DNA of 64,000 bases from Eubacteriales bacterium (GTDB lineage Bacteria; Bacillota; Clostridia; Oscillospirales; CAG-272). The position numbers were made by a program, and so were the translations under genes. The stretch covers positions 122,315 to 186,314 of the forward strand of contig JAZKYL010000113.1 of NCBI GenBank assembly GCA_045612105.1. The letters run 5' to 3'. Of this stretch, positions 1 through 64,000 are shown piece by piece. Under the pieces are notes generated by a model that saw nothing but the letters and a program-made list of their open reading frames with translations, made no database searches and was not told where the DNA came from. Position 1 is the first letter of the stretch. Each line of letters begins with the position of its first letter.

Positions 1-52
1 AAAATTTCAAAATATTTTACCGCAATCTGCTGAAATAATAATTGATTCGGAT

Positions 53-613
53 ATGCATTATAAGCAGTATACATGTCGTATGGAAGATCTTTCGAATATG
101 AATACAATATTAGATAAGTTGATAACTTTATTAGGTAACGATGTTGTTGATTCATTTGTTGATAAAAAAGCCATGGAAGAAATGATACATTGTATAGATA
201 ATTATCCCGAAAAGCTTCAAATAGAAAGAATCAACTTTTCTGTTGTTAACAAAGAATATGACGTTACTACTTCGGTCTGTTTTGACAGAAACGGAAAATA
301 TACGTATAAACAAACAGAATTAGGCAATATCAAAAACGTTTTAGGAAATGGTGAAATTGACAAAATAATATGGAAAGATTTTGAAGTATTGTGTGCAACA
401 AACTACACAATTTATAAAAATCAAGAATTCAATCCTCGAAGCAAAAAGTTTTGGCATATAAGAATTCAATATGTAAATGGTAAAAGCTTTGAATATAAAT
501 CATCTTATTTTGATATTGAAGGATACCATATATTTCATGATTGTTTTGGAAAATATATAGACGCACCGCCACAAAATGCAGAAGAAACATTTACCATTGT
601 AGGTGAATGGTAA
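53..613 (+). CDS. hypothetical protein, no recognisable domain
   Basis: Only long ORF in a markedly AT-rich stretch; a hairpin terminator follows; no motif I recognise. Confidence 0.5.
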   Translation: MHYKQYTCRMEDLSNMNTILDKLITLLGNDVVDSFVDKKAMEEMIHCIDNYPEKLQIERINFSVVNKEYDVTTSVCFDRNGKYTYKQTELGNIKNVLGNGEIDKIIWKDFEVLCATNYTIYKNQEFNPRSKKFWHIRIQYVNGKSFEYKSSYFDIEGYHIFHDCFGKYIDAPPQNAEETFTIVGEW

Positions 614-802
614 TATTGAAAAGTAGAAATTCACCACCTTGTATAACTCGCACGATAAAAAAATAATAAAATCTCTTGGAAGCACACAATGTGTAAATCG
701 TAGAATTGTTTTTTCGCCCAACGGGCTTAATTACGACTAATCTCCAAACCACAAGGTTGTTTGTGCTAATGTTCTGATTCCCGAAGTTTAGTTTTACATT
801 AT

Positions 803-832
803 TAGGGCAGACCAAATCGGTCTGCCCTTTTG
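803..832 (+). terminator. intrinsic terminator hairpin
   Basis: AGGGCAGACC-aaatc-GGTCTGCCCT followed by TTT. Confidence 0.6.
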
Positions 833-845
833 GCACCCTCAACGA

Positions 846-906
846 TTTCTTAACTCAAATTAAGAACTTTCTTAAAAATTTTTAAGAAGCCTTAAATCGG
901 TTTAAG
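846..906. promoter_or_regulatory. three adjacent CTTAA/TTAAG-based palindromes (candidate operator cluster)
   Basis: Three back-to-back palindromes: TTCTTAA-n6-TTAAGAA, CTTTCTTAAAAA/TTTTTAAGAAG and CTTAAA-tcgg-TTTAAG. They lie upstream of the 989 membrane gene. Confidence 0.3.
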
Positions 907-988
907 ATTTATTGACTTTGCCCAAATTTTGTTTTAAGATATATTCGATAAGTTTTATGACAAGATTTGACAAGAAGGTGAATGACTT

Positions 989-1882
989 ATGATAATTCAA
1001 ATGTTCAACGGGTGGTACTTTTTCTGGATATGTTTGCTAACTCTCATAACCATAGGGTTATATTTTCTATTGAGAAACAAAAGCAAGGCGGTGCAGAGAG
1101 GTGTTCTTTTTTCATTGCTCGTGATCGGTTTCTTATTACACTTTTTAAAAGTATATATCCCACCGTATTCCGTTGATGAGGCGAGAATGCTGCGTGACGC
1201 GTGGTTTGTCAATATCTGCGCCGCGAATATTGCGCTCTTTCCGTTTTTCTTTTTCTCAAAGAATGAAAAAATTTGGGATTATATGTTCTATATTGGTGTT
1301 ATCAGCGGTTTGATCGCTATCTTTTATCCGCAGGAGCCTATGGCAAAGATTGATCAGCTTGCCGAGCAGCTTGATATAATCAGATTCTACTATCACCATT
1401 GGATGCTCCTGGCGGTTCCGCTACTTTCGGTTCTTTTCAGGCATCACAAGCTTTCCTATAAGAGAGTGTTTGTAGCTCCCACGGGGCTTATGCTGCTGAT
1501 GCTCTTTATAATGCTCAATCAGATCTTCCAATCAGAGCTTGGCTTTATTCCTTTGAGAAACGACAGCGATTTCTACCATATAAATTATAAAAACACGTCA
1601 TATATATGGGGACCGGGTGAAAACGATGCTATCGGTGAGTTCTTGGCAATGTTTTGCCCGAAGATATTCAAGACGGTTCCCGTAGGGGAATATGCGGGTG
1701 CTGTGAAATATTGGCCTTGGTTCTGGATACTTGTTCCCGCGTATATACTTGTTCCTGTTCTTGCTTTTTTGGTAGCTCTTCCTTTTGAAGCCAAGCATTT
1801 TGCGGCAGATTGCAAGGCATTGGCTGAAAAAGTAAAGACACATTTTCATTCAAACAATAACAAATTAGCTCATCATCATTAA
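989..1882 (+). CDS. polytopic integral membrane protein (tentatively YwaF/TIGR02206-like)
   Basis: Multiple hydrophobic helices; AAGGTG about 10 nt upstream of the ATG. General resemblance to the 33811..34551 membrane protein; the family call is tentative. Confidence 0.6.
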   Translation: MIIQMFNGWYFFWICLLTLITIGLYFLLRNKSKAVQRGVLFSLLVIGFLLHFLKVYIPPYSVDEARMLRDAWFVNICAANIALFPFFFFSKNEKIWDYMFYIGVISGLIAIFYPQEPMAKIDQLAEQLDIIRFYYHHWMLLAVPLLSVLFRHHKLSYKRVFVAPTGLMLLMLFIMLNQIFQSELGFIPLRNDSDFYHINYKNTSYIWGPGENDAIGEFLAMFCPKIFKTVPVGEYAGAVKYWPWFWILVPAYILVPVLAFLVALPFEAKHFAADCKALAEKVKTHFHSNNNKLAHHH

Positions 1883-1888
1883 ATATTA

Positions 1889-1917
1889 CAAAAAATCCGC
1901 CTTTTGGCGGATTTTTT
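1889..1917. terminator. bidirectional intrinsic terminator
   Basis: AAAAAATCCGCC-tttt-GGCGGATTTTTT lies between convergent genes. Confidence 0.8.
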
Positions 1918-1930
1918 GTATATTGGTATA

Positions 1931-4900
1931 TTAGAATTTGATTACTTTAACGGAAACGTCTGTGAAATCGGTTTTGATACTCGTTATATTACCATATTGG
2001 GCAACATTAAGCATTCCTGTGCCAATACCCTGAACTTTAATTCCGTCTTTCGTTATCTCAAGCACGTCGCACTCTTCACTGTCAAACCAAGCGGCAACGT
2101 TACCCGAAGCAACAGCCTTTATCATTGTTCCGTAGCGAACGTTAACAGGATATTCGTATTCGCCTACTCGAAGGGTGGCAGTATGAGTGGGAGCAGAAGC
2201 ATCGAACCAGTCGATTGCAAGGAAATAGATATGCTTCGAGCCGTCCTCTTGACCGTATATCGCAAACTGCACTATATCGTCGCCGCGCGCCCAGATTCTT
2301 TCCTCTGAGAAGATCGTCTTGGAGATCTCGGCGATAAAATTCTTCACCACCGCGTAAATTGCAGAATTTCCCGCGTATTCAAGGGTGTTGAGAAGATAAA
2401 CTTTACCGTCACCAAGATTTATCTCGTAAATCAGAGCGTTTCCGTTGTCTGTCTGTTTCAGAACAGTAGCGCCTTCGGGTATATTCTCGTTGACGCGAAC
2501 CGCGTTACCGTCAACTGTATCCTCAACAAAGTTTATCTCAGGTGCAATATATTGGATAAAGGAATGATCGATATAATCGAGATTATAATTCTCAATATCG
2601 GCTCTCAAGGTGGTAGTAGACAACTGCGCAAGACCTATAAAGAGCCTTCCACCGCCCCAAACATAGCCCTCAAGCTTGTCCATATCCTCACTAAGCGCCT
2701 TGTTGTAACCGACAGTGCAGAGAAGTTTGTAGCCATCAAAATCCTTTGCCTCAATAGGAAGAATATCAACGCCGCCCATGGGTGTGCCGCTATAAAATCC
2801 GACGGGCTTATCCTTTGGACAAGGGTGACGGTAGAGCGCGCCGTGTCTGCTTTGAGGATAGAATACGTCAAGCATATCCCATGCGTTTTCGGGGTCACCG
2901 TATTGCATATCGTTACGACCCCAAAGCGATGTCTTTGCGCCGAACATCTTCCAGCCGTCATATCTTCCGTTCAAGATTGCCACGGGTGTATAGAAGCTTC
3001 CGCTTCTGGTGTGGGTCGTTACGTATCTGTTAAAGTCCTTGTGCTCCTTCAAGTGGTCGAGACAAGCAGGGGAGAAACGGTTGTGGTAGGCAAAATACTC
3101 CTCCATTCTCCAAAGTCCCTCCTCGGTGTTTATCTCGTCCACACCCTGCATATAGGTGTTGTAAAGAGCCAAACGGTAACGCTTCGAATGCTCAGCGGCA
3201 TCGTGAGGTGTGGTCGACCACTGGGTCGCCAAATGTCCTCCGATTTTGCCACCGTAAACCCTCGCCGAGCCTCTGAGAGCCGCGCAGGTAACCTCGTTTG
3301 AGGAATACATAAGCTCAGCACCCGTCCAGGAATATCCCGCCTGATAGAAATATTTGAACAATGTTGCAGGGCCCGTGTGTCTCGTTGAACCGTCGCGGCT
3401 GGCGGCGAGGCTATTTACAACGAAATTCGCAAGAGCCTCCATATCGCGCGGTATCGTATGGTCGCGGCAAACTTCAAGCTTTCCGCCTCTTTCATAGTAG
3501 GTATCGTGGGAATATCGCACGTTCATTCTTTCGTTATCATTCATAAAGAATCGCACGAAAAGATCGTTAAACATCTGCTCGTTGAGGTTATCGGAAGCAT
3601 CTTTCCCAACTCTGCTCCAATAAACGTAAGCACCGTCAAGCTCGTGGGTCTGTCTGCCCAGGAAGCCATCCGACTCCATTTCCGCAAAGGTAGGGTTAGC
3701 GTTACAGCCCTGAAGCTCGCGTCCGTCTCTCATGTGAGCGTATTTGATTCCAAGAGACTTGAGGAGATCGGCGGTCTCGCGCCAGAGCTTGCCGTCAGCC
3801 GCCCTTGAGCCGCACCAACGATAGGTGGGACGAACGGTGAGAAGCTTGCCTATGTCGTTTGAAAGATACCAAGCGATATAATTCTCAAAATCTCTCTTGT
3901 TCTGATTGATATATACCATATCGCCCGTGCCCGTGATAACACCGTCGTCACCACGCTCAACGCAACGAGCAATATTGCACTCAACTCTGCCGCATTCGCA
4001 AACAAGAGCAAAGAACAGATCATTCTGTGGCTCGTTGCAGATGAATTTAAGCACGTTAAGTCCTGCTTTTCCGCATTTAAGCTCATCGCAGGCACTTATT
4101 GAATCGGGGGCATCGAGAGTGAAGGCTACACCATCCCTTTCGGTCTTAAGCAGGACGGGGAATTCCTCGCCCACACTCACCACCTCGGGACACCACAAAA
4201 GCATATCCCGTCTGACAGACACGATACCAAGCTCGTGCAAATTATAGGGCGCGACATCTCTGTAATCGCTTGTATGGGTTATTTCAAGAGTATTTTTGCC
4301 CTCTTTCGCCACACCGCGAGGGATAGAAAACTCCCACTCGGAATAGCGGTGGCATCTTTCAAAAATCTCACCGTCATAAATTGTCTCGCCGTTAAGCTTT
4401 ACGGTAAAGCTTGGCCATTCTACCTTTGAGAGGTTAACTCCAAGCCAGTTAAACTCAGGCTTGTCCTGCAAAAAGGGAATAAAATCGTGAAGTAGGCTCA
4501 CATCGTTTTCGGAACAGAAATAAGGCTTTTCAAAGAAAACTCTGCCCGAATAATGCATACCCTCAAGATATACGCAAACGTTGGCAATAGGAGCGGTTAC
4601 CTTTTCGAATGCCGCTTCAAAATCGCTCCAGTCGTAGCTGCCTTCGGGAATATCAATAGTTACCGTCAGGTCGGGCTTCGTGTAAGCCAAACGCTTGTCT
4701 ACACCCTTTGAATATCTTATCTCGACCAAAAGGTGAAGATAACCGTCCTCGTGAATCTTAAGGTCTTCTGCCTTTGCCGAAATGCCCGTGCGCCAGATAG
4801 AGCCGCTTCCGTAGTAGCGAGGCCACCAAAGTATCTTGTGATATGCGATCTTGGGATAATCAAAATTATCCGCACTCATATCAAGTGCAAATCGAGTCTT

Positions 4901-5128
4901 ATTTGCTTCAGCAGAAGAAAGGGAATCGTCGATCCTTCTGTAAAGGTATTGATAGTCGGGCTCGGTCTTCCAGTTATAGAAAAGCGCGGTCTCGCCCGTC
5001 ATAAAAATGCGGTCTGCGGCTTCTGCATCCTCGATCTCAAAATCAAGAGAATAGCTTCTTCCGGGTCGCAGGGAAATATCCTTGTCCTGCTCACAATGGA
5101 GAATTCTTTTGTAGCTTTCAAAATTCAT
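1931..5128 (-). CDS. 1065-aa uncharacterised cytoplasmic protein, putative glycoside-hydrolase-like
   Basis: Uninterrupted ORF 15 nt downstream of the dehydrogenase gene, with no signal peptide. The segment 'YKLLCTVGYNKALSEDMDKLEGYVWGGGRLF' resembles the GATase1-like middle domain of GH42-type enzymes. Family not recognised. Confidence 0.55.
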   Translation of the reverse strand: MNFESYKRILHCEQDKDISLRPGRSYSLDFEIEDAEAADRIFMTGETALFYNWKTEPDYQYLYRRIDDSLSSAEANKTRFALDMSADNFDYPKIAYHKILWWPRYYGSGSIWRTGISAKAEDLKIHEDGYLHLLVEIRYSKGVDKRLAYTKPDLTVTIDIPEGSYDWSDFEAAFEKVTAPIANVCVYLEGMHYSGRVFFEKPYFCSENDVSLLHDFIPFLQDKPEFNWLGVNLSKVEWPSFTVKLNGETIYDGEIFERCHRYSEWEFSIPRGVAKEGKNTLEITHTSDYRDVAPYNLHELGIVSVRRDMLLWCPEVVSVGEEFPVLLKTERDGVAFTLDAPDSISACDELKCGKAGLNVLKFICNEPQNDLFFALVCECGRVECNIARCVERGDDGVITGTGDMVYINQNKRDFENYIAWYLSNDIGKLLTVRPTYRWCGSRAADGKLWRETADLLKSLGIKYAHMRDGRELQGCNANPTFAEMESDGFLGRQTHELDGAYVYWSRVGKDASDNLNEQMFNDLFVRFFMNDNERMNVRYSHDTYYERGGKLEVCRDHTIPRDMEALANFVVNSLAASRDGSTRHTGPATLFKYFYQAGYSWTGAELMYSSNEVTCAALRGSARVYGGKIGGHLATQWSTTPHDAAEHSKRYRLALYNTYMQGVDEINTEEGLWRMEEYFAYHNRFSPACLDHLKEHKDFNRYVTTHTRSGSFYTPVAILNGRYDGWKMFGAKTSLWGRNDMQYGDPENAWDMLDVFYPQSRHGALYRHPCPKDKPVGFYSGTPMGGVDILPIEAKDFDGYKLLCTVGYNKALSEDMDKLEGYVWGGGRLFIGLAQLSTTTLRADIENYNLDYIDHSFIQYIAPEINFVEDTVDGNAVRVNENIPEGATVLKQTDNGNALIYEINLGDGKVYLLNTLEYAGNSAIYAVVKNFIAEISKTIFSEERIWARGDDIVQFAIYGQEDGSKHIYFLAIDWFDASAPTHTATLRVGEYEYPVNVRYGTMIKAVASGNVAAWFDSEECDVLEITKDGIKVQGIGTGMLNVAQYGNITSIKTDFTDVSVKVIKF

Positions 5129-5143
5129 AATAAGCCTCCGGCT

Positions 5144-6100
5144 TTAAAGTTTATTAACTATGCTGTGCGGTTTCTCGCCTTTAAGATAACGAACAACGTT
5201 ATCTCCAACCTCCTCGTGGATGGCGGTAACAGCAACGTCGGTATTCCAGGCAACGTGAGGGGTAAGAACGGCATTATGATAATTTACAATTCTCTCGTCA
5301 ACCGGTGAGTTTTCGTCCTCGAAAACGTCAAGCCCGACACCCGCGATCAGCTTTTCTTCAAGGGCTTCTATAAGCTCTTTTTCGTTTATGATCGCACCTC
5401 TGCTCGTATTTATAAGTATAGCAGTTTTTTTCATTTTTGTAAAGAGATTTTTGCCAAATAAATGGCGAGTGGTTTCGTTCAAAGGCAGGTGGAGCGACAC
5501 AAAATCGGCATTTGAAAGAAGCTCTTCAAGATCAACCTTTTTCGCATTAAATTCCGCGACTGTGTCCTCGGAAACGTAAGGATCGTAAACTAAAGCATTC
5601 ATACAAAGACCGTTGGTCATTTTACAAAGTGCTTTTCCGATATTGCCAAAGCCGACAAAGCCGATAGTTTTGACTGCAAGTCTCAAAAACGGAGGCATAC
5701 CCGGACCCCATAAGCCTTCTTTGACCCTGTCGTGCATTTTTACCGTCATTTTTGCCGTGGCAAATATAAGCGACAGCGCGTGCTCGGCAACGTCCAAAAC
5801 ACCGTAATTCGGAGCGTTGCAAACGAATATTCCGCGCTTTGCGGCAGCCTCAAGGTCAACGTTATCGTAACCTATGCCGTAACGTATTATTAGCTTACAT
5901 TTTTCAAGGGAACTTATAACCCTCTCATTCATTTTTGTTGCGGTAAAGAGAACTACCTCTGCGTCGCGTATAGCCTCGATTACTTCATCCTCGGTTTCGG
6001 CAGGAGATACTATAAACTCAACGTCGTCAAACTGCTTGAACACCTCCGTCTCATAGCTGTAGCTACTTGATTCTTTATTGAAAACAACGATTTTTCTCAT
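5144..6100 (-). CDS. D-isomer-specific 2-hydroxyacid dehydrogenase family (NAD-binding)
   Basis: GFVGFGNIGKA Rossmann motif, GLDVFEDE and TPHVAW (catalytic His) motifs. Confidence 0.85.
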   Translation of the reverse strand: MRKIVVFNKESSSYSYETEVFKQFDDVEFIVSPAETEDEVIEAIRDAEVVLFTATKMNERVISSLEKCKLIIRYGIGYDNVDLEAAAKRGIFVCNAPNYGVLDVAEHALSLIFATAKMTVKMHDRVKEGLWGPGMPPFLRLAVKTIGFVGFGNIGKALCKMTNGLCMNALVYDPYVSEDTVAEFNAKKVDLEELLSNADFVSLHLPLNETTRHLFGKNLFTKMKKTAILINTSRGAIINEKELIEALEEKLIAGVGLDVFEDENSPVDERIVNYHNAVLTPHVAWNTDVAVTAIHEEVGDNVVRYLKGEKPHSIVNKL

Positions 6101-6116
6101 AAAAGTTAACTCCGTA

Positions 6117-6998
6117 TTATTTTAAATATACTCTTTTTGCGTTCTCTCCCATAACTTGAGGCAATTCGGCTTTTGTAAATATTCCGCTTTCCTCTACTCG
6201 GTCGATAAGCTGCTTATAGGTAAATTTGCATAGCACTCCGGGAATATCTGTACCCCAAAGCATTCGCTCTGCACCTATTACTTTTTTTAAGGATCTCAAA
6301 TAATCGGCTTGGGATTCAAGAGATAAATTTGCAAAATCCATTACAAAATTATCTCCCGTAAGGCTTTTGGCAAACTCCAAACGCATTTCATTTTTACCGT
6401 CATTGTTAGGGAAGAAACAATGGGTCATAACGAACAGAACGTTCCTATATCTTTCGACTATTGTTTTAAAACCTTCAAAATCAAAGCTCGGCATACTCAT
6501 AGTTCCCATATCGATAGCGACTGTCAATCCAAGAGCATCCGCTTTTTCAAGAAGATGGCAGAAAGCCTCATCGGTCAGTTTCAGATCACTGTGAAAGCCC
6601 GAAAGCCCCCATTCCGAGGATATCTCAAATTTTAATGCCTTGAATCTGTATCTTTCGATCAGATTGTCAAATATTTTATCGGCATAGAGGGCATAAGGGT
6701 CAATAGCTCCTACCGCAGTCAGCTTTTCGGGATATTTCGCCGCCGACTCTGCCATATAATCGTTATGAAAGCCATAGTTACCTCCTTGAAGAAGCACTGC
6801 GTGGTCAATGCCGTTCTCGTCCATTAACCCGATCAAAGTTTCGGCATGAAACCCTGTATCGCCGTACTCGGCAGGGAAGAATTGCTCAACGTGACCCGTT
6901 GCCCAAACACCTTTTCCTCCGCCTAAGGGACGAAATTCACCCTTTGCTCCGTACCCCTTGAGTATCTCGTAAACATGCGCGTGCGCATCAATTATCAT
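6117..6998 (-). CDS. amidohydrolase_2 (PF04909-type) metal-dependent hydrolase / sugar-lactonase-like
   Basis: N-terminal MIIDAHAHV metal-binding motif. Length and TIM-barrel-type pattern are typical of LigI/fuconolactonase relatives. Confidence 0.75.
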   Translation of the reverse strand: MIIDAHAHVYEILKGYGAKGEFRPLGGGKGVWATGHVEQFFPAEYGDTGFHAETLIGLMDENGIDHAVLLQGGNYGFHNDYMAESAAKYPEKLTAVGAIDPYALYADKIFDNLIERYRFKALKFEISSEWGLSGFHSDLKLTDEAFCHLLEKADALGLTVAIDMGTMSMPSFDFEGFKTIVERYRNVLFVMTHCFFPNNDGKNEMRLEFAKSLTGDNFVMDFANLSLESQADYLRSLKKVIGAERMLWGTDIPGVLCKFTYKQLIDRVEESGIFTKAELPQVMGENAKRVYLK

Positions 6999-7013
6999 AA
7001 TAATACCCCCTCT

Positions 7014-7784
7014 TTAAAGCGAGTCGATTAATGCTTTAACACGTCTTGCTTCTGCCATAAGCATTCCAAGCTCGGTGTTGACCCAGAAAATATTCATTCC
7101 TTCACTGTGCCATTTGGTCATAGCCGCGTCGCCGCCCATAAAGATTCCGGCGCTTTTACCATGGGCGTTACTGACTCGGATAACCTTGCGTATATAATCA
7201 TCGTAGGTAGTATCGGGCTTTTGACAGTCAAATGTGGGATAACCCATTGCTGCTTCAAGATCGTTAGGACCAACGATCACCCCCGCTATGTGCTCGCCGT
7301 ATCTCGTAAGCATATCATCAAGCAGGTCTATTCCCTGAGGGGACTCCATCTGCAAAAAAAGAAGTCTGTTTCTGTTAAATTCGGCTATAGTCTCGCCCTT
7401 TCGGAGACAAGCTCTGCCGCCAACTCCCTTTTTGCCGTATGGAGGCATACGCAGTGAGCGGATAGCTGTTTCAACTTGCTCAAAGGTCTCTGTGCGGGGA
7501 ATAAGCACACCGTCAGCACCCATATCGATACACTTCGAGATACAGTGATATTCGCAATCCTGAACTCTTGCAATAAGAGGAATATCGGCTATTCTACAGG
7601 CCTGTCCCAAATCCCCGAGTATTTCGGGATAAAAAGCACCGTGTTCAAGGTCTGCCAAGATAAAGTCAACTCCGCAATTCTTATATACCTCGGGAAGTCT
7701 CGTATTGTTCCACTCGCAGAGCATAGTTGAATAGATCTTCTCGCCATTTTGCAATTTTTCTTTTAATTTCTCAATACCGCTCAT
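7014..7784 (-). CDS. HpcH/HpaI-family aldolase (2-keto-3-deoxy-sugar-acid aldolase-like)
   Basis: DLEHG, ARVQ, PPYGKKGVG and GPNDL motifs characteristic of class II pyruvate aldolases (YfaU/HpaI). Confidence 0.8.
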   Translation of the reverse strand: MSGIEKLKEKLQNGEKIYSTMLCEWNNTRLPEVYKNCGVDFILADLEHGAFYPEILGDLGQACRIADIPLIARVQDCEYHCISKCIDMGADGVLIPRTETFEQVETAIRSLRMPPYGKKGVGGRACLRKGETIAEFNRNRLLFLQMESPQGIDLLDDMLTRYGEHIAGVIVGPNDLEAAMGYPTFDCQKPDTTYDDYIRKVIRVSNAHGKSAGIFMGGDAAMTKWHSEGMNIFWVNTELGMLMAEARRVKALIDSL

Positions 7785-7950
7785 AATTTTTTGCCTACCT
7801 TTCGGAAATCTATTGATTTTAATCGAAAAATGTGTTAAAGTATCTTATAAACACTACCTAAATTATACATAAACAAAGATAGATTTTTAAGTGAGAATGA
7901 TACGTAAAAATTGAACTATCTTCCGAGAGAATATGTATTTGGAGGAATTT

Positions 7951-8823
7951 ATGTCAAGTGAAAGAGAACTTATACGAGTAAATAGCTTTTATACCGTGAA
8001 TTTTTTTGACCTTTCGCCGTTTTTTCATACTAATTTTCATAATCACGACTGCTGGGAGCTATTCTACGTTGACAGCGGCGAGGTTAATTGCATTACTGAG
8101 AGCGATAGCAGAATACTGAAGGCGGGGGACGTGATATTTCACTGTCCCGGATCTGTACATAATACAGTTTGTAACGGTAAGAGAGCCGCCGCTATATTTA
8201 ACGTCCTTTTTTTCATCGATTCACCGGCGATGGAGTTTCTGAGCGGAAAAAGCCTGAAGGTTCCGGAAAAGCTGTTACCTACTCTAAGGAATTTTATAAA
8301 CGAGTGCAATAAGACCTACTTGGTTTCGGAGCATCCATTGAAATCGAAAAAGAAGGCACCTTTTGGCGGGGAACAGCTTTCACGGATATATCTTGAAGAA
8401 TTTCTTTTACTTATGATAAGAGTGCTTCAAAATGATAATCAAACCGAACACTACGCAGCTGAAAACGATACAGATAACGTTCTTATTGATGATATTTGCG
8501 AATTTTTGTCCGAAAACGTTTATAATACGGTAACTTTGAGGGATCTATGTGAAAGATTTCACTTTGGTAAAAGCTATCTTTCGGAGCAGTTTAAAAAATG
8601 CAAAGGTTCTTCAATAATGAGCTTCTTTCTCGGTCTAAAACTGGCAGAAGCCAAAAGAATGCTTCGAGAAGAAAATCTTACCATTGGGCAAATATCTGAA
8701 AAATTGGGATTTGAGAGTCCCGAGTATTTTTCAAGGTATTTCAAAAAAAGAGTAGGGCATTCGCCGAGAGATTTCAGAAAAATGCTGATAAATAATGCGT
8801 CTTTGAAGAAAAAAGAACTGTAA
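7951..8823 (+). CDS. AraC-family transcriptional regulator (cupin + HTH)
   Basis: N-terminal cupin-like domain; C-terminal AraC HTH (…GFESPEYFSRYFKKRVGHSPRDFR). GGAGG SD precedes the ATG at 7951; the track ORF starts at 7933. Confidence 0.9.
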   Translation: MSSERELIRVNSFYTVNFFDLSPFFHTNFHNHDCWELFYVDSGEVNCITESDSRILKAGDVIFHCPGSVHNTVCNGKRAAAIFNVLFFIDSPAMEFLSGKSLKVPEKLLPTLRNFINECNKTYLVSEHPLKSKKKAPFGGEQLSRIYLEEFLLLMIRVLQNDNQTEHYAAENDTDNVLIDDICEFLSENVYNTVTLRDLCERFHFGKSYLSEQFKKCKGSSIMSFFLGLKLAEAKRMLREENLTIGQISEKLGFESPEYFSRYFKKRVGHSPRDFRKMLINNASLKKKEL

Positions 8824-8997
8824 ATTACGTAAAATTCTCTGATTTTTGAGCAAAAATCGCCAATATTTTATCGATTTTACGGCACATTTTATCAATTTGT
8901 CATTGTATAACAACTTCTTGTTTGATATAATTTAAATATAAAAGTGTGCATTTGCTCATGATTTATTAAGAAATAATTTTTTGGAGGTAAAAATATT

Positions 8998-10308
8998 ATG
9001 GGAAAACAGACTTCGGATTTCAGGTATAACACAGGTGCGACTAAAGTACCGTGGGCGGCGGTCGGCGAAAACTACAACGTTCACGACCTTATGGAGATAA
9101 TTCGCTTTCTTATGCAGGGCGAGGGCAAGGAGTACGAGGATGCACTTGAGGCAGTCTGGACTCAGGTCAAGAAGCTTGATGCGCTTGCAACCCCTCCCGG
9201 AAAGCTTTCTCTTGGAAGCAAGGTAGAAGCTGCCGAGGCTGCTTGTAACGAGTACCTTAAGACCGAATCCTCCACCTTCGTTACCAATGCGACCGCAGGA
9301 TTTGAGATCGCTTATAAGTACGCTAACCTCAAGGCAGGTGACGAGGTCATCGTTCCCGCTATCACCTTCGTGGCTACTATGGCTTATCCTCTTGCTATCG
9401 GCTGTAAGCTTGTATTTGCGGACGTTGATCCCAGAACCATTAATATGGACCCCGCTGACGTTGCGCGTAAGATCACTCCCAAGACCAAGATGATCGTTCC
9501 CGTACATATCGGCGGCTATCCCGTTGACCTCGATCCTATTCTTGAGCTTGCAAAGAAGCACAATATAGTTGTTCTTGAAGACGCGGCTCACGCTTTCGGC
9601 GCAATGTACAAGGGAAGAATGATCGGTACTATCGGCGATTTCGGTGCGTTTTCTATGCACGAGGTCAAGAATATCACCTCCTTCGGCGAGGGCGGTATCC
9701 TCTGTACCTCTATCCCCGGATATACTCCTCATATGAAGAGAGCACGTTTCCTGGGTCTCGACTTTACTTGTCCCATCAAGGATTGGCTTTACAACATCAC
9801 GCCCATCCCCGGAAAGGAAGAGCCCTTTGTTCCCGGAAATTCATCCACAACCGAGATTCAGGGTCTTGGTCTCGCGCTTCAGGTTGCGAGAAACGAGGAG
9901 ATCATAGCAATCCGTCGCAAGGCGGCTACCTATCTTTCCGAAAGATTCTCCGAGTGCGACGCTATCATCCCTCAGCTTCTTGACAGCGATGATATCAAGC
10001 CCACCTACCATATGTATCTGCTTCAGATCGACCCCGCAAAGGCAGGCGGCGACATTCAGACTCTGAAGAAGAAGCTTGACGAAAAGGGCGTTACTCAGAT
10101 CGCGCATTTCGGTCCTCTTTATCGCTTCAAGATTGTTCAGGATATGGGCTACGATTCCGATGAGATTGCAAAGACATGTCCTAACTGCGAGGAAGTATTC
10201 TACAAGAGATTTACTCACTTGCCTCTCTACGGTCTCTCCGATGAACAGCTTGAGTATATGGCTGATGCCGTTCTCGCGTCTGTTGCTGAAATGCAGAGAG
10301 GCGAATAA
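8998..10308 (+). CDS. DegT/DnrJ/EryC1/StrS-family PLP-dependent aminotransferase
   Basis: Family-typical pattern including FSMHEVKNIT (PLP lysine); GGAGG SD upstream. Confidence 0.85.
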   Translation: MGKQTSDFRYNTGATKVPWAAVGENYNVHDLMEIIRFLMQGEGKEYEDALEAVWTQVKKLDALATPPGKLSLGSKVEAAEAACNEYLKTESSTFVTNATAGFEIAYKYANLKAGDEVIVPAITFVATMAYPLAIGCKLVFADVDPRTINMDPADVARKITPKTKMIVPVHIGGYPVDLDPILELAKKHNIVVLEDAAHAFGAMYKGRMIGTIGDFGAFSMHEVKNITSFGEGGILCTSIPGYTPHMKRARFLGLDFTCPIKDWLYNITPIPGKEEPFVPGNSSTTEIQGLGLALQVARNEEIIAIRRKAATYLSERFSECDAIIPQLLDSDDIKPTYHMYLLQIDPAKAGGDIQTLKKKLDEKGVTQIAHFGPLYRFKIVQDMGYDSDEIAKTCPNCEEVFYKRFTHLPLYGLSDEQLEYMADAVLASVAEMQRGE

Positions 10309-10317
10309 GGTGGCGAT

Positions 10318-11358
10318 ATGAGAAAAGTAAAATGGGGTGTTATTGCCTGCGGCGGTATCGCTGACAGAAGAACTCTGCCCGGAATGATGCTTTCAGAGAC
10401 CGCCGAGCTTGTCGCGGTTATGGATGTAAATCCTGATTTTGCTGAAAAGTGTAAAGAAAAGTACGGCGCAAAATACGCTTTCACAAATTACGAAGATCTT
10501 TTGGCACTTGACGAGATTGAGGCTGTATATATCGCGTCACCCGTATTCTGCCACAAGGAGCAGGCATTGGCGGCAGCGAAGGCAAAGAAGCACATTCTGC
10601 TTGAGAAGCCTATGGGCTTGACCGTTGCCGACTCCGAAGAAATAATTGAGACCTGCGAGCGCGAGGGCGTTAAGCTCGGCACAGGCTTTATGATGCGCTT
10701 CCACGCGTATCACGAGGCTATCAAGCAGGTTATTGCAGAGGGCAAGATAGGAAATATCGTATCTATGAGAGCGCAGTTTACCTGCTGGTATCCCGAAATG
10801 GAGAATTGCTGGAGACAGGATAAAACTCTTTCGGGCGGCGGCGCGCTTATGGATATGGGAATCCATTGCATCGACCTTCTTCAGTACCTTTCGGGACTTG
10901 AAGCCGTTGAATGCGTGGGCTTTGCTCAGCATCAGACCTTCAATTACACAGCGGACGATTCAGCAAGCGTACTTATGAAGATGAACAACGGAGCATTGGC
11001 TTACGTTGACGCTAATTTCAATATTCCCGACGCGGCGGCAAAATGTCCTCTTGAATTCTACGGCACAAAGGGAAGTATCATTGCTATCGGAACGCTTTCC
11101 CAGGTTGAGGGCGGCACAGTTGAAATACTTGCGTGCCCCGAGGCTAAGGGATACGATGCTCAACAAGACCGTTCCCTCGTTGAGCCTATCAAACTTGAAG
11201 TTGAGTTTGGTAATATGTATACTAAGGAGATCGATGCGTTCGCAGAGGCGATTATTAATGACACAGAGCCTCCCGTCAGCGGCAAAGGCACCATTTCGGT
11301 ACAAAAGATCATTGAATCGGTTTACGTTTCAAACGGTAATCTTACAAAGCTCAATTAA
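10318..11358 (+). CDS. Gfo/Idh/MocA-family NAD(P)-dependent oxidoreductase
   Basis: N-terminal KWGVIACGGIA Rossmann motif and EKP motif; starts 10 nt after the aminotransferase. Confidence 0.85.
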   Translation: MRKVKWGVIACGGIADRRTLPGMMLSETAELVAVMDVNPDFAEKCKEKYGAKYAFTNYEDLLALDEIEAVYIASPVFCHKEQALAAAKAKKHILLEKPMGLTVADSEEIIETCEREGVKLGTGFMMRFHAYHEAIKQVIAEGKIGNIVSMRAQFTCWYPEMENCWRQDKTLSGGGALMDMGIHCIDLLQYLSGLEAVECVGFAQHQTFNYTADDSASVLMKMNNGALAYVDANFNIPDAAAKCPLEFYGTKGSIIAIGTLSQVEGGTVEILACPEAKGYDAQQDRSLVEPIKLEVEFGNMYTKEIDAFAEAIINDTEPPVSGKGTISVQKIIESVYVSNGNLTKLN

Positions 11359-11365
11359 ATAAATA

Positions 11366-11404
11366 AAAATTTGCCCTTTTCGGATACGGAAGGGCAAATT
11401 TTTA
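11366..11404 (+). terminator. intrinsic terminator
   Basis: AAATTTGCCCTT-n11-AAGGGCAAATTTTT. Confidence 0.8.
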
Positions 11405-11424
11405 TATCTTCAAATGTAAAAATC

Positions 11425-11453
11425 TTGACAAGATAATGATTTGTATTTATAAT
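11425..11453 (+). promoter_or_regulatory. consensus sigma-A promoter (TTGACA-17-TATAAT)
   Basis: Perfect -35 and -10 hexamers with a 17-nt spacer, read directly. Confidence 0.6.
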
Positions 11454-11499
11454 TTAAGTAATGCCAAGCCTTGGTAATAAGTTTCAGTGAGTTGACGAT

Positions 11500-11631
11500 A
11501 TGCTAAAAAACGTTATCAGAGAAAAAGAAAATTCTGCCGTCTATACCTTTGAAGGCGAGATCAATAATAGAACGCGTTGGCGTTGGAAAGATCGATATCA
11601 CCAAGGCATCAAGACATTGGAAGGATCTTAA
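11500..11631 (+). CDS. possible 43-codon orphan ORF (or untranslated RNA)
   Basis: ATG..TAA ORF (MLKNVIREKENSAVYTFEGEINNRTRWRWKDRYHQGIKTLEGS) downstream of the consensus promoter. No convincing SD and no recognisable family. Confidence 0.2.
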   Translation: MLKNVIREKENSAVYTFEGEINNRTRWRWKDRYHQGIKTLEGS

Positions 11632-11777
11632 CTACTGCTCAATCTTTAGATCAAATAAATGAAGATTTTCAAGCGGCAAATCAAAAATTAATCAAATAAA
11701 TTAAGGATTTTAAAATTAATTTATAGTATAATACAAAAAACGATATGAAGCACATGAACTTCAAAAAGGAGCATGCT

Positions 11778-13676
11778 ATGAAGATCTACGCTTATCTATA
11801 CGAAGGATCAAAACGTTCAAAGGGCTCTTTTGGTCGCCCCACAAGTCCTATCTGCAATCTCCGCGAAACGAAAATTAATGGTGTCACGCTGGTCTATGCC
11901 GACGTGATAAGCGAATGGGCACTTCATCCCGAATTTGCCGTCGGAATTGATATTCCCGTCGAGGGCAGATATATGGCGGATTTCAGAAGCAGTCAATTCT
12001 GGTGTCAGCCAAAATTCGGTAACAATCCCATAGATATACCCGACGAAACTCAGCTTTTGATATTTCAAAATGAAAAGGGCGATTTCAAAGTTATTTTGCC
12101 CGTAGTCGGAGACGCGTACCGTTGTGTACTCAAGGGCAAGGATGATCATACGGTAACTGCAAGGCTTTATTCGGGATATGAAAAGCTCTGCACCTGCAAA
12201 TCACTCGCTTTCGTTACGGCTGAAGGAAAAGAACCTCATAAGCTAATTGAAAAATGCGTACTTACAGCACTTGAAGCGTTAAACTCCAATATTCCTCACA
12301 GAAAAGACCGCAAGTATCCCGAAATATTCGAGTATCTCGGCTGGTGCTCCTGGGATGCTATGCAGATAAGAGTGACACACGAGGGCATTCTCGAAAAGTG
12401 CGCCGAATTCAGGGAAAAGAAGATTCCTGTACGCTGGGTCCTGTTTGACGATATGTGGGCCCACGTCCGTGATTTTTACGGCAGAAGCTACAATAGCTTC
12501 GGAGAGATGTGCGCTATGATGCATGCCAGCGCACTATACGATTTTGAAGCCGACCCGATACGCTTTCCAAAAGGACTTGCCGCTTGCATTGAAGATGTGA
12601 AAAAGCAGGGCTTTATTGCGGGCATTTGGTATCCCACAACGGGATATTGGCGCGGAATTGAGAAGAACAGCCCCGCATATGAAAAGCTGATGCCATATCT
12701 TCTTGAGACCGACGACGGCATCTTCGTGCCCGATTTTCTCCGCGATAAATCATATGGGTATTACCGCACGCTCAATGAATTTTTCAAGGAATGCGGTGCA
12801 GACTTTATTAAGATCGACAACCAAAGTATGTATCACCGCTTTTATAACCGATTGACTACCGTTGGCGAAGCGGCTCATTCCTTCCACGATGGAATGGAGC
12901 AGGCAACAGAGGATACCTTTGGCAATTCGCTGATAAACTGTATGGGAATGTCCTCAGAGGATATGTGGAGCAGAAAGATGAGTTCCGTATCCCGTTGCAG
13001 TGACGATTTCCAACCCGAAAACAGGGCTTGGTTCACAAAGCATATCCTTCAGTGCGCATATAATTCGCTTCTGCAGGGTCAGTTCTATTGGTGTGATTGG
13101 GATATGTGGTGGACGGATGACGGTCAGGCGCTGAAAAACAGCGTTGCGCGCGCTATCAGCGGTGGCCCCATCTACGTCAGCGACAAGATCGACAGAAGCC
13201 GTGAAGGTATTCTCGATCCTCTCGCTATGAGTGACGGCAGAATCCTACGTTGCGACGATCCCGCTACTCCCACAGCCGACTGTATCTGCACAGACCCTAC
13301 CTCTTCGGGTAAGCCGATGAAGCTACAGAACGTCTGCAAAGGAAGTGGTGTTATGGCACTGTTTAATCTTGATAGGGATAATAACGCAGTTTCCGGTGAA
13401 ATATCTCCGTCCGATATCATAGGGCTCGAAGGGGAAGAATTCGCAGTATATTCTCATTTTACAAAAGAACTTAAAATATTGAAATACAATGAAAAAATGA
13501 AAATTTCGCTTCAAGATAACGATGCTGTCGCGCTGTATATATTCGCGCCGTATATAGATGGCTTTGCGGAGCTTGGAAGAGTCGACAAATTCATTTCGCC
13601 CGCTACTATTGCAAATACAGAGTCCGACAGCGGAAACTACGCGTACGTACAGAATGGAGTGCTCTGCTACAAATAA
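11778..13676 (+). CDS. GH36 raffinose-synthase/Sip1-like alpha-galactosidase family protein
   Basis: GWCSWDA, KIDNQ, RCSDDFQP, CDWDMWW and ISGGPIYVSDK motifs match the raffinose synthase/Sip1 signature. AAGGAG SD precedes the ATG at 11778. Confidence 0.8.
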   Translation: MKIYAYLYEGSKRSKGSFGRPTSPICNLRETKINGVTLVYADVISEWALHPEFAVGIDIPVEGRYMADFRSSQFWCQPKFGNNPIDIPDETQLLIFQNEKGDFKVILPVVGDAYRCVLKGKDDHTVTARLYSGYEKLCTCKSLAFVTAEGKEPHKLIEKCVLTALEALNSNIPHRKDRKYPEIFEYLGWCSWDAMQIRVTHEGILEKCAEFREKKIPVRWVLFDDMWAHVRDFYGRSYNSFGEMCAMMHASALYDFEADPIRFPKGLAACIEDVKKQGFIAGIWYPTTGYWRGIEKNSPAYEKLMPYLLETDDGIFVPDFLRDKSYGYYRTLNEFFKECGADFIKIDNQSMYHRFYNRLTTVGEAAHSFHDGMEQATEDTFGNSLINCMGMSSEDMWSRKMSSVSRCSDDFQPENRAWFTKHILQCAYNSLLQGQFYWCDWDMWWTDDGQALKNSVARAISGGPIYVSDKIDRSREGILDPLAMSDGRILRCDDPATPTADCICTDPTSSGKPMKLQNVCKGSGVMALFNLDRDNNAVSGEISPSDIIGLEGEEFAVYSHFTKELKILKYNEKMKISLQDNDAVALYIFAPYIDGFAELGRVDKFISPATIANTESDSGNYAYVQNGVLCYK

Positions 13677-13681
13677 GTCAA

Positions 13682-13716
13682 AATAACCGCTTTCTTCTTC
13701 AGAGGCGGTTATTTTA
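13682..13716 (+). terminator. intrinsic terminator
   Basis: ATAACCGC-n15-GCGGTTATTTT. Confidence 0.7.
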
Positions 13717-13740
13717 ATTTTGTTAAATTATAATTATCGG

Positions 13741-13769
13741 TTGAAAATCGGGAAAAAATATGTTATACT
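13741..13769 (+). promoter_or_regulatory. sigma-A promoter with extended -10 (TTGAAA-17-TGtTATACT)
   Basis: Hexamers and spacing read directly; lies upstream of glgB. Confidence 0.55.
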
Positions 13770-13801
13770 GTATTTAATGAATCACTGAAAGGATACCTCT
13801 T

Positions 13802-15790
13802 ATGTCATACAGAATTTTTGAGCACGACCCACTTCTTCTGCCATATAAAAAGGATATAGAGCTTCGTATGGATAACTATGCTCGTAAGAGAGATGAGCTT
13901 GTTGGAAGAGATGGAAAGCTTATTGATTTTGCCAACGGTCACGAATATTTTGGTTTCCATAAAGTTCCGGGAGGTTGGATCTACCGTGAATGGGCTCCTG
14001 CTGCAGATGAAGTCTATCTTACCGGTGATTTCGTCGATTGGAGATGGCTTGATAGGCTTATGACTCCTATCGGTAACGGTGTTTTTGAGATATTCATCGA
14101 GGGAGAAAATACACTCTATAACGGCTGTCACGTAAGTGCAATTATCCGTCGAGGAGAGAATCTGCTTCAAAGAATTCCGCTTTATATCCGCCGTGTTGAG
14201 CAGGATCCTGTCACTTACTCCTGGTGCGGGGTAATTGTTGACGAGCCCGAATACAAGTGGAAGAAGAAAAATTTTACTCCAAAGAAGGATCTCTTTATCT
14301 ACGAATGTCACATCGGTATGGCGCAGGAAAAGGAAGGACTCGGCACTTATACCGAGTTCAAGGATAATATTCTGCCCAAAATTAAAGCTCTAGGTTATAA
14401 CACCATACAGATAATGGCAATAATGGAGCATCCCTATTACGGCTCCTTTGGTTATCAGGTATCCTCGTTCTTTGCGGCTTCGTCAAAATTCGGTACTCCC
14501 AACGAGCTTAAAGAGCTTATTGATACTGCTCACTCAATGGGAATCGCCGTATTGCTCGATGTGGTACATTCCCACGCAGTCAAGAACACTGCAGAGGGAA
14601 TCAACGAATTTGACGGAACGACCTATCAGTTTTTCCACGAGGGTTCACGCGGAGACCATCCCGCATGGGGAACTAAACTTTTTAATTACAATAAAAATGA
14701 AGTCATTCATTTTCTTCTGTCAAATCTCAAATTCTGGATGGATGAATATCATTTCGACGGCTTCCGCTTTGACGGTGTGACTTCTATGATCTATCATGAT
14801 CACGGTCTTGGCGTTGCGTTCACCGACTATTCCAAGTATTTCTCCTTGAACACCGACACTGAGGCAATCACTTATCTTCAGCTTGCAAATGAGCTGATTC
14901 GCGAGGTTAATCCCAAGGCGATCACTATTGCCGAGGATATGTCGGCAATGCCCGGAATGTGTCTTCCCATTGATGAAGGCGGTATTGGATTTGATTACAG
15001 ACTCGCCATGGGCAGTCCCGATATGTGGATCAAGCTTATCAAGGATTATCCCGATGAATACTGGGATATGTGGAAGATTTGGTGCGAGCTGACCGGAAGA
15101 AGACCTGCCGAAAAGTATATCGGATACGCGGAATCTCACGATCAGGCATTGGTTGGCGACAAGACCATAATGTTCCGCCTCTGCGACAGTAAGATGTACA
15201 CCGATATGTCAAAAGTCTCAAACGATCCCGTGATCGACAGAGGAATGGCGCTTCACAAGATGATCAGAATGGTCACCATGACATTGGGTGGCGAGGGATA
15301 TCTCAACTTTATGGGCAATGAATTCGGTCACCCCGAGTGGATCGATTTCCCGAGAGAAGGCAACGGCTGGAGCTATTTCTATTGCCGTCGCCAATGGCAT
15401 CTTGCGGATGATGAGAATCTTAAATACGGTTACCTTCGTGAATTCGATAAGTCTATGGTCTCTTTGACCTCAGACAAGAAGATTTTCCGAAAAATGCCGA
15501 AATGTCTCTTTATCGGAAACGATAATAAAGTGTTGAACTATGAGCGCGGCGGTCTTGTATTCGCATTAAATTTCAATCCCACAGAAAGCTTTGACGGCTA
15601 TTGGATAACCGTGCCGTCTGCGGGCAAATACAAAGTAGTAATGTCCTCCGATGATAAGGAGTTCGGCGGTTTTGGCAGAGTATCAAAGGAATACGTCTAT
15701 ACTGCAACAAAGCACCCCGATAAGAAAGCAAAATTACAGATCTATCTCCCCGCAAGAGTGGGTATTTGTTTGCAAAAAATCAAGGAATGA
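13802..15790 (+). CDS. glgB: 1,4-alpha-glucan branching enzyme (GH13)
   Basis: GH13 regions DVVHSH, GFRFDGVTSM, AEDMS and YAESHD, with the N-terminal E-set region. Confidence 0.92.
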   Translation: MSYRIFEHDPLLLPYKKDIELRMDNYARKRDELVGRDGKLIDFANGHEYFGFHKVPGGWIYREWAPAADEVYLTGDFVDWRWLDRLMTPIGNGVFEIFIEGENTLYNGCHVSAIIRRGENLLQRIPLYIRRVEQDPVTYSWCGVIVDEPEYKWKKKNFTPKKDLFIYECHIGMAQEKEGLGTYTEFKDNILPKIKALGYNTIQIMAIMEHPYYGSFGYQVSSFFAASSKFGTPNELKELIDTAHSMGIAVLLDVVHSHAVKNTAEGINEFDGTTYQFFHEGSRGDHPAWGTKLFNYNKNEVIHFLLSNLKFWMDEYHFDGFRFDGVTSMIYHDHGLGVAFTDYSKYFSLNTDTEAITYLQLANELIREVNPKAITIAEDMSAMPGMCLPIDEGGIGFDYRLAMGSPDMWIKLIKDYPDEYWDMWKIWCELTGRRPAEKYIGYAESHDQALVGDKTIMFRLCDSKMYTDMSKVSNDPVIDRGMALHKMIRMVTMTLGGEGYLNFMGNEFGHPEWIDFPREGNGWSYFYCRRQWHLADDENLKYGYLREFDKSMVSLTSDKKIFRKMPKCLFIGNDNKVLNYERGGLVFALNFNPTESFDGYWITVPSAGKYKVVMSSDDKEFGGFGRVSKEYVYTATKHPDKKAKLQIYLPARVGICLQKIKE

Positions 15791-15808
15791 TTAAAAGAAA
15801 GAAAATTT

Positions 15809-16519
15809 ATGAAAATTACCACGATATTATTCGATCTTGACGGAACTCTTCTGCCAATGGACCAGGATACCTTTATAAACGCGTATTTCGGCGGGCTTGT
15901 AAAAAAACTGATGCCTTACGGATACGATAAAGACAGGCTTATCGGCGCGATCTGGTCGGGAACCAAGGCTATGGTCAAGAATAACGGTGAAAAAGTAAAC
16001 GAGGAAGTCTTTTGGGATGTTTTCGCAGGGATTCTTGGAGAAAAGACCCGTAAAGATATCGTATTTTTTGAGGAATTTTACGCCAATGACTTTTGCAAGG
16101 TGCAAGCCTCCTGCGGATACGATAAAAAAGCCGCAGAAACTATCAAGGATATAAAAAATATGGGTTACCGTGTGGCTCTTGCCACAAATCCTCTGTTTCC
16201 GTCCACCGCGACGGAGCAGAGAATTTCTTGGGCAGGACTTTCTCCCAATGACTTTGAGTTATTCACTACATACGAGAATTCTCACTATTGCAAGCCCAAT
16301 CCCGACTACTATCGGGAGGTAATATCAAGACTTGGGGTTGATCCCGAAGAATGTCTTATGGTTGGTAACGACGTTGGTGAGGATATGATTGCCGAAACAC
16401 TTGGTATGAAGGTATTCTTACTGACTGATTGCCTTATAAATAAAGAGAATAAAGACATTTCGGTCTATCCCAACGGAAGCTTTGATGCTCTTATTGAATT
16501 TATCAAATCTTTACAATGA
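15809..16519 (+). CDS. HAD-family hydrolase
   Basis: ILFDLDGTL motif I and GNDVGEDM motif IV. Confidence 0.8.
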   Translation: MKITTILFDLDGTLLPMDQDTFINAYFGGLVKKLMPYGYDKDRLIGAIWSGTKAMVKNNGEKVNEEVFWDVFAGILGEKTRKDIVFFEEFYANDFCKVQASCGYDKKAAETIKDIKNMGYRVALATNPLFPSTATEQRISWAGLSPNDFELFTTYENSHYCKPNPDYYREVISRLGVDPEECLMVGNDVGEDMIAETLGMKVFLLTDCLINKENKDISVYPNGSFDALIEFIKSLQ

Positions 16520-16560
16520 ATTTTGCCACGGTGCGAATTATTTCACACCGTGGCATTTTG
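16520..16560. terminator. bidirectional terminator
   Basis: TGCCACGGTG-n12-CACCGTGGCA flanked by T and A runs, between convergent genes. Confidence 0.75.
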
Positions 16561-16568
16561 ATTTAATA

Positions 16569-18512
16569 TTAAATTCCAAGCTCTTCCTTGATCTCTGCGA
16601 CCTCACGAAGCCATATTCCGCTTGTTACGTCTGAAGGCATCTTGAAATCGTTGCTTGAAAGCGCGACAGAGCCTACCTTAGGTCCGTCGGGGAGACAAGA
16701 ACGCTTGAACTGTTGAGCAAAGAAGCGTTTTGTGAATACTTCAAGCCATTTTACAAGTGTTTTATCGTCATACTTTCCGTCAAAAGCGATTTTAGCAAGT
16801 CTGAACAGCTTTTTGGGTGAATAACCGTGTCTCACGAAATTAAAGATATAGAAATCGTGGAGTTCATAGGGACCTACAAGATCCTCGGTGACCTGAGCTA
16901 TCTCACCGTTTTCTTTCGCAGGAAGCAATTCGGGAGAAACGGGAGTATCAAGTATATCGTAAAGCGCGTCTGCAAGCTCATATTCACCATTGGATTTTAC
17001 TGTATCGGCATAATGTCTAACAACGTAACGGATAAGTGTTTTGGGAATACCGCCGTTTACACCGTACATCGACATATGGTCACCATTGTATGTTGCCCAA
17101 CCGAGAGCAAGCTCGGAGAGGTCACCTGTGCCGACAACAATGCCGTTTTCCGCGTTTGCAATATCCATAAGCACCTGGGTTCTCTCTCTTGCCTGAGCAT
17201 TTTCGTAGACCACGTTATGGTTATCCATATCGTGTCCAATATCCTTGAAATGCTGCTCGACAGCCGCAAAAATATTGACTTCGCGGAACGTAACGCCAAG
17301 CTTTTCACAAAGAATTGTAGCGTTATTTTTTGTTCTCTTGGTAGTACCGAAGCAGGGCATTGTTACGGCAATTATATCCTTGCGGTCGCGTCCGAGGTGA
17401 TCCATAGCGCGAGCCATTACAAGTATTGCAAGACAGGAGTCAAGTCCTCCGGAGATGCCTACCACAATCTTTTTGGAATATGATGCTTCGATCCTGCGAG
17501 CGAGACCGAGTGATTGAATATTCAATATTTTTTCGCATCGATTCGCGCACTCGGCTTTATCCTCGGGAACGAAGGGCATAGGATCGATCTTTCTTGTCAG
17601 CTCGGTCTCAGAAAATTCAAGATCAAACTCGATCTCGGAGAATTCCATACCATTTGTATCTTTGGAAAAGGTGTTTCTGCCTCTGCGCTCGTGAACGATA
17701 TTCTGCAGATCGATTTCGGTAATAACAAGCTCGCCCGACTCAAAGGGAGTTCTTTCCGCAAGCATCTTACCGTTTTCCGCGATCATAGAGTGTCCTGAGA
17801 ACACTACATTTGCAGTGGATTCGCCAATACCTGCTCCGGCATAAATATAACCGCAAAGAGTTCTTACGGATTGAGAGGTTACCATAAGACGTCTGAATTC
17901 ATCCTTACCTACGGTCTCACCCGATGCCGAAGGATTGACAATTAAAGTAGCACCTGCCGCAGTTAAAACGTTTGACGGGGGAGTAGTAATGAAAAGATCC
18001 TCACAAATCTCGATTCCAAGTCTCAAGATCGGCATTTCACGGCAGACAAACATCTGCTTTATGCCAAGCATTACTACGCTATCGTCGAAAACGTAGGCAA
18101 AATTATCATCGGGTGTGGGAGCAAACGTTCTCACTTCATATGCCTCGGAGAAGTCAGGCAAATTCTTTTTGGGAACAAGTCCGAGGAGCTGACCTCCCGA
18201 TACTACAGCGGCGCAATTATAGATCTTATCGCTGAATTCAACAGGGAGTCCGATCACGGACACCATATCGTACATAGCGGTTGCGTAGATATACTGACGC
18301 AAGCCGTCAAGAGCCCCCGAAAGCAGGGTTTCTGTATTGAAAAGATCTCCGCAAGAATATCCCGTAAGAGCAAGCTCGGGGAAAACAAGCACCTTAACTC
18401 CGTCATTACTTGCTTTTTCAGCAATAGATATGCATTCTTCAGTATTGAATTTCGTATCTGCCACCTTAACTATCGGTGTAGCCGCCGCAACCTTAATAAA
18501 ACCGTCTTTCAT
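16569..18512 (-). CDS. nadE: glutamine-dependent NAD+ synthetase
   Basis: N-terminal CN-hydrolase (nitrilase-like) domain plus C-terminal NAD synthetase domain (GISGGLDS P-loop); 647 aa. Confidence 0.9.
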   Translation of the reverse strand: MKDGFIKVAAATPIVKVADTKFNTEECISIAEKASNDGVKVLVFPELALTGYSCGDLFNTETLLSGALDGLRQYIYATAMYDMVSVIGLPVEFSDKIYNCAAVVSGGQLLGLVPKKNLPDFSEAYEVRTFAPTPDDNFAYVFDDSVVMLGIKQMFVCREMPILRLGIEICEDLFITTPPSNVLTAAGATLIVNPSASGETVGKDEFRRLMVTSQSVRTLCGYIYAGAGIGESTANVVFSGHSMIAENGKMLAERTPFESGELVITEIDLQNIVHERRGRNTFSKDTNGMEFSEIEFDLEFSETELTRKIDPMPFVPEDKAECANRCEKILNIQSLGLARRIEASYSKKIVVGISGGLDSCLAILVMARAMDHLGRDRKDIIAVTMPCFGTTKRTKNNATILCEKLGVTFREVNIFAAVEQHFKDIGHDMDNHNVVYENAQARERTQVLMDIANAENGIVVGTGDLSELALGWATYNGDHMSMYGVNGGIPKTLIRYVVRHYADTVKSNGEYELADALYDILDTPVSPELLPAKENGEIAQVTEDLVGPYELHDFYIFNFVRHGYSPKKLFRLAKIAFDGKYDDKTLVKWLEVFTKRFFAQQFKRSCLPDGPKVGSVALSSNDFKMPSDVTSGIWLREVAEIKEELGI

Positions 18513-18589
18513 AAATCCGACCGTTCCTTTACTGTATAATATAACATTATAATATCACAAACCGATAAAAAATACAATAGATTTACAAA

Positions 18590-18624
18590 AAATTTATCCC
18601 CGAGAACTCTCGGGGATAAAAAAT
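18590..18624. terminator. bidirectional terminator
   Basis: TATCCCCGAG-aact-CTCGGGGATA flanked by A and T runs. Confidence 0.8.
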
Positions 18625-20345
18625 TATTTGACAAGCTGTCTCTTGATCTTCTTTGTAGTCGTCTTTTCAAACTCGGTCTTTCTGATCTCAACAGCCTTGA
18701 TCTGCTTGTACGTAGGAAGCTTCTTGTTTGTCGCGTTGATGGCTTTTCTGACTGTTTCCTTGATAGTCTCTTCATCAGCGTCCTTGGGGAACTTGGTATA
18801 ATCGGGGTAAACAACCGCCGTGAGAACGATCTCATCACTATCATCGCTCTTGCGTCCGATAACACAGCACTCACTGATAGTCTCAATCGTGTCAAGATAT
18901 TCCTCGATCTCCTCGGGGAATACGTTTTTACCGTTTTCAAGAACGATAACGAACTTAATTCTACCGGTAATGTAAATATATCCGTCGCAATCAAGGTATC
19001 CGATGTCACCGGTACGGAACCAACCATCGTTGGTAAAGGCATCGGCATTTGCATCGGGGTTGTTATAATAACCGATCATTACGTTGTCACCCTTGACCTG
19101 AACCTCGCCCATAGGATATCCCTCGGGAGTTTCCTCACCGTTAGGAGCGATTCTAACGCGACAGCAGGGAACGTTGGGACCTATAGCTCCAAGCTTTCTT
19201 GCATAATAGGGAGTTACCGAAACGAGAGGTGAGCACTCGGTGATACCGAAGCCCTCAAATACAGAGATTCCGAACTCTTCAAAAGCAACGATAAGGTCGG
19301 GATTAAGCTTTGCTCCGCCGCAGATGATATGGTCAAGATTACCGCCAAAAGCATCAAGAACCGACTTGAAAAGGGTTCTTCTCATATCGATGCCAACCTT
19401 CATCATAGCTCTTGAAGCTTTAAGAGCAGTTTTCAGCATCTTGGCTCTGCCGGTTCTCTCAGCCTCGGACCAGATCCTCTTATACATCGTGTTAAGGAAC
19501 ATAGGAACGAGAACCAATCCTGTGGGCTTGAAGAGCTGGAAGTTCTTCATTACGTGACGGAGAGAGTCGTTGATGCAGGTGGTCATACCGTAAGCAAGCT
19601 CTGCGAGCAGACACATAAGCTCGTAAGTATGGTGAACGGGAAGAACCGACACAAGAACGTCGTCAGAGGTGAAGCAAACGGTGTCAATTGCGGCACTTAC
19701 TGCGGAAAAAATATTCTTCTGTGAGAGCATTACGCACTTACTGGTGCCTGTAGTACCCGAAGTAAAGAGCATCTCACACATCTCATCACGGTTCTTTACC
19801 ATACCAATGGTATAGCCCTCGTCAAGATTAGCCTGACCGATCTCCAAGAACTCCGCAAAGGGAAGTACCTTGTCGGAGAAGGAAGAATCGTAATCAGCAC
19901 TGATAGGAATAAAGCGCTTGAGTGTGTGGTGTGAGCCGATGGTTGTAACGAATTTTTCGTTAAAGGACTTGGAATAAACAATAGCCTCTGCCTCAACCAT
20001 CTCGAGGAACTTTTCGATCTCGGGAAGCGCAAGCTCCTTATCCATGGGAATAATGATAGTACCCGAAGCGAGAGCACCCATATAGGTACAGATCCACTGG
20101 GGGGAGGTGTCTCCAATAACCGCAACTCTCTTGCCAACGAGCCCCAGTTTCTGGAATGCCGCCGCTACCTGATGTACCATAGCGTACACCTCTTGATAGT
20201 TCATTTCCTTAAGCTTGCCCTGCTCAAAATACTTATAGCAGGTCTTGTCTCCATGTGACTTGATACAATCAAGAAGGTCATTGATATCCCAGATATGGGG
20301 AAGGTTTCTAATCATTCTTTTTCTGTTGGGTATTTTTGTACTCAT
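18624..20345 (-). CDS. AMP-dependent synthetase / long-chain acyl-CoA ligase
   Basis: TSGTTGTSK AMP-binding motif and GWFRTGD motif. Start set at the ATG at 20345 (AAAGGA SD), because the track start overlaps the MarR gene. Confidence 0.85.
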   Translation of the reverse strand: MSTKIPNRKRMIRNLPHIWDINDLLDCIKSHGDKTCYKYFEQGKLKEMNYQEVYAMVHQVAAAFQKLGLVGKRVAVIGDTSPQWICTYMGALASGTIIIPMDKELALPEIEKFLEMVEAEAIVYSKSFNEKFVTTIGSHHTLKRFIPISADYDSSFSDKVLPFAEFLEIGQANLDEGYTIGMVKNRDEMCEMLFTSGTTGTSKCVMLSQKNIFSAVSAAIDTVCFTSDDVLVSVLPVHHTYELMCLLAELAYGMTTCINDSLRHVMKNFQLFKPTGLVLVPMFLNTMYKRIWSEAERTGRAKMLKTALKASRAMMKVGIDMRRTLFKSVLDAFGGNLDHIICGGAKLNPDLIVAFEEFGISVFEGFGITECSPLVSVTPYYARKLGAIGPNVPCCRVRIAPNGEETPEGYPMGEVQVKGDNVMIGYYNNPDANADAFTNDGWFRTGDIGYLDCDGYIYITGRIKFVIVLENGKNVFPEEIEEYLDTIETISECCVIGRKSDDSDEIVLTAVVYPDYTKFPKDADEETIKETVRKAINATNKKLPTYKQIKAVEIRKTEFEKTTTKKIKRQLVK

Positions 20346-20371
20346 ACTTAAAATATCCTTTCTGCCGTTTA

Positions 20372-20821
20372 TTATTGAACGTCCTTCGACTTTTTGTTTA
20401 CCGTTTCGTTGATCGTGAGCATTACTCGCCAAAAGCATTTCATCTCATACTCACTAATCTTGCCGCTGACATCGGAAAAATACTTTTCGATCAAGGCTTT
20501 GGTTTCCTTTATTACTTCCTTGCCTTTTTCGGTAAGAATGTATTTGTTTCTGTATTTTCGTCCGTCATTGAATTTCTGATTGGTCTGGATAAAACCGCCC
20601 TTTATCAGGTCTGCGGTGGTTCGGGAAACAAATGCTTTATCAACACCACAATCCTTTGAAATTTCAGTAGGGGTAAGACCGTCCGCCGATAGATCTATAT
20701 GCATCATACAGTCAAAATGCGAGGAGCGTATTCCAAACTCTGAAATCTTGATATTCTTAACCTTGTTGATACATTTATTGATGTTATCGAGGGAAACTGC
20801 AAGTACAGAAAAATTCTCCAT
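20372..20821 (-). CDS. MarR-family transcriptional regulator
   Basis: Winged-HTH pattern (LTPTEISKDCGVDKAFVSRTTADLIKGGFI…) at typical MarR size. Confidence 0.85.
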   Translation of the reverse strand: MENFSVLAVSLDNINKCINKVKNIKISEFGIRSSHFDCMMHIDLSADGLTPTEISKDCGVDKAFVSRTTADLIKGGFIQTNQKFNDGRKYRNKYILTEKGKEVIKETKALIEKYFSDVSGKISEYEMKCFWRVMLTINETVNKKSKDVQ

Positions 20822-20878
20822 AGATAAACCTGAACCATCCTTTCAAGTATCGTTGGCACATAAATATGCATTATATAT

Positions 20879-20907
20879 AGTATACAGTAAATTGCAGACT
20901 TTGTCAA
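20879..20907 (-). promoter_or_regulatory. sigma-A promoter (TTGACA-17-TATACT) for the marR/acyl-CoA ligase operon
   Basis: Read on the minus strand. Confidence 0.55.
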
Positions 20908-20970
20908 CAAATCAACTTCTCTTTAACAGTTTATTTACAACTATTAATTATATAATTATTTTGCAGATTC

Positions 20971-20999
20971 TTGACAAACGGTGTTGAATGTGGTATATT
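20971..20999 (+). promoter_or_regulatory. sigma-A promoter (TTGACA-17-TATATT, TG-extended)
   Basis: Read directly, upstream of the 21043 gene. Confidence 0.55.
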
Positions 21000-21042
21000 T
21001 TTCATTGTAAAGAAAAGATTTTCAATTAACGGAGGTAACGTT

Positions 21043-22233
21043 ATGGAAAAAGTAAGAACAGCCGTTATCGGTCTTGGACAGAGAGGAAGCTCGCTTATCA
21101 GTCATCTGTTTTTAGGTATGAACAACTGCGAGATAGTCGCCGTTTGCGATCTCTATCAAGACAGAGTCGACGCTATGGTCGAAAAGGTCAAGAAAGAAAA
21201 GGGAACTGAAATCTTCGGAACCACTGATTATAAAGAAATAATCGCTAATAAGGATAAAATTGATGCCGTTTTGGTTATGACGAGCTGGGAAAGTCACGTC
21301 AAGATCGCTTGCGAGACTATGGAGGCTGGAATTCCCACGGGTCTTGAGGTCGGCGGTGCGTACGATATTGAAGAATGCTTTGATCTGGTAAAAACGCAGG
21401 TAAGAACCAAGACTCCCTTTATGTTCCTTGAAAACTGCTGCTACGGCAGATTTGAGATGATGGCGATGAACATAGTCAAGCAGGGACTTTTCGGAGAGAT
21501 AGTTCACTGTGAGGGCGGTTATCAGCACGATCTTCGCACAGAGATACTTCGCGGTGAGGAGATCCGCCATTACAGACTCGAAAACTACATCAAGAGAAAC
21601 TGTGAGAACTATCCCACACACGAGTTAGGTCCCATAGCGCAGATACTTAATATCAACCGCGGCAACCGTATGCTTTATCTGACATCGATGTCCTCAAAGT
21701 CGGTGGGTCTCAACGATTACGCAAGACTTCATCCCGATACCATTCAGGATAAATTCCAGACGCAAAAATTCAACCAGGGCGACGTTGTTACCACCAACAT
21801 TAAGTGCGCAGGCGGCGAGACTATCACTCTTATTCTCGACACCTGCTGCGGCCGTCCCTACAGCCGTAATTTCACCATTCACGGTACAAGAGGACTTTAC
21901 CGCGAGGACGGCAACTACGTCTATCTCGACTCGGATTTCGATGAATCTACCCATTGGCATTGGGAAAAGCATTACAAGAATGCCCACGAATACACCGCAA
22001 AGTACGAGCATCCCGTATGGCAGAAGTTCCTTGCGGACGGCGTGCGCGGAGGGCATGGCGGTATGGACTATCTTGTTTATAACGAGTTTTTCAACTACGT
22101 AATTAACGGTGGAGAGTCACCTATCGACGTCTACGACGCGGCGGCTTGGATGTGCATAACTCCTCTCTCGGAAATTTCTATAAGAGAGGGCAGCAAACCT
22201 GTAGAAATACCCGATTTCACAACTATTAAATGA
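21043..22233 (+). CDS. Gfo/Idh/MocA-family oxidoreductase (GH109-like, tentative)
   Basis: VIGLGQRGS Rossmann motif, and a YPTHELGP motif reminiscent of NAD-dependent GH109 glycosidases. GGAGGT SD precedes the ATG at 21043. Confidence 0.75.
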   Translation: MEKVRTAVIGLGQRGSSLISHLFLGMNNCEIVAVCDLYQDRVDAMVEKVKKEKGTEIFGTTDYKEIIANKDKIDAVLVMTSWESHVKIACETMEAGIPTGLEVGGAYDIEECFDLVKTQVRTKTPFMFLENCCYGRFEMMAMNIVKQGLFGEIVHCEGGYQHDLRTEILRGEEIRHYRLENYIKRNCENYPTHELGPIAQILNINRGNRMLYLTSMSSKSVGLNDYARLHPDTIQDKFQTQKFNQGDVVTTNIKCAGGETITLILDTCCGRPYSRNFTIHGTRGLYREDGNYVYLDSDFDESTHWHWEKHYKNAHEYTAKYEHPVWQKFLADGVRGGHGGMDYLVYNEFFNYVINGGESPIDVYDAAAWMCITPLSEISIREGSKPVEIPDFTTIK

Positions 22234-23033
22234 TCGATTTGGAGAATTTTATGGAAAACATACTCAATAAAAAAGGCTTTATCTGCGATATGGACGGCGT
22301 TATCTATCACGGAAGCAAAATTCTCGATGGAGTTGCCGATTTCGTGAATTGGATGATAGAAAACGACAAAAAGTTTGTATTTTTGACCAACAGTCCCGAG
22401 AGAACACCTCACGAGCTGAGCATGAAGCTTGAGAGAATGGGACTTTCGGTATCAGCCAACCATTTTTATACCAGTGCTATGGCGACGGCGGAATTTTTGC
22501 ACTCCCAGGCACCCGGATGCACCGCGTACGTTATCGGCGAGGCGGCACTCTCCAAGGCACTTTACGACCATAAGATATATATGAACGACGTTGATCCCGA
22601 TTACGTTGTCATCGGTGAGACAAGAACTTACTCTTTTGAGAAGATAGAGAAGGCGATCGCCCTTATAAATAAAGGTGCAAAGCTGATCGGTGCAAATCCC
22701 GACCCCATCGGTGTAACCACAAACGGAATCATGCCCGCAACAGGCTCTCTCGTCGCTCCCATTGAGATCGCAACCGGCAAAAAGGCATATTTTGTCGGCA
22801 AGCCTAATCCTCTTATGCTTCGTCACGGTCTACGCATCCTCGGTTGCCACAGTGCCGACATAGCTTTCATCGGCGACAGAATGGATACCGACATTATCGC
22901 GGGAATTGAGTCCAACGTTGATACTGTCCTCGTTCTCTCGGGCGTTACCAAGAGGGAAGATATCGATAAGTTCCCCTACCGCCCCAAGTACGTATTGAAC
23001 GGTGTGGGAGATATCGTTAAAAGCGTGAAATAA
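22230..23033 (+). CDS. HAD superfamily IIA (NagD-like) sugar phosphatase
   Basis: FICDMDGVIYHG motif and FIGDRMDTDI motif; ATGA start/stop overlap with the upstream gene. Confidence 0.8.
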   Translation: MIDLENFMENILNKKGFICDMDGVIYHGSKILDGVADFVNWMIENDKKFVFLTNSPERTPHELSMKLERMGLSVSANHFYTSAMATAEFLHSQAPGCTAYVIGEAALSKALYDHKIYMNDVDPDYVVIGETRTYSFEKIEKAIALINKGAKLIGANPDPIGVTTNGIMPATGSLVAPIEIATGKKAYFVGKPNPLMLRHGLRILGCHSADIAFIGDRMDTDIIAGIESNVDTVLVLSGVTKREDIDKFPYRPKYVLNGVGDIVKSVK

Positions 23034-23040
23034 TAATGAA

Positions 23041-23079
23041 TACGGATACTCAAGGACTTTCCGAGAGTATCCGTTTTAA
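23041..23079. terminator. bidirectional terminator
   Basis: ACGGATACTC-n13-GAGTATCCGTTTT. Confidence 0.75.
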
Positions 23080-24849
23080 TTATTTCTTCCTCATCCTCTT
23101 GATCTTTTCCTCGTCGGGGGTGACCGTTGCCGACCAATTATTATGATAGATCACAAATCCAGGCTTTGCGCTCGGAACCTTTTTGACACCGCGAGCGAAA
23201 AGGTAGTCGACCTCAACGCTTGAAGTACTCTTTGCCTTGGAATAATATGCCGCGATCTCGCAAGCGTCGGTAAAATCCTCGGCGGGGGGCTCTTCACCGT
23301 TTGTGATAAGCAGAACGTGAGATCCTGCCATATTCTTTGCGTGGAACCAGTAATCGTGACGCTCGGCTAATTTGTGTGTAATGTACTCGTTCTGATAGTT
23401 GTTCTTGCCGCAAAGCACACGGTAGCCGTTGGTAGTCACAAATTCGGCTATAACAGGAGCAGGTTGCTTCTTAGAGGCGGCATAACCCTTCATTTTTGAA
23501 GCGTATCCGCTTCTGTAAAGCTCGTCGCGTATCTCGGTAAGGTCGGCGGTTGTTTCGGCCTTGGTAAGCGCGTCAAATACCGAATAGATATATTCAAGCT
23601 CGGCGCGTGCTATCTCAAGCTGCTTGGCAAGCTCGACCTTTGCGGTCTTGCTCTTGTTGTATAGCTTATAGTATCTCTGCGCGTTGGCGGCAGGGGAGAG
23701 ACGCTCGTCAAGCTCAATAACGGTGGTGTCGAAATCCTGCTTTTCTTCGTTCCAGCTCTCGTAATCGATAACCTCCACCGACTTGTCGCCGCGCTTCAGC
23801 TTATAAAGATTTGCCGTGATCAGATCACCGTAAGCCTTATATTTTTCGCCTTTTTCGCAATCGGCAAGCTCACTCTCCTGCGCCTCTATCTTCTTGGTAA
23901 GTCTCGTTTCGGCATTAGTAAGCAAACGGAGAATATCAGCAGCCCTCTGTTTGACTCTGATCTCTCTGTCTCGGCTTGCGAAATAGATATCCAGGGCATC
24001 GGAAGGACTTTCAAAGCTCTTATATTCAAAATTTTGTCCGTAATATCCAAGTCGGATAAAGGAATACTCTATCGGAGTACCGTTTTCAAGAATGACAGTA
24101 GGTTCAAATGCGCCGTTTGCCATATCCTCAAAGACCTTGGTAATTTCATAGTAAAGCTTATCGCATTTCACTTCAAAAAGTGCCGCGTCGAATCTTCCGC
24201 AAGCTCTTGCGACAATCTCACGCGCTACGCTTGTGGCGATTCCGAGATAGGTTGAGGTTATGAACTTATCCGCGCTCTTTTCCTGCGGAAATTCATCAAA
24301 ATGGGCAGAGAATTGCTCATAATCGGTCTTGTTTGGGTCAAGCTTATCCTGGGCGGGGGGAAGCTCATAGGTCATACCCGGTAAAACCTGACGGAGACTG
24401 CTGGTGGTAAAATCCACGGTTTTGAGTGAGGCTATAACCTTCATTTTTTCGTCGCAGAAGATAAGATTTGAATATTTGCCCATAACCTCGGCAACGAGAT
24501 ATTTCTTGCACTCAAATCCCATTTCGTCGCGTGTATCAAAGGTCAATTTTACGACTCTTTCAAATCCCGCCTGCTCGATATCGGAGAGACAAGCTCCCGT
24601 CAGATGCTTGCGGAGAAGCATGCAGAACATCGGCGCCTGCATCGGGTTCTCTCTAGGTACCGCCGTAAAGCCTATTCTCGGACAGTTTGACCCCGCATTG
24701 ATAAGCAGACGCTTGCCACCCGCAAGGGTTCTCATCTGCAAGATTATCTCGTCTCGCTCGGGTTGATATATTTTTTCGATTCTGCCGCCCTGTGCCACAC
24801 CTTTAAGCTCGTGTATGACACACCTGAGCATACCTGCGTCAAATGCCAT
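23080..24849 (-). CDS. rqcH: NFACT/FbpA-family ribosome quality-control protein
   Basis: 589 aa. N-terminal NFACT-N pattern (MAFDAGMLRCV…RIEKIYQPERDEI), a coiled-coil middle region and a C-terminal NFACT-R region. Confidence 0.85.
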   Translation of the reverse strand: MAFDAGMLRCVIHELKGVAQGGRIEKIYQPERDEIILQMRTLAGGKRLLINAGSNCPRIGFTAVPRENPMQAPMFCMLLRKHLTGACLSDIEQAGFERVVKLTFDTRDEMGFECKKYLVAEVMGKYSNLIFCDEKMKVIASLKTVDFTTSSLRQVLPGMTYELPPAQDKLDPNKTDYEQFSAHFDEFPQEKSADKFITSTYLGIATSVAREIVARACGRFDAALFEVKCDKLYYEITKVFEDMANGAFEPTVILENGTPIEYSFIRLGYYGQNFEYKSFESPSDALDIYFASRDREIRVKQRAADILRLLTNAETRLTKKIEAQESELADCEKGEKYKAYGDLITANLYKLKRGDKSVEVIDYESWNEEKQDFDTTVIELDERLSPAANAQRYYKLYNKSKTAKVELAKQLEIARAELEYIYSVFDALTKAETTADLTEIRDELYRSGYASKMKGYAASKKQPAPVIAEFVTTNGYRVLCGKNNYQNEYITHKLAERHDYWFHAKNMAGSHVLLITNGEEPPAEDFTDACEIAAYYSKAKSTSSVEVDYLFARGVKKVPSAKPGFVIYHNNWSATVTPDEEKIKRMRKK

Positions 24850-24996
24850 TTTTTAATATAACCTCGTAAAATTACAAATTGTTAAATAATATTATAACAC
24901 GCTCTTGCTTTTTTTGCAAGATAGTGTTATAATAAATTTATAAAATAATGAAAACTACCCTAAAAGTGGAGTTTTTTCCACGGAAAGGCAGAAATA

Positions 24997-25857
24997 ATGA
25001 CTAATTCTACGAAAAAGACTCAAAACGTAATAGGAATAGACGTCGGCGGCAGCACTACCAAGATCGTTGGATTCAAAATGGGAGAGAGTGGCGAAAATAC
25101 GCTCATATCGCCCTTTCTCGTTCGCGCAACCGACCCCTTGACCTCAATATACGGCGCGTTCGGTAAATTCACTGCCGAAAATAACCTTTCTCTTGAAGAT
25201 ATTGACCGAATCATGGTAACGGGAGTGGGTGCTACACATATGCAGAAACCCATTTACTCTCTGAATTGCCACACCGTCCCCGAGTTTTCGGCGGCGGCTC
25301 TCGGCGGCCTCTATTTGTCGGGACTTGACGAGGCAATTATCGTCAGCATGGGCACCGGTACGGCTCTTATCCATGCCAAAAAAGAGGGAAATAAGACCAA
25401 GATCAATTACCTTGGCGGTACAGGCGTGGGCGGCGGTACGCTCCTCGGCCTTACCAAGAAAATGACGGGAATCGACACCATCGAGCATATCGAAGAAATA
25501 TGTAAGGACGGCGACCTTCATAACGTCAATTTGCTGGTTGGAGACATCTCCAAAAACGCGAAATTCACGGGCGTTAACGAAAACCTTACAGCATCCAACT
25601 TCGGCAAGGTCTCGGATATGGCGACCAACAGTGATATTGCTCTCGGAGTTGCAAATATGGTTGCCGAAACTATCGCTATGATGTCGGTGTTTACCGCGAG
25701 AGGTCACGGAATCAAAAACGTCGTGCTTATCGGAAACCTCACAACTATCAAACCCGTCCGCGACGTCTTCGCAGACCTTGACTCCTTCGGTATCAACTTT
25801 ATCATACCCGAAAACGCAAGCTTCGGTACAGTTGTCGGCGCGGCACTGTATGGATAA
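24997..25857 (+). CDS. coaW: type II pantothenate kinase
   Basis: Aligns by eye with staphylococcal CoaW motifs: GIDVGGSTTKIV, MGTGTA, GGTGVGGGTLLGL, LTASNFG and FGTVVGAALY. Confidence 0.75.
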   Translation: MTNSTKKTQNVIGIDVGGSTTKIVGFKMGESGENTLISPFLVRATDPLTSIYGAFGKFTAENNLSLEDIDRIMVTGVGATHMQKPIYSLNCHTVPEFSAAALGGLYLSGLDEAIIVSMGTGTALIHAKKEGNKTKINYLGGTGVGGGTLLGLTKKMTGIDTIEHIEEICKDGDLHNVNLLVGDISKNAKFTGVNENLTASNFGKVSDMATNSDIALGVANMVAETIAMMSVFTARGHGIKNVVLIGNLTTIKPVRDVFADLDSFGINFIIPENASFGTVVGAALYG

Positions 25858-25872
25858 TAAGGAGAAAAGCAT

Positions 25873-28800
25873 ATGAAAACATCAGTTGTTTCAAAATTAG
25901 CGTTTATATTGGCACTCATACTTTGTGTGTCAAGCCTTCAGGCGTGTGATTTGACTTCTTTGGTTGAAGGTACAGAAAACAATAGCGACGAAACCTTAGG
26001 ATCAACTTCTAATATCGAATTTGCAACTAACTCAAACGGTGTTGATTTAACCGAGGAGTCTACCGAGTCATTTGTTGAAGATCAAACCGAGACAGAGAAT
26101 GTTTTTCTCAACGATCTAACATTTTACCTTCTCGGTAACAAAGAGTTATATGAGGTTGGTATAAAAGAAAGAAATAACGGCAAGGATAACAGAATCGAAG
26201 TGCTGAATATTCCCGCAACGTTTAACGGGAAGCCCGTTGTTCAAATAAAAAACTCAGGATTTAAAAACTTACACAGTCTCACCGACGTAACGCTCCCGGA
26301 GGGTATTATTAAGATCGGTTCGGAGGCTTTTTCGGGGTGTAAATCGCTGAAAAAGGTAATAATCCCGTCAACCGTTACAAATATAGATAAGTCGGCATTT
26401 AAGAACTGTACCGATCTTGAAGAAATAAGATACAACGGCACAATCGAGGACTGGAACGGCATTCAATTCGGCAAGGATTGGGATCACAAGGTAGAATGTT
26501 ACATATACTGCACCGACGGAATAATCAATCCTAACAACGAAATAGAAACCTATCCCTCTGAAACCTCCTCTGAGACGTCCGCTGAAACGTCCACCGAATT
26601 ACTTACAAAAGAATCCACGGAGGAAACAACTATCAGCGAGGAAGAGACCTCGGTAATTGGCGAGACGACGACTATAGAAGATCTGACAACGGAAGAACTA
26701 ACAACGGAAGAACTGACAACGGAAGAGCTGACAACAGACGAAAGCGATACTAATGAAGAGTCGACAACCGAGCCCCATACCCATAGTTTCGGTGATTGGG
26801 AAATAATAAAGAATGCAGACTGCACCAACATCGGCGAGCAGAAACGCGCCTGCGCTTGTGGAGAAGTCGAAACTCAGAATATCGATCCTGTCGGTCATAC
26901 AGAAGTAACCGATGATGCTGTTGCGCCCACTTGTACCGAAACAGGACTTACAGAAGGCAAGCACTGCTCGGTTTGTGGCGAGGTTCTTGTTGAACAAGAG
27001 ATTGTTGACGCGCTTGGTCATACTGCGGGGGCAAATGCTACTTGTACAACTACACAGAATTGTACAGTTTGCGGTGAAGTATTGAATCCCGCGCTTGGAC
27101 ATACAGAAGTAACCGATGAAGCGGTTGCGCCCACTTGTACTGATACGGGTCTTACCGAGGGTAAGCACTGTTCGGTTTGTGGTGAGGTTCTTGTTGATCA
27201 AAAGATCGTTGTCGCGCTTGGTCACACAGCCGGAGCTGATGCGACTTGTACAACAACACAGAATTGTACTGTTTGCGGAGAAGTGTTGAACCCCGCGCTT
27301 GGTCACACCGAAGTAACAGATGAAGCCGTTGCTCCCACTTGTACAGAAACCGGTTTGACAGATGGCAAACATTGTTCGGTTTGTGGCGAGGTACTTGTTG
27401 AACAAGATATCGTTGCCGCGCTTGGTCACACAGCCGGAGCTGATGCTACTTGTACAACAACACAGAATTGTACCGTATGTGGAGAAGTATTGAATCCTGC
27501 GCTGGGTCACACCGAAGTAATCGATAAAGCGGTTGATCCCACTTGTACCGAAACGGGACTTACAGAGGGCAAGCATTGTTCGGTTTGTAAAGAAATCCTC
27601 GTTGCTCAAGAGATTGTTTCGGCACTTGGACACACCGCCGGAGCTGATGCTACTTGTACATCTACACAAAATTGTACCATTTGCGGTGAAGTATTGAATC
27701 CTGTGCTGGGTCATACAGAAGTAACCGATGAAGCGGTTGATCCCACTTGTACAGAAACAGGACTTACAAAAGGCAAGCATTGTTCGGTTTGTGGCGAGGT
27801 ACTTGTTGAACAAGATATCGTTGCCGCGCTTGGTCACACAGCCGGAGCTGATGCTACCTGTACAACAACACAGAATTGTACCGTATGTGGAGAAGTATTG
27901 AACCCCGCGCTTGGACATACTGAAATAACCGATGAAGCGGCTGCGCCCACTTGTACTGAAACAGGTCTTACAGAAGGCAAGCATTGTTCGGTTTGTGGCG
28001 AGGTACTTGTTGAACAAGATATCGTTGCCGCGCTTGGTCACACAGCCGGAGCTGATGCTACTTGTACAACAACACAGAATTGTACCGTATGTGGAGAAGT
28101 ATTGAACCCCGCGCTTGGACATACTGAAATAACCGATGAAGCGGCTGCGCCCACTTGTACTGAAACAGGTCTTACAGAAGGCAAACATTGTTCGGTTTGT
28201 GGTGAAGTTCTTGTTGAACAAAAGATCGTTGCAGCGTTTGGACATACTCCGGGAGCTAATGCTACTTGCACAACTACACAAAATTGTACTGTTTGCGGTG
28301 AAATATTGAATCCCGCGCTTGGTCATACCGAAGTAACGGATGAAGCCGTTGCTCCTACTTGTACAGAAACTGGTTTGACAGATGGCAAACATTGTTCGGT
28401 TTGTGGCGAAACACTCGTTGCTCAGCAAATTATCGATGCGCTTGGACATACTGCGGGGGCAGAGGCTACTTGTACAACTACGCAGAATTGTACCGTCTGC
28501 GGTGAGGTTTTGAATCCCGCGCTTGGACATAGTGAGGTTATTGATGTTGCGGTGGCTTCTACTTGTACCAAGACCGGACTTACTGAGGGTAAGCATTGTT
28601 CGGTTTGTGGCGAAGTTCTTGTTGCGCAAGAAACTATCAACGCTCTTGGGCATATTGAAGTATCGCACGAATCAAAAGAACCTACTTGCACAGAGATCGG
28701 TTGGGATTCTTATGTGACCTGCGATAGGGAAGAGTGCGAATATTCAACCTATCTCGAAAAACCTGCTCTTGGACATAATTATGTAGATAAGATTTGCACA

Positions 28801-30864
28801 AATTGCGGTAAACTTAAACCAAGTGAAGGACTGGAATTCACTTTATCATCTGATAAAAAATCCTATTATGTAAGTGGAATTGGAACTTGTACAGATACCG
28901 ATGTTGTGATTCCAGATACATATAATGGTTTACCTGTTACAGAAATTGGAAATAGTGCGTTTAGTGGCTGTATAAATATCAATAGTATAATAATCCCGGA
29001 CAGTGTAATAAGTATTAGTTATAATGCGTTCTACGGTTGTTCAAGCCTTATATACGTATCTTTACCCGATAGTGTTACACAAATTCGTTCTAATGCTTTC
29101 TACAACTGTTCAAGACTTACAAGTATAACTATACCCGATGGTATTACTAGCATTGATTATGGAACGTTTTATAACTGTATTAATCTTACTAGTGTAACCA
29201 TACCTAAAAGTGTTACCTACATTGGTGATAATTCGTTTAAAAATTGCTACAAACTTATAGAGATATACAATCAATCAAACATAACTATTGTCTCTGGTGA
29301 TTCTTATTACAACGGCGGTATTGGTTATTATGCAAAAAACATTTATACTGATACAATCGGAGAAAGTAAACTGATAAATGAGGATGGATACATTTTTTAC
29401 TGTGATGATGAAACAAGCCAATATTATCTTATAGGATATATAGGTACAGAAGCCCAATTAACTTTACCGGATACTATTAACCATAACAAATATGAAATAT
29501 ACATATATGCTTTCTATAATAATGATAAGATTACAACTGTAACCATACCAAACAGTGTCACAAGTATTGGTGGTGGTGCGTTCTATGATTGCACAAGACT
29601 CACAAGCATAACTATCCTAGCTAGCGTAACCAGCATTGGTGGCAGTACGTTCTATGATTGCGCGAACCTCACAAGCATAACTATCCCAGCTAGCGTAACT
29701 AGCATTGGTCAACAAGTTTTTCATGGTTGCTCAAGCCTTGCAAGTATAACTATCCCAGCTAGCGTAACTAGCATTGGTGACAGGGCATTCGGTGGTTGCT
29801 CAAACCTCACAAGCATAACTATCCCAGCTAGCGTAACCAGCATTGGCCAACAAGTTTTTCATGGTTGTTCAAGCCTTGCAAGTATTAATGTTAGTGAAGG
29901 TAACTCTAAATACCACAGTGACGGAAATTGTTTGATAAGTACAAAACAAAAAATGGTAATAGCTGGTTGTAAAAACAGTGTAATTCCTTCTGACGGAAGT
30001 GTTACAAGTATTGGCAATTATGCATTTTCAAATTGCACAACTCTTAAAAACATAACCATTCCTGATAGTATTACAAAAATCTTTGACCATGCTTTTTGGC
30101 TTTGTTCAGGTTTTACAAATATATATATTCCCAATAGTGTATCCGAAATAGGTACATCCGCCTTTCAAGGTTGTTCAAAACTTTTAAGTGTTACTTTCGA
30201 AGAGAATAATCAATCGCTATATTTTTATAGTGGTAGCCAATTCGCAGGATGCTTAAGTCTTACGACCATAAACATTCCTGATGGTGCTACAAGTATTAGC
30301 CATGGTATGTTTAGCGGTTGTTCAAGCCTTACAAGCATAACTATCCCTGATAGTGTTACAAGCATTGGTAATTATGCATTCTCCGGTTGCTCAAGCCTCA
30401 CGAACATAACCATCCCAGACAGTGTCATAAGCATTGGTTCTTCTGCGTTCTCCGGTTGCTCGAGTCTTATGAGCATAACCATCCCAGATAGTGTTACAGT
30501 CATTAGTAATTATGCATTCTACGGTTGCTCAAGCCTTGCGAGCATAGTTATCCCCGACAGTGTCACAAGCATTGGTAATCATGCGTTCTCAGGTTGCAGA
30601 AGCCTTACGAACATAACCATCCCCGACAGTGTCACAAGTATTGGTGAATATGCGTTCTGGGATTGCTCAAGCCTTACGAGCATAAATATCCCCGACGGTG
30701 TCACAAGCATTGGTTCTTGTGCGTTCAATAATTGCTCAAGCCTTAAAACCGTATATTACACCGGAACCGAAGAAGAATGGGCACAGATAAGCATTTCTTC
30801 AAGCGGTAACAATTATCTCACAAACGCAACGATAATCTACAACTACGTTCCCGAGGGGGAATAA
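25873..30864 (+). CDS. 1663-aa surface lipoprotein with Cys/His-rich tandem mini-domains and BspA-type leucine-rich repeats
   Basis: Signal peptide plus lipobox (…VSSLQAC) and a T/E/S-rich linker. About 9 x 68-aa repeats, then about 25 repeats of the '[23 protein letters not shown]' LRR type; AAGGAG SD. Confidence 0.9.
   Translation: [1663 protein letters not shown]
26683..26742 (+). repeat. 4 x 15-bp tandem repeat encoding (L)TTEE linker
   Basis: CTGACAACGGAAGAA-type unit repeated head to tail. Confidence 0.85.
26893..28647 (+). repeat. 8.6 x 204-bp in-frame tandem repeat (68-aa unit)
   Basis: Unit starts fall at 26893, 27097, 27301, 27505, 27709, 27913, 28117, 28321 and 28525, exactly 204 bp apart. 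Degenerate units flank the array (~26776 and 28648-28830). Confidence 0.95.
28900..30770 (+). repeat. BspA-type LRR (LRR_5-like) coding repeats, ~69-bp period with near-identical cassettes
   Basis: Recurrent ITIP(D/A)SVTSIG…F.GCSSL(T/A)S units; several DNA units are nearly identical. Confidence 0.85.
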
Positions 30865-30880
30865 TCGAATAATTTAAGAA

Positions 30881-30907
30881 AGCGCGGGAGTGATCTCGCG
30901 CTTTTGC
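30881..30907 (+). terminator. intrinsic terminator
   Basis: AGCGCGGGAG-tgat-CTCGCGCTTTT. Confidence 0.75.
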
Positions 30908-31000
30908 TATGAATGAGGGAAATTTAAGGTCTTGGGACGCTAAAAGAGGGAATTAAGCTCAATTTTTGCAAAAATCTCGGCAAATATCGTTGAAAATCCC

Positions 31001-31029
31001 TTGACTTTCCCTTGTTTTAATGATATAAT
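31001..31029 (+). promoter_or_regulatory. sigma-A promoter (TTGACT-17-TATAAT) for alaS
   Basis: Hexamers and 17-nt spacer read directly. Confidence 0.6.
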
Positions 31030-31089
31030 ATTATGGTTAAATTATAAAATCGCTAATTATGGCTAAATTTTGAAAGGACGTACACAAAA

Positions 31090-33720
31090 ATGAAGTGGAC
31101 ATCACTCAACGATCTGAGAGAAAAGTATCTCTCCTTCTTTGAATCCAAGGGACATCTTCGTCTCCCTTCCTATTCGCTCGTTCCTCACAATGACAAGTCT
31201 TTGTTACTTATAAACTCGGGCATGGCTCCTATGAAGAAGTTCTTCACGGGCGAGGAAATTCCTCCCAGAAACCGCGTTACCACATGCCAGAAGTGCATTC
31301 GTACTCCTGACCTTGAGCGCGTTGGTCACACTGCGCGTCACGGTACATTCTTCGAGATGCTTGGTAACTTCTCCTTCGGTGACTACTTCAAGGAAGAAGC
31401 TATCGCTTGGTCCTGGGAATTCCTCACCGGTTGGCTTGAGATCCCCGGAGACCTTCTCTGGCCCTCTATCTACGAGAACGACGAGGAGGCTTACGACATC
31501 TGGGTCAATAAGATCGGCGTGAACCCCGCACACGTAGTTCGTCTCGGCAAGGCAGACAACTTCTGGGAGCACGGAAGCGGTCCTTGCGGTCCTTGCTCCG
31601 AGATCTATTTTGACCGCGGTATCAAGTACGGTTGCGGAAGTCCCGACTGTAAGCCCGGTTGCGATTGCGACAGATTTATGGAGATCTGGAACAACGTATT
31701 CTCTCAGTTCAACAACGACGGCAAGGGCAACTACACCGAGCTGGCGCAGAAGAACATCGATACAGGTATGGGTCTTGAGAGACTTGCTTGCGTAATGCAG
31801 GGCGTTGACAATATGTTCGAGGTCGACTCCATCCGTAAGGTCATCGACAAGACCTGCGAGATCGCAGGCAAGAATTACGGCGACAATGCAGAGAACGATA
31901 TCTCTATCCGCGTTGTAACCGACCACTCCAGAAGCGCAATGTTTATGATAAGTGACGGTGTTATCCCCTCCAACGAGGGAAGAGGCTACGTCCTCCGCCG
32001 TATAATCCGCCGCGCTTGCCGCCACGGTAAGCTTCTCGGCATCAATCACCCTTTCCTTGTTGATACCGTTACCGTATCTATTGAAGAGAGCTGCCGCGCT
32101 TACCCCGAGCTTGACGAAAAGCGCGCTTATATCCTCAAGGTCATCGCAATGGAGGAAGAAAGATTCGACGCGACCGTTGATGCAGGTCTTTCCAAGCTCT
32201 CCGAGATGATTGAGGATGCAAAGAAAAACGGAGCAGATCAGCTTTCGGGCGACGATGTATTCAAGCTTTACGATACATTTGGTTTCCCCATTGACCTCAC
32301 CCGTGAAATCGCTGAAGAAAGCGGGCTTGCAATCGACGAGGAGACCTTCAAAGCTCTTATGAAGGAGCAGAGAGACAGAGCGAGAGCCGCAAGAGGCAAC
32401 GTTGGCGGTTGGGACAGCTCCGATAAAGAAATGCTCGCAGGTATTTCCGCTACCGAATTCACCGGCTACACCGAGACCGAGATCGAAGCAAAGGTAGTTG
32501 CTATCATTGCCGACGGTATGCTGGTTGATGAAATAAGCGAGGGCGAATTCACTCTCATTCTCGATAAGACACCTTTCTACGGAGAGGGTGGCGGTCAGGT
32601 TGGTGATACCGGTGTTATCAGCAACGCTGATTTCACCGCAACCGTTCTTGACACCAAGAAGACCGACGGCATCTATCTCCACGTATGTGAGCTGTCCTCC
32701 GGCGCGGTTAAGGTTGGTGACACCGTTACCGCAAGCATTGATAACGCTCGCAGAAACGCTATAAAGAGAAATCACTCCTCGCTCCACCTCCTCCAGGGTG
32801 CACTCCGTCAGGTGCTTGGCACCCACGTTGAGCAGTCCGGCTCTTACGTTGACGCTGAAAGAGGTCGTTTCGACTTTACTCACTTCGCCGCAGTTACCCC
32901 CGACGAGCTTGCAAAGGTTGAGGCTCTTGTAAACGCTACCGTTCTTTCCGGTATCGCGGTTGACACTATTGAAACCGACATCGAGAGCGCAAAGAAGCTT
33001 GGCGCGATGATGCTATTCGGAGAGAAGTACGGCGCAACCGTCAGAGTTGTTAAGATGGGAGACGCTTCCACCGAATTCTGCGGAGGTACTCACGTTGATA
33101 ACACCGCAAAGATCGGTCTTTTCAAGATCTTATCCGAGTCGAGCGTTGCCGCAGGTATTCGTCGTATCGAGGTCGTAACAGGTCTTGGCGTGCTTGATCT
33201 TTTGGCTGCAAAGGACAAGCTGATCTCGGAGACTGCCGCAGAGCTGAAGGTTCAGAACCCCGTTGACATCGCAAAGAAGGCATCTCAGCTTCAGGGCGAG
33301 ATTGCAGGCATGAAGAAGGAGATCGAATCTCTCAACTCCAAGCTTGCCGGCAGTAAGCTTGCAGATGTTCTCGCAGGTGCAGTTTCCGTTGGCTCCGTTA
33401 AGCTCGTTACCTACCTTGCTGACGGCATGGAGATCGATGCCGCAAGAAGCCTTTGTGACAAGATCAAGGCAGAGAACAGTGATATGGTTGCGGTTCTTGC
33501 GGTCAAGTCGGGCGACAAGCTCAACTTTATCGCGGTCGCAGGTAAGGACGCAGTTGCCGCAGGCGCGCATGCGGGCAAGATCGTAGGCGCAGTTGCATCT
33601 GTAACCGGCGGTAAGGGCGGCGGACGTCCCGACAATGCAATGGCAGGCGGACGAGACGCAAATAAGATCGCAGAAGCTCTTGAGAGCGCAAAGGCAACTC
33701 TTGAGGGAATGCTTAAGTAA
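31090..33720 (+). CDS. alaS: alanine--tRNA ligase
   Basis: 876 aa. Class II AlaRS N-terminal pattern (FFESKGH, RHGTFFEMLGNFSFGDYFK), editing-domain HxxxH/CxxxH motifs and a C-terminal DHHA1 domain. Confidence 0.95.
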   Translation: MKWTSLNDLREKYLSFFESKGHLRLPSYSLVPHNDKSLLLINSGMAPMKKFFTGEEIPPRNRVTTCQKCIRTPDLERVGHTARHGTFFEMLGNFSFGDYFKEEAIAWSWEFLTGWLEIPGDLLWPSIYENDEEAYDIWVNKIGVNPAHVVRLGKADNFWEHGSGPCGPCSEIYFDRGIKYGCGSPDCKPGCDCDRFMEIWNNVFSQFNNDGKGNYTELAQKNIDTGMGLERLACVMQGVDNMFEVDSIRKVIDKTCEIAGKNYGDNAENDISIRVVTDHSRSAMFMISDGVIPSNEGRGYVLRRIIRRACRHGKLLGINHPFLVDTVTVSIEESCRAYPELDEKRAYILKVIAMEEERFDATVDAGLSKLSEMIEDAKKNGADQLSGDDVFKLYDTFGFPIDLTREIAEESGLAIDEETFKALMKEQRDRARAARGNVGGWDSSDKEMLAGISATEFTGYTETEIEAKVVAIIADGMLVDEISEGEFTLILDKTPFYGEGGGQVGDTGVISNADFTATVLDTKKTDGIYLHVCELSSGAVKVGDTVTASIDNARRNAIKRNHSSLHLLQGALRQVLGTHVEQSGSYVDAERGRFDFTHFAAVTPDELAKVEALVNATVLSGIAVDTIETDIESAKKLGAMMLFGEKYGATVRVVKMGDASTEFCGGTHVDNTAKIGLFKILSESSVAAGIRRIEVVTGLGVLDLLAAKDKLISETAAELKVQNPVDIAKKASQLQGEIAGMKKEIESLNSKLAGSKLADVLAGAVSVGSVKLVTYLADGMEIDAARSLCDKIKAENSDMVAVLAVKSGDKLNFIAVAGKDAVAAGAHAGKIVGAVASVTGGKGGGRPDNAMAGGRDANKIAEALESAKATLEGMLK

Positions 33721-33726
33721 TTAAAC

Positions 33727-33764
33727 AAAGGGATATTTTATAAAATACGTAAAATATCCCTTAA
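33727..33764 (+). terminator. hairpin, probable terminator
   Basis: AAAGGGATATTTT-n11-AAAATATCCCTT; the T-tail is weak. Confidence 0.5.
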
Positions 33765-33810
33765 TTTATGAATAATGATGTCGAAATTTGACATTTTTAG
33801 GAGGACAGAT

Positions 33811-34551
33811 ATGAGTTGGGGAACCTTCGGCTTAGTTCATATTCTTTCGCTTTTGGCGGCTGCACTTATTATCATAGGATTGTATTTTTCCATTCGCAAG
33901 CTCTCTCTGAAATGGCAGACTTTAATTCTCGGAATACTCTCATTTTCGGGACTTGCCGCGATTATTTATAATCTGGTTGCCTGGAATTCACCTATCGAGT
34001 ATCTTCCGTTCCATCTTTGCTCAATAAATGCGCTTTTATTGCCCATAGTAGTGTTCACAAAAAACAAAACTCTCGGAAATCTTCTGCTTTTCTGGAGTCT
34101 CGGAGCTTTGCTTGCACTTGTCCTGAATACTTCAATGGCTGAAGCCGAGCTTTTCTCGATGCCTTTCTGTTTCTATTATTTCCCGCACGTTTTGGAATTT
34201 GGAATCCCGATCATTCTTTTCAAATTGGGAATAATCAAGAAGGATTTCAAGTGCATTCCATCGACGTTGATAATCACACTTGGTATTTTTATCGTCGTTC
34301 ATTTCATCAACCTTGGTATAAACAATTATTGTGTTACAAACAATGTGGTCGACTATGCGGGGAATATCATTCAGGTCAACTATATGTTCACCATGTTCCA
34401 TGATAATATTCCTTTGCTCACGACCTTTTATGCAATCATACCTTATCCATTCTGGTATCTGCTTTTCGCACTGCCAATAATCGCGATCTATCTCGGTTGT
34501 GTATATCTCAAGCAGATAATAGGGTATTTCAAGTCAAAGAAACAGGCTTAA
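33811..34551 (+). CDS. polytopic integral membrane protein (tentatively YwaF/TIGR02206-like)
   Basis: Seven hydrophobic segments with an 'LPFHLCS' motif. GGAGG SD precedes the ATG at 33811; the track ORF starts at 33775. Confidence 0.65.
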   Translation: MSWGTFGLVHILSLLAAALIIIGLYFSIRKLSLKWQTLILGILSFSGLAAIIYNLVAWNSPIEYLPFHLCSINALLLPIVVFTKNKTLGNLLLFWSLGALLALVLNTSMAEAELFSMPFCFYYFPHVLEFGIPIILFKLGIIKKDFKCIPSTLIITLGIFIVVHFINLGINNYCVTNNVVDYAGNIIQVNYMFTMFHDNIPLLTTFYAIIPYPFWYLLFALPIIAIYLGCVYLKQIIGYFKSKKQA

Positions 34552-34558
34552 TATAATC

Positions 34559-34596
34559 AAAAAGGAGAAAGCTTCGATCGGCTTTCTCCTTTTTGT
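34559..34596. terminator. bidirectional terminator
   Basis: AAAAGGAGAAAGC-n8-GCTTTCTCCTTTTT. Confidence 0.8.
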
Positions 34597-34609
34597 TATT
34601 GAATTTTCG

Positions 34610-34807
34610 TCATTGGATGGACCCAAACACCGTATTTGTTTTTAAAATAGACCCTAAAATTTTTGCCTTCGAAGGAAATTGCCCTTGTAAAGCGACCGTA
34701 GGCACGTCTCTTATAGGTGTCCATTTGAAATCGGTAAGCTGTCTTGATCTCGCTATTATTGCTTTTTCCGCTCGAGTATCCGGAAGAGTGCTATTCAATT
34801 CATTCAT
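34610..34807 (-). CDS. possible 65-aa protein or gene remnant downstream of rpe
   Basis: The ATG lies 4 nt after the rpe stop, with AAAGGGTGA upstream, and the ORF ends at the terminator. No recognisable family, and an ORF overlaps it on the opposite strand. Confidence 0.3.
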   Translation of the reverse strand: MNELNSTLPDTRAEKAIIARSRQLTDFKWTPIRDVPTVALQGQFPSKAKILGSILKTNTVFGSIQ

Positions 34808-34811
34808 TATA

Positions 34812-35483
34812 TCACCCTTTGAATGGGTTCTTTGCGGCGGTGTCCTTCATTTCCTGAATAACTGCCTTTGGCTTCTTTGCCTTGAAGATTGCCGAACCCG
34901 CAACGATAACGTTAGCTCCCGCTGAGGTCAGAAGACCTACGTTCTGCGCGTTGATACCACCGTCAACCTCAATGTCGAGGTTGATTCCGCGCTCGGAAAC
35001 GTATTTGCGAAGCACAGAAACTTTTTCAAGTGTCTCGGGAATAAGCGACTGACCGCCAAATCCGGGCTCAACGGTCATAATAAGTGCCATATCAATGTGA
35101 CCGATAAAGGGGAAGAGATGCTCAACGGGGGTCTTGGGGGAGATTGCCAAAGCAGCCTTCATCTCGTAGGAATGAATGAGGTGAATGACAGACATGGGAT
35201 TCTCGCAAGCCTCGTAGTGAACTGTAATGATGTCAGCACCCGCCTTAACGAAGCGGTCTATGTATCTTTCGGGGCGCTTTATCATAAGATGTACGTCGAA
35301 GATCATATCAGTGGTTTTTCTGATACCCGCAATAAGATCGGGACCGAAGCTTATGTTGGGAACGAAAGCACCGTCCATGATATCAAGGTGAAGATATTGA
35401 GCACCTGCCTCGTCGACTCTCTTAATATCTTCCGCGAGATTTGCGTAATTTGCGGCAAGGAGGGAAGGAGCTATATAGATCAT
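34812..35483 (-). CDS. rpe: ribulose-phosphate 3-epimerase
   Basis: LHLDIMDG, DVHLM, MTVEPGFGGQ and VDGGI motifs. Confidence 0.93.
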   Translation of the reverse strand: MIYIAPSLLAANYANLAEDIKRVDEAGAQYLHLDIMDGAFVPNISFGPDLIAGIRKTTDMIFDVHLMIKRPERYIDRFVKAGADIITVHYEACENPMSVIHLIHSYEMKAALAISPKTPVEHLFPFIGHIDMALIMTVEPGFGGQSLIPETLEKVSVLRKYVSERGINLDIEVDGGINAQNVGLLTSAGANVIVAGSAIFKAKKPKAVIQEMKDTAAKNPFKG

Positions 35484-35682
35484 AAAAATTACCTGACCTT
35501 TCTAAAAAGTTAATTGTCAATTATTGTAGAATTATAGTTTTGAAACGCATAAAATGTCGTAAGGCAACGCTTCGGGGATAGCCTTTTTCGTCGTTAAAGA
35601 AATAGATGTAAACAGATTTTGCAGGGTGTTTCCGTGGCGATTATATAGGGGTCGTCAATTTTTGGCGATCCCATCCGCCAAG

Positions 35683-36156
35683 TCAGACATTTTCAAGCAA
35701 ACAGACCGCATGAGCGGAGATTCCAAGGCCTTCGCCCGTAAATCCAAGCCTTTCCTCGGTTGTTGCCTTTACGCTGACGTTTTCGATATCGGTATCAAGT
35801 ACCCTTGCGATATTTTCTCTCATTTTTTGAATATGAGGTGCCATTTTGGGGGCTTGGGCGATGACCGTGGCATCGATATTGCCGATTTTATATCCTTTTT
35901 GCTTCATTACCTCGGTAACGTGAGAGCAGAGGACTAAGCTATCAGCACCTTTATATGCAGGATCGTTGTCGGGGAACAGCTTTCCAATATCACCGAGACA
36001 GAGTGCGCCAATGATTGCGTCCATTATCGCGTGGACAAGCACGTCCGCATCGGAATGCCCCAAAAGTCCTTTTAAATGGGGAATATCAACACCACCGATT
36101 ATGCATTTTCTGCCCTCGACAAGCCTGTGAACGTCGTAACCGTGTCCTATCCTCAT
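35683..36156 (-). CDS. ispF: 2-C-methyl-D-erythritol 2,4-cyclodiphosphate synthase
   Basis: [10 protein letters not shown] and GHSDADV motifs; 157 aa; ATGA overlap with ispD. Confidence 0.93.
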
Positions 36157-36986
36157 TTTTTCTTACCCTTTTTCTCGTTTTCGGATACGTCTGCCTCTGC
36201 CTTAGCGGCAAGCTTTGCCTCTTCGTCGGCTCTCGCGCGGAGAATTGCCTCGGCGAAATAAATGTCCATAGGATCGGTTACCTTGATGTTTTCCCTTGAG
36301 CCTTCTACGAGTTTTACGGGAATGCGGATGTGCTCAAGGAGCGACGCATCGTCGGTTCCTTCGAACTTTTCGTCGCGTGCAATATAGGTAGCCGCACGAA
36401 ACGCGTTGATTTTAAACACCTGGGGGGTTTGCGCCTGCCAGGTCATCTTTCTGTCGGGAGTCTCTTCCACAAACGCGCTCTTATCACCAATCTTTACGGT
36501 ATCGACCGCTTTGATCGCCAACACAGCACCGCCGTGAAGGTATGCTCCATGGCAAGCCTTGTAGATCATTTCACCGGTAACGAGACATCTTGCCGCATCG
36601 TGAATTGCAATATACTTTGATTTATCGTTTACCGCATCCGAGCCGATCCTTGCGGATTCCTGTCTCGTCTCACCGCCTTCAATAACTTTAAACGGTTTTG
36701 TTATTTTATATTCTTCCACAAATCCGTCATATTTTGCTATTTCGTCAGCTTTGGCAACGACTATTATCTCATCAATAAGGGGCGATTTTTCAAACTCAAG
36801 AATAGTTCTGACAACTACGGGCATTCCGCAAAGCTCAAGGAACTGCTTTGTAGAATCTCCACCCATTCTGGTAGAAGAGCCTGCCGCGAGAATGACTGCC
36901 GAGGTATAATATTTTTTGCCCGTTTTGCCGGCTGTCGCGCGCAAGACTTCAGCGACCTTGTGCGCCGTATCTTTTCTTTCTGCCAT
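36153..36986 (-). CDS. ispD: 2-C-methyl-D-erythritol 4-phosphate cytidylyltransferase, with short charged N- and C-terminal extensions
   Basis: [13 protein letters not shown] motif and the IspD fold pattern. Start set at the ATG at 36986 with GGAG SD. The track ORF (to 37052) reads through the upstream repeat element from a TTG. Confidence 0.88.
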
Positions 36987-37108
36987 TATAATCTCCATTC
37001 CGCCGCCAAGCGGCGGCACAAATAGTAATCGATGAATTTTGCCGCACGGCAAAATTCGCGCGTGAAAAAGATCGTTTCACCTTTATATTGGAAGTAACTT
37101 TCACGCTA
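36987..37108 (-). promoter_or_regulatory. copy A of a recurrent ~122-nt three-hairpin leader/intercistronic element
   Basis: H1: GCGUGAAAG…CUUUUUCACGC. H2: GAAUUUUGCC-gugc-GGCAAAAUUC. H3: GCCGCC-gcuu-GGCGGC, followed by GGAG SD and ATG. 104/122 positions are identical (hand count, gapless) to copy C. Confidence 0.7.
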
Positions 37109-37125
37109 ATCAGCCTTTCTGAAAA

Positions 37126-37572
37126 TCAGTTATCGTTCTCGATGTCGGTAAGCAGATCGACTCTTGTCTGATGTCTGCCGCCTTCAAATTCAGTATCAAC
37201 GAAAAGGTCAACCATATCACACGCAAGACCGGGACCAACAACTCTACCACCCATACAAAGAACGTTTGCATTATTGTGCATTCTGGTCATTCTTGCTGAA
37301 AAGGTGTCGGAGCAGCAAGCGGCACGGATACCGTTGTGCTTGTTTGCCGCGATAGAAATGCCGATTCCCGTACCGCAAACAAGAATTCCGCGCTCAAACT
37401 CGCCTGACTGGATTCTTTCGCATACCTTGCGAGCATAATCGGGATAGTTGCAGGAGTCGGTGGAATATGTTCCTACGTCGGTAACCTTAATTCCTTTTTT
37501 TTCAAGATGAGCAATGATTTCGTTCTTAAGCTCAAATCCACCGTGGTCGCAACCGATAATGATCTTTTCCAT
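37126..37572 (-). CDS. rpiB: ribose-5-phosphate isomerase B
   Basis: IIIGCDHGGFELK and GTGIGISIAANK motifs; 148 aa. Confidence 0.92.
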   Translation of the reverse strand: MEKIIIGCDHGGFELKNEIIAHLEKKGIKVTDVGTYSTDSCNYPDYARKVCERIQSGEFERGILVCGTGIGISIAANKHNGIRAACCSDTFSARMTRMHNNANVLCMGGRVVGPGLACDMVDLFVDTEFEGGRHQTRVDLLTDIENDN

Positions 37573-37599
37573 AATATAATACCTCTTTTTTATTATTTT

Positions 37600-38298
37600 T
37601 TATTTAATTCCAAGCCTTTCGTTTCTCTCGCGTTCTGCCTGCGAGGGACGAAGGTATATTGGGACTATCTCACCGTCTGTAAGCGTTTGCCCCATATTGT
37701 ATTTTTCAAAAGCACAGCAAGCTACGCTGTATGCGCTCTGTACTCTCATTCTTTCGGGCACGAAACCGATCTTTGTTTTCTTAAATCCCTTTTCAGTGAT
37801 CGAATAACCGTCGCCGACGAGATAGATCGGCTTTTCAACAGCCGAAAGCTCTTCGTCAAGCTCTTCAATAGATAACGCTCTGTCATCGCATAGACGGATC
37901 AATACACCGTTTTTACACTCAAAGAGAGCATTGTAGACCTGATTTCGTCTTGCATTCATAACCGGGCAAATGATGCCATCAAATCCAATAAGATTATAAG
38001 CCAATGCCTCGAGAGTTGAAACCGAAACGCAGGGTTTATCCATTCCGTATGCAATACCTTTTACGGTAGCAACTCCGATTCGTACCCCGGTAAAGGATCC
38101 GGGACCTGTACTGCATGAGAAGCAATCGATCTCGTCAAGTTCTGTCTCGGAGATCTTTAATATTTGTTCAACCACGGGAAGAAGGGTCTGGGAATGTGTA
38201 TTTCCTGTATTCACTGTCATCTCAGCAATGAGCTTTTTGTCATCGCAGATCGCGGCGGTGCAGACCTCTGCAGTGGTATCAAGTGCTAATATCTTCAT
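37600..38298 (-). CDS. tsaB: tRNA t6A37 biosynthesis protein TsaB
   Basis: MKILALDTT N-terminus and GPGSFTGVRIG motif. ATG at 38298; the track start at 38307 is a TTG. Confidence 0.88.
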   Translation of the reverse strand: MKILALDTTAEVCTAAICDDKKLIAEMTVNTGNTHSQTLLPVVEQILKISETELDEIDCFSCSTGPGSFTGVRIGVATVKGIAYGMDKPCVSVSTLEALAYNLIGFDGIICPVMNARRNQVYNALFECKNGVLIRLCDDRALSIEELDEELSAVEKPIYLVGDGYSITEKGFKKTKIGFVPERMRVQSAYSVACCAFEKYNMGQTLTDGEIVPIYLRPSQAERERNERLGIK

Positions 38299-38303
38299 TA
38301 TTA

Positions 38304-38786
38304 TCAAGCTCCAATAAGACTAATTGTAATATTTCTCTTATCTCCAAGATCTATCTTCTCGATCTCAACCTTGAGATAGCTGTCGGGAAGCGCATAGGGG
38401 ATCATCTCGCACCATTCAGCGATACAAACGGCATCGGGACGGAGATAGTCGTAAAAACCGATAGAATACAGGTCGTCCTCGTCGGCAATACGGTACATAT
38501 CAAAGTGGTAGACCCTTTTGATGCCGCCCACAGGTAATTTGCATTTGTATTCGTTTACAAGAGCAAACGTAGGGGATTTTACGGTATATCCTTGACAGAT
38601 CTCAGAGCAAAATCCTTGCACGAATGCGGTCTTGCCCACTCCAAGATCACCGTACATTGCTACAAATCTTGGAAGACTCTCGTCACTTGTTATAGCTTCA
38701 GCCAATAAGTGACCCAATGCCTCGGTTGCGTCGGAGTTCTCAGTAACAGTGACTAATGGTAGATTCATATTCTTATTCATCTGCAC
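38304..38786 (-). CDS. tsaE: tRNA t6A37 biosynthesis ATPase TsaE
   Basis: GDLGVGKT Walker A and SPTF motifs. Start is ambiguous among three ATGs (38786, 38780, 38768). Confidence 0.85.
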   Translation of the reverse strand: MQMNKNMNLPLVTVTENSDATEALGHLLAEAITSDESLPRFVAMYGDLGVGKTAFVQGFCSEICQGYTVKSPTFALVNEYKCKLPVGGIKRVYHFDMYRIADEDDLYSIGFYDYLRPDAVCIAEWCEMIPYALPDSYLKVEIEKIDLGDKRNITISLIGA

Positions 38787-39879
38787 TATTTTCCATTGAT
38801 TCTACAGCGGCGATAAATCTCACGTCGTTGCGTATAGGTGCCCAGATACGGTTAGAGAATCGACCGCGAAGAAGCTTTTCACAAAGAGTTAAGGTCTCAA
38901 CACCATCACGTTTTTCGGTATTATAATCAATAGTATTCAGAAGAACAGATTCATACTTTGCAGTTTCAGGCAGGGAATCAAACGCGATAGCATAATGTGC
39001 CATTTTCTCAACGCATTTGATCGCGTTTTCTCTGTCACCCTTTACAAGATAATTAAGCGCGAGCTGGCGGTATGAATTGGCAAGTCTATCATTATAATAC
39101 AAATAATTACCGTCAAAGATCAACTCAAAAAGCTTTACACCCTTTTCAAGTATCTCTATCTTTTGATCAATGGAGTAATGGTCTCCCGAAATATCCGGAA
39201 CACAAGCAATATTGTAAAAATGCCACCACATACTGTCCGCAAACTCCATAATATTAGTTTGCGCCTGATTGAAGGCTATATCACCGGTAAGCACAGTCGC
39301 TTTTACGATCTCCTTACTGTAATCCATAGAGTGAAGCTTTTCGGCAATGTCCATAGCTAACTGATCGTTACCGAGCTGATGAGAATATATGTCGCAAAGA
39401 GTCTTTTTAGTCTCATCGCGTATTTCATCATCAGTACAAAACTCAAGAATGTGATTGCAAAGAGAAACAGCCTCAATAAGATCGTTCTTTCGGGGCTTGC
39501 CTTCAGCCGAAATTGCCGAAAGGGTCTTGGCAAGCTCAAGTTGGATCTCGTAAGAAGAGGGAATATCCGCATAGGCTTCTCTGAGCAGAGCAAGGCACTC
39601 ACCAAGCTTTTCATTCGAAGCAAGAATATCAGCTTGCTCTATATAATCCTTGATCTTAGCTTCTTTTTGAACGCTGTCGTAACACAGCAGCTCATCCATT
39701 CCGACACCGAAAAAGTCCGCGATCTGGGGTAAAGACTCTATATCGGGATAGCAGATTTCCGATTCCCAGCGGGAAACCGCCTGAGGAGTAACTCCGAGGT
39801 ATGCCGCAAGCTTGTCCTGCGTAACGTCATTGTTTTTCCTCAAAAGTCGTATTTTTTGACCAATTTTAATTTCTGTCAT
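38773..39879 (-). CDS. XRE-family HTH regulator with TPR-like C-terminal domain
   Basis: N-terminal IGQKIRLLRKNNDVTQDKLAAYLGVTPQAVSRWE (Cro/C1 HTH), followed by about 300 aa of helical repeat-like sequence. Confidence 0.8.
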   Translation of the reverse strand: MTEIKIGQKIRLLRKNNDVTQDKLAAYLGVTPQAVSRWESEICYPDIESLPQIADFFGVGMDELLCYDSVQKEAKIKDYIEQADILASNEKLGECLALLREAYADIPSSYEIQLELAKTLSAISAEGKPRKNDLIEAVSLCNHILEFCTDDEIRDETKKTLCDIYSHQLGNDQLAMDIAEKLHSMDYSKEIVKATVLTGDIAFNQAQTNIMEFADSMWWHFYNIACVPDISGDHYSIDQKIEILEKGVKLFELIFDGNYLYYNDRLANSYRQLALNYLVKGDRENAIKCVEKMAHYAIAFDSLPETAKYESVLLNTIDYNTEKRDGVETLTLCEKLLRGRFSNRIWAPIRNDVRFIAAVESMENSADE

Positions 39880-40150
39880 TTTAATCCAAACCTTTCATAA
39901 ATATGATAAATCTGCAATTATACATAATACATTATATATCAAATAATAGCGAATGTCAATATTTAATTTACAAAAAGCAACCGATTGTTTAAAAAATATT
40001 TTTAAGAAAAATCAAAAACCCTCTTTACTTTCGCGCAATAAAGTGGTAGAATAATATAGGTAAATATTTTGACGAAAAATATACCGATATCGCATGCCCC
40101 TTTTCGACCTTAAAAAAAAATCAACATTAAATTAAAAAAAGAGGTAAAAA

Positions 40151-40456
40151 ATGAAAAGAGATCACGACGAAAACATCGAATTTCTTTACAGAAGTATCGT
40201 TTCTATCGAAAATCCCGAAGATTGCAAAAGCTTTTTCGAGGATATCTGCACCAAGAGTGAGATACTCGAAATGTCCAGAAGACTTAAGGCAGCAAAAATG
40301 CTCAGCGAGGGAATAGTCTACGCTGAAATCGCCGCTCAGACCGGACTCAGCACCGCCACCATCAGCCGTGTTAATCATTGCTTGAAATACGGTAGCGAGG
40401 GATATCTGAAGGTTCTTGAAAAAATGAAGCTTGAAGATAAAAAACTTTTGAAATAA
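40151..40456 (+). CDS. YerC/YecD-family TrpR-like protein
   Basis: …FFEDICT.SEILEMSRRLKAAKML…TGLSTATISRV… is typical of the YerC family; GAGGT SD. Confidence 0.8.
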   Translation: MKRDHDENIEFLYRSIVSIENPEDCKSFFEDICTKSEILEMSRRLKAAKMLSEGIVYAEIAAQTGLSTATISRVNHCLKYGSEGYLKVLEKMKLEDKKLLK

Positions 40457-40475
40457 TTAGTGAAAGGGATTTTAT

Positions 40476-41246
40476 ATGCCCGCATACGATTCAATAGCAT
40501 CGGTATACGATAACATAAACTCAGAGATAGACTATTCCGCTTGGGCGGATTTTATCGAGGATTGCTTTAAAAAGCATTTGTCTAACAAGCCCGAATTAGT
40601 TTTTGACCTTGCCTGCGGAACAGGAAGTATGACCCTTGAATTGGCATCACGCGGCTACGATATGATAGGTGCGGACCTCAGCGAGGATATGCTCACAGAG
40701 GCGATGGACAAGGCTTATGACAAGGGTATTGAGGGAGTTCTGTTTTTAAGACAGGATATGCGTTCTTTCGAGCTTTACGGCACGGTGGGAGCTATCACGT
40801 GCTGTCTTGACAGCGTCAACTATCTTACCGAAGTCGGCGACCTTGAAAAATGCTTCAAATGCGTACACAACTATCTCGACCCCGACGGACTTTTCATTTT
40901 CGACGTAAATACACCCCATAAATTCGAAAACATATACGGTAATCAGCATTACATCTTTGAGGACAAGAATTCTTATGGGGAAAATGTTTATTGCGGTTGG
41001 CAAAACGATTACGACGAGGAAACGAAGCTCTGCAATTTCTATCTTTCGGTATTTACCGAGGAAGAAGACGGCAGATTTTCTCGTGCTGACGAGGTACAGA
41101 CCGAACGTTGTTATTCGAAGGAAGAATTAACGGATAATCTGAAAATTTGCGGATTTGAGGTCATCGGATTTTACGGCGATTACAAGTTTTCTGCTCCCGA
41201 AAATGATTGTGAACGGTGGTATATCGTTGCAAGGGCAAAAAAATAA
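40476..41246 (+). CDS. class I SAM-dependent methyltransferase
   Basis: VFDLACGTG motif I with the downstream pattern. Confidence 0.8.
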
Positions 41247-41271
41247 CAGCACTACAAATTTAGGAGAAAAA

Positions 41272-42150
41272 ATGGCACAGTCTAAAATTTTGCGCGCTAT
41301 GACCAGTGATGGCAGCGCAAGAATACACGTAATAAATTCGACAGAGATAGTTAATAAGGCTATCGGTTATCACAACACATCCGCAACGGCAACAGCTACA
41401 CTCGGAAGACTTTTGACGGTTACGTCTATGATGGGATGTATGCTCGGCGACAAGGAGGACACCATCACCGTTTCTCTCAACGGCGACGGTCCTGCGGGTA
41501 GAGTGCTTGCGGTCAGCGATTATATCGGAAACGTACGCGGATACATTCAGAATCCATCGGTTGATATTCCTCTTAAGCCTAACGGTAAGCTTGACGTAAG
41601 CGGAGCTGTGGGCAAGGGATTTCTCAATCTTATCAAGGATATGGGATCCGCAGAGCCTTACAATGGCTCTATCGAGCTGGTTTCGGGCGAGATCGCGGAA
41701 GATATCGCTTCCTATTACGCGCAAAGTGAACAGGTACCCACTGTTTGCGCTCTTGGTGTACTTGTTGATACCGATCTCTCCTGCAAAGCCGCAGGAGGTA
41801 TCATAATTCAGCTTCTTCCTTTTGCAGATGATGAAACTGTTACTAAGATCGAGAAGAATATTCCTTTTCTCTCAAACGTTTCCAGACTCTTTGATAAGGG
41901 TATGAGCAACGAAGAAATTGCTGCATTAGCTCTTCAGGATATCGAATACGACCTTTTTGACGAGATCGACGTTGATTACCTCTGCACCTGCTCGAGAGAA
42001 CGTATGGAGAAAGCTATGAAATCTATCGACCCCAAGGATCTTCGCAAAATGTTCGATGAGCAGATTGCTGAAGGAAAGCCCGAGGAGCTTGAGATCCAGT
42101 GTAGATTCTGTAATTCAAAATACACATTTAAACCTGAGGATTTGATATAA
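41272..42150 (+). CDS. hslO: redox-regulated chaperone Hsp33
   Basis: C-terminal CTCS…CRFCN zinc centre on an Hsp33 core. AGGAG SD precedes the ATG at 41272; the track start at 41155 overlaps the methyltransferase. Confidence 0.88.
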
Positions 42151-42190
42151 TTCATCAATCGCAAATCAACTGATCAGGAGGAATAAGTAT

Positions 42191-42937
42191 ATGGAATTTC
42201 AAAACAAAACCGCTTTAATAACAGGCGGCGCATCGGGTATTGGTTTTCTGACCGCAAAATGCATGGCAAAAGAAGGCGCGAACGTGCTTTTGGTTGATAT
42301 CAATGAAACCGCTCTTATCGAAAAAGCCGCAGAGATCAATGCAGATGGTGTCGGTAAGGCTGAATATGCGGTTTGCGACGTAAGAGAATACGACCAGGTC
42401 GTTTCCGCTACCGACAGAGCGGTTGAAAAGTTTGGAAGACTTGACATACTCATAAACTGTGCCGGAGGCTGTGAGCGTCGTTGCAACAATTACGAGGGTG
42501 ATTGGCTTGATATGCCTTCCGAGATCTTTGATTGGGGCGTTGACGTTAATCTGAAGGGACCCTACTATTTCTCCCAAGCGGCTATGCGCCATATGGTCAA
42601 GCAAAAAAGCGGAGTAATTATTTATTTAGGCTCGATCTGCGGAGAAGAAGCGGCACTTTCTATGGCTTATGCGGTTTCCAAGGCGGGACTTATGAACGCT
42701 CTTGTAAAATCTGTCGCTCAATACGGTGCTCGCCACAACGTAAGAGCCGTTTGCGTCAGCCCTGGTCCCGTGCTTACTCGCGAGGCTATGGGCAAGCTGA
42801 GAACTCTTGTAGGCAGAGCGGCAGAAACACAGGAAATCGTTGATTTCATTATGTATATGGCATCGGATAAAGCAGCCTTTATTACAGGAAGCAACCATCT
42901 TATCGACGGCGGAAGAATCGCTATGACAAGAGGATAA
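42191..42937 (+). CDS. SDR-family oxidoreductase
   Basis: TGGASGIG and YAVSKAG motifs. Confidence 0.85.
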   Translation: MEFQNKTALITGGASGIGFLTAKCMAKEGANVLLVDINETALIEKAAEINADGVGKAEYAVCDVREYDQVVSATDRAVEKFGRLDILINCAGGCERRCNNYEGDWLDMPSEIFDWGVDVNLKGPYYFSQAAMRHMVKQKSGVIIYLGSICGEEAALSMAYAVSKAGLMNALVKSVAQYGARHNVRAVCVSPGPVLTREAMGKLRTLVGRAAETQEIVDFIMYMASDKAAFITGSNHLIDGGRIAMTRG

Positions 42938-42962
42938 TTAACATCAAACGGAGGACAAAAAT

Positions 42963-43835
42963 ATGATTTATTCAACCACACTTGACGTTTTAGCAACAAC
43001 CTTTGGCAGAGGTAAGGGAATTGAGATAATCGCAGACGCAGGATTTCCCGCAATCGACTTTTCAATGTTCCGTGACCTTGATTTCGCTTTTGCGGATAAC
43101 TGGAAGGAAAACACCCTCTTATTCAAAAATATTGCCGACTCGCGCGGGGTTATCTTCAATCAGGCTCACGCTCCTTTCGGCGGCGGTTGGGAAAAGTACA
43201 CCAAGGAGACGGCACCTATGTTTCCTCGTCTCTTTGAGGTCTGCGCTCTTCTCGGTATAAAGAATATAATTGTTCACCCCATCCAAAAGGTTCCTTATCT
43301 CGGACGAGAAGAAGAAATGTTCGAGATAAATATGGAATTTTACAATTCCTTGGCACCTCACGCAAAGAATTGCGGCGTTAAGATCGCAATCGAGAATATG
43401 TGGCAGAACAGACCGGTCACCGGATACATATGCGACTGTGTTTGCGCAGATCCCCGAGAGCTTAACCGCTATTATGACTCATTGAACGATCCCGAGGCAT
43501 TTACCGTTTGTCTCGACCTCGGTCACGTAGCACTTTGCGGCAGAGAGCCTCAGGATGCTATCAGAACCATCGGTCATGACCGTCTCGGTTGTCTCCACGT
43601 ACACGACGTTGACTACGTAAAGGATCTTCACACCCTCCCCGGAAGTGCAAGAATCAACTGGGATGCGGTTTGCCATGCACTGGCAGACGTTGATTATAAG
43701 GGCGACTTCACACTTGAAGCTGACAACTTCCTGCTTAAATACGATCCCGAATTTCGTCCTACTGCAACGAGATTTATGGCAGACGTTTGTAAGCATCTGA
43801 CCGGTAAGATCGAGGCTTACAAGGCGGCGAAATAA
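42963..43835 (+). CDS. sugar-phosphate isomerase/epimerase (xylose-isomerase-like TIM barrel)
   Basis: Pattern …IVHP…IAIENM…LDLGH…HVHD… is typical of the AP_endonuc_2 family. Confidence 0.75.
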   Translation: MIYSTTLDVLATTFGRGKGIEIIADAGFPAIDFSMFRDLDFAFADNWKENTLLFKNIADSRGVIFNQAHAPFGGGWEKYTKETAPMFPRLFEVCALLGIKNIIVHPIQKVPYLGREEEMFEINMEFYNSLAPHAKNCGVKIAIENMWQNRPVTGYICDCVCADPRELNRYYDSLNDPEAFTVCLDLGHVALCGREPQDAIRTIGHDRLGCLHVHDVDYVKDLHTLPGSARINWDAVCHALADVDYKGDFTLEADNFLLKYDPEFRPTATRFMADVCKHLTGKIEAYKAAK

Positions 43836-43852
43836 TAGTTATACATAAAATT

Positions 43853-43876
43853 AGGGCTCTCCAACAGGAGAGCCCT
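43853..43876. terminator. bidirectional terminator
   Basis: AGGGCTCTCC-aaca-GGAGAGCCCT between convergent genes. Confidence 0.75.
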
Positions 43877-43886
43877 TGTTGTTAAA

Positions 43887-44450
43887 TTATACGTATTGTT
43901 TTTTGACTAACCTTTGCAGAAGCTCTTTCAAAGGGAAGATCAAAAGCCCTGCAACGAGATTTCCTATGCCATGTATAATGTCAAAGGGAATTCCGGCGAT
44001 TATCCAGGCTACCAATCCGTCAAAATCAAGGCCGAACATTAGTGCCTCTGCCGGGGCATACAAGATTCCGTATGCAAAGCCGTGTATGCTGCATAGCAAT
44101 GGATATACTACGCAAGCGAGCCATTTTGGCATATTCTTCGGCAAGATCATAGCTATCGCCCAAAGAATAGTCCAAATATAAAGGTAGGGAACCCACCAAA
44201 GATTGAAGCCGCCGTAGAGTCCGATCAACAAAACGTTGATATATATGGGAATCAGTGCTTTTGCGCGAAAAACCAAGGTGTAGGTTATGGTCAACATTCC
44301 GAGCAGGTGAACGTTTGGCAGAAATTCCATAACAACCTTTGAGCAGAACATCAGCGCGCCGAGCATTGCGAATACAACGATCTCCCACACTCGTCTGCGC
44401 CATTTATCGCGTCCTCTTTTTCCGTTTTGCGAATTACTTTGTGTAGACAA
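43887..44450 (-). CDS. ECF-transporter S-component-like membrane protein (candidate cobalamin-specific, CbrT-like)
   Basis: About 6 TM helices and 187 aa. Second gene of a riboswitch-led operon, overlapping the DUF4430 gene by 17 nt. Substrate is inferred from context only. Confidence 0.6.
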   Translation of the reverse strand: MSTQSNSQNGKRGRDKWRRRVWEIVVFAMLGALMFCSKVVMEFLPNVHLLGMLTITYTLVFRAKALIPIYINVLLIGLYGGFNLWWVPYLYIWTILWAIAMILPKNMPKWLACVVYPLLCSIHGFAYGILYAPAEALMFGLDFDGLVAWIIAGIPFDIIHGIGNLVAGLLIFPLKELLQRLVKKQYV

Positions 44451-44886
44451 ATCTGTAGCTCTCCCCGCCGTCGATCTTTTCTTCGTTTACACCATGGGAC
44501 ATCATAGTCTCACCCCCGTAAAAAGCCCAGTATGCCTGATCCTTTTCCCAGCTTGCTTCGATTCCGTTAAGTACGTTGAAAAAAGAAGCATCGTTGATAA
44601 GCTTATGTTCAAACATAGCTTCGCCAAGAGTTGCCTTGTCTGTTTTCAAGGTAATAGTAAGGCTTTTTCCTTCAGCCTCAACGGTAAGGGTAACCGTTTT
44701 GGCGCCTTCGCCAACAGTGGTGTTGGAAAGATGAGTAGCTGTTGTCCAAAGCCCCGTGGCTTCGAGCTTTTCGCCTTCAGCTAGGGTTTCAGCGGTTGTG
44801 TCTTCGTTTTTCTCGCAAGCAGCAATGCTGAAAATGCAAATCAAAGCAAGCATGAGCGCGAGAAGTGTCAATGTGATTCTTTTCAT
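44434..44886 (-). CDS. DUF4430-like lipoprotein (transcobalamin-like domain)
   Basis: Signal peptide plus lipobox (…SIAAC). The C-terminal …NGIEASWEKDQAYWAFYGGETM…GGESYRFVY pattern is typical of DUF4430. Confidence 0.7.
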   Translation of the reverse strand: MKRITLTLLALMLALICIFSIAACEKNEDTTAETLAEGEKLEATGLWTTATHLSNTTVGEGAKTVTLTVEAEGKSLTITLKTDKATLGEAMFEHKLINDASFFNVLNGIEASWEKDQAYWAFYGGETMMSHGVNEEKIDGGESYRFVYTK

Positions 44887-44919
44887 TTTGCGAATCCTTT
44901 CTTGTGTTTATTTTCACAA

Positions 44920-44953
44920 AAAGGATAAAATAAAAGCGCCCTCCCGTGGGCGC
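44920..44953 (-). terminator. intrinsic terminator (riboswitch expression platform)
   Basis: On the minus strand: GCGCCC-acggga-GGGCGC followed by UUUUAUUUU, about 35 nt before the SD. Confidence 0.75.
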
Positions 44954-45150
44954 AAAAAGGGAAGGCGACCCTGCTCAAGTCACCTATTACCCATCTCCCC
45001 ACGTTGCCCAAGAGACTTTTACAGGTCGCAGAACGATAAGCATTCCGACTTGATCGCTTACGTAGTAAGCAAAGATACGGTAATGGCTGTTGCCGCGGAT
45101 TCCCACCGCCGTTTCCTTATCCCCGAGTAATACCGTCAAGCAGTATACCC
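44954..45150 (-). promoter_or_regulatory. probable cobalamin riboswitch aptamer
   Basis: Minus strand shows AGGAAacggcGGUGGGAAUCCgcgGC, …CAGCCAUUACCGUA… and a B12-box-like AAGUCGGAA…GACCUG. Gene context fits; the match to consensus is imperfect. Confidence 0.6.
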
Positions 45151-45201
45151 GACAAAGAATTTACATTCTATGAACTGCGTTTATTCTTTTTATGTATCTG
45201 T

Positions 45202-45230
45202 ATTATAACACGAAACTCTATAAAAATCAA
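45202..45230 (-). promoter_or_regulatory. sigma-A promoter (TTGATT-17-TATAAT) driving the riboswitch operon
   Basis: Read on the minus strand. Confidence 0.6.
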
Positions 45231-45307
45231 TAATTTTTTCAAATTTATATAATTATTTTAATTTTATTTGTAAATCATATTGTAATTACTCACACGGAGA
45301 ACTTATA

Positions 45308-45418
45308 ATGACTACCGGTTGGAAGTATTATATGCAGAACGAGGTGCATCCCAACGCTAAAGGTTAGGATCTTTACGGCGAAGTAGTATATGCTTACGTA
45401 GAAAATGCTTTGAAATAA
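45308..45418 (+). pseudogene. remnant of the C-terminus of an SGNH/GDSL hydrolase, with an in-frame TAG
   Basis: Translates as …MQNEVHPNAKG*DLYGEVVYAYVENALK*, resembling SGNH block V (DxxHPN..G) and the terminal helix. No upstream body remains, only AT-rich non-coding DNA. Confidence 0.4.
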
Positions 45419-45440
45419 GCTTTGCACAACTAAAAATTTA

Positions 45441-45470
45441 GCCTCCCGAGACGACCTCGGGAGGCATTTT
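45441..45470. terminator. bidirectional terminator
   Basis: GCCTCCCGAG-acgac-CTCGGGAGGC followed by TTTT. Confidence 0.8.
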
Positions 45471-45480
45471 ACTTATTGAA

Positions 45481-48315
45481 TTACTTAACGAGAATTACAA
45501 CGGTTGCAATACCTTCCTTATAGACCTTACTGCCCTTGAAGAAAAGTCTTTCGTCGATGCGAAGATCACATCCGTCGGTATCAACGTCAAGATATATCTC
45601 CGCGTTCTCGGGGATCTTTGTGCAGATATCGACCACGGGAGCGTTGGAACTGATTATCCAACCCGACTTATAGCCTTCGGGAAGTCTCTCTTCCTCAATG
45701 GTAGCAAAGACCGTATTAGCAGGCTCCTTGGTGATCTTATAGGTCTTACCGTCGATAGTTACACCGCAGGTAGCGTCGCCGCGGAAGCCGATAAGCTTAC
45801 CTCTATTACTGAGGCGATACTGAAGCAGGTTCTTGCCCGTGTAGGTAATTTTATGTCCGTCGAGAGAGAACTCATCGAAATCAAGCTCCAGCGGAACCAT
45901 AAGCTCATAGGTCTTGAGGAATTCTGCGTCTGCTTCTTCGTTTCTTCTGAAGCTACCGTCGGGCCAAAGCTCTCTCATAGTCTTGTAATGGCGGCAGAGA
46001 GAGTAGGTGCCGTTGGGGAACTGAGTTGCGAAAAATTCGGTCTTACGGGAGATTGTTTCGGGGGTGTCGATGGCATCCTTGCCACCGTATGCGCCGAGAG
46101 CTTTGAGTACATCGAAGAGTGTGGAGGGAGCGTCGCCCGACTCGCCTGATTGGTCGTCACGGAGACGGCAACCGATATAAGTGGCTCTGCCAAGTCCGTA
46201 CTTGCGAGTAGCACCGATTACGAAATTGTTTGCGTTAGCTACCGCCTCGCCGCTGTTAAGAGTAACGTTATAAACTCTGTCGGGAAGCATATCGGTAGGT
46301 ATCTTCATCTTGGGAATGTCCGAAAGAATGCCGGTGAAATTGACCTCATGAGCCGCGCCGCCCTCAAAAACGGTCTGGGCGGATTTAAGACCAAAGAGAC
46401 GAAGCCATCTTGAGGGAATCTTGCCGTTTTCACCTGCAGATGGAGTTGCGTTCCATACAAGGTTACCGCCTCCGCGTACAAATTTCTCAAGAAGCTCGAT
46501 AAATTTCTCATTGTAGAAAGGCTCAAATCCCACAACGATAGTGGAATAGGTTCCGATGCCAAGCTTCAGCTTGCCTTTTTCAACTGTTCCAAGGTTTACG
46601 ATTCTGTCAGCAGGGCAATAGTTACAGTAGCAGTACTGAACCATCCAGCTTCCGAATCTTTCTTCGATCATAGTCAGATCCTTGGGGTAAACGTAAAGCA
46701 CGTCGATAGCTCTGGGGCGTCCGTAGGTCAATATAGACTCTCGTGTTCCTCTGCCGCCTCCCGAGAAAGAAAGGGAAACGTTATTAAATCTCTTTCTTGC
46801 CTCAGTTGGGAATCCCCAAGCACCCCAGGATGCTACTTCATTTCTGTTAAGAGTGCCGAGAGATGCTGACATAGCTCCGCCGTAGTAGTTACGGTCAAAC
46901 CATCCGCACTCACAGAAGTCGGTTCCGCCGTATGAAAAATAATCATTCCACTTAAAATAATCGTAGCATCCGGAGATAGCCTCACGAATAGTGCTGGAAT
47001 ATACGTAATCGGGTGAATAATCAAAGGTGCAGAAGCCTCTTCTCAGCGCATGATGGAATCTACCCTGACCGCGACCGGGTGCATAATGGTCACAGGTGGG
47101 GGACTCCTGCCAGGTTGCGTGACCGAGGCAGAGGGGATCCCATCCCTCGTGCTTTGCGTAGGTATCTCTGATATAATCTCTTGCCTCACAGCACATACCG
47201 ACTACCTGATCCTGGAGGGTCTCGAAATATACTCGACGCATACGGAAGGTACGGTAGAGGTCAGCCGCGCTGTTGCCTATGACGTGCTGAGTATGCGATC
47301 TTCCAAGATGCTCTCTGTCAGCAAGCATATCGTAGCCGAAATATATAAGAGCCTTATCAAAATCAGCAAAAAGGGGATCGACTGCTGCCAGCTTGCTCTG
47401 GAAATTTTCAGTCATATAGCGGGAGGGAATTTCATAAGGTCCAAAATGAGCAAATCCCCAGTCGAACTGAATGTGCATCTCGTCGGAGTAAAGCTCCATA
47501 AACTCAACGCCCTCGCGACGGTACATATCGATCACGTCGTGAACATACTCGGTCACTTCGGGGTGGAAGTAGTCCATCTCGGGAGTATCCATATAGAAAA
47601 TCGCGAAGATTCGGTTTCCGGGAAGGGAAGTTTTACCTTCTACTACCATATGCTTGTTTCCGAAATAGGTGCTGAGCTCGTAAGGCTCATTACTAATAGT
47701 ACAAGTATAGTCGCTCTCGGGAATTTCCAAGATCGACTCGGGCTTAATAACAAGATAAGCAGTTCCGTTGTCCTCCTCTGTGTATGTGAAGAGTCGCGCA
47801 TGGTTGAACTGAGGATATACGTGACCTTTGTTATTCGTCCAACGCTCTGAAAGAACACCGTTGAATTTGAAGCTGCCGTCAGCTTCTCTGATGCCCTCGG
47901 CAAAGAAGCGGTGCTGACCGCCAACACCCTTATCTTGCTTGAAGTTTCTTCCAAGATCAAGGGGGTTGGTAACACTTGCACCTATTCCAATGCCGTATTT
48001 TTCGGCATATTCCGAGACCTTCTTGGTACAATCGATAAACTCGGGATGAGTCAAATGAAGCTCACGTTCTCCACCGCCGAAGAAATGATCGTGGAAGAAT
48101 GTGATGATCTCTGACTTGCTTTTTTTGGCATTCTCGCAAACATCTTTCAAGGAAGAGCTTGCACCTGAGATCTGATTGTTTGCCATTTTAGGAGTGTACT
48201 GCTCCTCGGGCGCGTTGGCATACGCTCTTAATTGGTCGTCCTCGGTAAGAACGATGCCTTGACGGCGAACCATCGCGTGAAGTGGCGGATTTTTCTTAAG
48301 TTTTGGTGTAGACAT
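45481..48315 (-). CDS. 944-aa uncharacterised cytoplasmic protein, putative glycoside-hydrolase-like
   Basis: Long clean ORF with AGGAGG SD before the ATG at 48315; the track ORF is extended through the leader element. 'YSTIVVGFEPFYNEKFIELLEKFVRGGGNLVW' resembles the GH42-type GATase1-like middle domain. Family not recognised. Confidence 0.55.
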   Translation of the reverse strand: MSTPKLKKNPPLHAMVRRQGIVLTEDDQLRAYANAPEEQYTPKMANNQISGASSSLKDVCENAKKSKSEIITFFHDHFFGGGERELHLTHPEFIDCTKKVSEYAEKYGIGIGASVTNPLDLGRNFKQDKGVGGQHRFFAEGIREADGSFKFNGVLSERWTNNKGHVYPQFNHARLFTYTEEDNGTAYLVIKPESILEIPESDYTCTISNEPYELSTYFGNKHMVVEGKTSLPGNRIFAIFYMDTPEMDYFHPEVTEYVHDVIDMYRREGVEFMELYSDEMHIQFDWGFAHFGPYEIPSRYMTENFQSKLAAVDPLFADFDKALIYFGYDMLADREHLGRSHTQHVIGNSAADLYRTFRMRRVYFETLQDQVVGMCCEARDYIRDTYAKHEGWDPLCLGHATWQESPTCDHYAPGRGQGRFHHALRRGFCTFDYSPDYVYSSTIREAISGCYDYFKWNDYFSYGGTDFCECGWFDRNYYGGAMSASLGTLNRNEVASWGAWGFPTEARKRFNNVSLSFSGGGRGTRESILTYGRPRAIDVLYVYPKDLTMIEERFGSWMVQYCYCNYCPADRIVNLGTVEKGKLKLGIGTYSTIVVGFEPFYNEKFIELLEKFVRGGGNLVWNATPSAGENGKIPSRWLRLFGLKSAQTVFEGGAAHEVNFTGILSDIPKMKIPTDMLPDRVYNVTLNSGEAVANANNFVIGATRKYGLGRATYIGCRLRDDQSGESGDAPSTLFDVLKALGAYGGKDAIDTPETISRKTEFFATQFPNGTYSLCRHYKTMRELWPDGSFRRNEEADAEFLKTYELMVPLELDFDEFSLDGHKITYTGKNLLQYRLSNRGKLIGFRGDATCGVTIDGKTYKITKEPANTVFATIEEERLPEGYKSGWIISSNAPVVDICTKIPENAEIYLDVDTDGCDLRIDERLFFKGSKVYKEGIATVVILVK

Positions 48316-48418
48316 AATAGCCTCCTTTCTGCCGCCGTCGGCGGCAAAAAATAGTGGATGGATTTTGCTTTTCGGCAAGATCCACGCGTAAACCTGCTTT
48401 TTATGCAGGCCTCACGCT
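48316..48418 (-). promoter_or_regulatory. copy B (diverged) of the three-hairpin leader element
   Basis: H1: GCGUGAGG-CCUGC-auaaaaa-GCAGG-UUUACGC. H2: GGAUCUUGC-cgaaaa-GCAAAAUCC. H3: UGCCGCC-gac-GGCGGCA. AGGAGG and ATG follow. Confidence 0.6.
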
Positions 48419-48563
48419 GTCCTCCATTTTCAAGTATTTGGCGACGGGAATATAATTTGTCGCCTTAATCCGCTGGGGTCTTACCCCAAAATATTGACCT
48501 GCACTCTGACTTTTAGTTTTCATGAGCGTCGGCGCATGAGCTTTATTTGCTTATGCTGTGGCA

Positions 48564-48592
48564 ATTATATCACACAAAAAAAGATTTTGCAA
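48564..48592 (-). promoter_or_regulatory. sigma-A promoter (TTGCAA-17-TATAAT) giving a ~240-nt 5' UTR
   Basis: Read on the minus strand. Confidence 0.55.
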
Positions 48593-48669
48593 TACTTTTG
48601 ATGAATTTTTTTTGTATTTTTTTCACAGATTTAATTGTATCAGATCGCAATTAATTAACCAAATACAAC

Positions 48670-48720
48670 AAAAACGTCCTTAAAGCCGAATAATCACGGT
48701 ATTAAGGACATTTTTGTTTT
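48670..48720. terminator. bidirectional terminator
   Basis: GTCCTTAA-n18-TTAAGGAC flanked by A and T runs. Confidence 0.7.
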
Positions 48721-49281
48721 TTAAAGAAAGAGCTTTCTTATTTGTTTTCCAAGTAACGCATTTTCAAGCGTTATCGGCAAAAGGGAAAAATCTGCAACGA
48801 GAGAATGCGGCTTTTTAATAGGATCATCCTGCTTCATCGGCACAAAATAAACGTTTTTTCTCGTCAAAAGTCTGCCGAGGTTTCCGAGGTTTGCCGACAT
48901 AGCATCATTTGATGCAAGGGCAATTACCAGTGGGCGATCGCTTCGCAGATGTGCCTTTGCCGCCATACAAACGGGTGTATCTGTAATACCGTTTGCAAGC
49001 TTGGCGAGAGTGTTTCCTGTACAGGGAGCTATAACTAATGCATCAAGGGATATTTTAGGACCAAGCGGCTCTGCATCCTCTATAGTGTTGATTATTCTTT
49101 TGCCGCACAACTTTTCAATTTTTGCTATCCACTCCTCGCTTTTTCCGAAACGGGTGTCGGTATTATAAGCGTTGTAGCTCATTATTGGAATTATATCGTC
49201 ATATTTGCTTTTCAGTTCCGATAGCACCGCGAAAGACTCAGCAAAGGTGCAAAAGGAACCGCAAAATGCATAGCCTATCAT
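48721..49281 (-). CDS. dpaB: dipicolinate synthase subunit B
   Basis: MIGYAFCGSFCTF N-terminus (flavoprotein-like SpoVFB family); overlaps the dpaA stop. Confidence 0.85.
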   Translation of the reverse strand: MIGYAFCGSFCTFAESFAVLSELKSKYDDIIPIMSYNAYNTDTRFGKSEEWIAKIEKLCGKRIINTIEDAEPLGPKISLDALVIAPCTGNTLAKLANGITDTPVCMAAKAHLRSDRPLVIALASNDAMSANLGNLGRLLTRKNVYFVPMKQDDPIKKPHSLVADFSLLPITLENALLGKQIRKLFL

Positions 49282-50177
49282 ATTTTACTCCTTTCGAAAA
49301 GTATTTCGTAGATCGTTTCAAAAACGTATTTTCCGGCACTTATGGGCGAGTATTTTCCCGGCAATGACGGAGCAAATATCGTCTCCAGTCCCACGTCTCT
49401 TGCGGCAGTAAGATCAATTCCTCCCGGAGAGGATGCTATTTCAACGTAAAGCGGCTTATTTTTGACTTTTTTCAACACTTTTTCGGTAAATATCACATTT
49501 GGAACAGTGTTGAATATTACGTCGCAATTACTTGCCGCTTCGACAAGCTCGGTGCTATCCCCACCAAGACGTATTGCTTTAAATCCCATCAAGGACAGCT
49601 CGCAGAGAGTTTCGTCACGTCGAGCGCCTACCGTAACCTCAGCTCCAAGCTTGTCAAGCATATCTGCAAGCAGCGAGCCTATACGTCCGTAGCCTGTGAC
49701 CAGAGCCTTCATACCTTTCACTGTTATTTCTGTATGTTCCATAGCGATCATCAAAGCCCCCTCGGCAGATGGGAGCGCGTTCTTCCTCTGTAGGCTCTCG
49801 TTCTTATAATAATCGTAAGCTTCAACTCCCAAAGCTTCGCACTGTCTCAAGGTCTCGAGAGGTATCATTCCACCGAGAAGAAAAGACTTGCTTTTTGCAG
49901 TAAGTTTAACGATTTCCGAAAGCGTCACCTTTACGTTTTGCGCGGAAAGATGAATATTGTCTCTCGTTACGGGCAAGGGAAGTACAACAACGTCGCATCC
50001 CTCAATCGCCTTTTCTACGCTCATACAATTTTCAGAGCCGTGCATTGCACTTCTGTTGTCACCAAGCGCAAAGATTCGTACGTCAGCCCCAGCGTTTATT
50101 AATTCGTTGACTATAACCGCCTGACGTTTATCTCCGCCAAGGACGGCAAATTTAAAACCTTTAAAATTTATCTCCAT
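49278..50177 (-). CDS. dpaA: dipicolinate synthase subunit A
   Basis: FAVLGGDKRQ N-terminus and a GYGRIG NAD-binding motif. ATG at 50177 is preferred to the track start at 50234. Confidence 0.85.
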   Translation of the reverse strand: MEINFKGFKFAVLGGDKRQAVIVNELINAGADVRIFALGDNRSAMHGSENCMSVEKAIEGCDVVVLPLPVTRDNIHLSAQNVKVTLSEIVKLTAKSKSFLLGGMIPLETLRQCEALGVEAYDYYKNESLQRKNALPSAEGALMIAMEHTEITVKGMKALVTGYGRIGSLLADMLDKLGAEVTVGARRDETLCELSLMGFKAIRLGGDSTELVEAASNCDVIFNTVPNVIFTEKVLKKVKNKPLYVEIASSPGGIDLTAARDVGLETIFAPSLPGKYSPISAGKYVFETIYEILFERSKI

Positions 50178-50416
50178 AAATAATACCTCTTTCGGTACTG
50201 TTGATCGGTTTAGGTCGTAGAAACACGACCTCATTCCATTCTATGCAGTAATGCGAATAATAGTGATAACTGTCGAAAGGGGGAAAGTGAAGAAATAATT
50301 TGTTCAAAAAGCGTTTTATTAACAAAATATTCAAACAAAAAGACATTGAATATGTTATAATTTAATCTGTAGTGTTATCACTTATAATATTTAACAGTTT
50401 TTATACGGAGGTATTT

Positions 50417-51889
50417 ATGGCTGAACTTAAGATGCTTGCCATCGACCTTGGCGCTTCCAGCGGCAGAGGCATCGTAGGCGCTTTCGACGGCAACAAGCTC
50501 ACTCTTCGCGAAAATCACCGTTTTTCCAACGATCCCGTATTCGTAAACGGTAGATTCACCTGGGATATTCTCAGAATATTCTTTGAAATCAAGAACTCCA
50601 TCACCAAGACCGTTATCGACGGCGACAACGTTTCCTCTATGGGTATCGACACTTGGGGCGTTGACTACGCTTTCATCGATAAAAACGGCAGAATGATGGC
50701 TAACCCCACCCACTACCGTGATACAAGAACCGTAAATATCACCGATTACGTAAAGCAGTTCGTTTCTCCCGAGGAGATCTACAACGTTACGGGTATTCAG
50801 GCTATCGACTTCAACACTCTCAATCAGCTTGCCGCTGACCGCAGAGATGATCCCGAGATGCTTGCCCGCGCTGACAAGATGCTCTTTATCCCCGACCTGC
50901 TTAACTACTTCCTGACAGGTAAGATGGCAACAGAGTACACTATCGCGTCCACAGGTATGATCCTTGATGCGGCTAAGAGAGATTTTGCGTTTGATCTCAC
51001 CGACAAGCTCGGCATTAACAAGAATCTTTTCGCTCCTTTGGTTCAGCCCTGCAATAATCTTGGCGCGCTTCTTCCTCAGATTAATGAAGAGGTTGGTAAG
51101 AACAATATCAAGGTAGTTAACGTTGCTTCTCACGATACCGCAAGCGCAGTTATCGCGGTTCCCGCAAAGAACAACGATTTCATCTACATATCCAGCGGAA
51201 CATGGTCGCTGATGGGTGCTGAGCTTCTTCAGCCTCTCATCAACGCTGAAACAAGAGGTGCTAACTACACCAACGAGGGCGGTGCTATGGGTACTATACG
51301 CTTCCTCAAGAACATTATGGGTCTCTGGATCATTCAGGAGTCCAGAAGACAGTGGAGAAGAGAAGGTAACGAGTACTCCTTCGCGCAGATGGAGGCTTGG
51401 GCAAAGGAAGCAACTCCTTTTGCATCTCTCATCAATCCCGACCACGCTTCCTTTAATACCCCCGGCAATATGCCCGAGAAGATCAGAGAGTTCTGCCGCG
51501 AGACAGGCCAGCACGTTCCCGAGACCGTTGGCGAAGTCGTTCGTTGCATCTACGAGTCTCTCGCGCTGAAGTACAGATACACCGTTGAGACCATCGAGCG
51601 TCTTATGGGCAAAAACACCTCTATGATCAACGTCGTTGGCGGCGGTACCAAGGATAAGTTCCTCTCCCAGATGACCGCAGATGCTTGCGGAATCCCCGTT
51701 TGCGCAGGTCCCGAGGAGGCAACCGCTATCGGTAACCTTATGATGCAGGCGATCGCAGCAGGCGAGGTCAAGGATCTCAGCGAGGCAAGAGAAGTAGTTG
51801 CTAACTCCTTTGAGCTTAAGCACTACGAGCCCACTGCTGACAGAGCCGCTTGGGACGCAGCTTACGAAAAGTTCTGCAAGCTTCAGTAA
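50417..51889 (+). CDS. rhaB: rhamnulokinase (FGGY family)
   Basis: MLAIDLGASSGRGIVG…HRFSN N-terminal signature and C-terminal FGGY motifs (VVGGGTKDKFL). GGAGGT SD precedes the ATG at 50417. Confidence 0.8.
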   Translation: MAELKMLAIDLGASSGRGIVGAFDGNKLTLRENHRFSNDPVFVNGRFTWDILRIFFEIKNSITKTVIDGDNVSSMGIDTWGVDYAFIDKNGRMMANPTHYRDTRTVNITDYVKQFVSPEEIYNVTGIQAIDFNTLNQLAADRRDDPEMLARADKMLFIPDLLNYFLTGKMATEYTIASTGMILDAAKRDFAFDLTDKLGINKNLFAPLVQPCNNLGALLPQINEEVGKNNIKVVNVASHDTASAVIAVPAKNNDFIYISSGTWSLMGAELLQPLINAETRGANYTNEGGAMGTIRFLKNIMGLWIIQESRRQWRREGNEYSFAQMEAWAKEATPFASLINPDHASFNTPGNMPEKIREFCRETGQHVPETVGEVVRCIYESLALKYRYTVETIERLMGKNTSMINVVGGGTKDKFLSQMTADACGIPVCAGPEEATAIGNLMMQAIAAGEVKDLSEAREVVANSFELKHYEPTADRAAWDAAYEKFCKLQ

Positions 51890-51928
51890 TTAAACAATAA
51901 GATATAATCAATTTCGGAGGATTAAAAA

Positions 51929-53089
51929 ATGAAGGACGCACAGTTCGCCGAGCTCAGTGTTATCGGTATGAAGGGTTGCGAGGCTTTTGCCGAGCAGGTT
52001 GACAACTATCTTAAGGAATGGCGCAGACACACCAGCGAGGACACATATCTCGTTGAGGCGGTTTGCCCCAGATTCGGCACGGGTGAAGGTAAGGGTCTTA
52101 TCCATCATTCCATGAGAGGTCAGGACGTTTACATCATCTGCGACGTATTCAACTACGGAGTTACCTACCGTATGTACGGTCAGACCGTACCTATGAGCCC
52201 CGATGACCATTACGCTGATCTTAAGAGAATCATTGCGGCTATCGCGGGTAAGGCAAGAAGAATTACAGTAATTATGCCTATGCTTTACGAGGGTAGACAG
52301 CACAAGAAGTCTACAAGAGAGTCTCTTGACTGCGCAGTTATGCTCCAGGAGCTTGTTGCTATGGGTATTACCAACATCATTACCTTTGATGCTCACGACC
52401 CCAGAGTCTGCAACGCTATCCCGCTTCACGGATTTGACAATGTACGCCCCTCTTATCAGATGATAAAGGCACTTATCAAGGCGGTTCCCGATATCGTTAT
52501 CGATAAGGAAAACCTTATGATGATCTCCCCCGACGAGGGAGCTATGGGCAGATGTATGTACTACTCCTCGGTTCTCGGAATCGATATCGGTATGTTCTAT
52601 AAGCGCCGTAACTACTCGGTAATCATCAACGGAAAGAACCCCATCGAGGCTCACGAATATCTCGGTCAGGACCTTACCGACAAGGACGTTATCGTAGTTG
52701 ACGATATGATATCCTCGGGTGAGTCTATGCTTGACGTTTGCTCTCAGCTCAAGGAGAGAGGAGCAAAGAGAATATTCGCATTCTCTACCTTCGGTCTCTT
52801 TACCGACGGATTTGATAAGTTCGATAAGGCTTATGAGGACGGTATCATCTCCAAGGTATTTACCACCAACCTGGTTTACCGCCGCCCCGGTCTGCTTGAA
52901 AAGCCCTGGCACGTTGACGTTAATATGTGTAAGTACGTTTCTTACATCATTGACACTCTCAACCATGATGCCACCATCAGCGAGTTGCTTGACCCCGCTA
53001 AGAGAATCAACGCTATCGTTGCAAAGCACAAGTCAGAGATGGACGCTCACGGACAGATCAAGATATCCTTTGACGTTGAGGATAAGTAA
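51929..53089 (+). CDS. prs: ribose-phosphate pyrophosphokinase family protein (long form, 386 aa)
   Basis: PRPP-binding loop VIVVDDMISSGESM and the Prs N-terminal pattern. It is longer than canonical Prs. Confidence 0.7.
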   Translation: MKDAQFAELSVIGMKGCEAFAEQVDNYLKEWRRHTSEDTYLVEAVCPRFGTGEGKGLIHHSMRGQDVYIICDVFNYGVTYRMYGQTVPMSPDDHYADLKRIIAAIAGKARRITVIMPMLYEGRQHKKSTRESLDCAVMLQELVAMGITNIITFDAHDPRVCNAIPLHGFDNVRPSYQMIKALIKAVPDIVIDKENLMMISPDEGAMGRCMYYSSVLGIDIGMFYKRRNYSVIINGKNPIEAHEYLGQDLTDKDVIVVDDMISSGESMLDVCSQLKERGAKRIFAFSTFGLFTDGFDKFDKAYEDGIISKVFTTNLVYRRPGLLEKPWHVDVNMCKYVSYIIDTLNHDATISELLDPAKRINAIVAKHKSEMDAHGQIKISFDVEDK

Positions 53090-53102
53090 TATTGCGCATT
53101 TT

Positions 53103-53136
53103 AATATCCCGCGGAATTTTCTGCGGGATATTTTTA
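53103..53136 (+). terminator. intrinsic terminator
   Basis: AATATCCCGC-n10-GCGGGATATTTTT. Confidence 0.8.
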
Positions 53137-53224
53137 CATCTTTTTTCAAAACAGTGACCTTTGCCTCAAAAACGGTACTATATTGGTGAAAGGCCTTTAC
53201 AGCTATAAAGGGAGGTGAGTAAAA

Positions 53225-53785
53225 ATGGATGATAACAAAATAATCGAGCTATATTTTGCGCGAGACGAGAAAGCTATTTCCGAGACCAAAGCCAAATACG
53301 GCAAGTACTGCCTGAAGATTGCGTGTAACGTGCTTGGAAACCGAGAGGATGCCGAGGAATGTGAAAACGATACCTATCTCGGTGTTTGGAATGCTATTCC
53401 ACCAACAAGACCAAGCGTTTTTTCGGCATTTATCGGTAGAATAACCCGCAATATTTCCCTGAAAAAGCTACGCGCAAAAACCGCTGACAAGAGACGGTGT
53501 AGCGAAGCTATTATTTCACTTGACGAGCTTGGCGAGTGCATTCCAGACGGGCAAGGCTTTGCCGACAGTCTTGAAGAAAGCGAGCTTGCAGAGATCATCA
53601 ACTCATTTTTAGGCTCACTTAACGTGACCGAAAGAAGAGTTTTCGTTTGCAGATATTGGTACTGTGATTCTATTGCTGATATTTGCGAACAATTCGGCTT
53701 CGGTCAGAGTAAGGTCAAAATGATGCTTTTGAGAACAAGAGAAAGGCTTTTGACCTACTTGAAGGAAAGAGGTGTATTTATATGA
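53225..53785 (+). CDS. ECF-type sigma-70 family RNA polymerase sigma factor
   Basis: Region 2 (…DAEECENDTYLGVW…) and region 4 HTH (…SIADICEQFGFGQSKVKMMLLRTRERL). Confidence 0.85.
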   Translation: MDDNKIIELYFARDEKAISETKAKYGKYCLKIACNVLGNREDAEECENDTYLGVWNAIPPTRPSVFSAFIGRITRNISLKKLRAKTADKRRCSEAIISLDELGECIPDGQGFADSLEESELAEIINSFLGSLNVTERRVFVCRYWYCDSIADICEQFGFGQSKVKMMLLRTRERLLTYLKERGVFI

Positions 53786-55089
53786 AGGAAAAAGAGTTCT
53801 TGCAGGACTCCATAGGTCTTATTGACGAAAAGTTTATAAAAGAAGCAAAGGATGAGCCGAAAAGAAAAGGCTTGCCTTGGATAAAAATCGTAGCCATAGC
53901 CGCCTGCTTAGCCATTCTTGCGGCAATTCCCGTCGGATTTTTAGTCGCTAACCGCGACGAGGCTCCTACAGAGGGAACAGAGAACACCGGCGAGAGCGAG
54001 GAGAGTACGGCGATCAACACCGATGTGCCATTCGACGAGGACGGCAGAGAGATATGGGTCGACAACCGCAAATATAAGGACGGAGTTGACGTCGGCGGAG
54101 AAGAGCAGGCTTACGGTTGGAAATGGGAGTATCTTGATATATACGAAAAGTATTGGCTTATCGATGCTATCGGTGAGGATGAACAATATTACTATATGAG
54201 CACACAGATACCCGAAAATCTTTTGGGAGATTATCTTGGCGAGATGATCGCATACGGTTATGACGATTTCGGCGAGGGCGGAAGACATGAAATTAATTGT
54301 GTCGCTTATTCCATAAAGGGCGCGCCTGATAATGATGCCATAGCGGTCAAGCTTGACGGCACGGACAAATATATGACATATCGCCTCATTCGCAGAAATA
54401 ATTATGTCCACCCAGCGACTCTCGGAGAGCTTATTTCAATGAAGGAGCTCTGCGAAACGCTGACATTTGCAAGCTTTTATTACGACCATGATAATGACCC
54501 GTGGACTTCACCAATTAAATATGAATTAACGAAAGTACAAAACGATTATATATGGAATATACTTGCAGAAAAGTGTTGGAATGCCGAATCCCTCGATTAC
54601 GACAGCTTCTACGGTTCCTACGAAATAGGCTTTAACGTTACAAGCATACCTCTTGGTTTGCAGAGTAAATCCATAAGCATATATTCTGACGGAGTTATAA
54701 GAACCAATATTATGGAATACGGCGATTGCTTCTTTATAGGCAAGGGGGTAGCAGAGGAAATCATCGAATATGTGCTCACCGACCCCAAGGAAGCTCCCGA
54801 AAGCACAAATAAATGGGTTGCGGGTACAATCACCGAGATAGGAGAGGATTATTTCAAGATAAACGATGCTCCAATGATGGAAAACGAGGAAGACGGCATT
54901 GAATTTACTGTAAAAACTACCGATATCAAGATTCTTCGCTATTTCAAATCAGGGATTCTGAAGGTTGGAGACACTGCTATCGTCAGATACAACGGTAACA
55001 TCTACGCAGATGATCCAACGACGATCGATAGCGCGTACAGCATCGATGAATGTCATATTTACGGTGGAGATGCGTACATTCCCGAATAA
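53782..55089 (+). CDS. putative membrane-anchored anti-sigma factor with ~370-aa extracytoplasmic domain of unknown family
   Basis: ATGA overlap with the sigma gene. Short cytoplasmic N-terminus and a single TM (IVAIAACLAILAAIPVGFLV). The anti-sigma role is inferred from position and topology only. Confidence 0.55.
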   Translation: MKEKEFLQDSIGLIDEKFIKEAKDEPKRKGLPWIKIVAIAACLAILAAIPVGFLVANRDEAPTEGTENTGESEESTAINTDVPFDEDGREIWVDNRKYKDGVDVGGEEQAYGWKWEYLDIYEKYWLIDAIGEDEQYYYMSTQIPENLLGDYLGEMIAYGYDDFGEGGRHEINCVAYSIKGAPDNDAIAVKLDGTDKYMTYRLIRRNNYVHPATLGELISMKELCETLTFASFYYDHDNDPWTSPIKYELTKVQNDYIWNILAEKCWNAESLDYDSFYGSYEIGFNVTSIPLGLQSKSISIYSDGVIRTNIMEYGDCFFIGKGVAEEIIEYVLTDPKEAPESTNKWVAGTITEIGEDYFKINDAPMMENEEDGIEFTVKTTDIKILRYFKSGILKVGDTAIVRYNGNIYADDPTTIDSAYSIDECHIYGGDAYIPE

Positions 55090-55092
55090 AAT

Positions 55093-55125
55093 TAGCCTCC
55101 AAGCTTCGGTTTGGAGGCTTTTTCA
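55093..55125 (+). terminator. intrinsic terminator
   Basis: AGCCTCCAA-n8-TTGGAGGCTTTTT. Confidence 0.85.
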
Positions 55126-55232
55126 ATATTTTTTGCAATTTTCACACGGAGTTAATATATTTATGTTATTATATTATTTTGGTAAGGAATTTTTATCAAA
55201 TCAATATATAATGAAAGGACTTATTTGCACAA

Positions 55233-56438
55233 ATGAGCAAAAATAACAACTGCTGCAAAAAGACCTCTATCGGCGGTCAGGCTTTGATGGAAGGAATTAT
55301 GATGCGCGGTCCCGAGATCTCCGCTATGGCAGTGAGAAATCCTCAGGGCGAGATCGTGCTTGAAAAGTTCCCGTCAGAGACCAAAAAGCGCGCAAAATTC
55401 TTTAAGCTTCCAATAGTTCGCGGACTTTTCAACTATATAGACTCAATGTCTCTTGGAACCAAGTGTCTTATGCGCTCTGCCGAGATCTCGGGTCTTGAAG
55501 AAGCTGAGGAAGAGTTAAGACGCGAAAAAGAAGCGAAAAAAGCCGAAAAAGAGGCTAAAAAAGCGTCGAAAAAGGGAATAAAAGCAGAAGAAACCGTTGA
55601 AAACACCGAAAATGAGGCTGCCGAGACTACTTTAAGCGTTGAAGATAGTGCTGCTTCTGACGCGGAGATTGCCTCAGAAGAGAACAGCGACACTGTCGTT
55701 GAAGAAAAGCCTGCTGACGACAAGAAGAAAAAGGACGAATCGTCACTTACTATGGGCATTATTATGACAATCAGCGTCGTTTTAGGTCTTGCGCTTGCTA
55801 TCGGCTTGTTTTTCGTTCTTCCCACGTATATTTACAGCGGTGTTACCTATTTAATACCCGCTATCAAGCCTAAGGATCTTCTTATGAACTCACTTGTTCA
55901 GTCGGTATTTGAGGGTGTTATAAAGCTTGTGCTTATTATCGGATATATGGCGCTTATGACGCTTATGAAAGACATCAAGCGTACATTCCAGTTCCACGGC
56001 GCAGAGCACAAGACTATCTTCTGCTACGAATCTGGACTTGAGCTTACCGTTGAAAACGTAAGAAAGCAGAGAAGATTCCACCCCAGATGCGGCACCAGCT
56101 TCCTTATTTTGATGATCATCGTAAGCATATTTATCGGCTTCTTCATCACACCCTTGTATATATGGATACTTGGCGAGGAAACAGTTATGGCATTGGGTAA
56201 TTGGATGAACGCTATCAGAGCGGCAACGAGAATTTTGCTCATTCCCCTTATCGTCGGTATCGGTTACGAGCTTATAAAGATCGCGGGTAAGCACGACAAC
56301 TGGTTTACAAGATTCATTTCAGCTCCCGGTGTTTGGCTTCAGCATATTACGGTGCTCGAGCCCGACGACAGTATGATCGAGTGCGCTATCGCGGCAATGA
56401 AAGAAGTTATCCCCGAGGACGACAGCGATAAATGGTAA
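55233..56438 (+). CDS. DUF1385 (YqhQ-like) membrane protein with a ~95-aa charged low-complexity insertion
   Basis: SIGGQALMEGIMMRGP N-terminal signature and the HGAEHK motif. A K/E/A-rich segment lies at residues ~88-185. Confidence 0.8.
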   Translation: MSKNNNCCKKTSIGGQALMEGIMMRGPEISAMAVRNPQGEIVLEKFPSETKKRAKFFKLPIVRGLFNYIDSMSLGTKCLMRSAEISGLEEAEEELRREKEAKKAEKEAKKASKKGIKAEETVENTENEAAETTLSVEDSAASDAEIASEENSDTVVEEKPADDKKKKDESSLTMGIIMTISVVLGLALAIGLFFVLPTYIYSGVTYLIPAIKPKDLLMNSLVQSVFEGVIKLVLIIGYMALMTLMKDIKRTFQFHGAEHKTIFCYESGLELTVENVRKQRRFHPRCGTSFLILMIIVSIFIGFFITPLYIWILGEETVMALGNWMNAIRAATRILLIPLIVGIGYELIKIAGKHDNWFTRFISAPGVWLQHITVLEPDDSMIECAIAAMKEVIPEDDSDKW

Positions 56439-56468
56439 TTTGTTAATAATAGGATTGGAGATATAGCT

Positions 56469-57191
56469 ATGAAAATTTTGAAATTTGCGACTTACGACGA
56501 AATGAGCGCGGCTGCTGCCGATATTCTTGCGAAGCAGATCAGCATTAAGAAGGATTCTGTTTTGGGTCTTGCAACCGGTTCCACACCCGTTGGAACTTAT
56601 AAAAGACTTGTTGAAATGAACAAGTCGGGAATGATCGATTTTTCTGAGATCAAGACCGTAAACCTTGACGAATACTATCCTATTTCTCCCGAAAACAAGC
56701 AGAGCTATCGTTATTTTATGAACGAAAATCTTTTTGATCACGTTAATATCAACAAGGCAAACACCTACGTTCCCGACGGTATGGCAGAGGATGCAGACCT
56801 GGCTTGCGAGAACCATGAAAAGATCATTCGCGCTCTCGGTGGAATCGATATTCAGGTTCTTGGCATCGGACAGAACGGTCACATCGGTTTCAACGAGCCC
56901 GAGGAAAATCTCTCGCTCTTTACTCACAAGACCGCACTCACCGAGAACACCATCCAAGCAAACTCCAGATTCTTCTCCGAGGACGAGGTTATTCCCACTA
57001 TGGCTCTCACCATGGGTATGGGAACTATTTTCAGCGCAAAGAAGATTCTTCTTCTCATCAACGGCAAGAATAAGAGAGATGCATTTGAACAGCTCTTTAC
57101 CGACAAAATCACCACGTCCTGCCCCGCAACACTTTTGAAGCTTCATCCCAACGTAACTATTCTTTGTGACAGTGAAGCTTACGGCGAGTAA
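56469..57191 (+). CDS. nagB: glucosamine-6-phosphate deaminase
   Basis: GLATGSTP and LGIGQNGHIGFNEP motifs. Confidence 0.92.
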   Translation: MKILKFATYDEMSAAAADILAKQISIKKDSVLGLATGSTPVGTYKRLVEMNKSGMIDFSEIKTVNLDEYYPISPENKQSYRYFMNENLFDHVNINKANTYVPDGMAEDADLACENHEKIIRALGGIDIQVLGIGQNGHIGFNEPEENLSLFTHKTALTENTIQANSRFFSEDEVIPTMALTMGMGTIFSAKKILLLINGKNKRDAFEQLFTDKITTSCPATLLKLHPNVTILCDSEAYGE

Positions 57192-57310
57192 CGTGAAAGT
57201 TACTATCTTTCTTATAGTGAAGCGAACTTTTTCACGCGCGAATTTTGCCTTACGGCAAAATTCATCGATCACAAATTGTGCCGCCGTTTGGCGGCGGAAT
57301 GGAGATTAAT
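57192..57310 (+). promoter_or_regulatory. copy C of the recurrent three-hairpin leader/intercistronic element
   Basis: Fills the entire nagB-to-UPF0340 spacer. H1: CGUGAAAG…CUUUUUCACG. H2: GAAUUUUGCC-uuac-GGCAAAAUUC (57240-57263). H3: GCCGCC-guuu-GGCGGC (57280-57295). GGAG at 57301, ATG at 57311. Confidence 0.7.
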
Positions 57311-57892
57311 ATGTCAGAGAATTATAGAGGTGCAGACGCGACGGTAGACGTAGCATTTGCTGAAGAGATAAGAAAAGCGACCGAAACCGCCATAAACGAG
57401 GCTATTGAGGGCGCAAACATTAAAACGGGAGACATTTTCGTTATCGGTTGCTCCTCCTCCGAGATACTCGGCTCAAAGATCGGTAAGGGCTCAAGCTTTG
57501 AAGCGGCAAGAATAGTTTTTGATACGATATATACCCGTCTTAGCGAAAAGGGAATCCACCTTGCGGCTCAATGCTGTGAGCATCTGAACAGAGCTCTTGT
57601 AATCGAAAGAGAGTGCGCAGAAAAATACGGTCTTGATCCCGTTGCCGTTATCCCTCAGCCCAAGGCAGGCGGCTCATTTGCTACTTTAACCTTTGAAAAT
57701 ATGAAAAATCCCGTAGTAGTTGAGCATATCCGAGCTCACGCGGGACTTGACATCGGTCTTACTCTTATCGGTATGCATCTGCGTGACGTTGCCGTTCCGC
57801 TTCGTCTTTCGGTTAATAAGATCGGTGAAGCCAACATCGTTTGCGCTTACACAAGGCCAAAGTTTATCGGTGGAATCAGGGCAACATATTAA
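57311..57892 (+). CDS. UPF0340/TIGR01440-family protein (YwlG-like)
   Basis: …GDIFVIGCSSSEI…AAQCCEHLNRALV…GLDIGLTLIGMH… is typical of the family. Start at 57311; the track start at 57245 is a TTG inside hairpin H2. Confidence 0.8.
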   Translation: MSENYRGADATVDVAFAEEIRKATETAINEAIEGANIKTGDIFVIGCSSSEILGSKIGKGSSFEAARIVFDTIYTRLSEKGIHLAAQCCEHLNRALVIERECAEKYGLDPVAVIPQPKAGGSFATLTFENMKNPVVVEHIRAHAGLDIGLTLIGMHLRDVAVPLRLSVNKIGEANIVCAYTRPKFIGGIRATY

Positions 57893-57898
57893 TAATAG

Positions 57899-57936
57899 AT
57901 ATGGGAAGAAACGCGTGGTTTCTCCCCATATTTTTT
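57899..57936. terminator. bidirectional terminator
   Basis: ATATGGGAAGAAAC-gcgu-GGTTTCTCCCCATAT followed by TTTTTT. Confidence 0.8.
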
Positions 57937-58888
57937 ATAGTTGCTCGATAGCTTCTTTCAGCGAGCTTGCCGATTCAAGTAGTCTCGAATGTTCATTTTT
58001 ATCAAGTGGGATCTCAAGTATCTGCTCGATACCGTTTCTTCCTACGATGCAGGGAATTCCCATACAAACGTCATAAACACTGTATTCGCCCGAAAGTTTG
58101 GTGGAAACGGGAAGAATGGTATGCTCGTCGTTTACGATAGCCGAGACTATTCTGCGAACCGAATCGGCAATTCCGTAATAGGTTGCGCCCTTTGCCTCGA
58201 TAATTCGGTATGCACTGCTCATAACTTCGGCACTAAGACGGTCGAGTGCGGAACGGTCGAATTCCATCTTTCGCTCCTTGCAATAGCTGTCCAGATCTAT
58301 TCCGGAGACGTTTGCGCTACTCCAAACCGCCACCTCGCTGTCGCCATGCTCACCGATAACGAAGGAGTGTACGTTTCTGCTGTCAACTCCAAGATATCTG
58401 CCCACAAGCTCCTTGAGTCTTGCGGTATCAAGTACAGTTCCGGAGCCGATAACTCTTGATGCCGGAAATCCCGATTTCGCAAGTGTGATATAGGTAAGAA
58501 TATCAACGGGATTAGTAACTACTAAAAGAAGCGCGTCCTTGTTATATTCAATTATGCTATCAACTATTCCACGGAATATCTTGGCATTTTTCTGTAAGAG
58601 ATCAAGTCTTGTCTGCCCGGGAGTTTGATTGACTCCGGCGGTAATAATTATAAGTCCACAGTCAGCAAGATCGCAGTAATCTCCCGCAATTATTTCCATA
58701 GGAGAATTAAAGGGAAGCGCGTGGGAAATATCCTCCGCCTCGCCGTATGCCTTTTTCTTGTTAATATCGATCAAAACGAGCTTTGAAAGCAGCTTACTGT
58801 GCATAAGCGCGTAAGCCGTCGCCGCTCCTACGTTTCCACAACCGATTATGGCGCAGGAACGAATATTTATTTCTGTTTTATTTGTCAT
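57935..58888 (-). CDS. ldh: L-lactate dehydrogenase
   Basis: IIGCGNVGAA, TAGVNQ and GEHGDS motifs. GGGAGG SD precedes the ATG at 58888; the track start is a TTG. Confidence 0.92.
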   Translation of the reverse strand: MTNKTEINIRSCAIIGCGNVGAATAYALMHSKLLSKLVLIDINKKKAYGEAEDISHALPFNSPMEIIAGDYCDLADCGLIIITAGVNQTPGQTRLDLLQKNAKIFRGIVDSIIEYNKDALLLVVTNPVDILTYITLAKSGFPASRVIGSGTVLDTARLKELVGRYLGVDSRNVHSFVIGEHGDSEVAVWSSANVSGIDLDSYCKERKMEFDRSALDRLSAEVMSSAYRIIEAKGATYYGIADSVRRIVSAIVNDEHTILPVSTKLSGEYSVYDVCMGIPCIVGRNGIEQILEIPLDKNEHSRLLESASSLKEAIEQL

Positions 58889-59043
58889 TTTGTCAAACCT
58901 CCCATTTTTTATGATTATTGACAATTTTATTTCTAAATATTAAATGTTAATGGGTTTTACTATAATTTACAGCAAATTCACATATTTAAAAACGTAAAAT
59001 GCTATAATGATTACAATGAGTAAAACACACGGAGGACATATTT

Positions 59044-59307
59044 ATGAGAAGACAAGAAATCATTGTCATTGAAGAAAAGAAGACTTCTCCCTTGAAGGTT
59101 ATCTTTGTTATTGCTACAGCACTTCTCGCTGTTGCTGCGGCAGCTGCGGCTGTGTATCTTTATCTTAACAAGAATATCAAATCAAAGATTCTTGGTCACG
59201 TTGATATCGACGGTGACGGAGAAGCAGATGCTATTATGCTTGATACCACAGGCGACGGAGAAATCGATACTATAGTTTTAAAATCCGATCTCGAAGACGA
59301 GGAATAA
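59044..59307 (+). CDS. small single-pass membrane protein with two DxDGDG-type Ca-binding-like motifs
   Basis: GGAGG SD, a TM helix (VIFVIATALLAVAAAAAAVYLYL), then DIDGDGEADAIML / DTTGDGEIDTIVL; a terminator follows. Confidence 0.6.
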   Translation: MRRQEIIVIEEKKTSPLKVIFVIATALLAVAAAAAAVYLYLNKNIKSKILGHVDIDGDGEADAIMLDTTGDGEIDTIVLKSDLEDEE

Positions 59308-59314
59308 TCTGCAA

Positions 59315-59360
59315 TAAAGAAGACGGTTGCTAAATCAGTCAACCGTCTTCTTTATTTTTG
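59315..59360. terminator. bidirectional terminator
   Basis: AAGAAGACGGTTG-n10-CAACCGTCTTCTTTATTTTT. Confidence 0.85.
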
Positions 59361-59397
59361 TTTTGTGTTTCAGTAATTAACTATAGAGCAGCAGCAA

Positions 59398-59511
59398 TCA
59401 GATCATATTGAAAATCAGAGCAATGGCTGTATATGCAGAGCCAAGACCCATAAGAGCTACTAAAAGTATAGCCATAAACTTTACCCAAAACTTTCTCTTC
59501 TTATCTCCCAT
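59398..59511 (-). CDS. 37-aa single-TM small protein (absent from the ORF track)
   Basis: MGDKKRKFWVKFMAILLVALMGLGSAYTAIALIFNMI. Strong AAGAGGTGA SD 5-7 nt upstream, 31 nt downstream of the topoisomerase gene and before the terminator. Confidence 0.5.
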   Translation of the reverse strand: MGDKKRKFWVKFMAILLVALMGLGSAYTAIALIFNMI

Positions 59512-59542
59512 TTTTATCACCTCTTTTTTTGTTATACTATTT

Positions 59543-61786
59543 TTATACTTCGTCAATGCTTATCTGTCGGTTTTTTATATCTTTATCACTGAGCAGAGAG
59601 CCGCTTGCGGGTAGCTTCAGCTTTCGAAGTCCCTTTGTTTTGTCCGAATCTCCGTCAAAGTCCGAAATAGCGCTTACTATTGTTTGATTCTTCTTAAGAG
59701 TCATAAGCTGAACTCCGATAGAAGTCTTTGTGGTCTTGACGGGAATCAGGGATGATTTGAATATAATAGCTCTGTCGTCGTTTGAGATCATCATTATCTC
59801 GAACGGCTTCTTTTCGTTTTCGGAGAACACGGCAACTATTGGCGACGCAGTAGAGAACACTCCCTTAAGTTTACGACGAATGCTGGAGGTTTCGTATGCC
59901 TTTTCGGGAATTCTCACCCCCTTACCGTTTTCAAATATAAATACGTAGTTATAACCATCTCTGAATTCGCTTTGAAGCGACATAAATACCGGCTTTTCGC
60001 CCGCATCCATCTTAAGTTCGGAAGGAACAAACTGACCGATAACAGATGCTTTGCAGTTTTCAAAGTCATTTATCGCCGCACGGTAAAGCTGACCCTTATC
60101 GGTGAAGAAGAGCAAAGTATCTTTGTTCTCAGCGTCGAAAATCTGCCTGAGTCCGTCGCCGTCCTTGAAATACTGCTCGTCATTACCCTGAAGCGAACGG
60201 TAAGTGATCTTCTTGAAGTATCCTTCACGAGAAAGAACGATCTTGCAAGGATAATTCTCGACTGTTTCTTCCTCAACATAAGTCTCAATGGTATCAGAAT
60301 GGATTATCTGGGTTTTTCTCGGCTGACCGTATTTTTTCTTTATCTCAAGCAGCTGACTTGCGATAAGTGCTTTAAGCTTGAATTCATCGGCAAGTATCTC
60401 TTCGATCTCGGCTATCTCTTTCTTGAGGTCTTCGATCTCGGAAATACGGTTGATAATATACTCACGGTTAAGATTACGGAGCTTGATATCTGCGATGTAG
60501 TTTGCCTGTATCTCATCAATACTAAAGCCTACGCAAAGGTTGGGAATAACGTCCTCATCCTTTTCGGTCTTACGGATTATTCTGATTGCCTTATCGATGT
60601 CAAGAAGGATTTTGCCAAGACCTAAGAGTAAGTGGAGCTTGTCCTTCTTTTTGCCAAGATCGAATTCAAGCTCTCGGCTGAGGCAGACCATTCGGAAGGC
60701 TATCCACTCGGAAAGTATCTCAATAACACCCATCTGGCGAGGCTCGGCATCAATAATTATATTGAAATTACACTTGAAGCTGTTTTCAAGAGGGGTAGAT
60801 TTAAAGAGCTTTTGCATAAGCTTGTCGGGGTCGACACCCTTACGCAGGTCAAGAGTCAGCTTAAGACCCTCCTTGTCGGTCTCATCTCTGAAATCCACGA
60901 CCTCCTTAAGCTTTCCTTCCTTAACCAGTACGGACACCTTATTAAGTATCTGTTCAATCGTAGTGGAATAGGGAATTTGAAAAATATCGATACAGTTAGC
61001 GGAAGGATCATATGAATATCTTGATCGGATTTTGAAAGAACCGTCACCCGTTTCGTAGATCGACTTCATCTGCTCATAATCATAGATTATCTGACCGCCG
61101 CCCGGGAAGTCGGGAGCCTTGATAATATCCATTATCTTTTCGGTGGTGATATTGGGCTTTTTAAGTATCGCGATAGTACCGTCACAGATTTCTGAGAGAT
61201 TAAAAGAACATATATCAGATGCCATACCAACGGCAATTCCGCTATTTGGCGAGACGAGAATGTTTGGGAATGCGGTGGGAAGCAACTGAGGCTCCTTCAT
61301 TGTACCGTCGTAGTTATCTATCATCTCAACGGCATTTTTATCAATTCCCGTAAACAAGGTCTCACAGAAAGCATCAAGCTTCGCCTCAGTATAACGGGGT
61401 GCCGCAAATTTGGTTTCTGACGAATACTGCTTGCCGAAGTTACCCTTGGAGTCGACGAAGGGATGAAGCAAAGTCTCGTTGCCTCTCGTCAGACGAACCA
61501 TTGTCTCGTAGATCGATTGGTCACCGTGAGGGTGGAGCTTCATAACCGCACCAACAATATTTGCGCTCTTGGTTCGGGGCCCCTTCAAAAGACCCATATT
61601 ATACATTGTATAAAGGATCTTTCTGTGAGCGGGCTTGAAGCCGTCTATCTCGGGAATGGCACGGGAAACTATAACGCTCATAGTATATGGCATATAGTTT
61701 TTCTCGATGGTTTCTGTTATAGGCTGAGGCAATATGGGGGCATAAACGATTTCTTTGACTTCGTTTTGTTTCTTTTTCTTTGCCAT
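59543..61786 (-). CDS. type IIA DNA topoisomerase subunit A (ParC/GyrA-like)
   Basis: …RAIPEIDGFKPAHRKILY…HPHGD…APRYTEAKL (active-site Tyr) followed by a beta-pinwheel C-terminal domain; 747 aa. Confidence 0.88.
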   Translation of the reverse strand: MAKKKKQNEVKEIVYAPILPQPITETIEKNYMPYTMSVIVSRAIPEIDGFKPAHRKILYTMYNMGLLKGPRTKSANIVGAVMKLHPHGDQSIYETMVRLTRGNETLLHPFVDSKGNFGKQYSSETKFAAPRYTEAKLDAFCETLFTGIDKNAVEMIDNYDGTMKEPQLLPTAFPNILVSPNSGIAVGMASDICSFNLSEICDGTIAILKKPNITTEKIMDIIKAPDFPGGGQIIYDYEQMKSIYETGDGSFKIRSRYSYDPSANCIDIFQIPYSTTIEQILNKVSVLVKEGKLKEVVDFRDETDKEGLKLTLDLRKGVDPDKLMQKLFKSTPLENSFKCNFNIIIDAEPRQMGVIEILSEWIAFRMVCLSRELEFDLGKKKDKLHLLLGLGKILLDIDKAIRIIRKTEKDEDVIPNLCVGFSIDEIQANYIADIKLRNLNREYIINRISEIEDLKKEIAEIEEILADEFKLKALIASQLLEIKKKYGQPRKTQIIHSDTIETYVEEETVENYPCKIVLSREGYFKKITYRSLQGNDEQYFKDGDGLRQIFDAENKDTLLFFTDKGQLYRAAINDFENCKASVIGQFVPSELKMDAGEKPVFMSLQSEFRDGYNYVFIFENGKGVRIPEKAYETSSIRRKLKGVFSTASPIVAVFSENEKKPFEIMMISNDDRAIIFKSSLIPVKTTKTSIGVQLMTLKKNQTIVSAISDFDGDSDKTKGLRKLKLPASGSLLSDKDIKNRQISIDEV

Positions 61787-61818
61787 TTATATATTTACCT
61801 TTCGTATATTTTTCAACG

Positions 61819-62856
61819 TCATATTTTCAGTACCGTATGCGCCGCCGCGCGGATCATTCGGTTATAAAGAGCAAGTCCCAAGCCCTCTTTATCGGGAATA
61901 TGGGCATAGATTATATCGGGAGAGAGGGAATCGCACTCGCGGAGTCTCGCGAAAAGCATTTTCGCGTGTGTTTTCAGGTCTCCGCGGCGACCTATCGGCA
62001 ACAAAAGCTTATTTTCAAGCAATTCTGCCTCCTCGTCGTAACAGAGGATAGCACATTTGCGTGTTTTTTGCTCGTTTCTTAAAAATTCAATGATTTTATC
62101 GTCTTCACCGTCGAGAAGCACGAATTGTGCAGTGGGTGCGTAGTGCTTGTATTTCATTCCTGGGGATAGGGGGTGCTCGTTTTCGCTTAAAGTCCCCTCA
62201 AGGGTAGGGGAAATCGTCACATTGTCGCAAACACAACAAAGTGCGTCGTAGGTGATGGCTCCCGGACGGAGCAATATAAGTCCGCCGTCCTTTGTAACCA
62301 TAACTATTGTTGATTCAAGACCTATCTCGCAAGCACCGCCGTCGATTATCATATCAACTCTGCCGTCAAAATCCTCGATAACGTACTCAACCGCCGTGGT
62401 AGACGGCTTTCCCGAAATATTAGCCGATGGAGCGGCGATGGGAATTCCTGCCGCCTCGATTATGGCATGAGCCACGGGATGGGATGGGCAACGGATTGCA
62501 ACCGTATCGAGTCCTCCCGTAGTTTCATAGGGAACAGTATCCTTTTTGGGAAGAATGACCGTCAAAGGTCCCGGCATAAAGGCTTTGGCGAGTTTATAAT
62601 AGATCTCGTTTGTAAATGCATATTTTTCCGCATCACGAGGATCGGCAATATGTATTATCAAGGGGTTGTCCGAGGGACGCCCTTTTGCCGCGTATATTTT
62701 TTTTGATGATTGTGGATTGGTGCCGTCTCCGCCAAGACCGTAGACCGTCTCGGTGGGGATGACAACCAATCCACCGCCACAGAGAAGAGCCGCCGCTTGC
62801 GCGATGTCTTCTTTTTGTATACTTACGTCGTCTATTTTAACTATTTTAGTTACCAT
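61819..62856 (-). CDS. tsaC: L-threonylcarbamoyladenylate synthase (Sua5/YwlC type)
   Basis: VIPTETVYGLG and KGRPSDNPLI motifs plus a Sua5 C-terminal domain; 345 aa. Confidence 0.88.
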   Translation of the reverse strand: MVTKIVKIDDVSIQKEDIAQAAALLCGGGLVVIPTETVYGLGGDGTNPQSSKKIYAAKGRPSDNPLIIHIADPRDAEKYAFTNEIYYKLAKAFMPGPLTVILPKKDTVPYETTGGLDTVAIRCPSHPVAHAIIEAAGIPIAAPSANISGKPSTTAVEYVIEDFDGRVDMIIDGGACEIGLESTIVMVTKDGGLILLRPGAITYDALCCVCDNVTISPTLEGTLSENEHPLSPGMKYKHYAPTAQFVLLDGEDDKIIEFLRNEQKTRKCAILCYDEEAELLENKLLLPIGRRGDLKTHAKMLFARLRECDSLSPDIIYAHIPDKEGLGLALYNRMIRAAAHTVLKI

Positions 62857-62877
62857 AGCGGCTCCTTTCTGAATTAA

Positions 62878-63954
62878 TTAGTTATTGCTTTCGGCTTTCA
62901 GCTTTTCCGCAGTGTCTGCCGCGATAAGCGAGTCTATCATCTGTCCGATGTTTCCGTTGACAAAGCTGTCAAGGGAGTGGATGGTAACGCCGATCCTATG
63001 ATCGGTAACACGGTTTTGAGGATAGTTATAGGTGCGGATCTTTTCGCTTCTGTCTCCCGTGCCTACCTGACTCTTTCTGTCGGAGGCAACCTTTTCGGAT
63101 TGCTCTCTCTGCTTTATATCGTAAAGCTTTGCGCGGAGCATCTTGAGAGCCTTATCCTTGTTTTTGAACTGAGAACGCTCTTCCTGACATTCTATTACGA
63201 TGCCGGTAGGCTTGTGAGTCAGACGAACCGCGGACTCGGTTTTGTTGATGTGCTGACCGCCTGCACCGCTGGACTTGCAGGATTCGTATATAAGGTCGGA
63301 ATCCTTGATCTCGATTTCAACGTCCTCGACCTCGGGAAGGACCGCAACGGTGGCTGTAGAGGTCTGAATACGTCCTTGAGACTCGGTCTCGGGAACTCGC
63401 TGAACTCGGTGAACACCTGATTCAAACTTAAATCTTGAGTAAGCTCCGTCACCTTCAACAGTGAAGGAAATTTCCTTGAATCCGCCGAGCTCGGTCTCGT
63501 TTGCATTTGCAATTGAGACCTTGAAACCGACTGTTGCCGCATACATAGAGTACATACGGTAGAGAACTGCGGCAAAGAGACCCGCCTCCTCGCCGCCCGC
63601 ACCGGCGCGGATTTCAACGATAATATTTTTATCGTCGTTGGGGTCACGTGGAAGCAGCAGGACGGTCAATTCTTCAGCAAGACGTTCAACTCTTGCTTTA
63701 GCATCTTTTAGCTCATCTTGAGCCATAGCGCGAAGCTCCTCGTCGTCAGCCTCCTCGATAAGAAGCAGAGCCTCCTCAATATCGCTCTCGGCCCTCTTAT
63801 ATTCGCGGTATTTTTCTACCACGGGAGTCAAAGAGCGATATTCTTTTATTGCTTTTGCATAGGCTTGCGCATCTGTGATTAGAGAAGTATTATTGGCAAG
63901 CTCGTATTCGAGCCTGTCATATTTTTGGGCTGTATCTACAAGCTTTTCAAACAT
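62878..63954 (-). CDS. prfA: peptide chain release factor 1
   Basis: PxT-type RF1 pattern and the SGAGGQHINKTESAVRLTH (GGQ) motif. Confidence 0.95.
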   Translation of the reverse strand: MFEKLVDTAQKYDRLEYELANNTSLITDAQAYAKAIKEYRSLTPVVEKYREYKRAESDIEEALLLIEEADDEELRAMAQDELKDAKARVERLAEELTVLLLPRDPNDDKNIIVEIRAGAGGEEAGLFAAVLYRMYSMYAATVGFKVSIANANETELGGFKEISFTVEGDGAYSRFKFESGVHRVQRVPETESQGRIQTSTATVAVLPEVEDVEIEIKDSDLIYESCKSSGAGGQHINKTESAVRLTHKPTGIVIECQEERSQFKNKDKALKMLRAKLYDIKQREQSEKVASDRKSQVGTGDRSEKIRTYNYPQNRVTDHRIGVTIHSLDSFVNGNIGQMIDSLIAADTAEKLKAESNN

Positions 63955-64000
63955 AAATTAAGCCATATTGAAGGCAAGGAACGCCTTGTGAGCAGAATAA

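What the first reader, a model, noticed from the sequence alone, without database searches (positions are those of the whole stretch)
57192..57310. Copy C of the element fills the nagB-to-UPF0340 spacer, and substitutions fall only in loops and linkers
Against copy A, the 18 mismatches (hand count) fall in five places. These are the H1 interior (10), the H2 tetraloop (GUGC vs UUAC), the H2-H3 linker (3), the H3 loop (1), and the 2 nt between SD and ATG. Every stem nucleotide of H1's closing helix, H2 and H3 is unchanged. This pattern is expected if the helices (RNA) or palindromes (DNA operator) are under selection rather than the primary sequence. A side effect is that the ORF track gives three unrelated genes homologous fake N-termini: [46 protein letters not shown] and MPKSKIHPLFFAADGGRKEAIM. 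Automated annotation of this genome would therefore probably mis-start these genes.
Basis: seen in the sequence. Interest (0 to 1): 0.7.

Follow-up and report, generated by a model that had tools for sequence, protein, structure and literature searches.

The report
Repeat inserted at gene start sites
The 119-base nagB-DUF436 spacer is one copy of a hairpin-rich repeat, found in uncultured gut Clostridia, that sits between a gene's own ribosome-binding site and its start codon and carries a replacement ribosome-binding site, so it is an inserted element and not a regulator specific to this gene.

Summary
Copy C (57192-57310) fills the nagB-DUF436 spacer and differs from copy A (37107-36987, minus strand) at exactly 18 positions, none in a stem. 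A covariance model finds three copies in the window (A, C, and divergent B at 48418-48316) and nothing else.

Relatives with the same gene order lack the spacer, so C is an insertion. The same holds at ispD. Relatives carry a copy before ldh, where the window has none. I collected 53 distinct copies from uncultured Clostridia assemblies, including tandem arrays.

The layout is nearly constant:
- a native Shine-Dalgarno (SD) site
- the element's own GTG, usually opening a 7-codon mini-ORF
- hairpins H1, H2 and H3
- the element's own SD (GGAGATTA)
- the host gene's ATG

Stems are conserved as sequence, and covariation within the family is weak. It is clearer in an orthologous pair of copy B and in distant Treponema relatives. 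The variable H2 loop length argues against a DNA operator.

The reverse strand resembles Rfam TD-2, and the sense strand TD-1, both below threshold. The closest functional analogue is the mycobacterial MIRU, which also inserts at start codons.

The predicted TTG mis-starts did not occur in this genome. Other element-induced mis-starts occur in relatives.

The parts
57190..57310 (+). Copy C of the repeat. It is the whole spacer between the nagB stop (57189-57191) and the DUF436 ATG (57311).
   Evidence: Covariance model R1: 127.7 bits, E=2e-23, positions 1-123. Empty-site comparison with L105, L106 and L108.
57183..57188 (+). Native SD-like GGCGAG inside the end of nagB. It lies 4 nt upstream of the element's GTG. 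The empty-site relatives have GGTGAA at the same place.
   Evidence: Family-wide, a strict SD motif lies 3-10 nt upstream of the GTG in 39 of 52 copies, against a background of 7.6% (P=5e-33).
57193..57309 (+). Mini-ORF opened by the element's GTG. In copy C it runs 38 codons and stops at TAA (57307-57309), 1 nt before the DUF436 ATG. In most family members it is 7 codons (MKVTSxL*).
   Evidence: The ORF 57166..57309 is in the same frame.
57191..57237 (+). H1: closing helix 57191-57198 paired with 57230-57237, around a variable interior of about 31 nt that holds 10 of the 18 A/C differences.
57240..57263 (+). H2: perfect 10-bp hairpin GAATTTTGCC-TTAC-GGCAAAATTC. It is the most conserved module (99%) and is shared with the Treponema TD repeats in the form GAGTTTTGCC..GGCAAAACTC.
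57281..57297 (+). H3: G+C-rich hairpin, 57281-57287 paired with 57291-57297. T57287.G57291 is the closing wobble pair.
   Evidence: pair 100:106 is CG in 30 copies, UG in 7 and UA in 3.
57275..57303 (+). Possible weak extension of H3 in which the U-rich linker (UUUGU in the consensus; AUUGU in C) pairs with AUGGA of the SD region. It contains three G.U pairs, so it can form only on the sense strand.
   Evidence: Pairable in 95.7% of cells, with no covariation. Seen in the minimum-free-energy folds. This is an inference.
57301..57313 (+). The element's own SD GGAGA (57301-57305), the spacer TTAAT, and the DUF436 start ATG (57311-57313).
   Evidence: 49 of 50 copies with an intact 3' end finish in an SD plus start codon, and 41 of these are followed by an ORF of at least 100 aa or one that runs off the contig. 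The 193-aa ATG-start protein is the one on record.
36987..37107 (-). Copy A, directly upstream of the ispD ATG (36986-36984). The native SD AAAGG lies upstream of it.
   Evidence: 134.5 bits. Empty site in L111 and L112.
48316..48418 (-). Copy B, a divergent copy upstream of the 944-aa gene with no Pfam match (ATG 48315-48313). Native SD GGAGG, then GTG AGG CCT GCA TAA as the mini-ORF.
   Evidence: 54.1 bits, E=7e-9. An orthologous copy is present in L158 and L159, and the site is empty in L156 and L157.

Best explanation
Copy C is one insertion of a structured repeat of about 120 nt, dispersed in many copies through uncultured gut and rumen Clostridia. The element sits exactly at translation start sites.

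Layout. The 5' end (YAG-C-GTG...) lies where the gene's start codon used to follow its native SD. The 3' end supplies a new strong SD (GGAATGGAGATTAww) at the ideal distance from the host ATG.

Inferred working in the mRNA:
- Ribosomes loading at the native SD meet the GTG, which is buried in H1. At most they translate a short mini-ORF, typically 7 codons.
- The host gene is then initiated independently from the element's own SD, just downstream of the G+C-rich clamp H3.
- A weak pairing between the U-rich linker and the SD may tune that initiation.

Consequence and spread. The element can occupy a start site without silencing the gene, as proposed for the mycobacterial MIRUs. Spread is inferred to depend on an unknown trans-acting function that recognises the hairpins, especially the invariant H2. 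This fits the absence of terminal inverted repeats and target duplications, the strict strand orientation, and the sharing of the H1+H2 module with the Treponema TD-1/TD-2 repeats.

Shown: the repeat family, the insertion polymorphism, the fixed position between native SD and ATG, the element's own SD, the mini-ORF, and the conservation of the hairpins.
Inferred: the mobility mechanism, translation from the element's SD, and any regulatory effect.
For: Insertion polymorphism at four sites:
- DUF436 site: filled in the window. It is empty in relatives with 86% and 82% identical protein and the same gene order, where nagB TAA+TAA+ATG abut or the genes overlap.
- ispD site: filled in the window, empty in L111 and L112. 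L110 keeps only GGAATGGAGAAAATA-ATG.
- ldh site: filled in L104, L106 and L107, empty in the window and L108.
- 944-aa gene: filled in the window and in L158/L159, empty in L156/L157.

Family and copy number:
- 53 distinct copies.
- 16 aligned copies from one assembly, JAZNER01, with mean pairwise identity 89.5%.
- Tandem arrays in L031, L060, L122/L125 and L155, with junction GGAGATCAG|CGTG.

Position:
- A strict SD motif lies 3-10 nt upstream of the element's GTG in 39 of 52 copies, against a background of 7.6% (P=5e-33).
- 49 of 50 copies end in an SD plus start codon.
- The mini-ORF has 7 codons in 32 of 52 copies.

Recent common ancestry of copies at different sites: copy A is 94.3% identical to the ldh copy of another species. 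Orthologous host genes are 79-84% identical, and 57% at third codon positions.

Constraint after insertion: the orthologous B copies keep H2 and H3 through one compensatory pair each, while the host gene is 58% identical at third positions.

No sigma-70-like promoter or intrinsic terminator lies in the element.

Gene callers used the ATG after the element's SD in this genome.

MIRU precedent: PMC12548453, citing Supply 1997.
Against: - No transposase or other mobilising gene was identified. Only about 1 Mb of fragments was available, and an IS200 TnpA sequence recalled from memory found nothing.
- No exact pre- and post-insertion pair at near-identical sequence was available, so the junctions are known only to within a few bases. 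The native spacer seems partly replaced rather than simply interrupted. That could point to recombination or gene conversion rather than transposition.
- Covariation within the family is weak.
- Counts of G.U against A.C pairs show no strand bias: 19 against 26. Neither RNA nor DNA folding is therefore demonstrated.
- There are no expression data, so use of the element's SD is inferred from sequence and from gene calls.
- The mini-ORF is not kept short in window copies A and C (51 and 38 codons), so its role is uncertain.
Confidence: 0.62

Rival explanations
1. A shared cis-regulatory RNA leader, defining a post-transcriptional regulon. A trans-acting protein or small RNA binds the invariant H2, or temperature melts the weak pairing between the U-rich linker and the SD. 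This would co-regulate translation of all genes that carry the element. Its spread would be secondary.
For: - The element always has the same orientation and the same distance to the start codon.
- Stems are conserved far above loops.
- Loops and inserts of variable length are typical of structured RNAs.
- The orthologous B copies are conserved above the neutral level, with compensatory changes.
- The linker-SD helix is pairable in 95.7% of cells and uses three G.U pairs that can form only on the sense strand.
- Folding z-scores are -3.8 to -4.7.
Against: - The element is absent from the orthologous site in close relatives at three of four loci.
- Downstream genes are functionally unrelated: ispD, DUF436, ldh and a 944-aa protein of unknown function.
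- Tandem copies exist.
- There is almost no covariation within the family.
- The antisense strand folds about as well, with z-scores of -3.7 to -3.9.
- No Rfam family reaches its threshold.
- This rival is compatible with the best explanation as a secondary, co-opted function.
Confidence: 0.2
2. A portable internal promoter (a 'mobile promoter') that drives transcription of the downstream gene.
For: The element is dispersed, always lies upstream of genes and is co-oriented with them. A weak TTGCCn ... TAcTAT arrangement can be read in H2 and the linker. This reading is from direct inspection of the sequence, not from a tool.
Against: - The promoter scan finds no sigma-70-like site in or around copy C.
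- The hand-read spacing is 19 nt, with poor hexamers.
- Copy C sits inside an operon whose two genes abut or overlap in relatives, so no promoter is needed there.
Confidence: 0.07
3. A double-stranded DNA operator. The H2 palindrome, and perhaps the others, would be bound by a dimeric transcription factor.
For: H2 is a perfect 10+10 palindrome and is conserved as sequence (99%). The A-T to G-C change between the Clostridia and Treponema versions is symmetric, as expected for the half-sites of a dimer.
Against: - The spacing between the half-sites varies from 2 to 6 nt among copies.
- The element lies downstream of the native SD, inside transcribed operon sequence.
- It is an insertion that is polymorphic between relatives.
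- Tandem arrays exist.
Confidence: 0.04
4. Part of the element is coding. Either the TTG/GTG-started frames are real N-terminal extensions, or the mini-ORF is a functional leader peptide.
For: - The frames from the TTG in H2 to the ATG are open in A, B and C.
- A mini-ORF with its own upstream SD is present in most copies.
- In L104 the GTG frame is fused in frame to ldh.
Against: - None of the 240 listed homologues of DUF436 and ispD carries the 22-aa extension.
- The TTG-extended proteins of this genome are not on record.
- The GTG is in frame with the host ATG in only 19 of 38 copies.
- There is no SD before the TTG (sequence).
- Beyond MKVT, the mini-ORF peptide varies at the most variable bases of the element.
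Confidence: 0.03

Closest known systems
MIRU (mycobacterial interspersed repetitive units; Supply et al. 1997, as summarised in PMC12548453)
   Same: Both are short repeats within or upstream of operon genes, co-oriented with those genes, sometimes in tandem. [quoted passage not shown] Copy C even shows a relay layout: nagB stop, 1 nt, GTG, a 38-codon ORF, TAA, 1 nt, ATG.
   Different: MIRUs rely on an internal ORF coupled to the gene by a 4-nt overlap. Here the usual mini-ORF stops about 95 nt before the ATG, and a dedicated SD re-initiates translation. This element has three conserved hairpins, comes from a different phylum, and no sequence relationship to MIRUs was tested.
TD-2 (RF03162) and TD-1 (RF03155), Rfam clan CL00124 (Weinberg et al. 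2007, PMC1950547)
   Same: - Full-length sub-threshold matches: TD-2 on the reverse strand of A, C and the L031 copies, and TD-1 on the sense strand of the L031 copies.
- The same order of three hairpins, with similar stem sequences (ccgcc/ggcgg; GAGUUUUGCC/GGCAAAACUC; UGAAA/UUUCA).
- Multi-copy.
- TD-1 is 'usually in a 5' regulatory configuration'.
- My model finds H1+H2 modules in Treponema assemblies at 30-42 bits.
   Different: - Scores of 23-32 bits are well below the gathering scores of 48.7 and 64.5.
- TD motifs were reported only from Treponema denticola.
- The Treponema copies retrieved here sit in mosaic arrays of hairpins, not at gene starts, and lack the H3 plus SD tail.
REP/BIME elements with RAYT transposases, and IS200/IS605-derived PATEs
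   Same: Short hairpin-based intergenic repeats with no terminal inverted repeats and no target-site duplication. They are strand-specific, modular or mosaic, and presumed to be mobilised in trans through recognition of hairpins.
   Different: There is no GTAG-type conserved tetranucleotide, and no RAYT or TnpA was found in the DNA held. REPs usually lie at 3' ends or between genes and do not carry an SD. The position of this element at start codons is not a known property of those families.
Synthetic bicistronic-design RBS cassettes and structured RBS insulators (cited in PMC12548453)
   Same: SD1, a short leader ORF, SD2, then the gene. This layout makes initiation independent of upstream context.
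   Different: Those are engineered, and the leader ORF there ends at the gene's start codon. Here that is true only of copy C.

Membership tests
Rfam TD-2 (RF03162) | Score at or above the gathering threshold of 48.7 bits | tested here: not met
   32.4 bits (C), 28.2 (A), 28.3 and 25.7 (L031), no hit for B. All matches are on the strand opposite to the gene.
Rfam TD-2 (RF03162) | Three hairpins in the model's order, matched over the full length | tested here: met
   Model positions 1-98 of 98 are aligned, with all three stems paired (alignments).
Rfam TD-1 (RF03155) | Score at or above the gathering threshold of 64.5 bits | tested here: not met
   28.0 and 22.8 bits on the sense strand of the L031 copies. 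Not listed for the window copies.
Rfam TD-1 (RF03155) | 5' regulatory configuration relative to genes | tested here: met
   49 of 50 copies end in an SD plus start codon of a co-oriented ORF.
TD-1/TD-2 clan | Occurrence in Treponema (reported only from T. denticola) | tested here: not met
   The full-length family occurs in Clostridia/Eubacteriales assemblies. Treponema loci share only H1+H2.
MIRU-like start-site repeats | Inserted at start codons and co-oriented with the gene, with the gene left intact | tested here: met
   Four filled-versus-empty site comparisons. Native SD upstream in 39 of 52 copies.
MIRU-like start-site repeats | Internal ORF whose stop overlaps the gene's start (4-nt overlap), giving translational coupling | tested here: not met
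   The mini-ORF stops 84-99 nt before the ATG in most intact copies. Only copy C ends next to the ATG (TAAtATG).
MIRU-like start-site repeats | Sequence homology to mycobacterial MIRUs | not tested
MITE | Terminal inverted repeats and target-site duplication | tested here: not met
   The ends AGCGTGAAAG... and ...GGAGATTAAT are not inverted repeats. The upstream flanks vary while the downstream SD is constant, so there is no duplication.
REP/RAYT or IS200/IS605 PATE | A cognate HUH (Y1) transposase in the genome | not testable with these tools
   Whole genomes were not available. tblastn with an IS200 TnpA sequence recalled from memory, run against all DNA held, found nothing.
REP/RAYT or IS200/IS605 PATE | Subterminal hairpins, no inverted repeats or duplications, and a conserved short target 5' of one end | tested here: inconclusive
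   Hairpins are present, and inverted repeats and duplications are absent. A near-constant YAG precedes CGTG, but it may belong to the element.
Riboswitch or gene-specific cis-regulatory leader | Conserved upstream of orthologous genes in relatives | tested here: not met
   Absent at the DUF436, ispD and ldh sites in some close relatives. Present orthologously only at the 944-aa gene, in L158/L159.
Riboswitch or gene-specific cis-regulatory leader | Covariation that supports the helices | tested here: inconclusive
   - Within the family, 3 of 25 pairs change on both sides.
- With Treponema relatives added, 22 of 25 pairs do, but that alignment is fitted to the model.
- The orthologous B pair shows 2 compensatory pairs.
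FourU-type RNA thermometer | A U-rich tract that weakly pairs with the SD | tested here: inconclusive
   UUUGU:AUGGA is pairable in 95.7% of cells, includes 3 G.U pairs, and shows no covariation. In B and L158 the tract UUUUUU pairs with AGAAAG.
Palindromic DNA operator | Fixed spacing between the half-sites | tested here: not met
   The H2 loop is 2-6 nt across copies.

The most novel reading that the evidence does not exclude
A family of mobile 'RBS cassettes' that home specifically to translation initiation regions. They replace the stretch between a gene's SD and its ATG with a hairpin module plus a fresh SD. Their core hairpins (H1+H2) are shared across phyla with the orphan Treponema TD-1/TD-2 repeats. 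This would imply a common, still unidentified hairpin-recognising mobilisation system in anaerobes of the gut and mouth. It could also mean a genome-wide rewiring of translation through the SD-occluding weak helix, for example in response to temperature or a binding factor.
Probability: 0.3. Interest if true: 0.75.

Novelty: new variant of a known kind. Interest (0 to 1): 0.55.

Why it matters
Practical value:
- It explains a recurrent non-coding block of 120 nt in uncultured gut Clostridia.
- It warns annotators. The element creates open frames that extend genes, for example ldh called 359 aa against 317 aa, and ispD calls of +5 and +9 aa.
- It shows that 'conserved hairpins in front of unrelated genes' can be insertions rather than regulons.

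Biological value:
- Outside mycobacteria, I found no described repeat that occupies start sites while carrying its own SD in three literature searches.
- It gives the TD-1/TD-2 motifs, unexplained since 2007, a relative with a clearer genomic logic.
- It offers natural paired alleles, filled and empty sites, for testing how breaking translational coupling (nagB-DUF436) and adding a structured leader changes expression.

Tried and rejected
- **Rfam at gathering thresholds over the whole window:** no hit.
- **Rfam in E-value mode on copy B and on the leader upstream of it:** nothing relevant.
- **Viral contigs scanned with a pattern that does not depend on H2:** 0 matches, so there is no sign of a phage origin.
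- **Promoter and terminator scan of 56900-57500:** no promoter-like site, and no terminator inside the element.
- **IS200 TnpA, recalled from memory, by tblastn against all DNA held:** no hit. This is uninformative for whole genomes.
- **Look-up of the exact window DUF436 protein in the contig index:** not on record, so the source genome could not be retrieved. It is also not among the species-representative genomes scanned.
- **Strand test by counting G.U against A.C in the stems:** 19 against 26, inconclusive.
- **Anti-SD helix:** no covariation.
- **Integron attC sites:** considered because T. denticola carries a chromosomal integron (from my own knowledge). Rejected because the copies are dispersed in front of housekeeping genes in conserved gene order.
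- **Literature searches for a described SD-carrying repeat in Clostridia:** none found, only the MIRU analogy.

Full report
**Observation**

The region 57192-57310 lies between the stop codon of a Glucosamine_iso (nagB-like) gene, TAA at 57189-57191, and the ATG (57311) of a DUF436/TIGR01440 gene.

A profile search finds two further copies in the window. Copy A lies on the minus strand and ends at the ATG of ispD (36986). Divergent copy B lies on the minus strand and ends at the ATG (48315) of a 944-aa protein with no Pfam match.

A covariance model built later, run with filters off, finds exactly these three copies: 134.5, 127.7 and 54.1 bits.

None falls in the H1 closing helix, H2 or H3. 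By chance that would happen with P of about 1e-4 to 1e-5.

**It is a family of dispersed repeats**

Two collection scans found more copies:
- A scan of species-representative genomes with the H2 pattern returned 103 loci.
- A metagenome scan with a pattern that leaves H2 and H3 free returned 43 loci.

Profile searches of these loci gave 53 distinct copies. All are in uncultured Clostridia/Eubacteriales assemblies from animal and human gut. Sixteen aligned copies come from one assembly, JAZNER01, with mean pairwise identity 89.5%. Several loci hold head-to-tail arrays (L031, L060, L122/L125, L155), with the junction ...GGAGATCAG|CGTGAA.... Viral contigs gave nothing.

**Anatomy**

Alignments that include the flanks show a constant layout.
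1. The upstream flank is unrelated between copies but contains an SD-like motif. A strict GGAG, GAGG or AGGA lies 3-10 nt before the element's GTG in 39 of 52 copies, against a background of 7.6% (P=5e-33).
2. The element starts (Y)AG-C-GTG-AAAG. The GTG opens a mini-ORF of 7 codons (MKVTSxL, then stop) in 32 of 52 copies. In window copies A and C this ORF is longer. In C it ends at TAA, 1 nt before the ATG.
3. H1 is an 8-bp closing helix around a variable interior that accepts inserts of about 45 nt.
4. H2, GAATTTTGCC-loop-GGCAAAATTC, is 99% conserved. Its loop varies in sequence and in length, from 2 to 6 nt.
5. Next come a conserved U-rich linker and the G+C-rich H3, whose loop accepts inserts.
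6. The element ends GGAATGGAGATTAww followed by ATG. Of 50 copies with an intact 3' end, 49 finish in an SD plus start codon. For 41 of them the following ORF is at least 100 aa or runs off the contig.

No sigma-70-like promoter or intrinsic terminator lies in or around copy C.

**It is an insertion**

| Site | Filled | Empty |
|---|---|---|
| DUF436 | window (copy C) | L104-L107 (86% identical protein), L108 (82%) |
| ispD | window (copy A) | L111 (90%), L112 (81%) |
| ldh | L104, L106, L107 | window, L108 |
| 944-aa gene | window (copy B), L158/L159 | L156, L157 |

- **DUF436.** The relatives keep the gene order DUF1385-nagB-DUF436-ldh. In them the nagB stop is followed after 3 nt by the ATG, or the two genes overlap.
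- **ispD.** The empty sites read ...AAAGGttaagataATG. The window has ...AAAGGctgattag[element]ATG. L110 (93%) keeps only GGAATGGAGAAAATA-ATG, which looks like a solitary right end that now serves as the SD.
- **ldh.** The same relatives that lack copy C carry a copy here.
- **944-aa gene.** The empty sites read GGAGGTAAACTGTT-ATG.

In every case the element lies between the native SD and the ATG, and its GTG falls within about 2 nt of where the native start codon stood relative to that SD.

Copy A is 94.3% identical to the ldh copy of another species. Orthologous host genes are 79-84% identical, and 57% at third codon positions. Copies at different sites therefore share a more recent ancestor than their host genomes do, or they are strongly constrained.

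**Structure: RNA, DNA or neither?**

- **Folding.** Single-sequence folds are better than shuffles on both strands, with z-scores of -3.7 to -4.7.
- **Within the family.** The stems are conserved as sequence. RNAalifold gives a covariation term of about 0. Only pairs 9:41 (AU 22, GC 9, GU 2, AC 9), 96:110 and 100:106 (CG 30, UG 7, UA 3) change on both sides.
- **Strand test.** G.U against A.C counts are 19 against 26, so no strand is favoured.

Stronger evidence for the hairpins comes from three sources.
1. Loops of variable length and modular inserts. These also argue against a duplex operator with fixed half-site spacing.
2. The orthologous B copies. Window copy B and L158 differ by a compensatory A-U to G-C change in H2 and a U-A to C-G change in H3, while their host gene is only 58% identical at third positions.
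3. Treponema relatives found by the model at 30-42 bits. They keep an 8-bp helix of different sequence immediately 5' of an H2 that reads GAG...CUC. With them included, 7 of 8 H1 pairs and 22 of 25 pairs overall change on both sides, and 0 of 500 shuffles reach that. That alignment was fitted to the model and leans towards the structure.

A weak extension of H3, UUUGU pairing with AUGGA of the SD, is pairable in 95.7% of cells. Its three G.U pairs mean it can form only on the sense strand, but it shows no covariation.

**Known relatives**

- **Rfam.** Nothing passes its gathering score in the window. In E-value mode the reverse strand of A, C and the L031 copies matches TD-2 over its whole length at 25.7-32.4 bits, against a gathering score of 48.7. 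The sense strand of the L031 copies matches TD-1 at 22.8-28.0 bits, against 64.5.
- **TD-1 and TD-2** were described in 2007 as multi-copy motifs found only in Treponema denticola. Some TD-1 copies overlap the reverse complement of TD-2, and TD-1 is usually 5' of genes. Their function is unknown (PMC1950547).
- **Treponema copies retrieved here** lie in mosaic arrays of hairpins, not at gene starts, and lack the H3 plus SD tail. I read this as a distant relationship through the shared H1+H2 module, not as membership.
- **MIRU** is the nearest functional analogue. [quoted passage not shown] This element differs by using its own SD instead of a 4-nt overlap.

**Annotation claim**

The TTG-started frames exist. 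However, the proteins of this genome on record are the ATG-start forms of 193, 277 and 944 aa, and the extended forms are absent. None of the 240 listed homologues of DUF436 and ispD has the 22-aa extension.

The element still misleads gene callers elsewhere:
- ldh in L104 was called 359 aa, starting VKVTSNIKLKRSFSRANFAARQNSSINICAALGGRMEIKM. That is the whole element read in frame.
- ispD relatives start MGGRLEVIM or MEKIM, within the element's 3' end.

**Mechanism**

Shown:
- The element is an insertion.
- It is positioned between the native SD and the ATG.
- It carries its own SD.
- Its hairpins are conserved.

Inferred:
- Ribosomes from the native SD are stopped by H1 or the short mini-ORF, and the gene is re-initiated from the element's SD behind the H3 clamp. 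The host gene therefore survives the insertion.
- In copy C the insertion replaces the direct nagB-DUF436 coupling seen in relatives.
- Spread probably depends on a trans-acting function that recognises the hairpins. This is by analogy with REP/RAYT and IS200/IS605 derivatives: no terminal inverted repeats, no target duplication and strict strand specificity. No such gene was found in the fragments available.
- The partial replacement of the native spacer leaves recombination or gene conversion between SD...ATG microhomologies as an alternative.
- A secondary regulatory role, through a factor binding H2 or a temperature-sensitive SD-occluding helix, is possible but untested.

**Verdict**

It is a new variant of start-site-occupying intergenic repeats, related at a distance to the TD-1/TD-2 clan.

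Noticed in passing
window 48420-48600 (minus strand); also L156-L159 at about 450-690: There is a conserved leader between a TTGCAA-17-TATAAT promoter-like site and copy B or the 944-aa gene. It has conserved blocks (CTAAAAGTCA, AGCGGATGAAGGCG, CAAATACTGAAAATGGAGG) and two hairpins, one of which covaries between relatives (GGCGAC..GTCGCC against GGCGGTC..GACCGCC). It has no Rfam match and may be an unclassified cis-regulatory RNA for a gene of unknown function.
   Followed up: partly
window 45481-48315 (minus strand): The 944-aa protein downstream of copy B has no Pfam domain. It is conserved at 90% identity or more in a 40-member cluster, and where a source names it, it is annotated 'hypothetical protein'.
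   Followed up: no
L110 2470-2515 (GCA_054288465.1, JAZPCQ010000182.1): Upstream of ispD only GGAATGGAGAAAATA-ATG remains. It looks like a solitary right end of the element that has replaced the native SD. The gene was called 5 aa too long (MEKIM...) from the ATG inside the SD region.
   Followed up: partly
L069 5657-5824; L138 4685-4820 and 9229-9400; L058/L075/L050: Some copies carry nested inserts. One is a GGGGTTCCC-type hairpin in the H3 loop. Another is a block of about 45 nt (CCGCAAGGCGG...CACTACTCGCCTGTGGCGTAA) in the H1 interior. This suggests a modular, mosaic repeat system.
   Followed up: no
L024, L055, L059, L087, L091 (JAAVID01) and L021, L027, L061, L093, L097, L098 (CAJGEA01): Other Clostridia assemblies hold different multi-copy hairpin mosaics built around the same H2 hairpin, for example flanked by tttggggaaaaac...gtttttccccaaa and ttttttctgcc..ggcagaaaaaa. 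H2 therefore appears to be a module shared by several repeat families.
   Followed up: no
L104/L107 against L105/L106: In L104 and L107 a 30-residue gene was called on the minus strand at 3..92 inside what is really the 3' end of nagB. This is a gene-calling artefact on contigs truncated at that end.
   Followed up: yes
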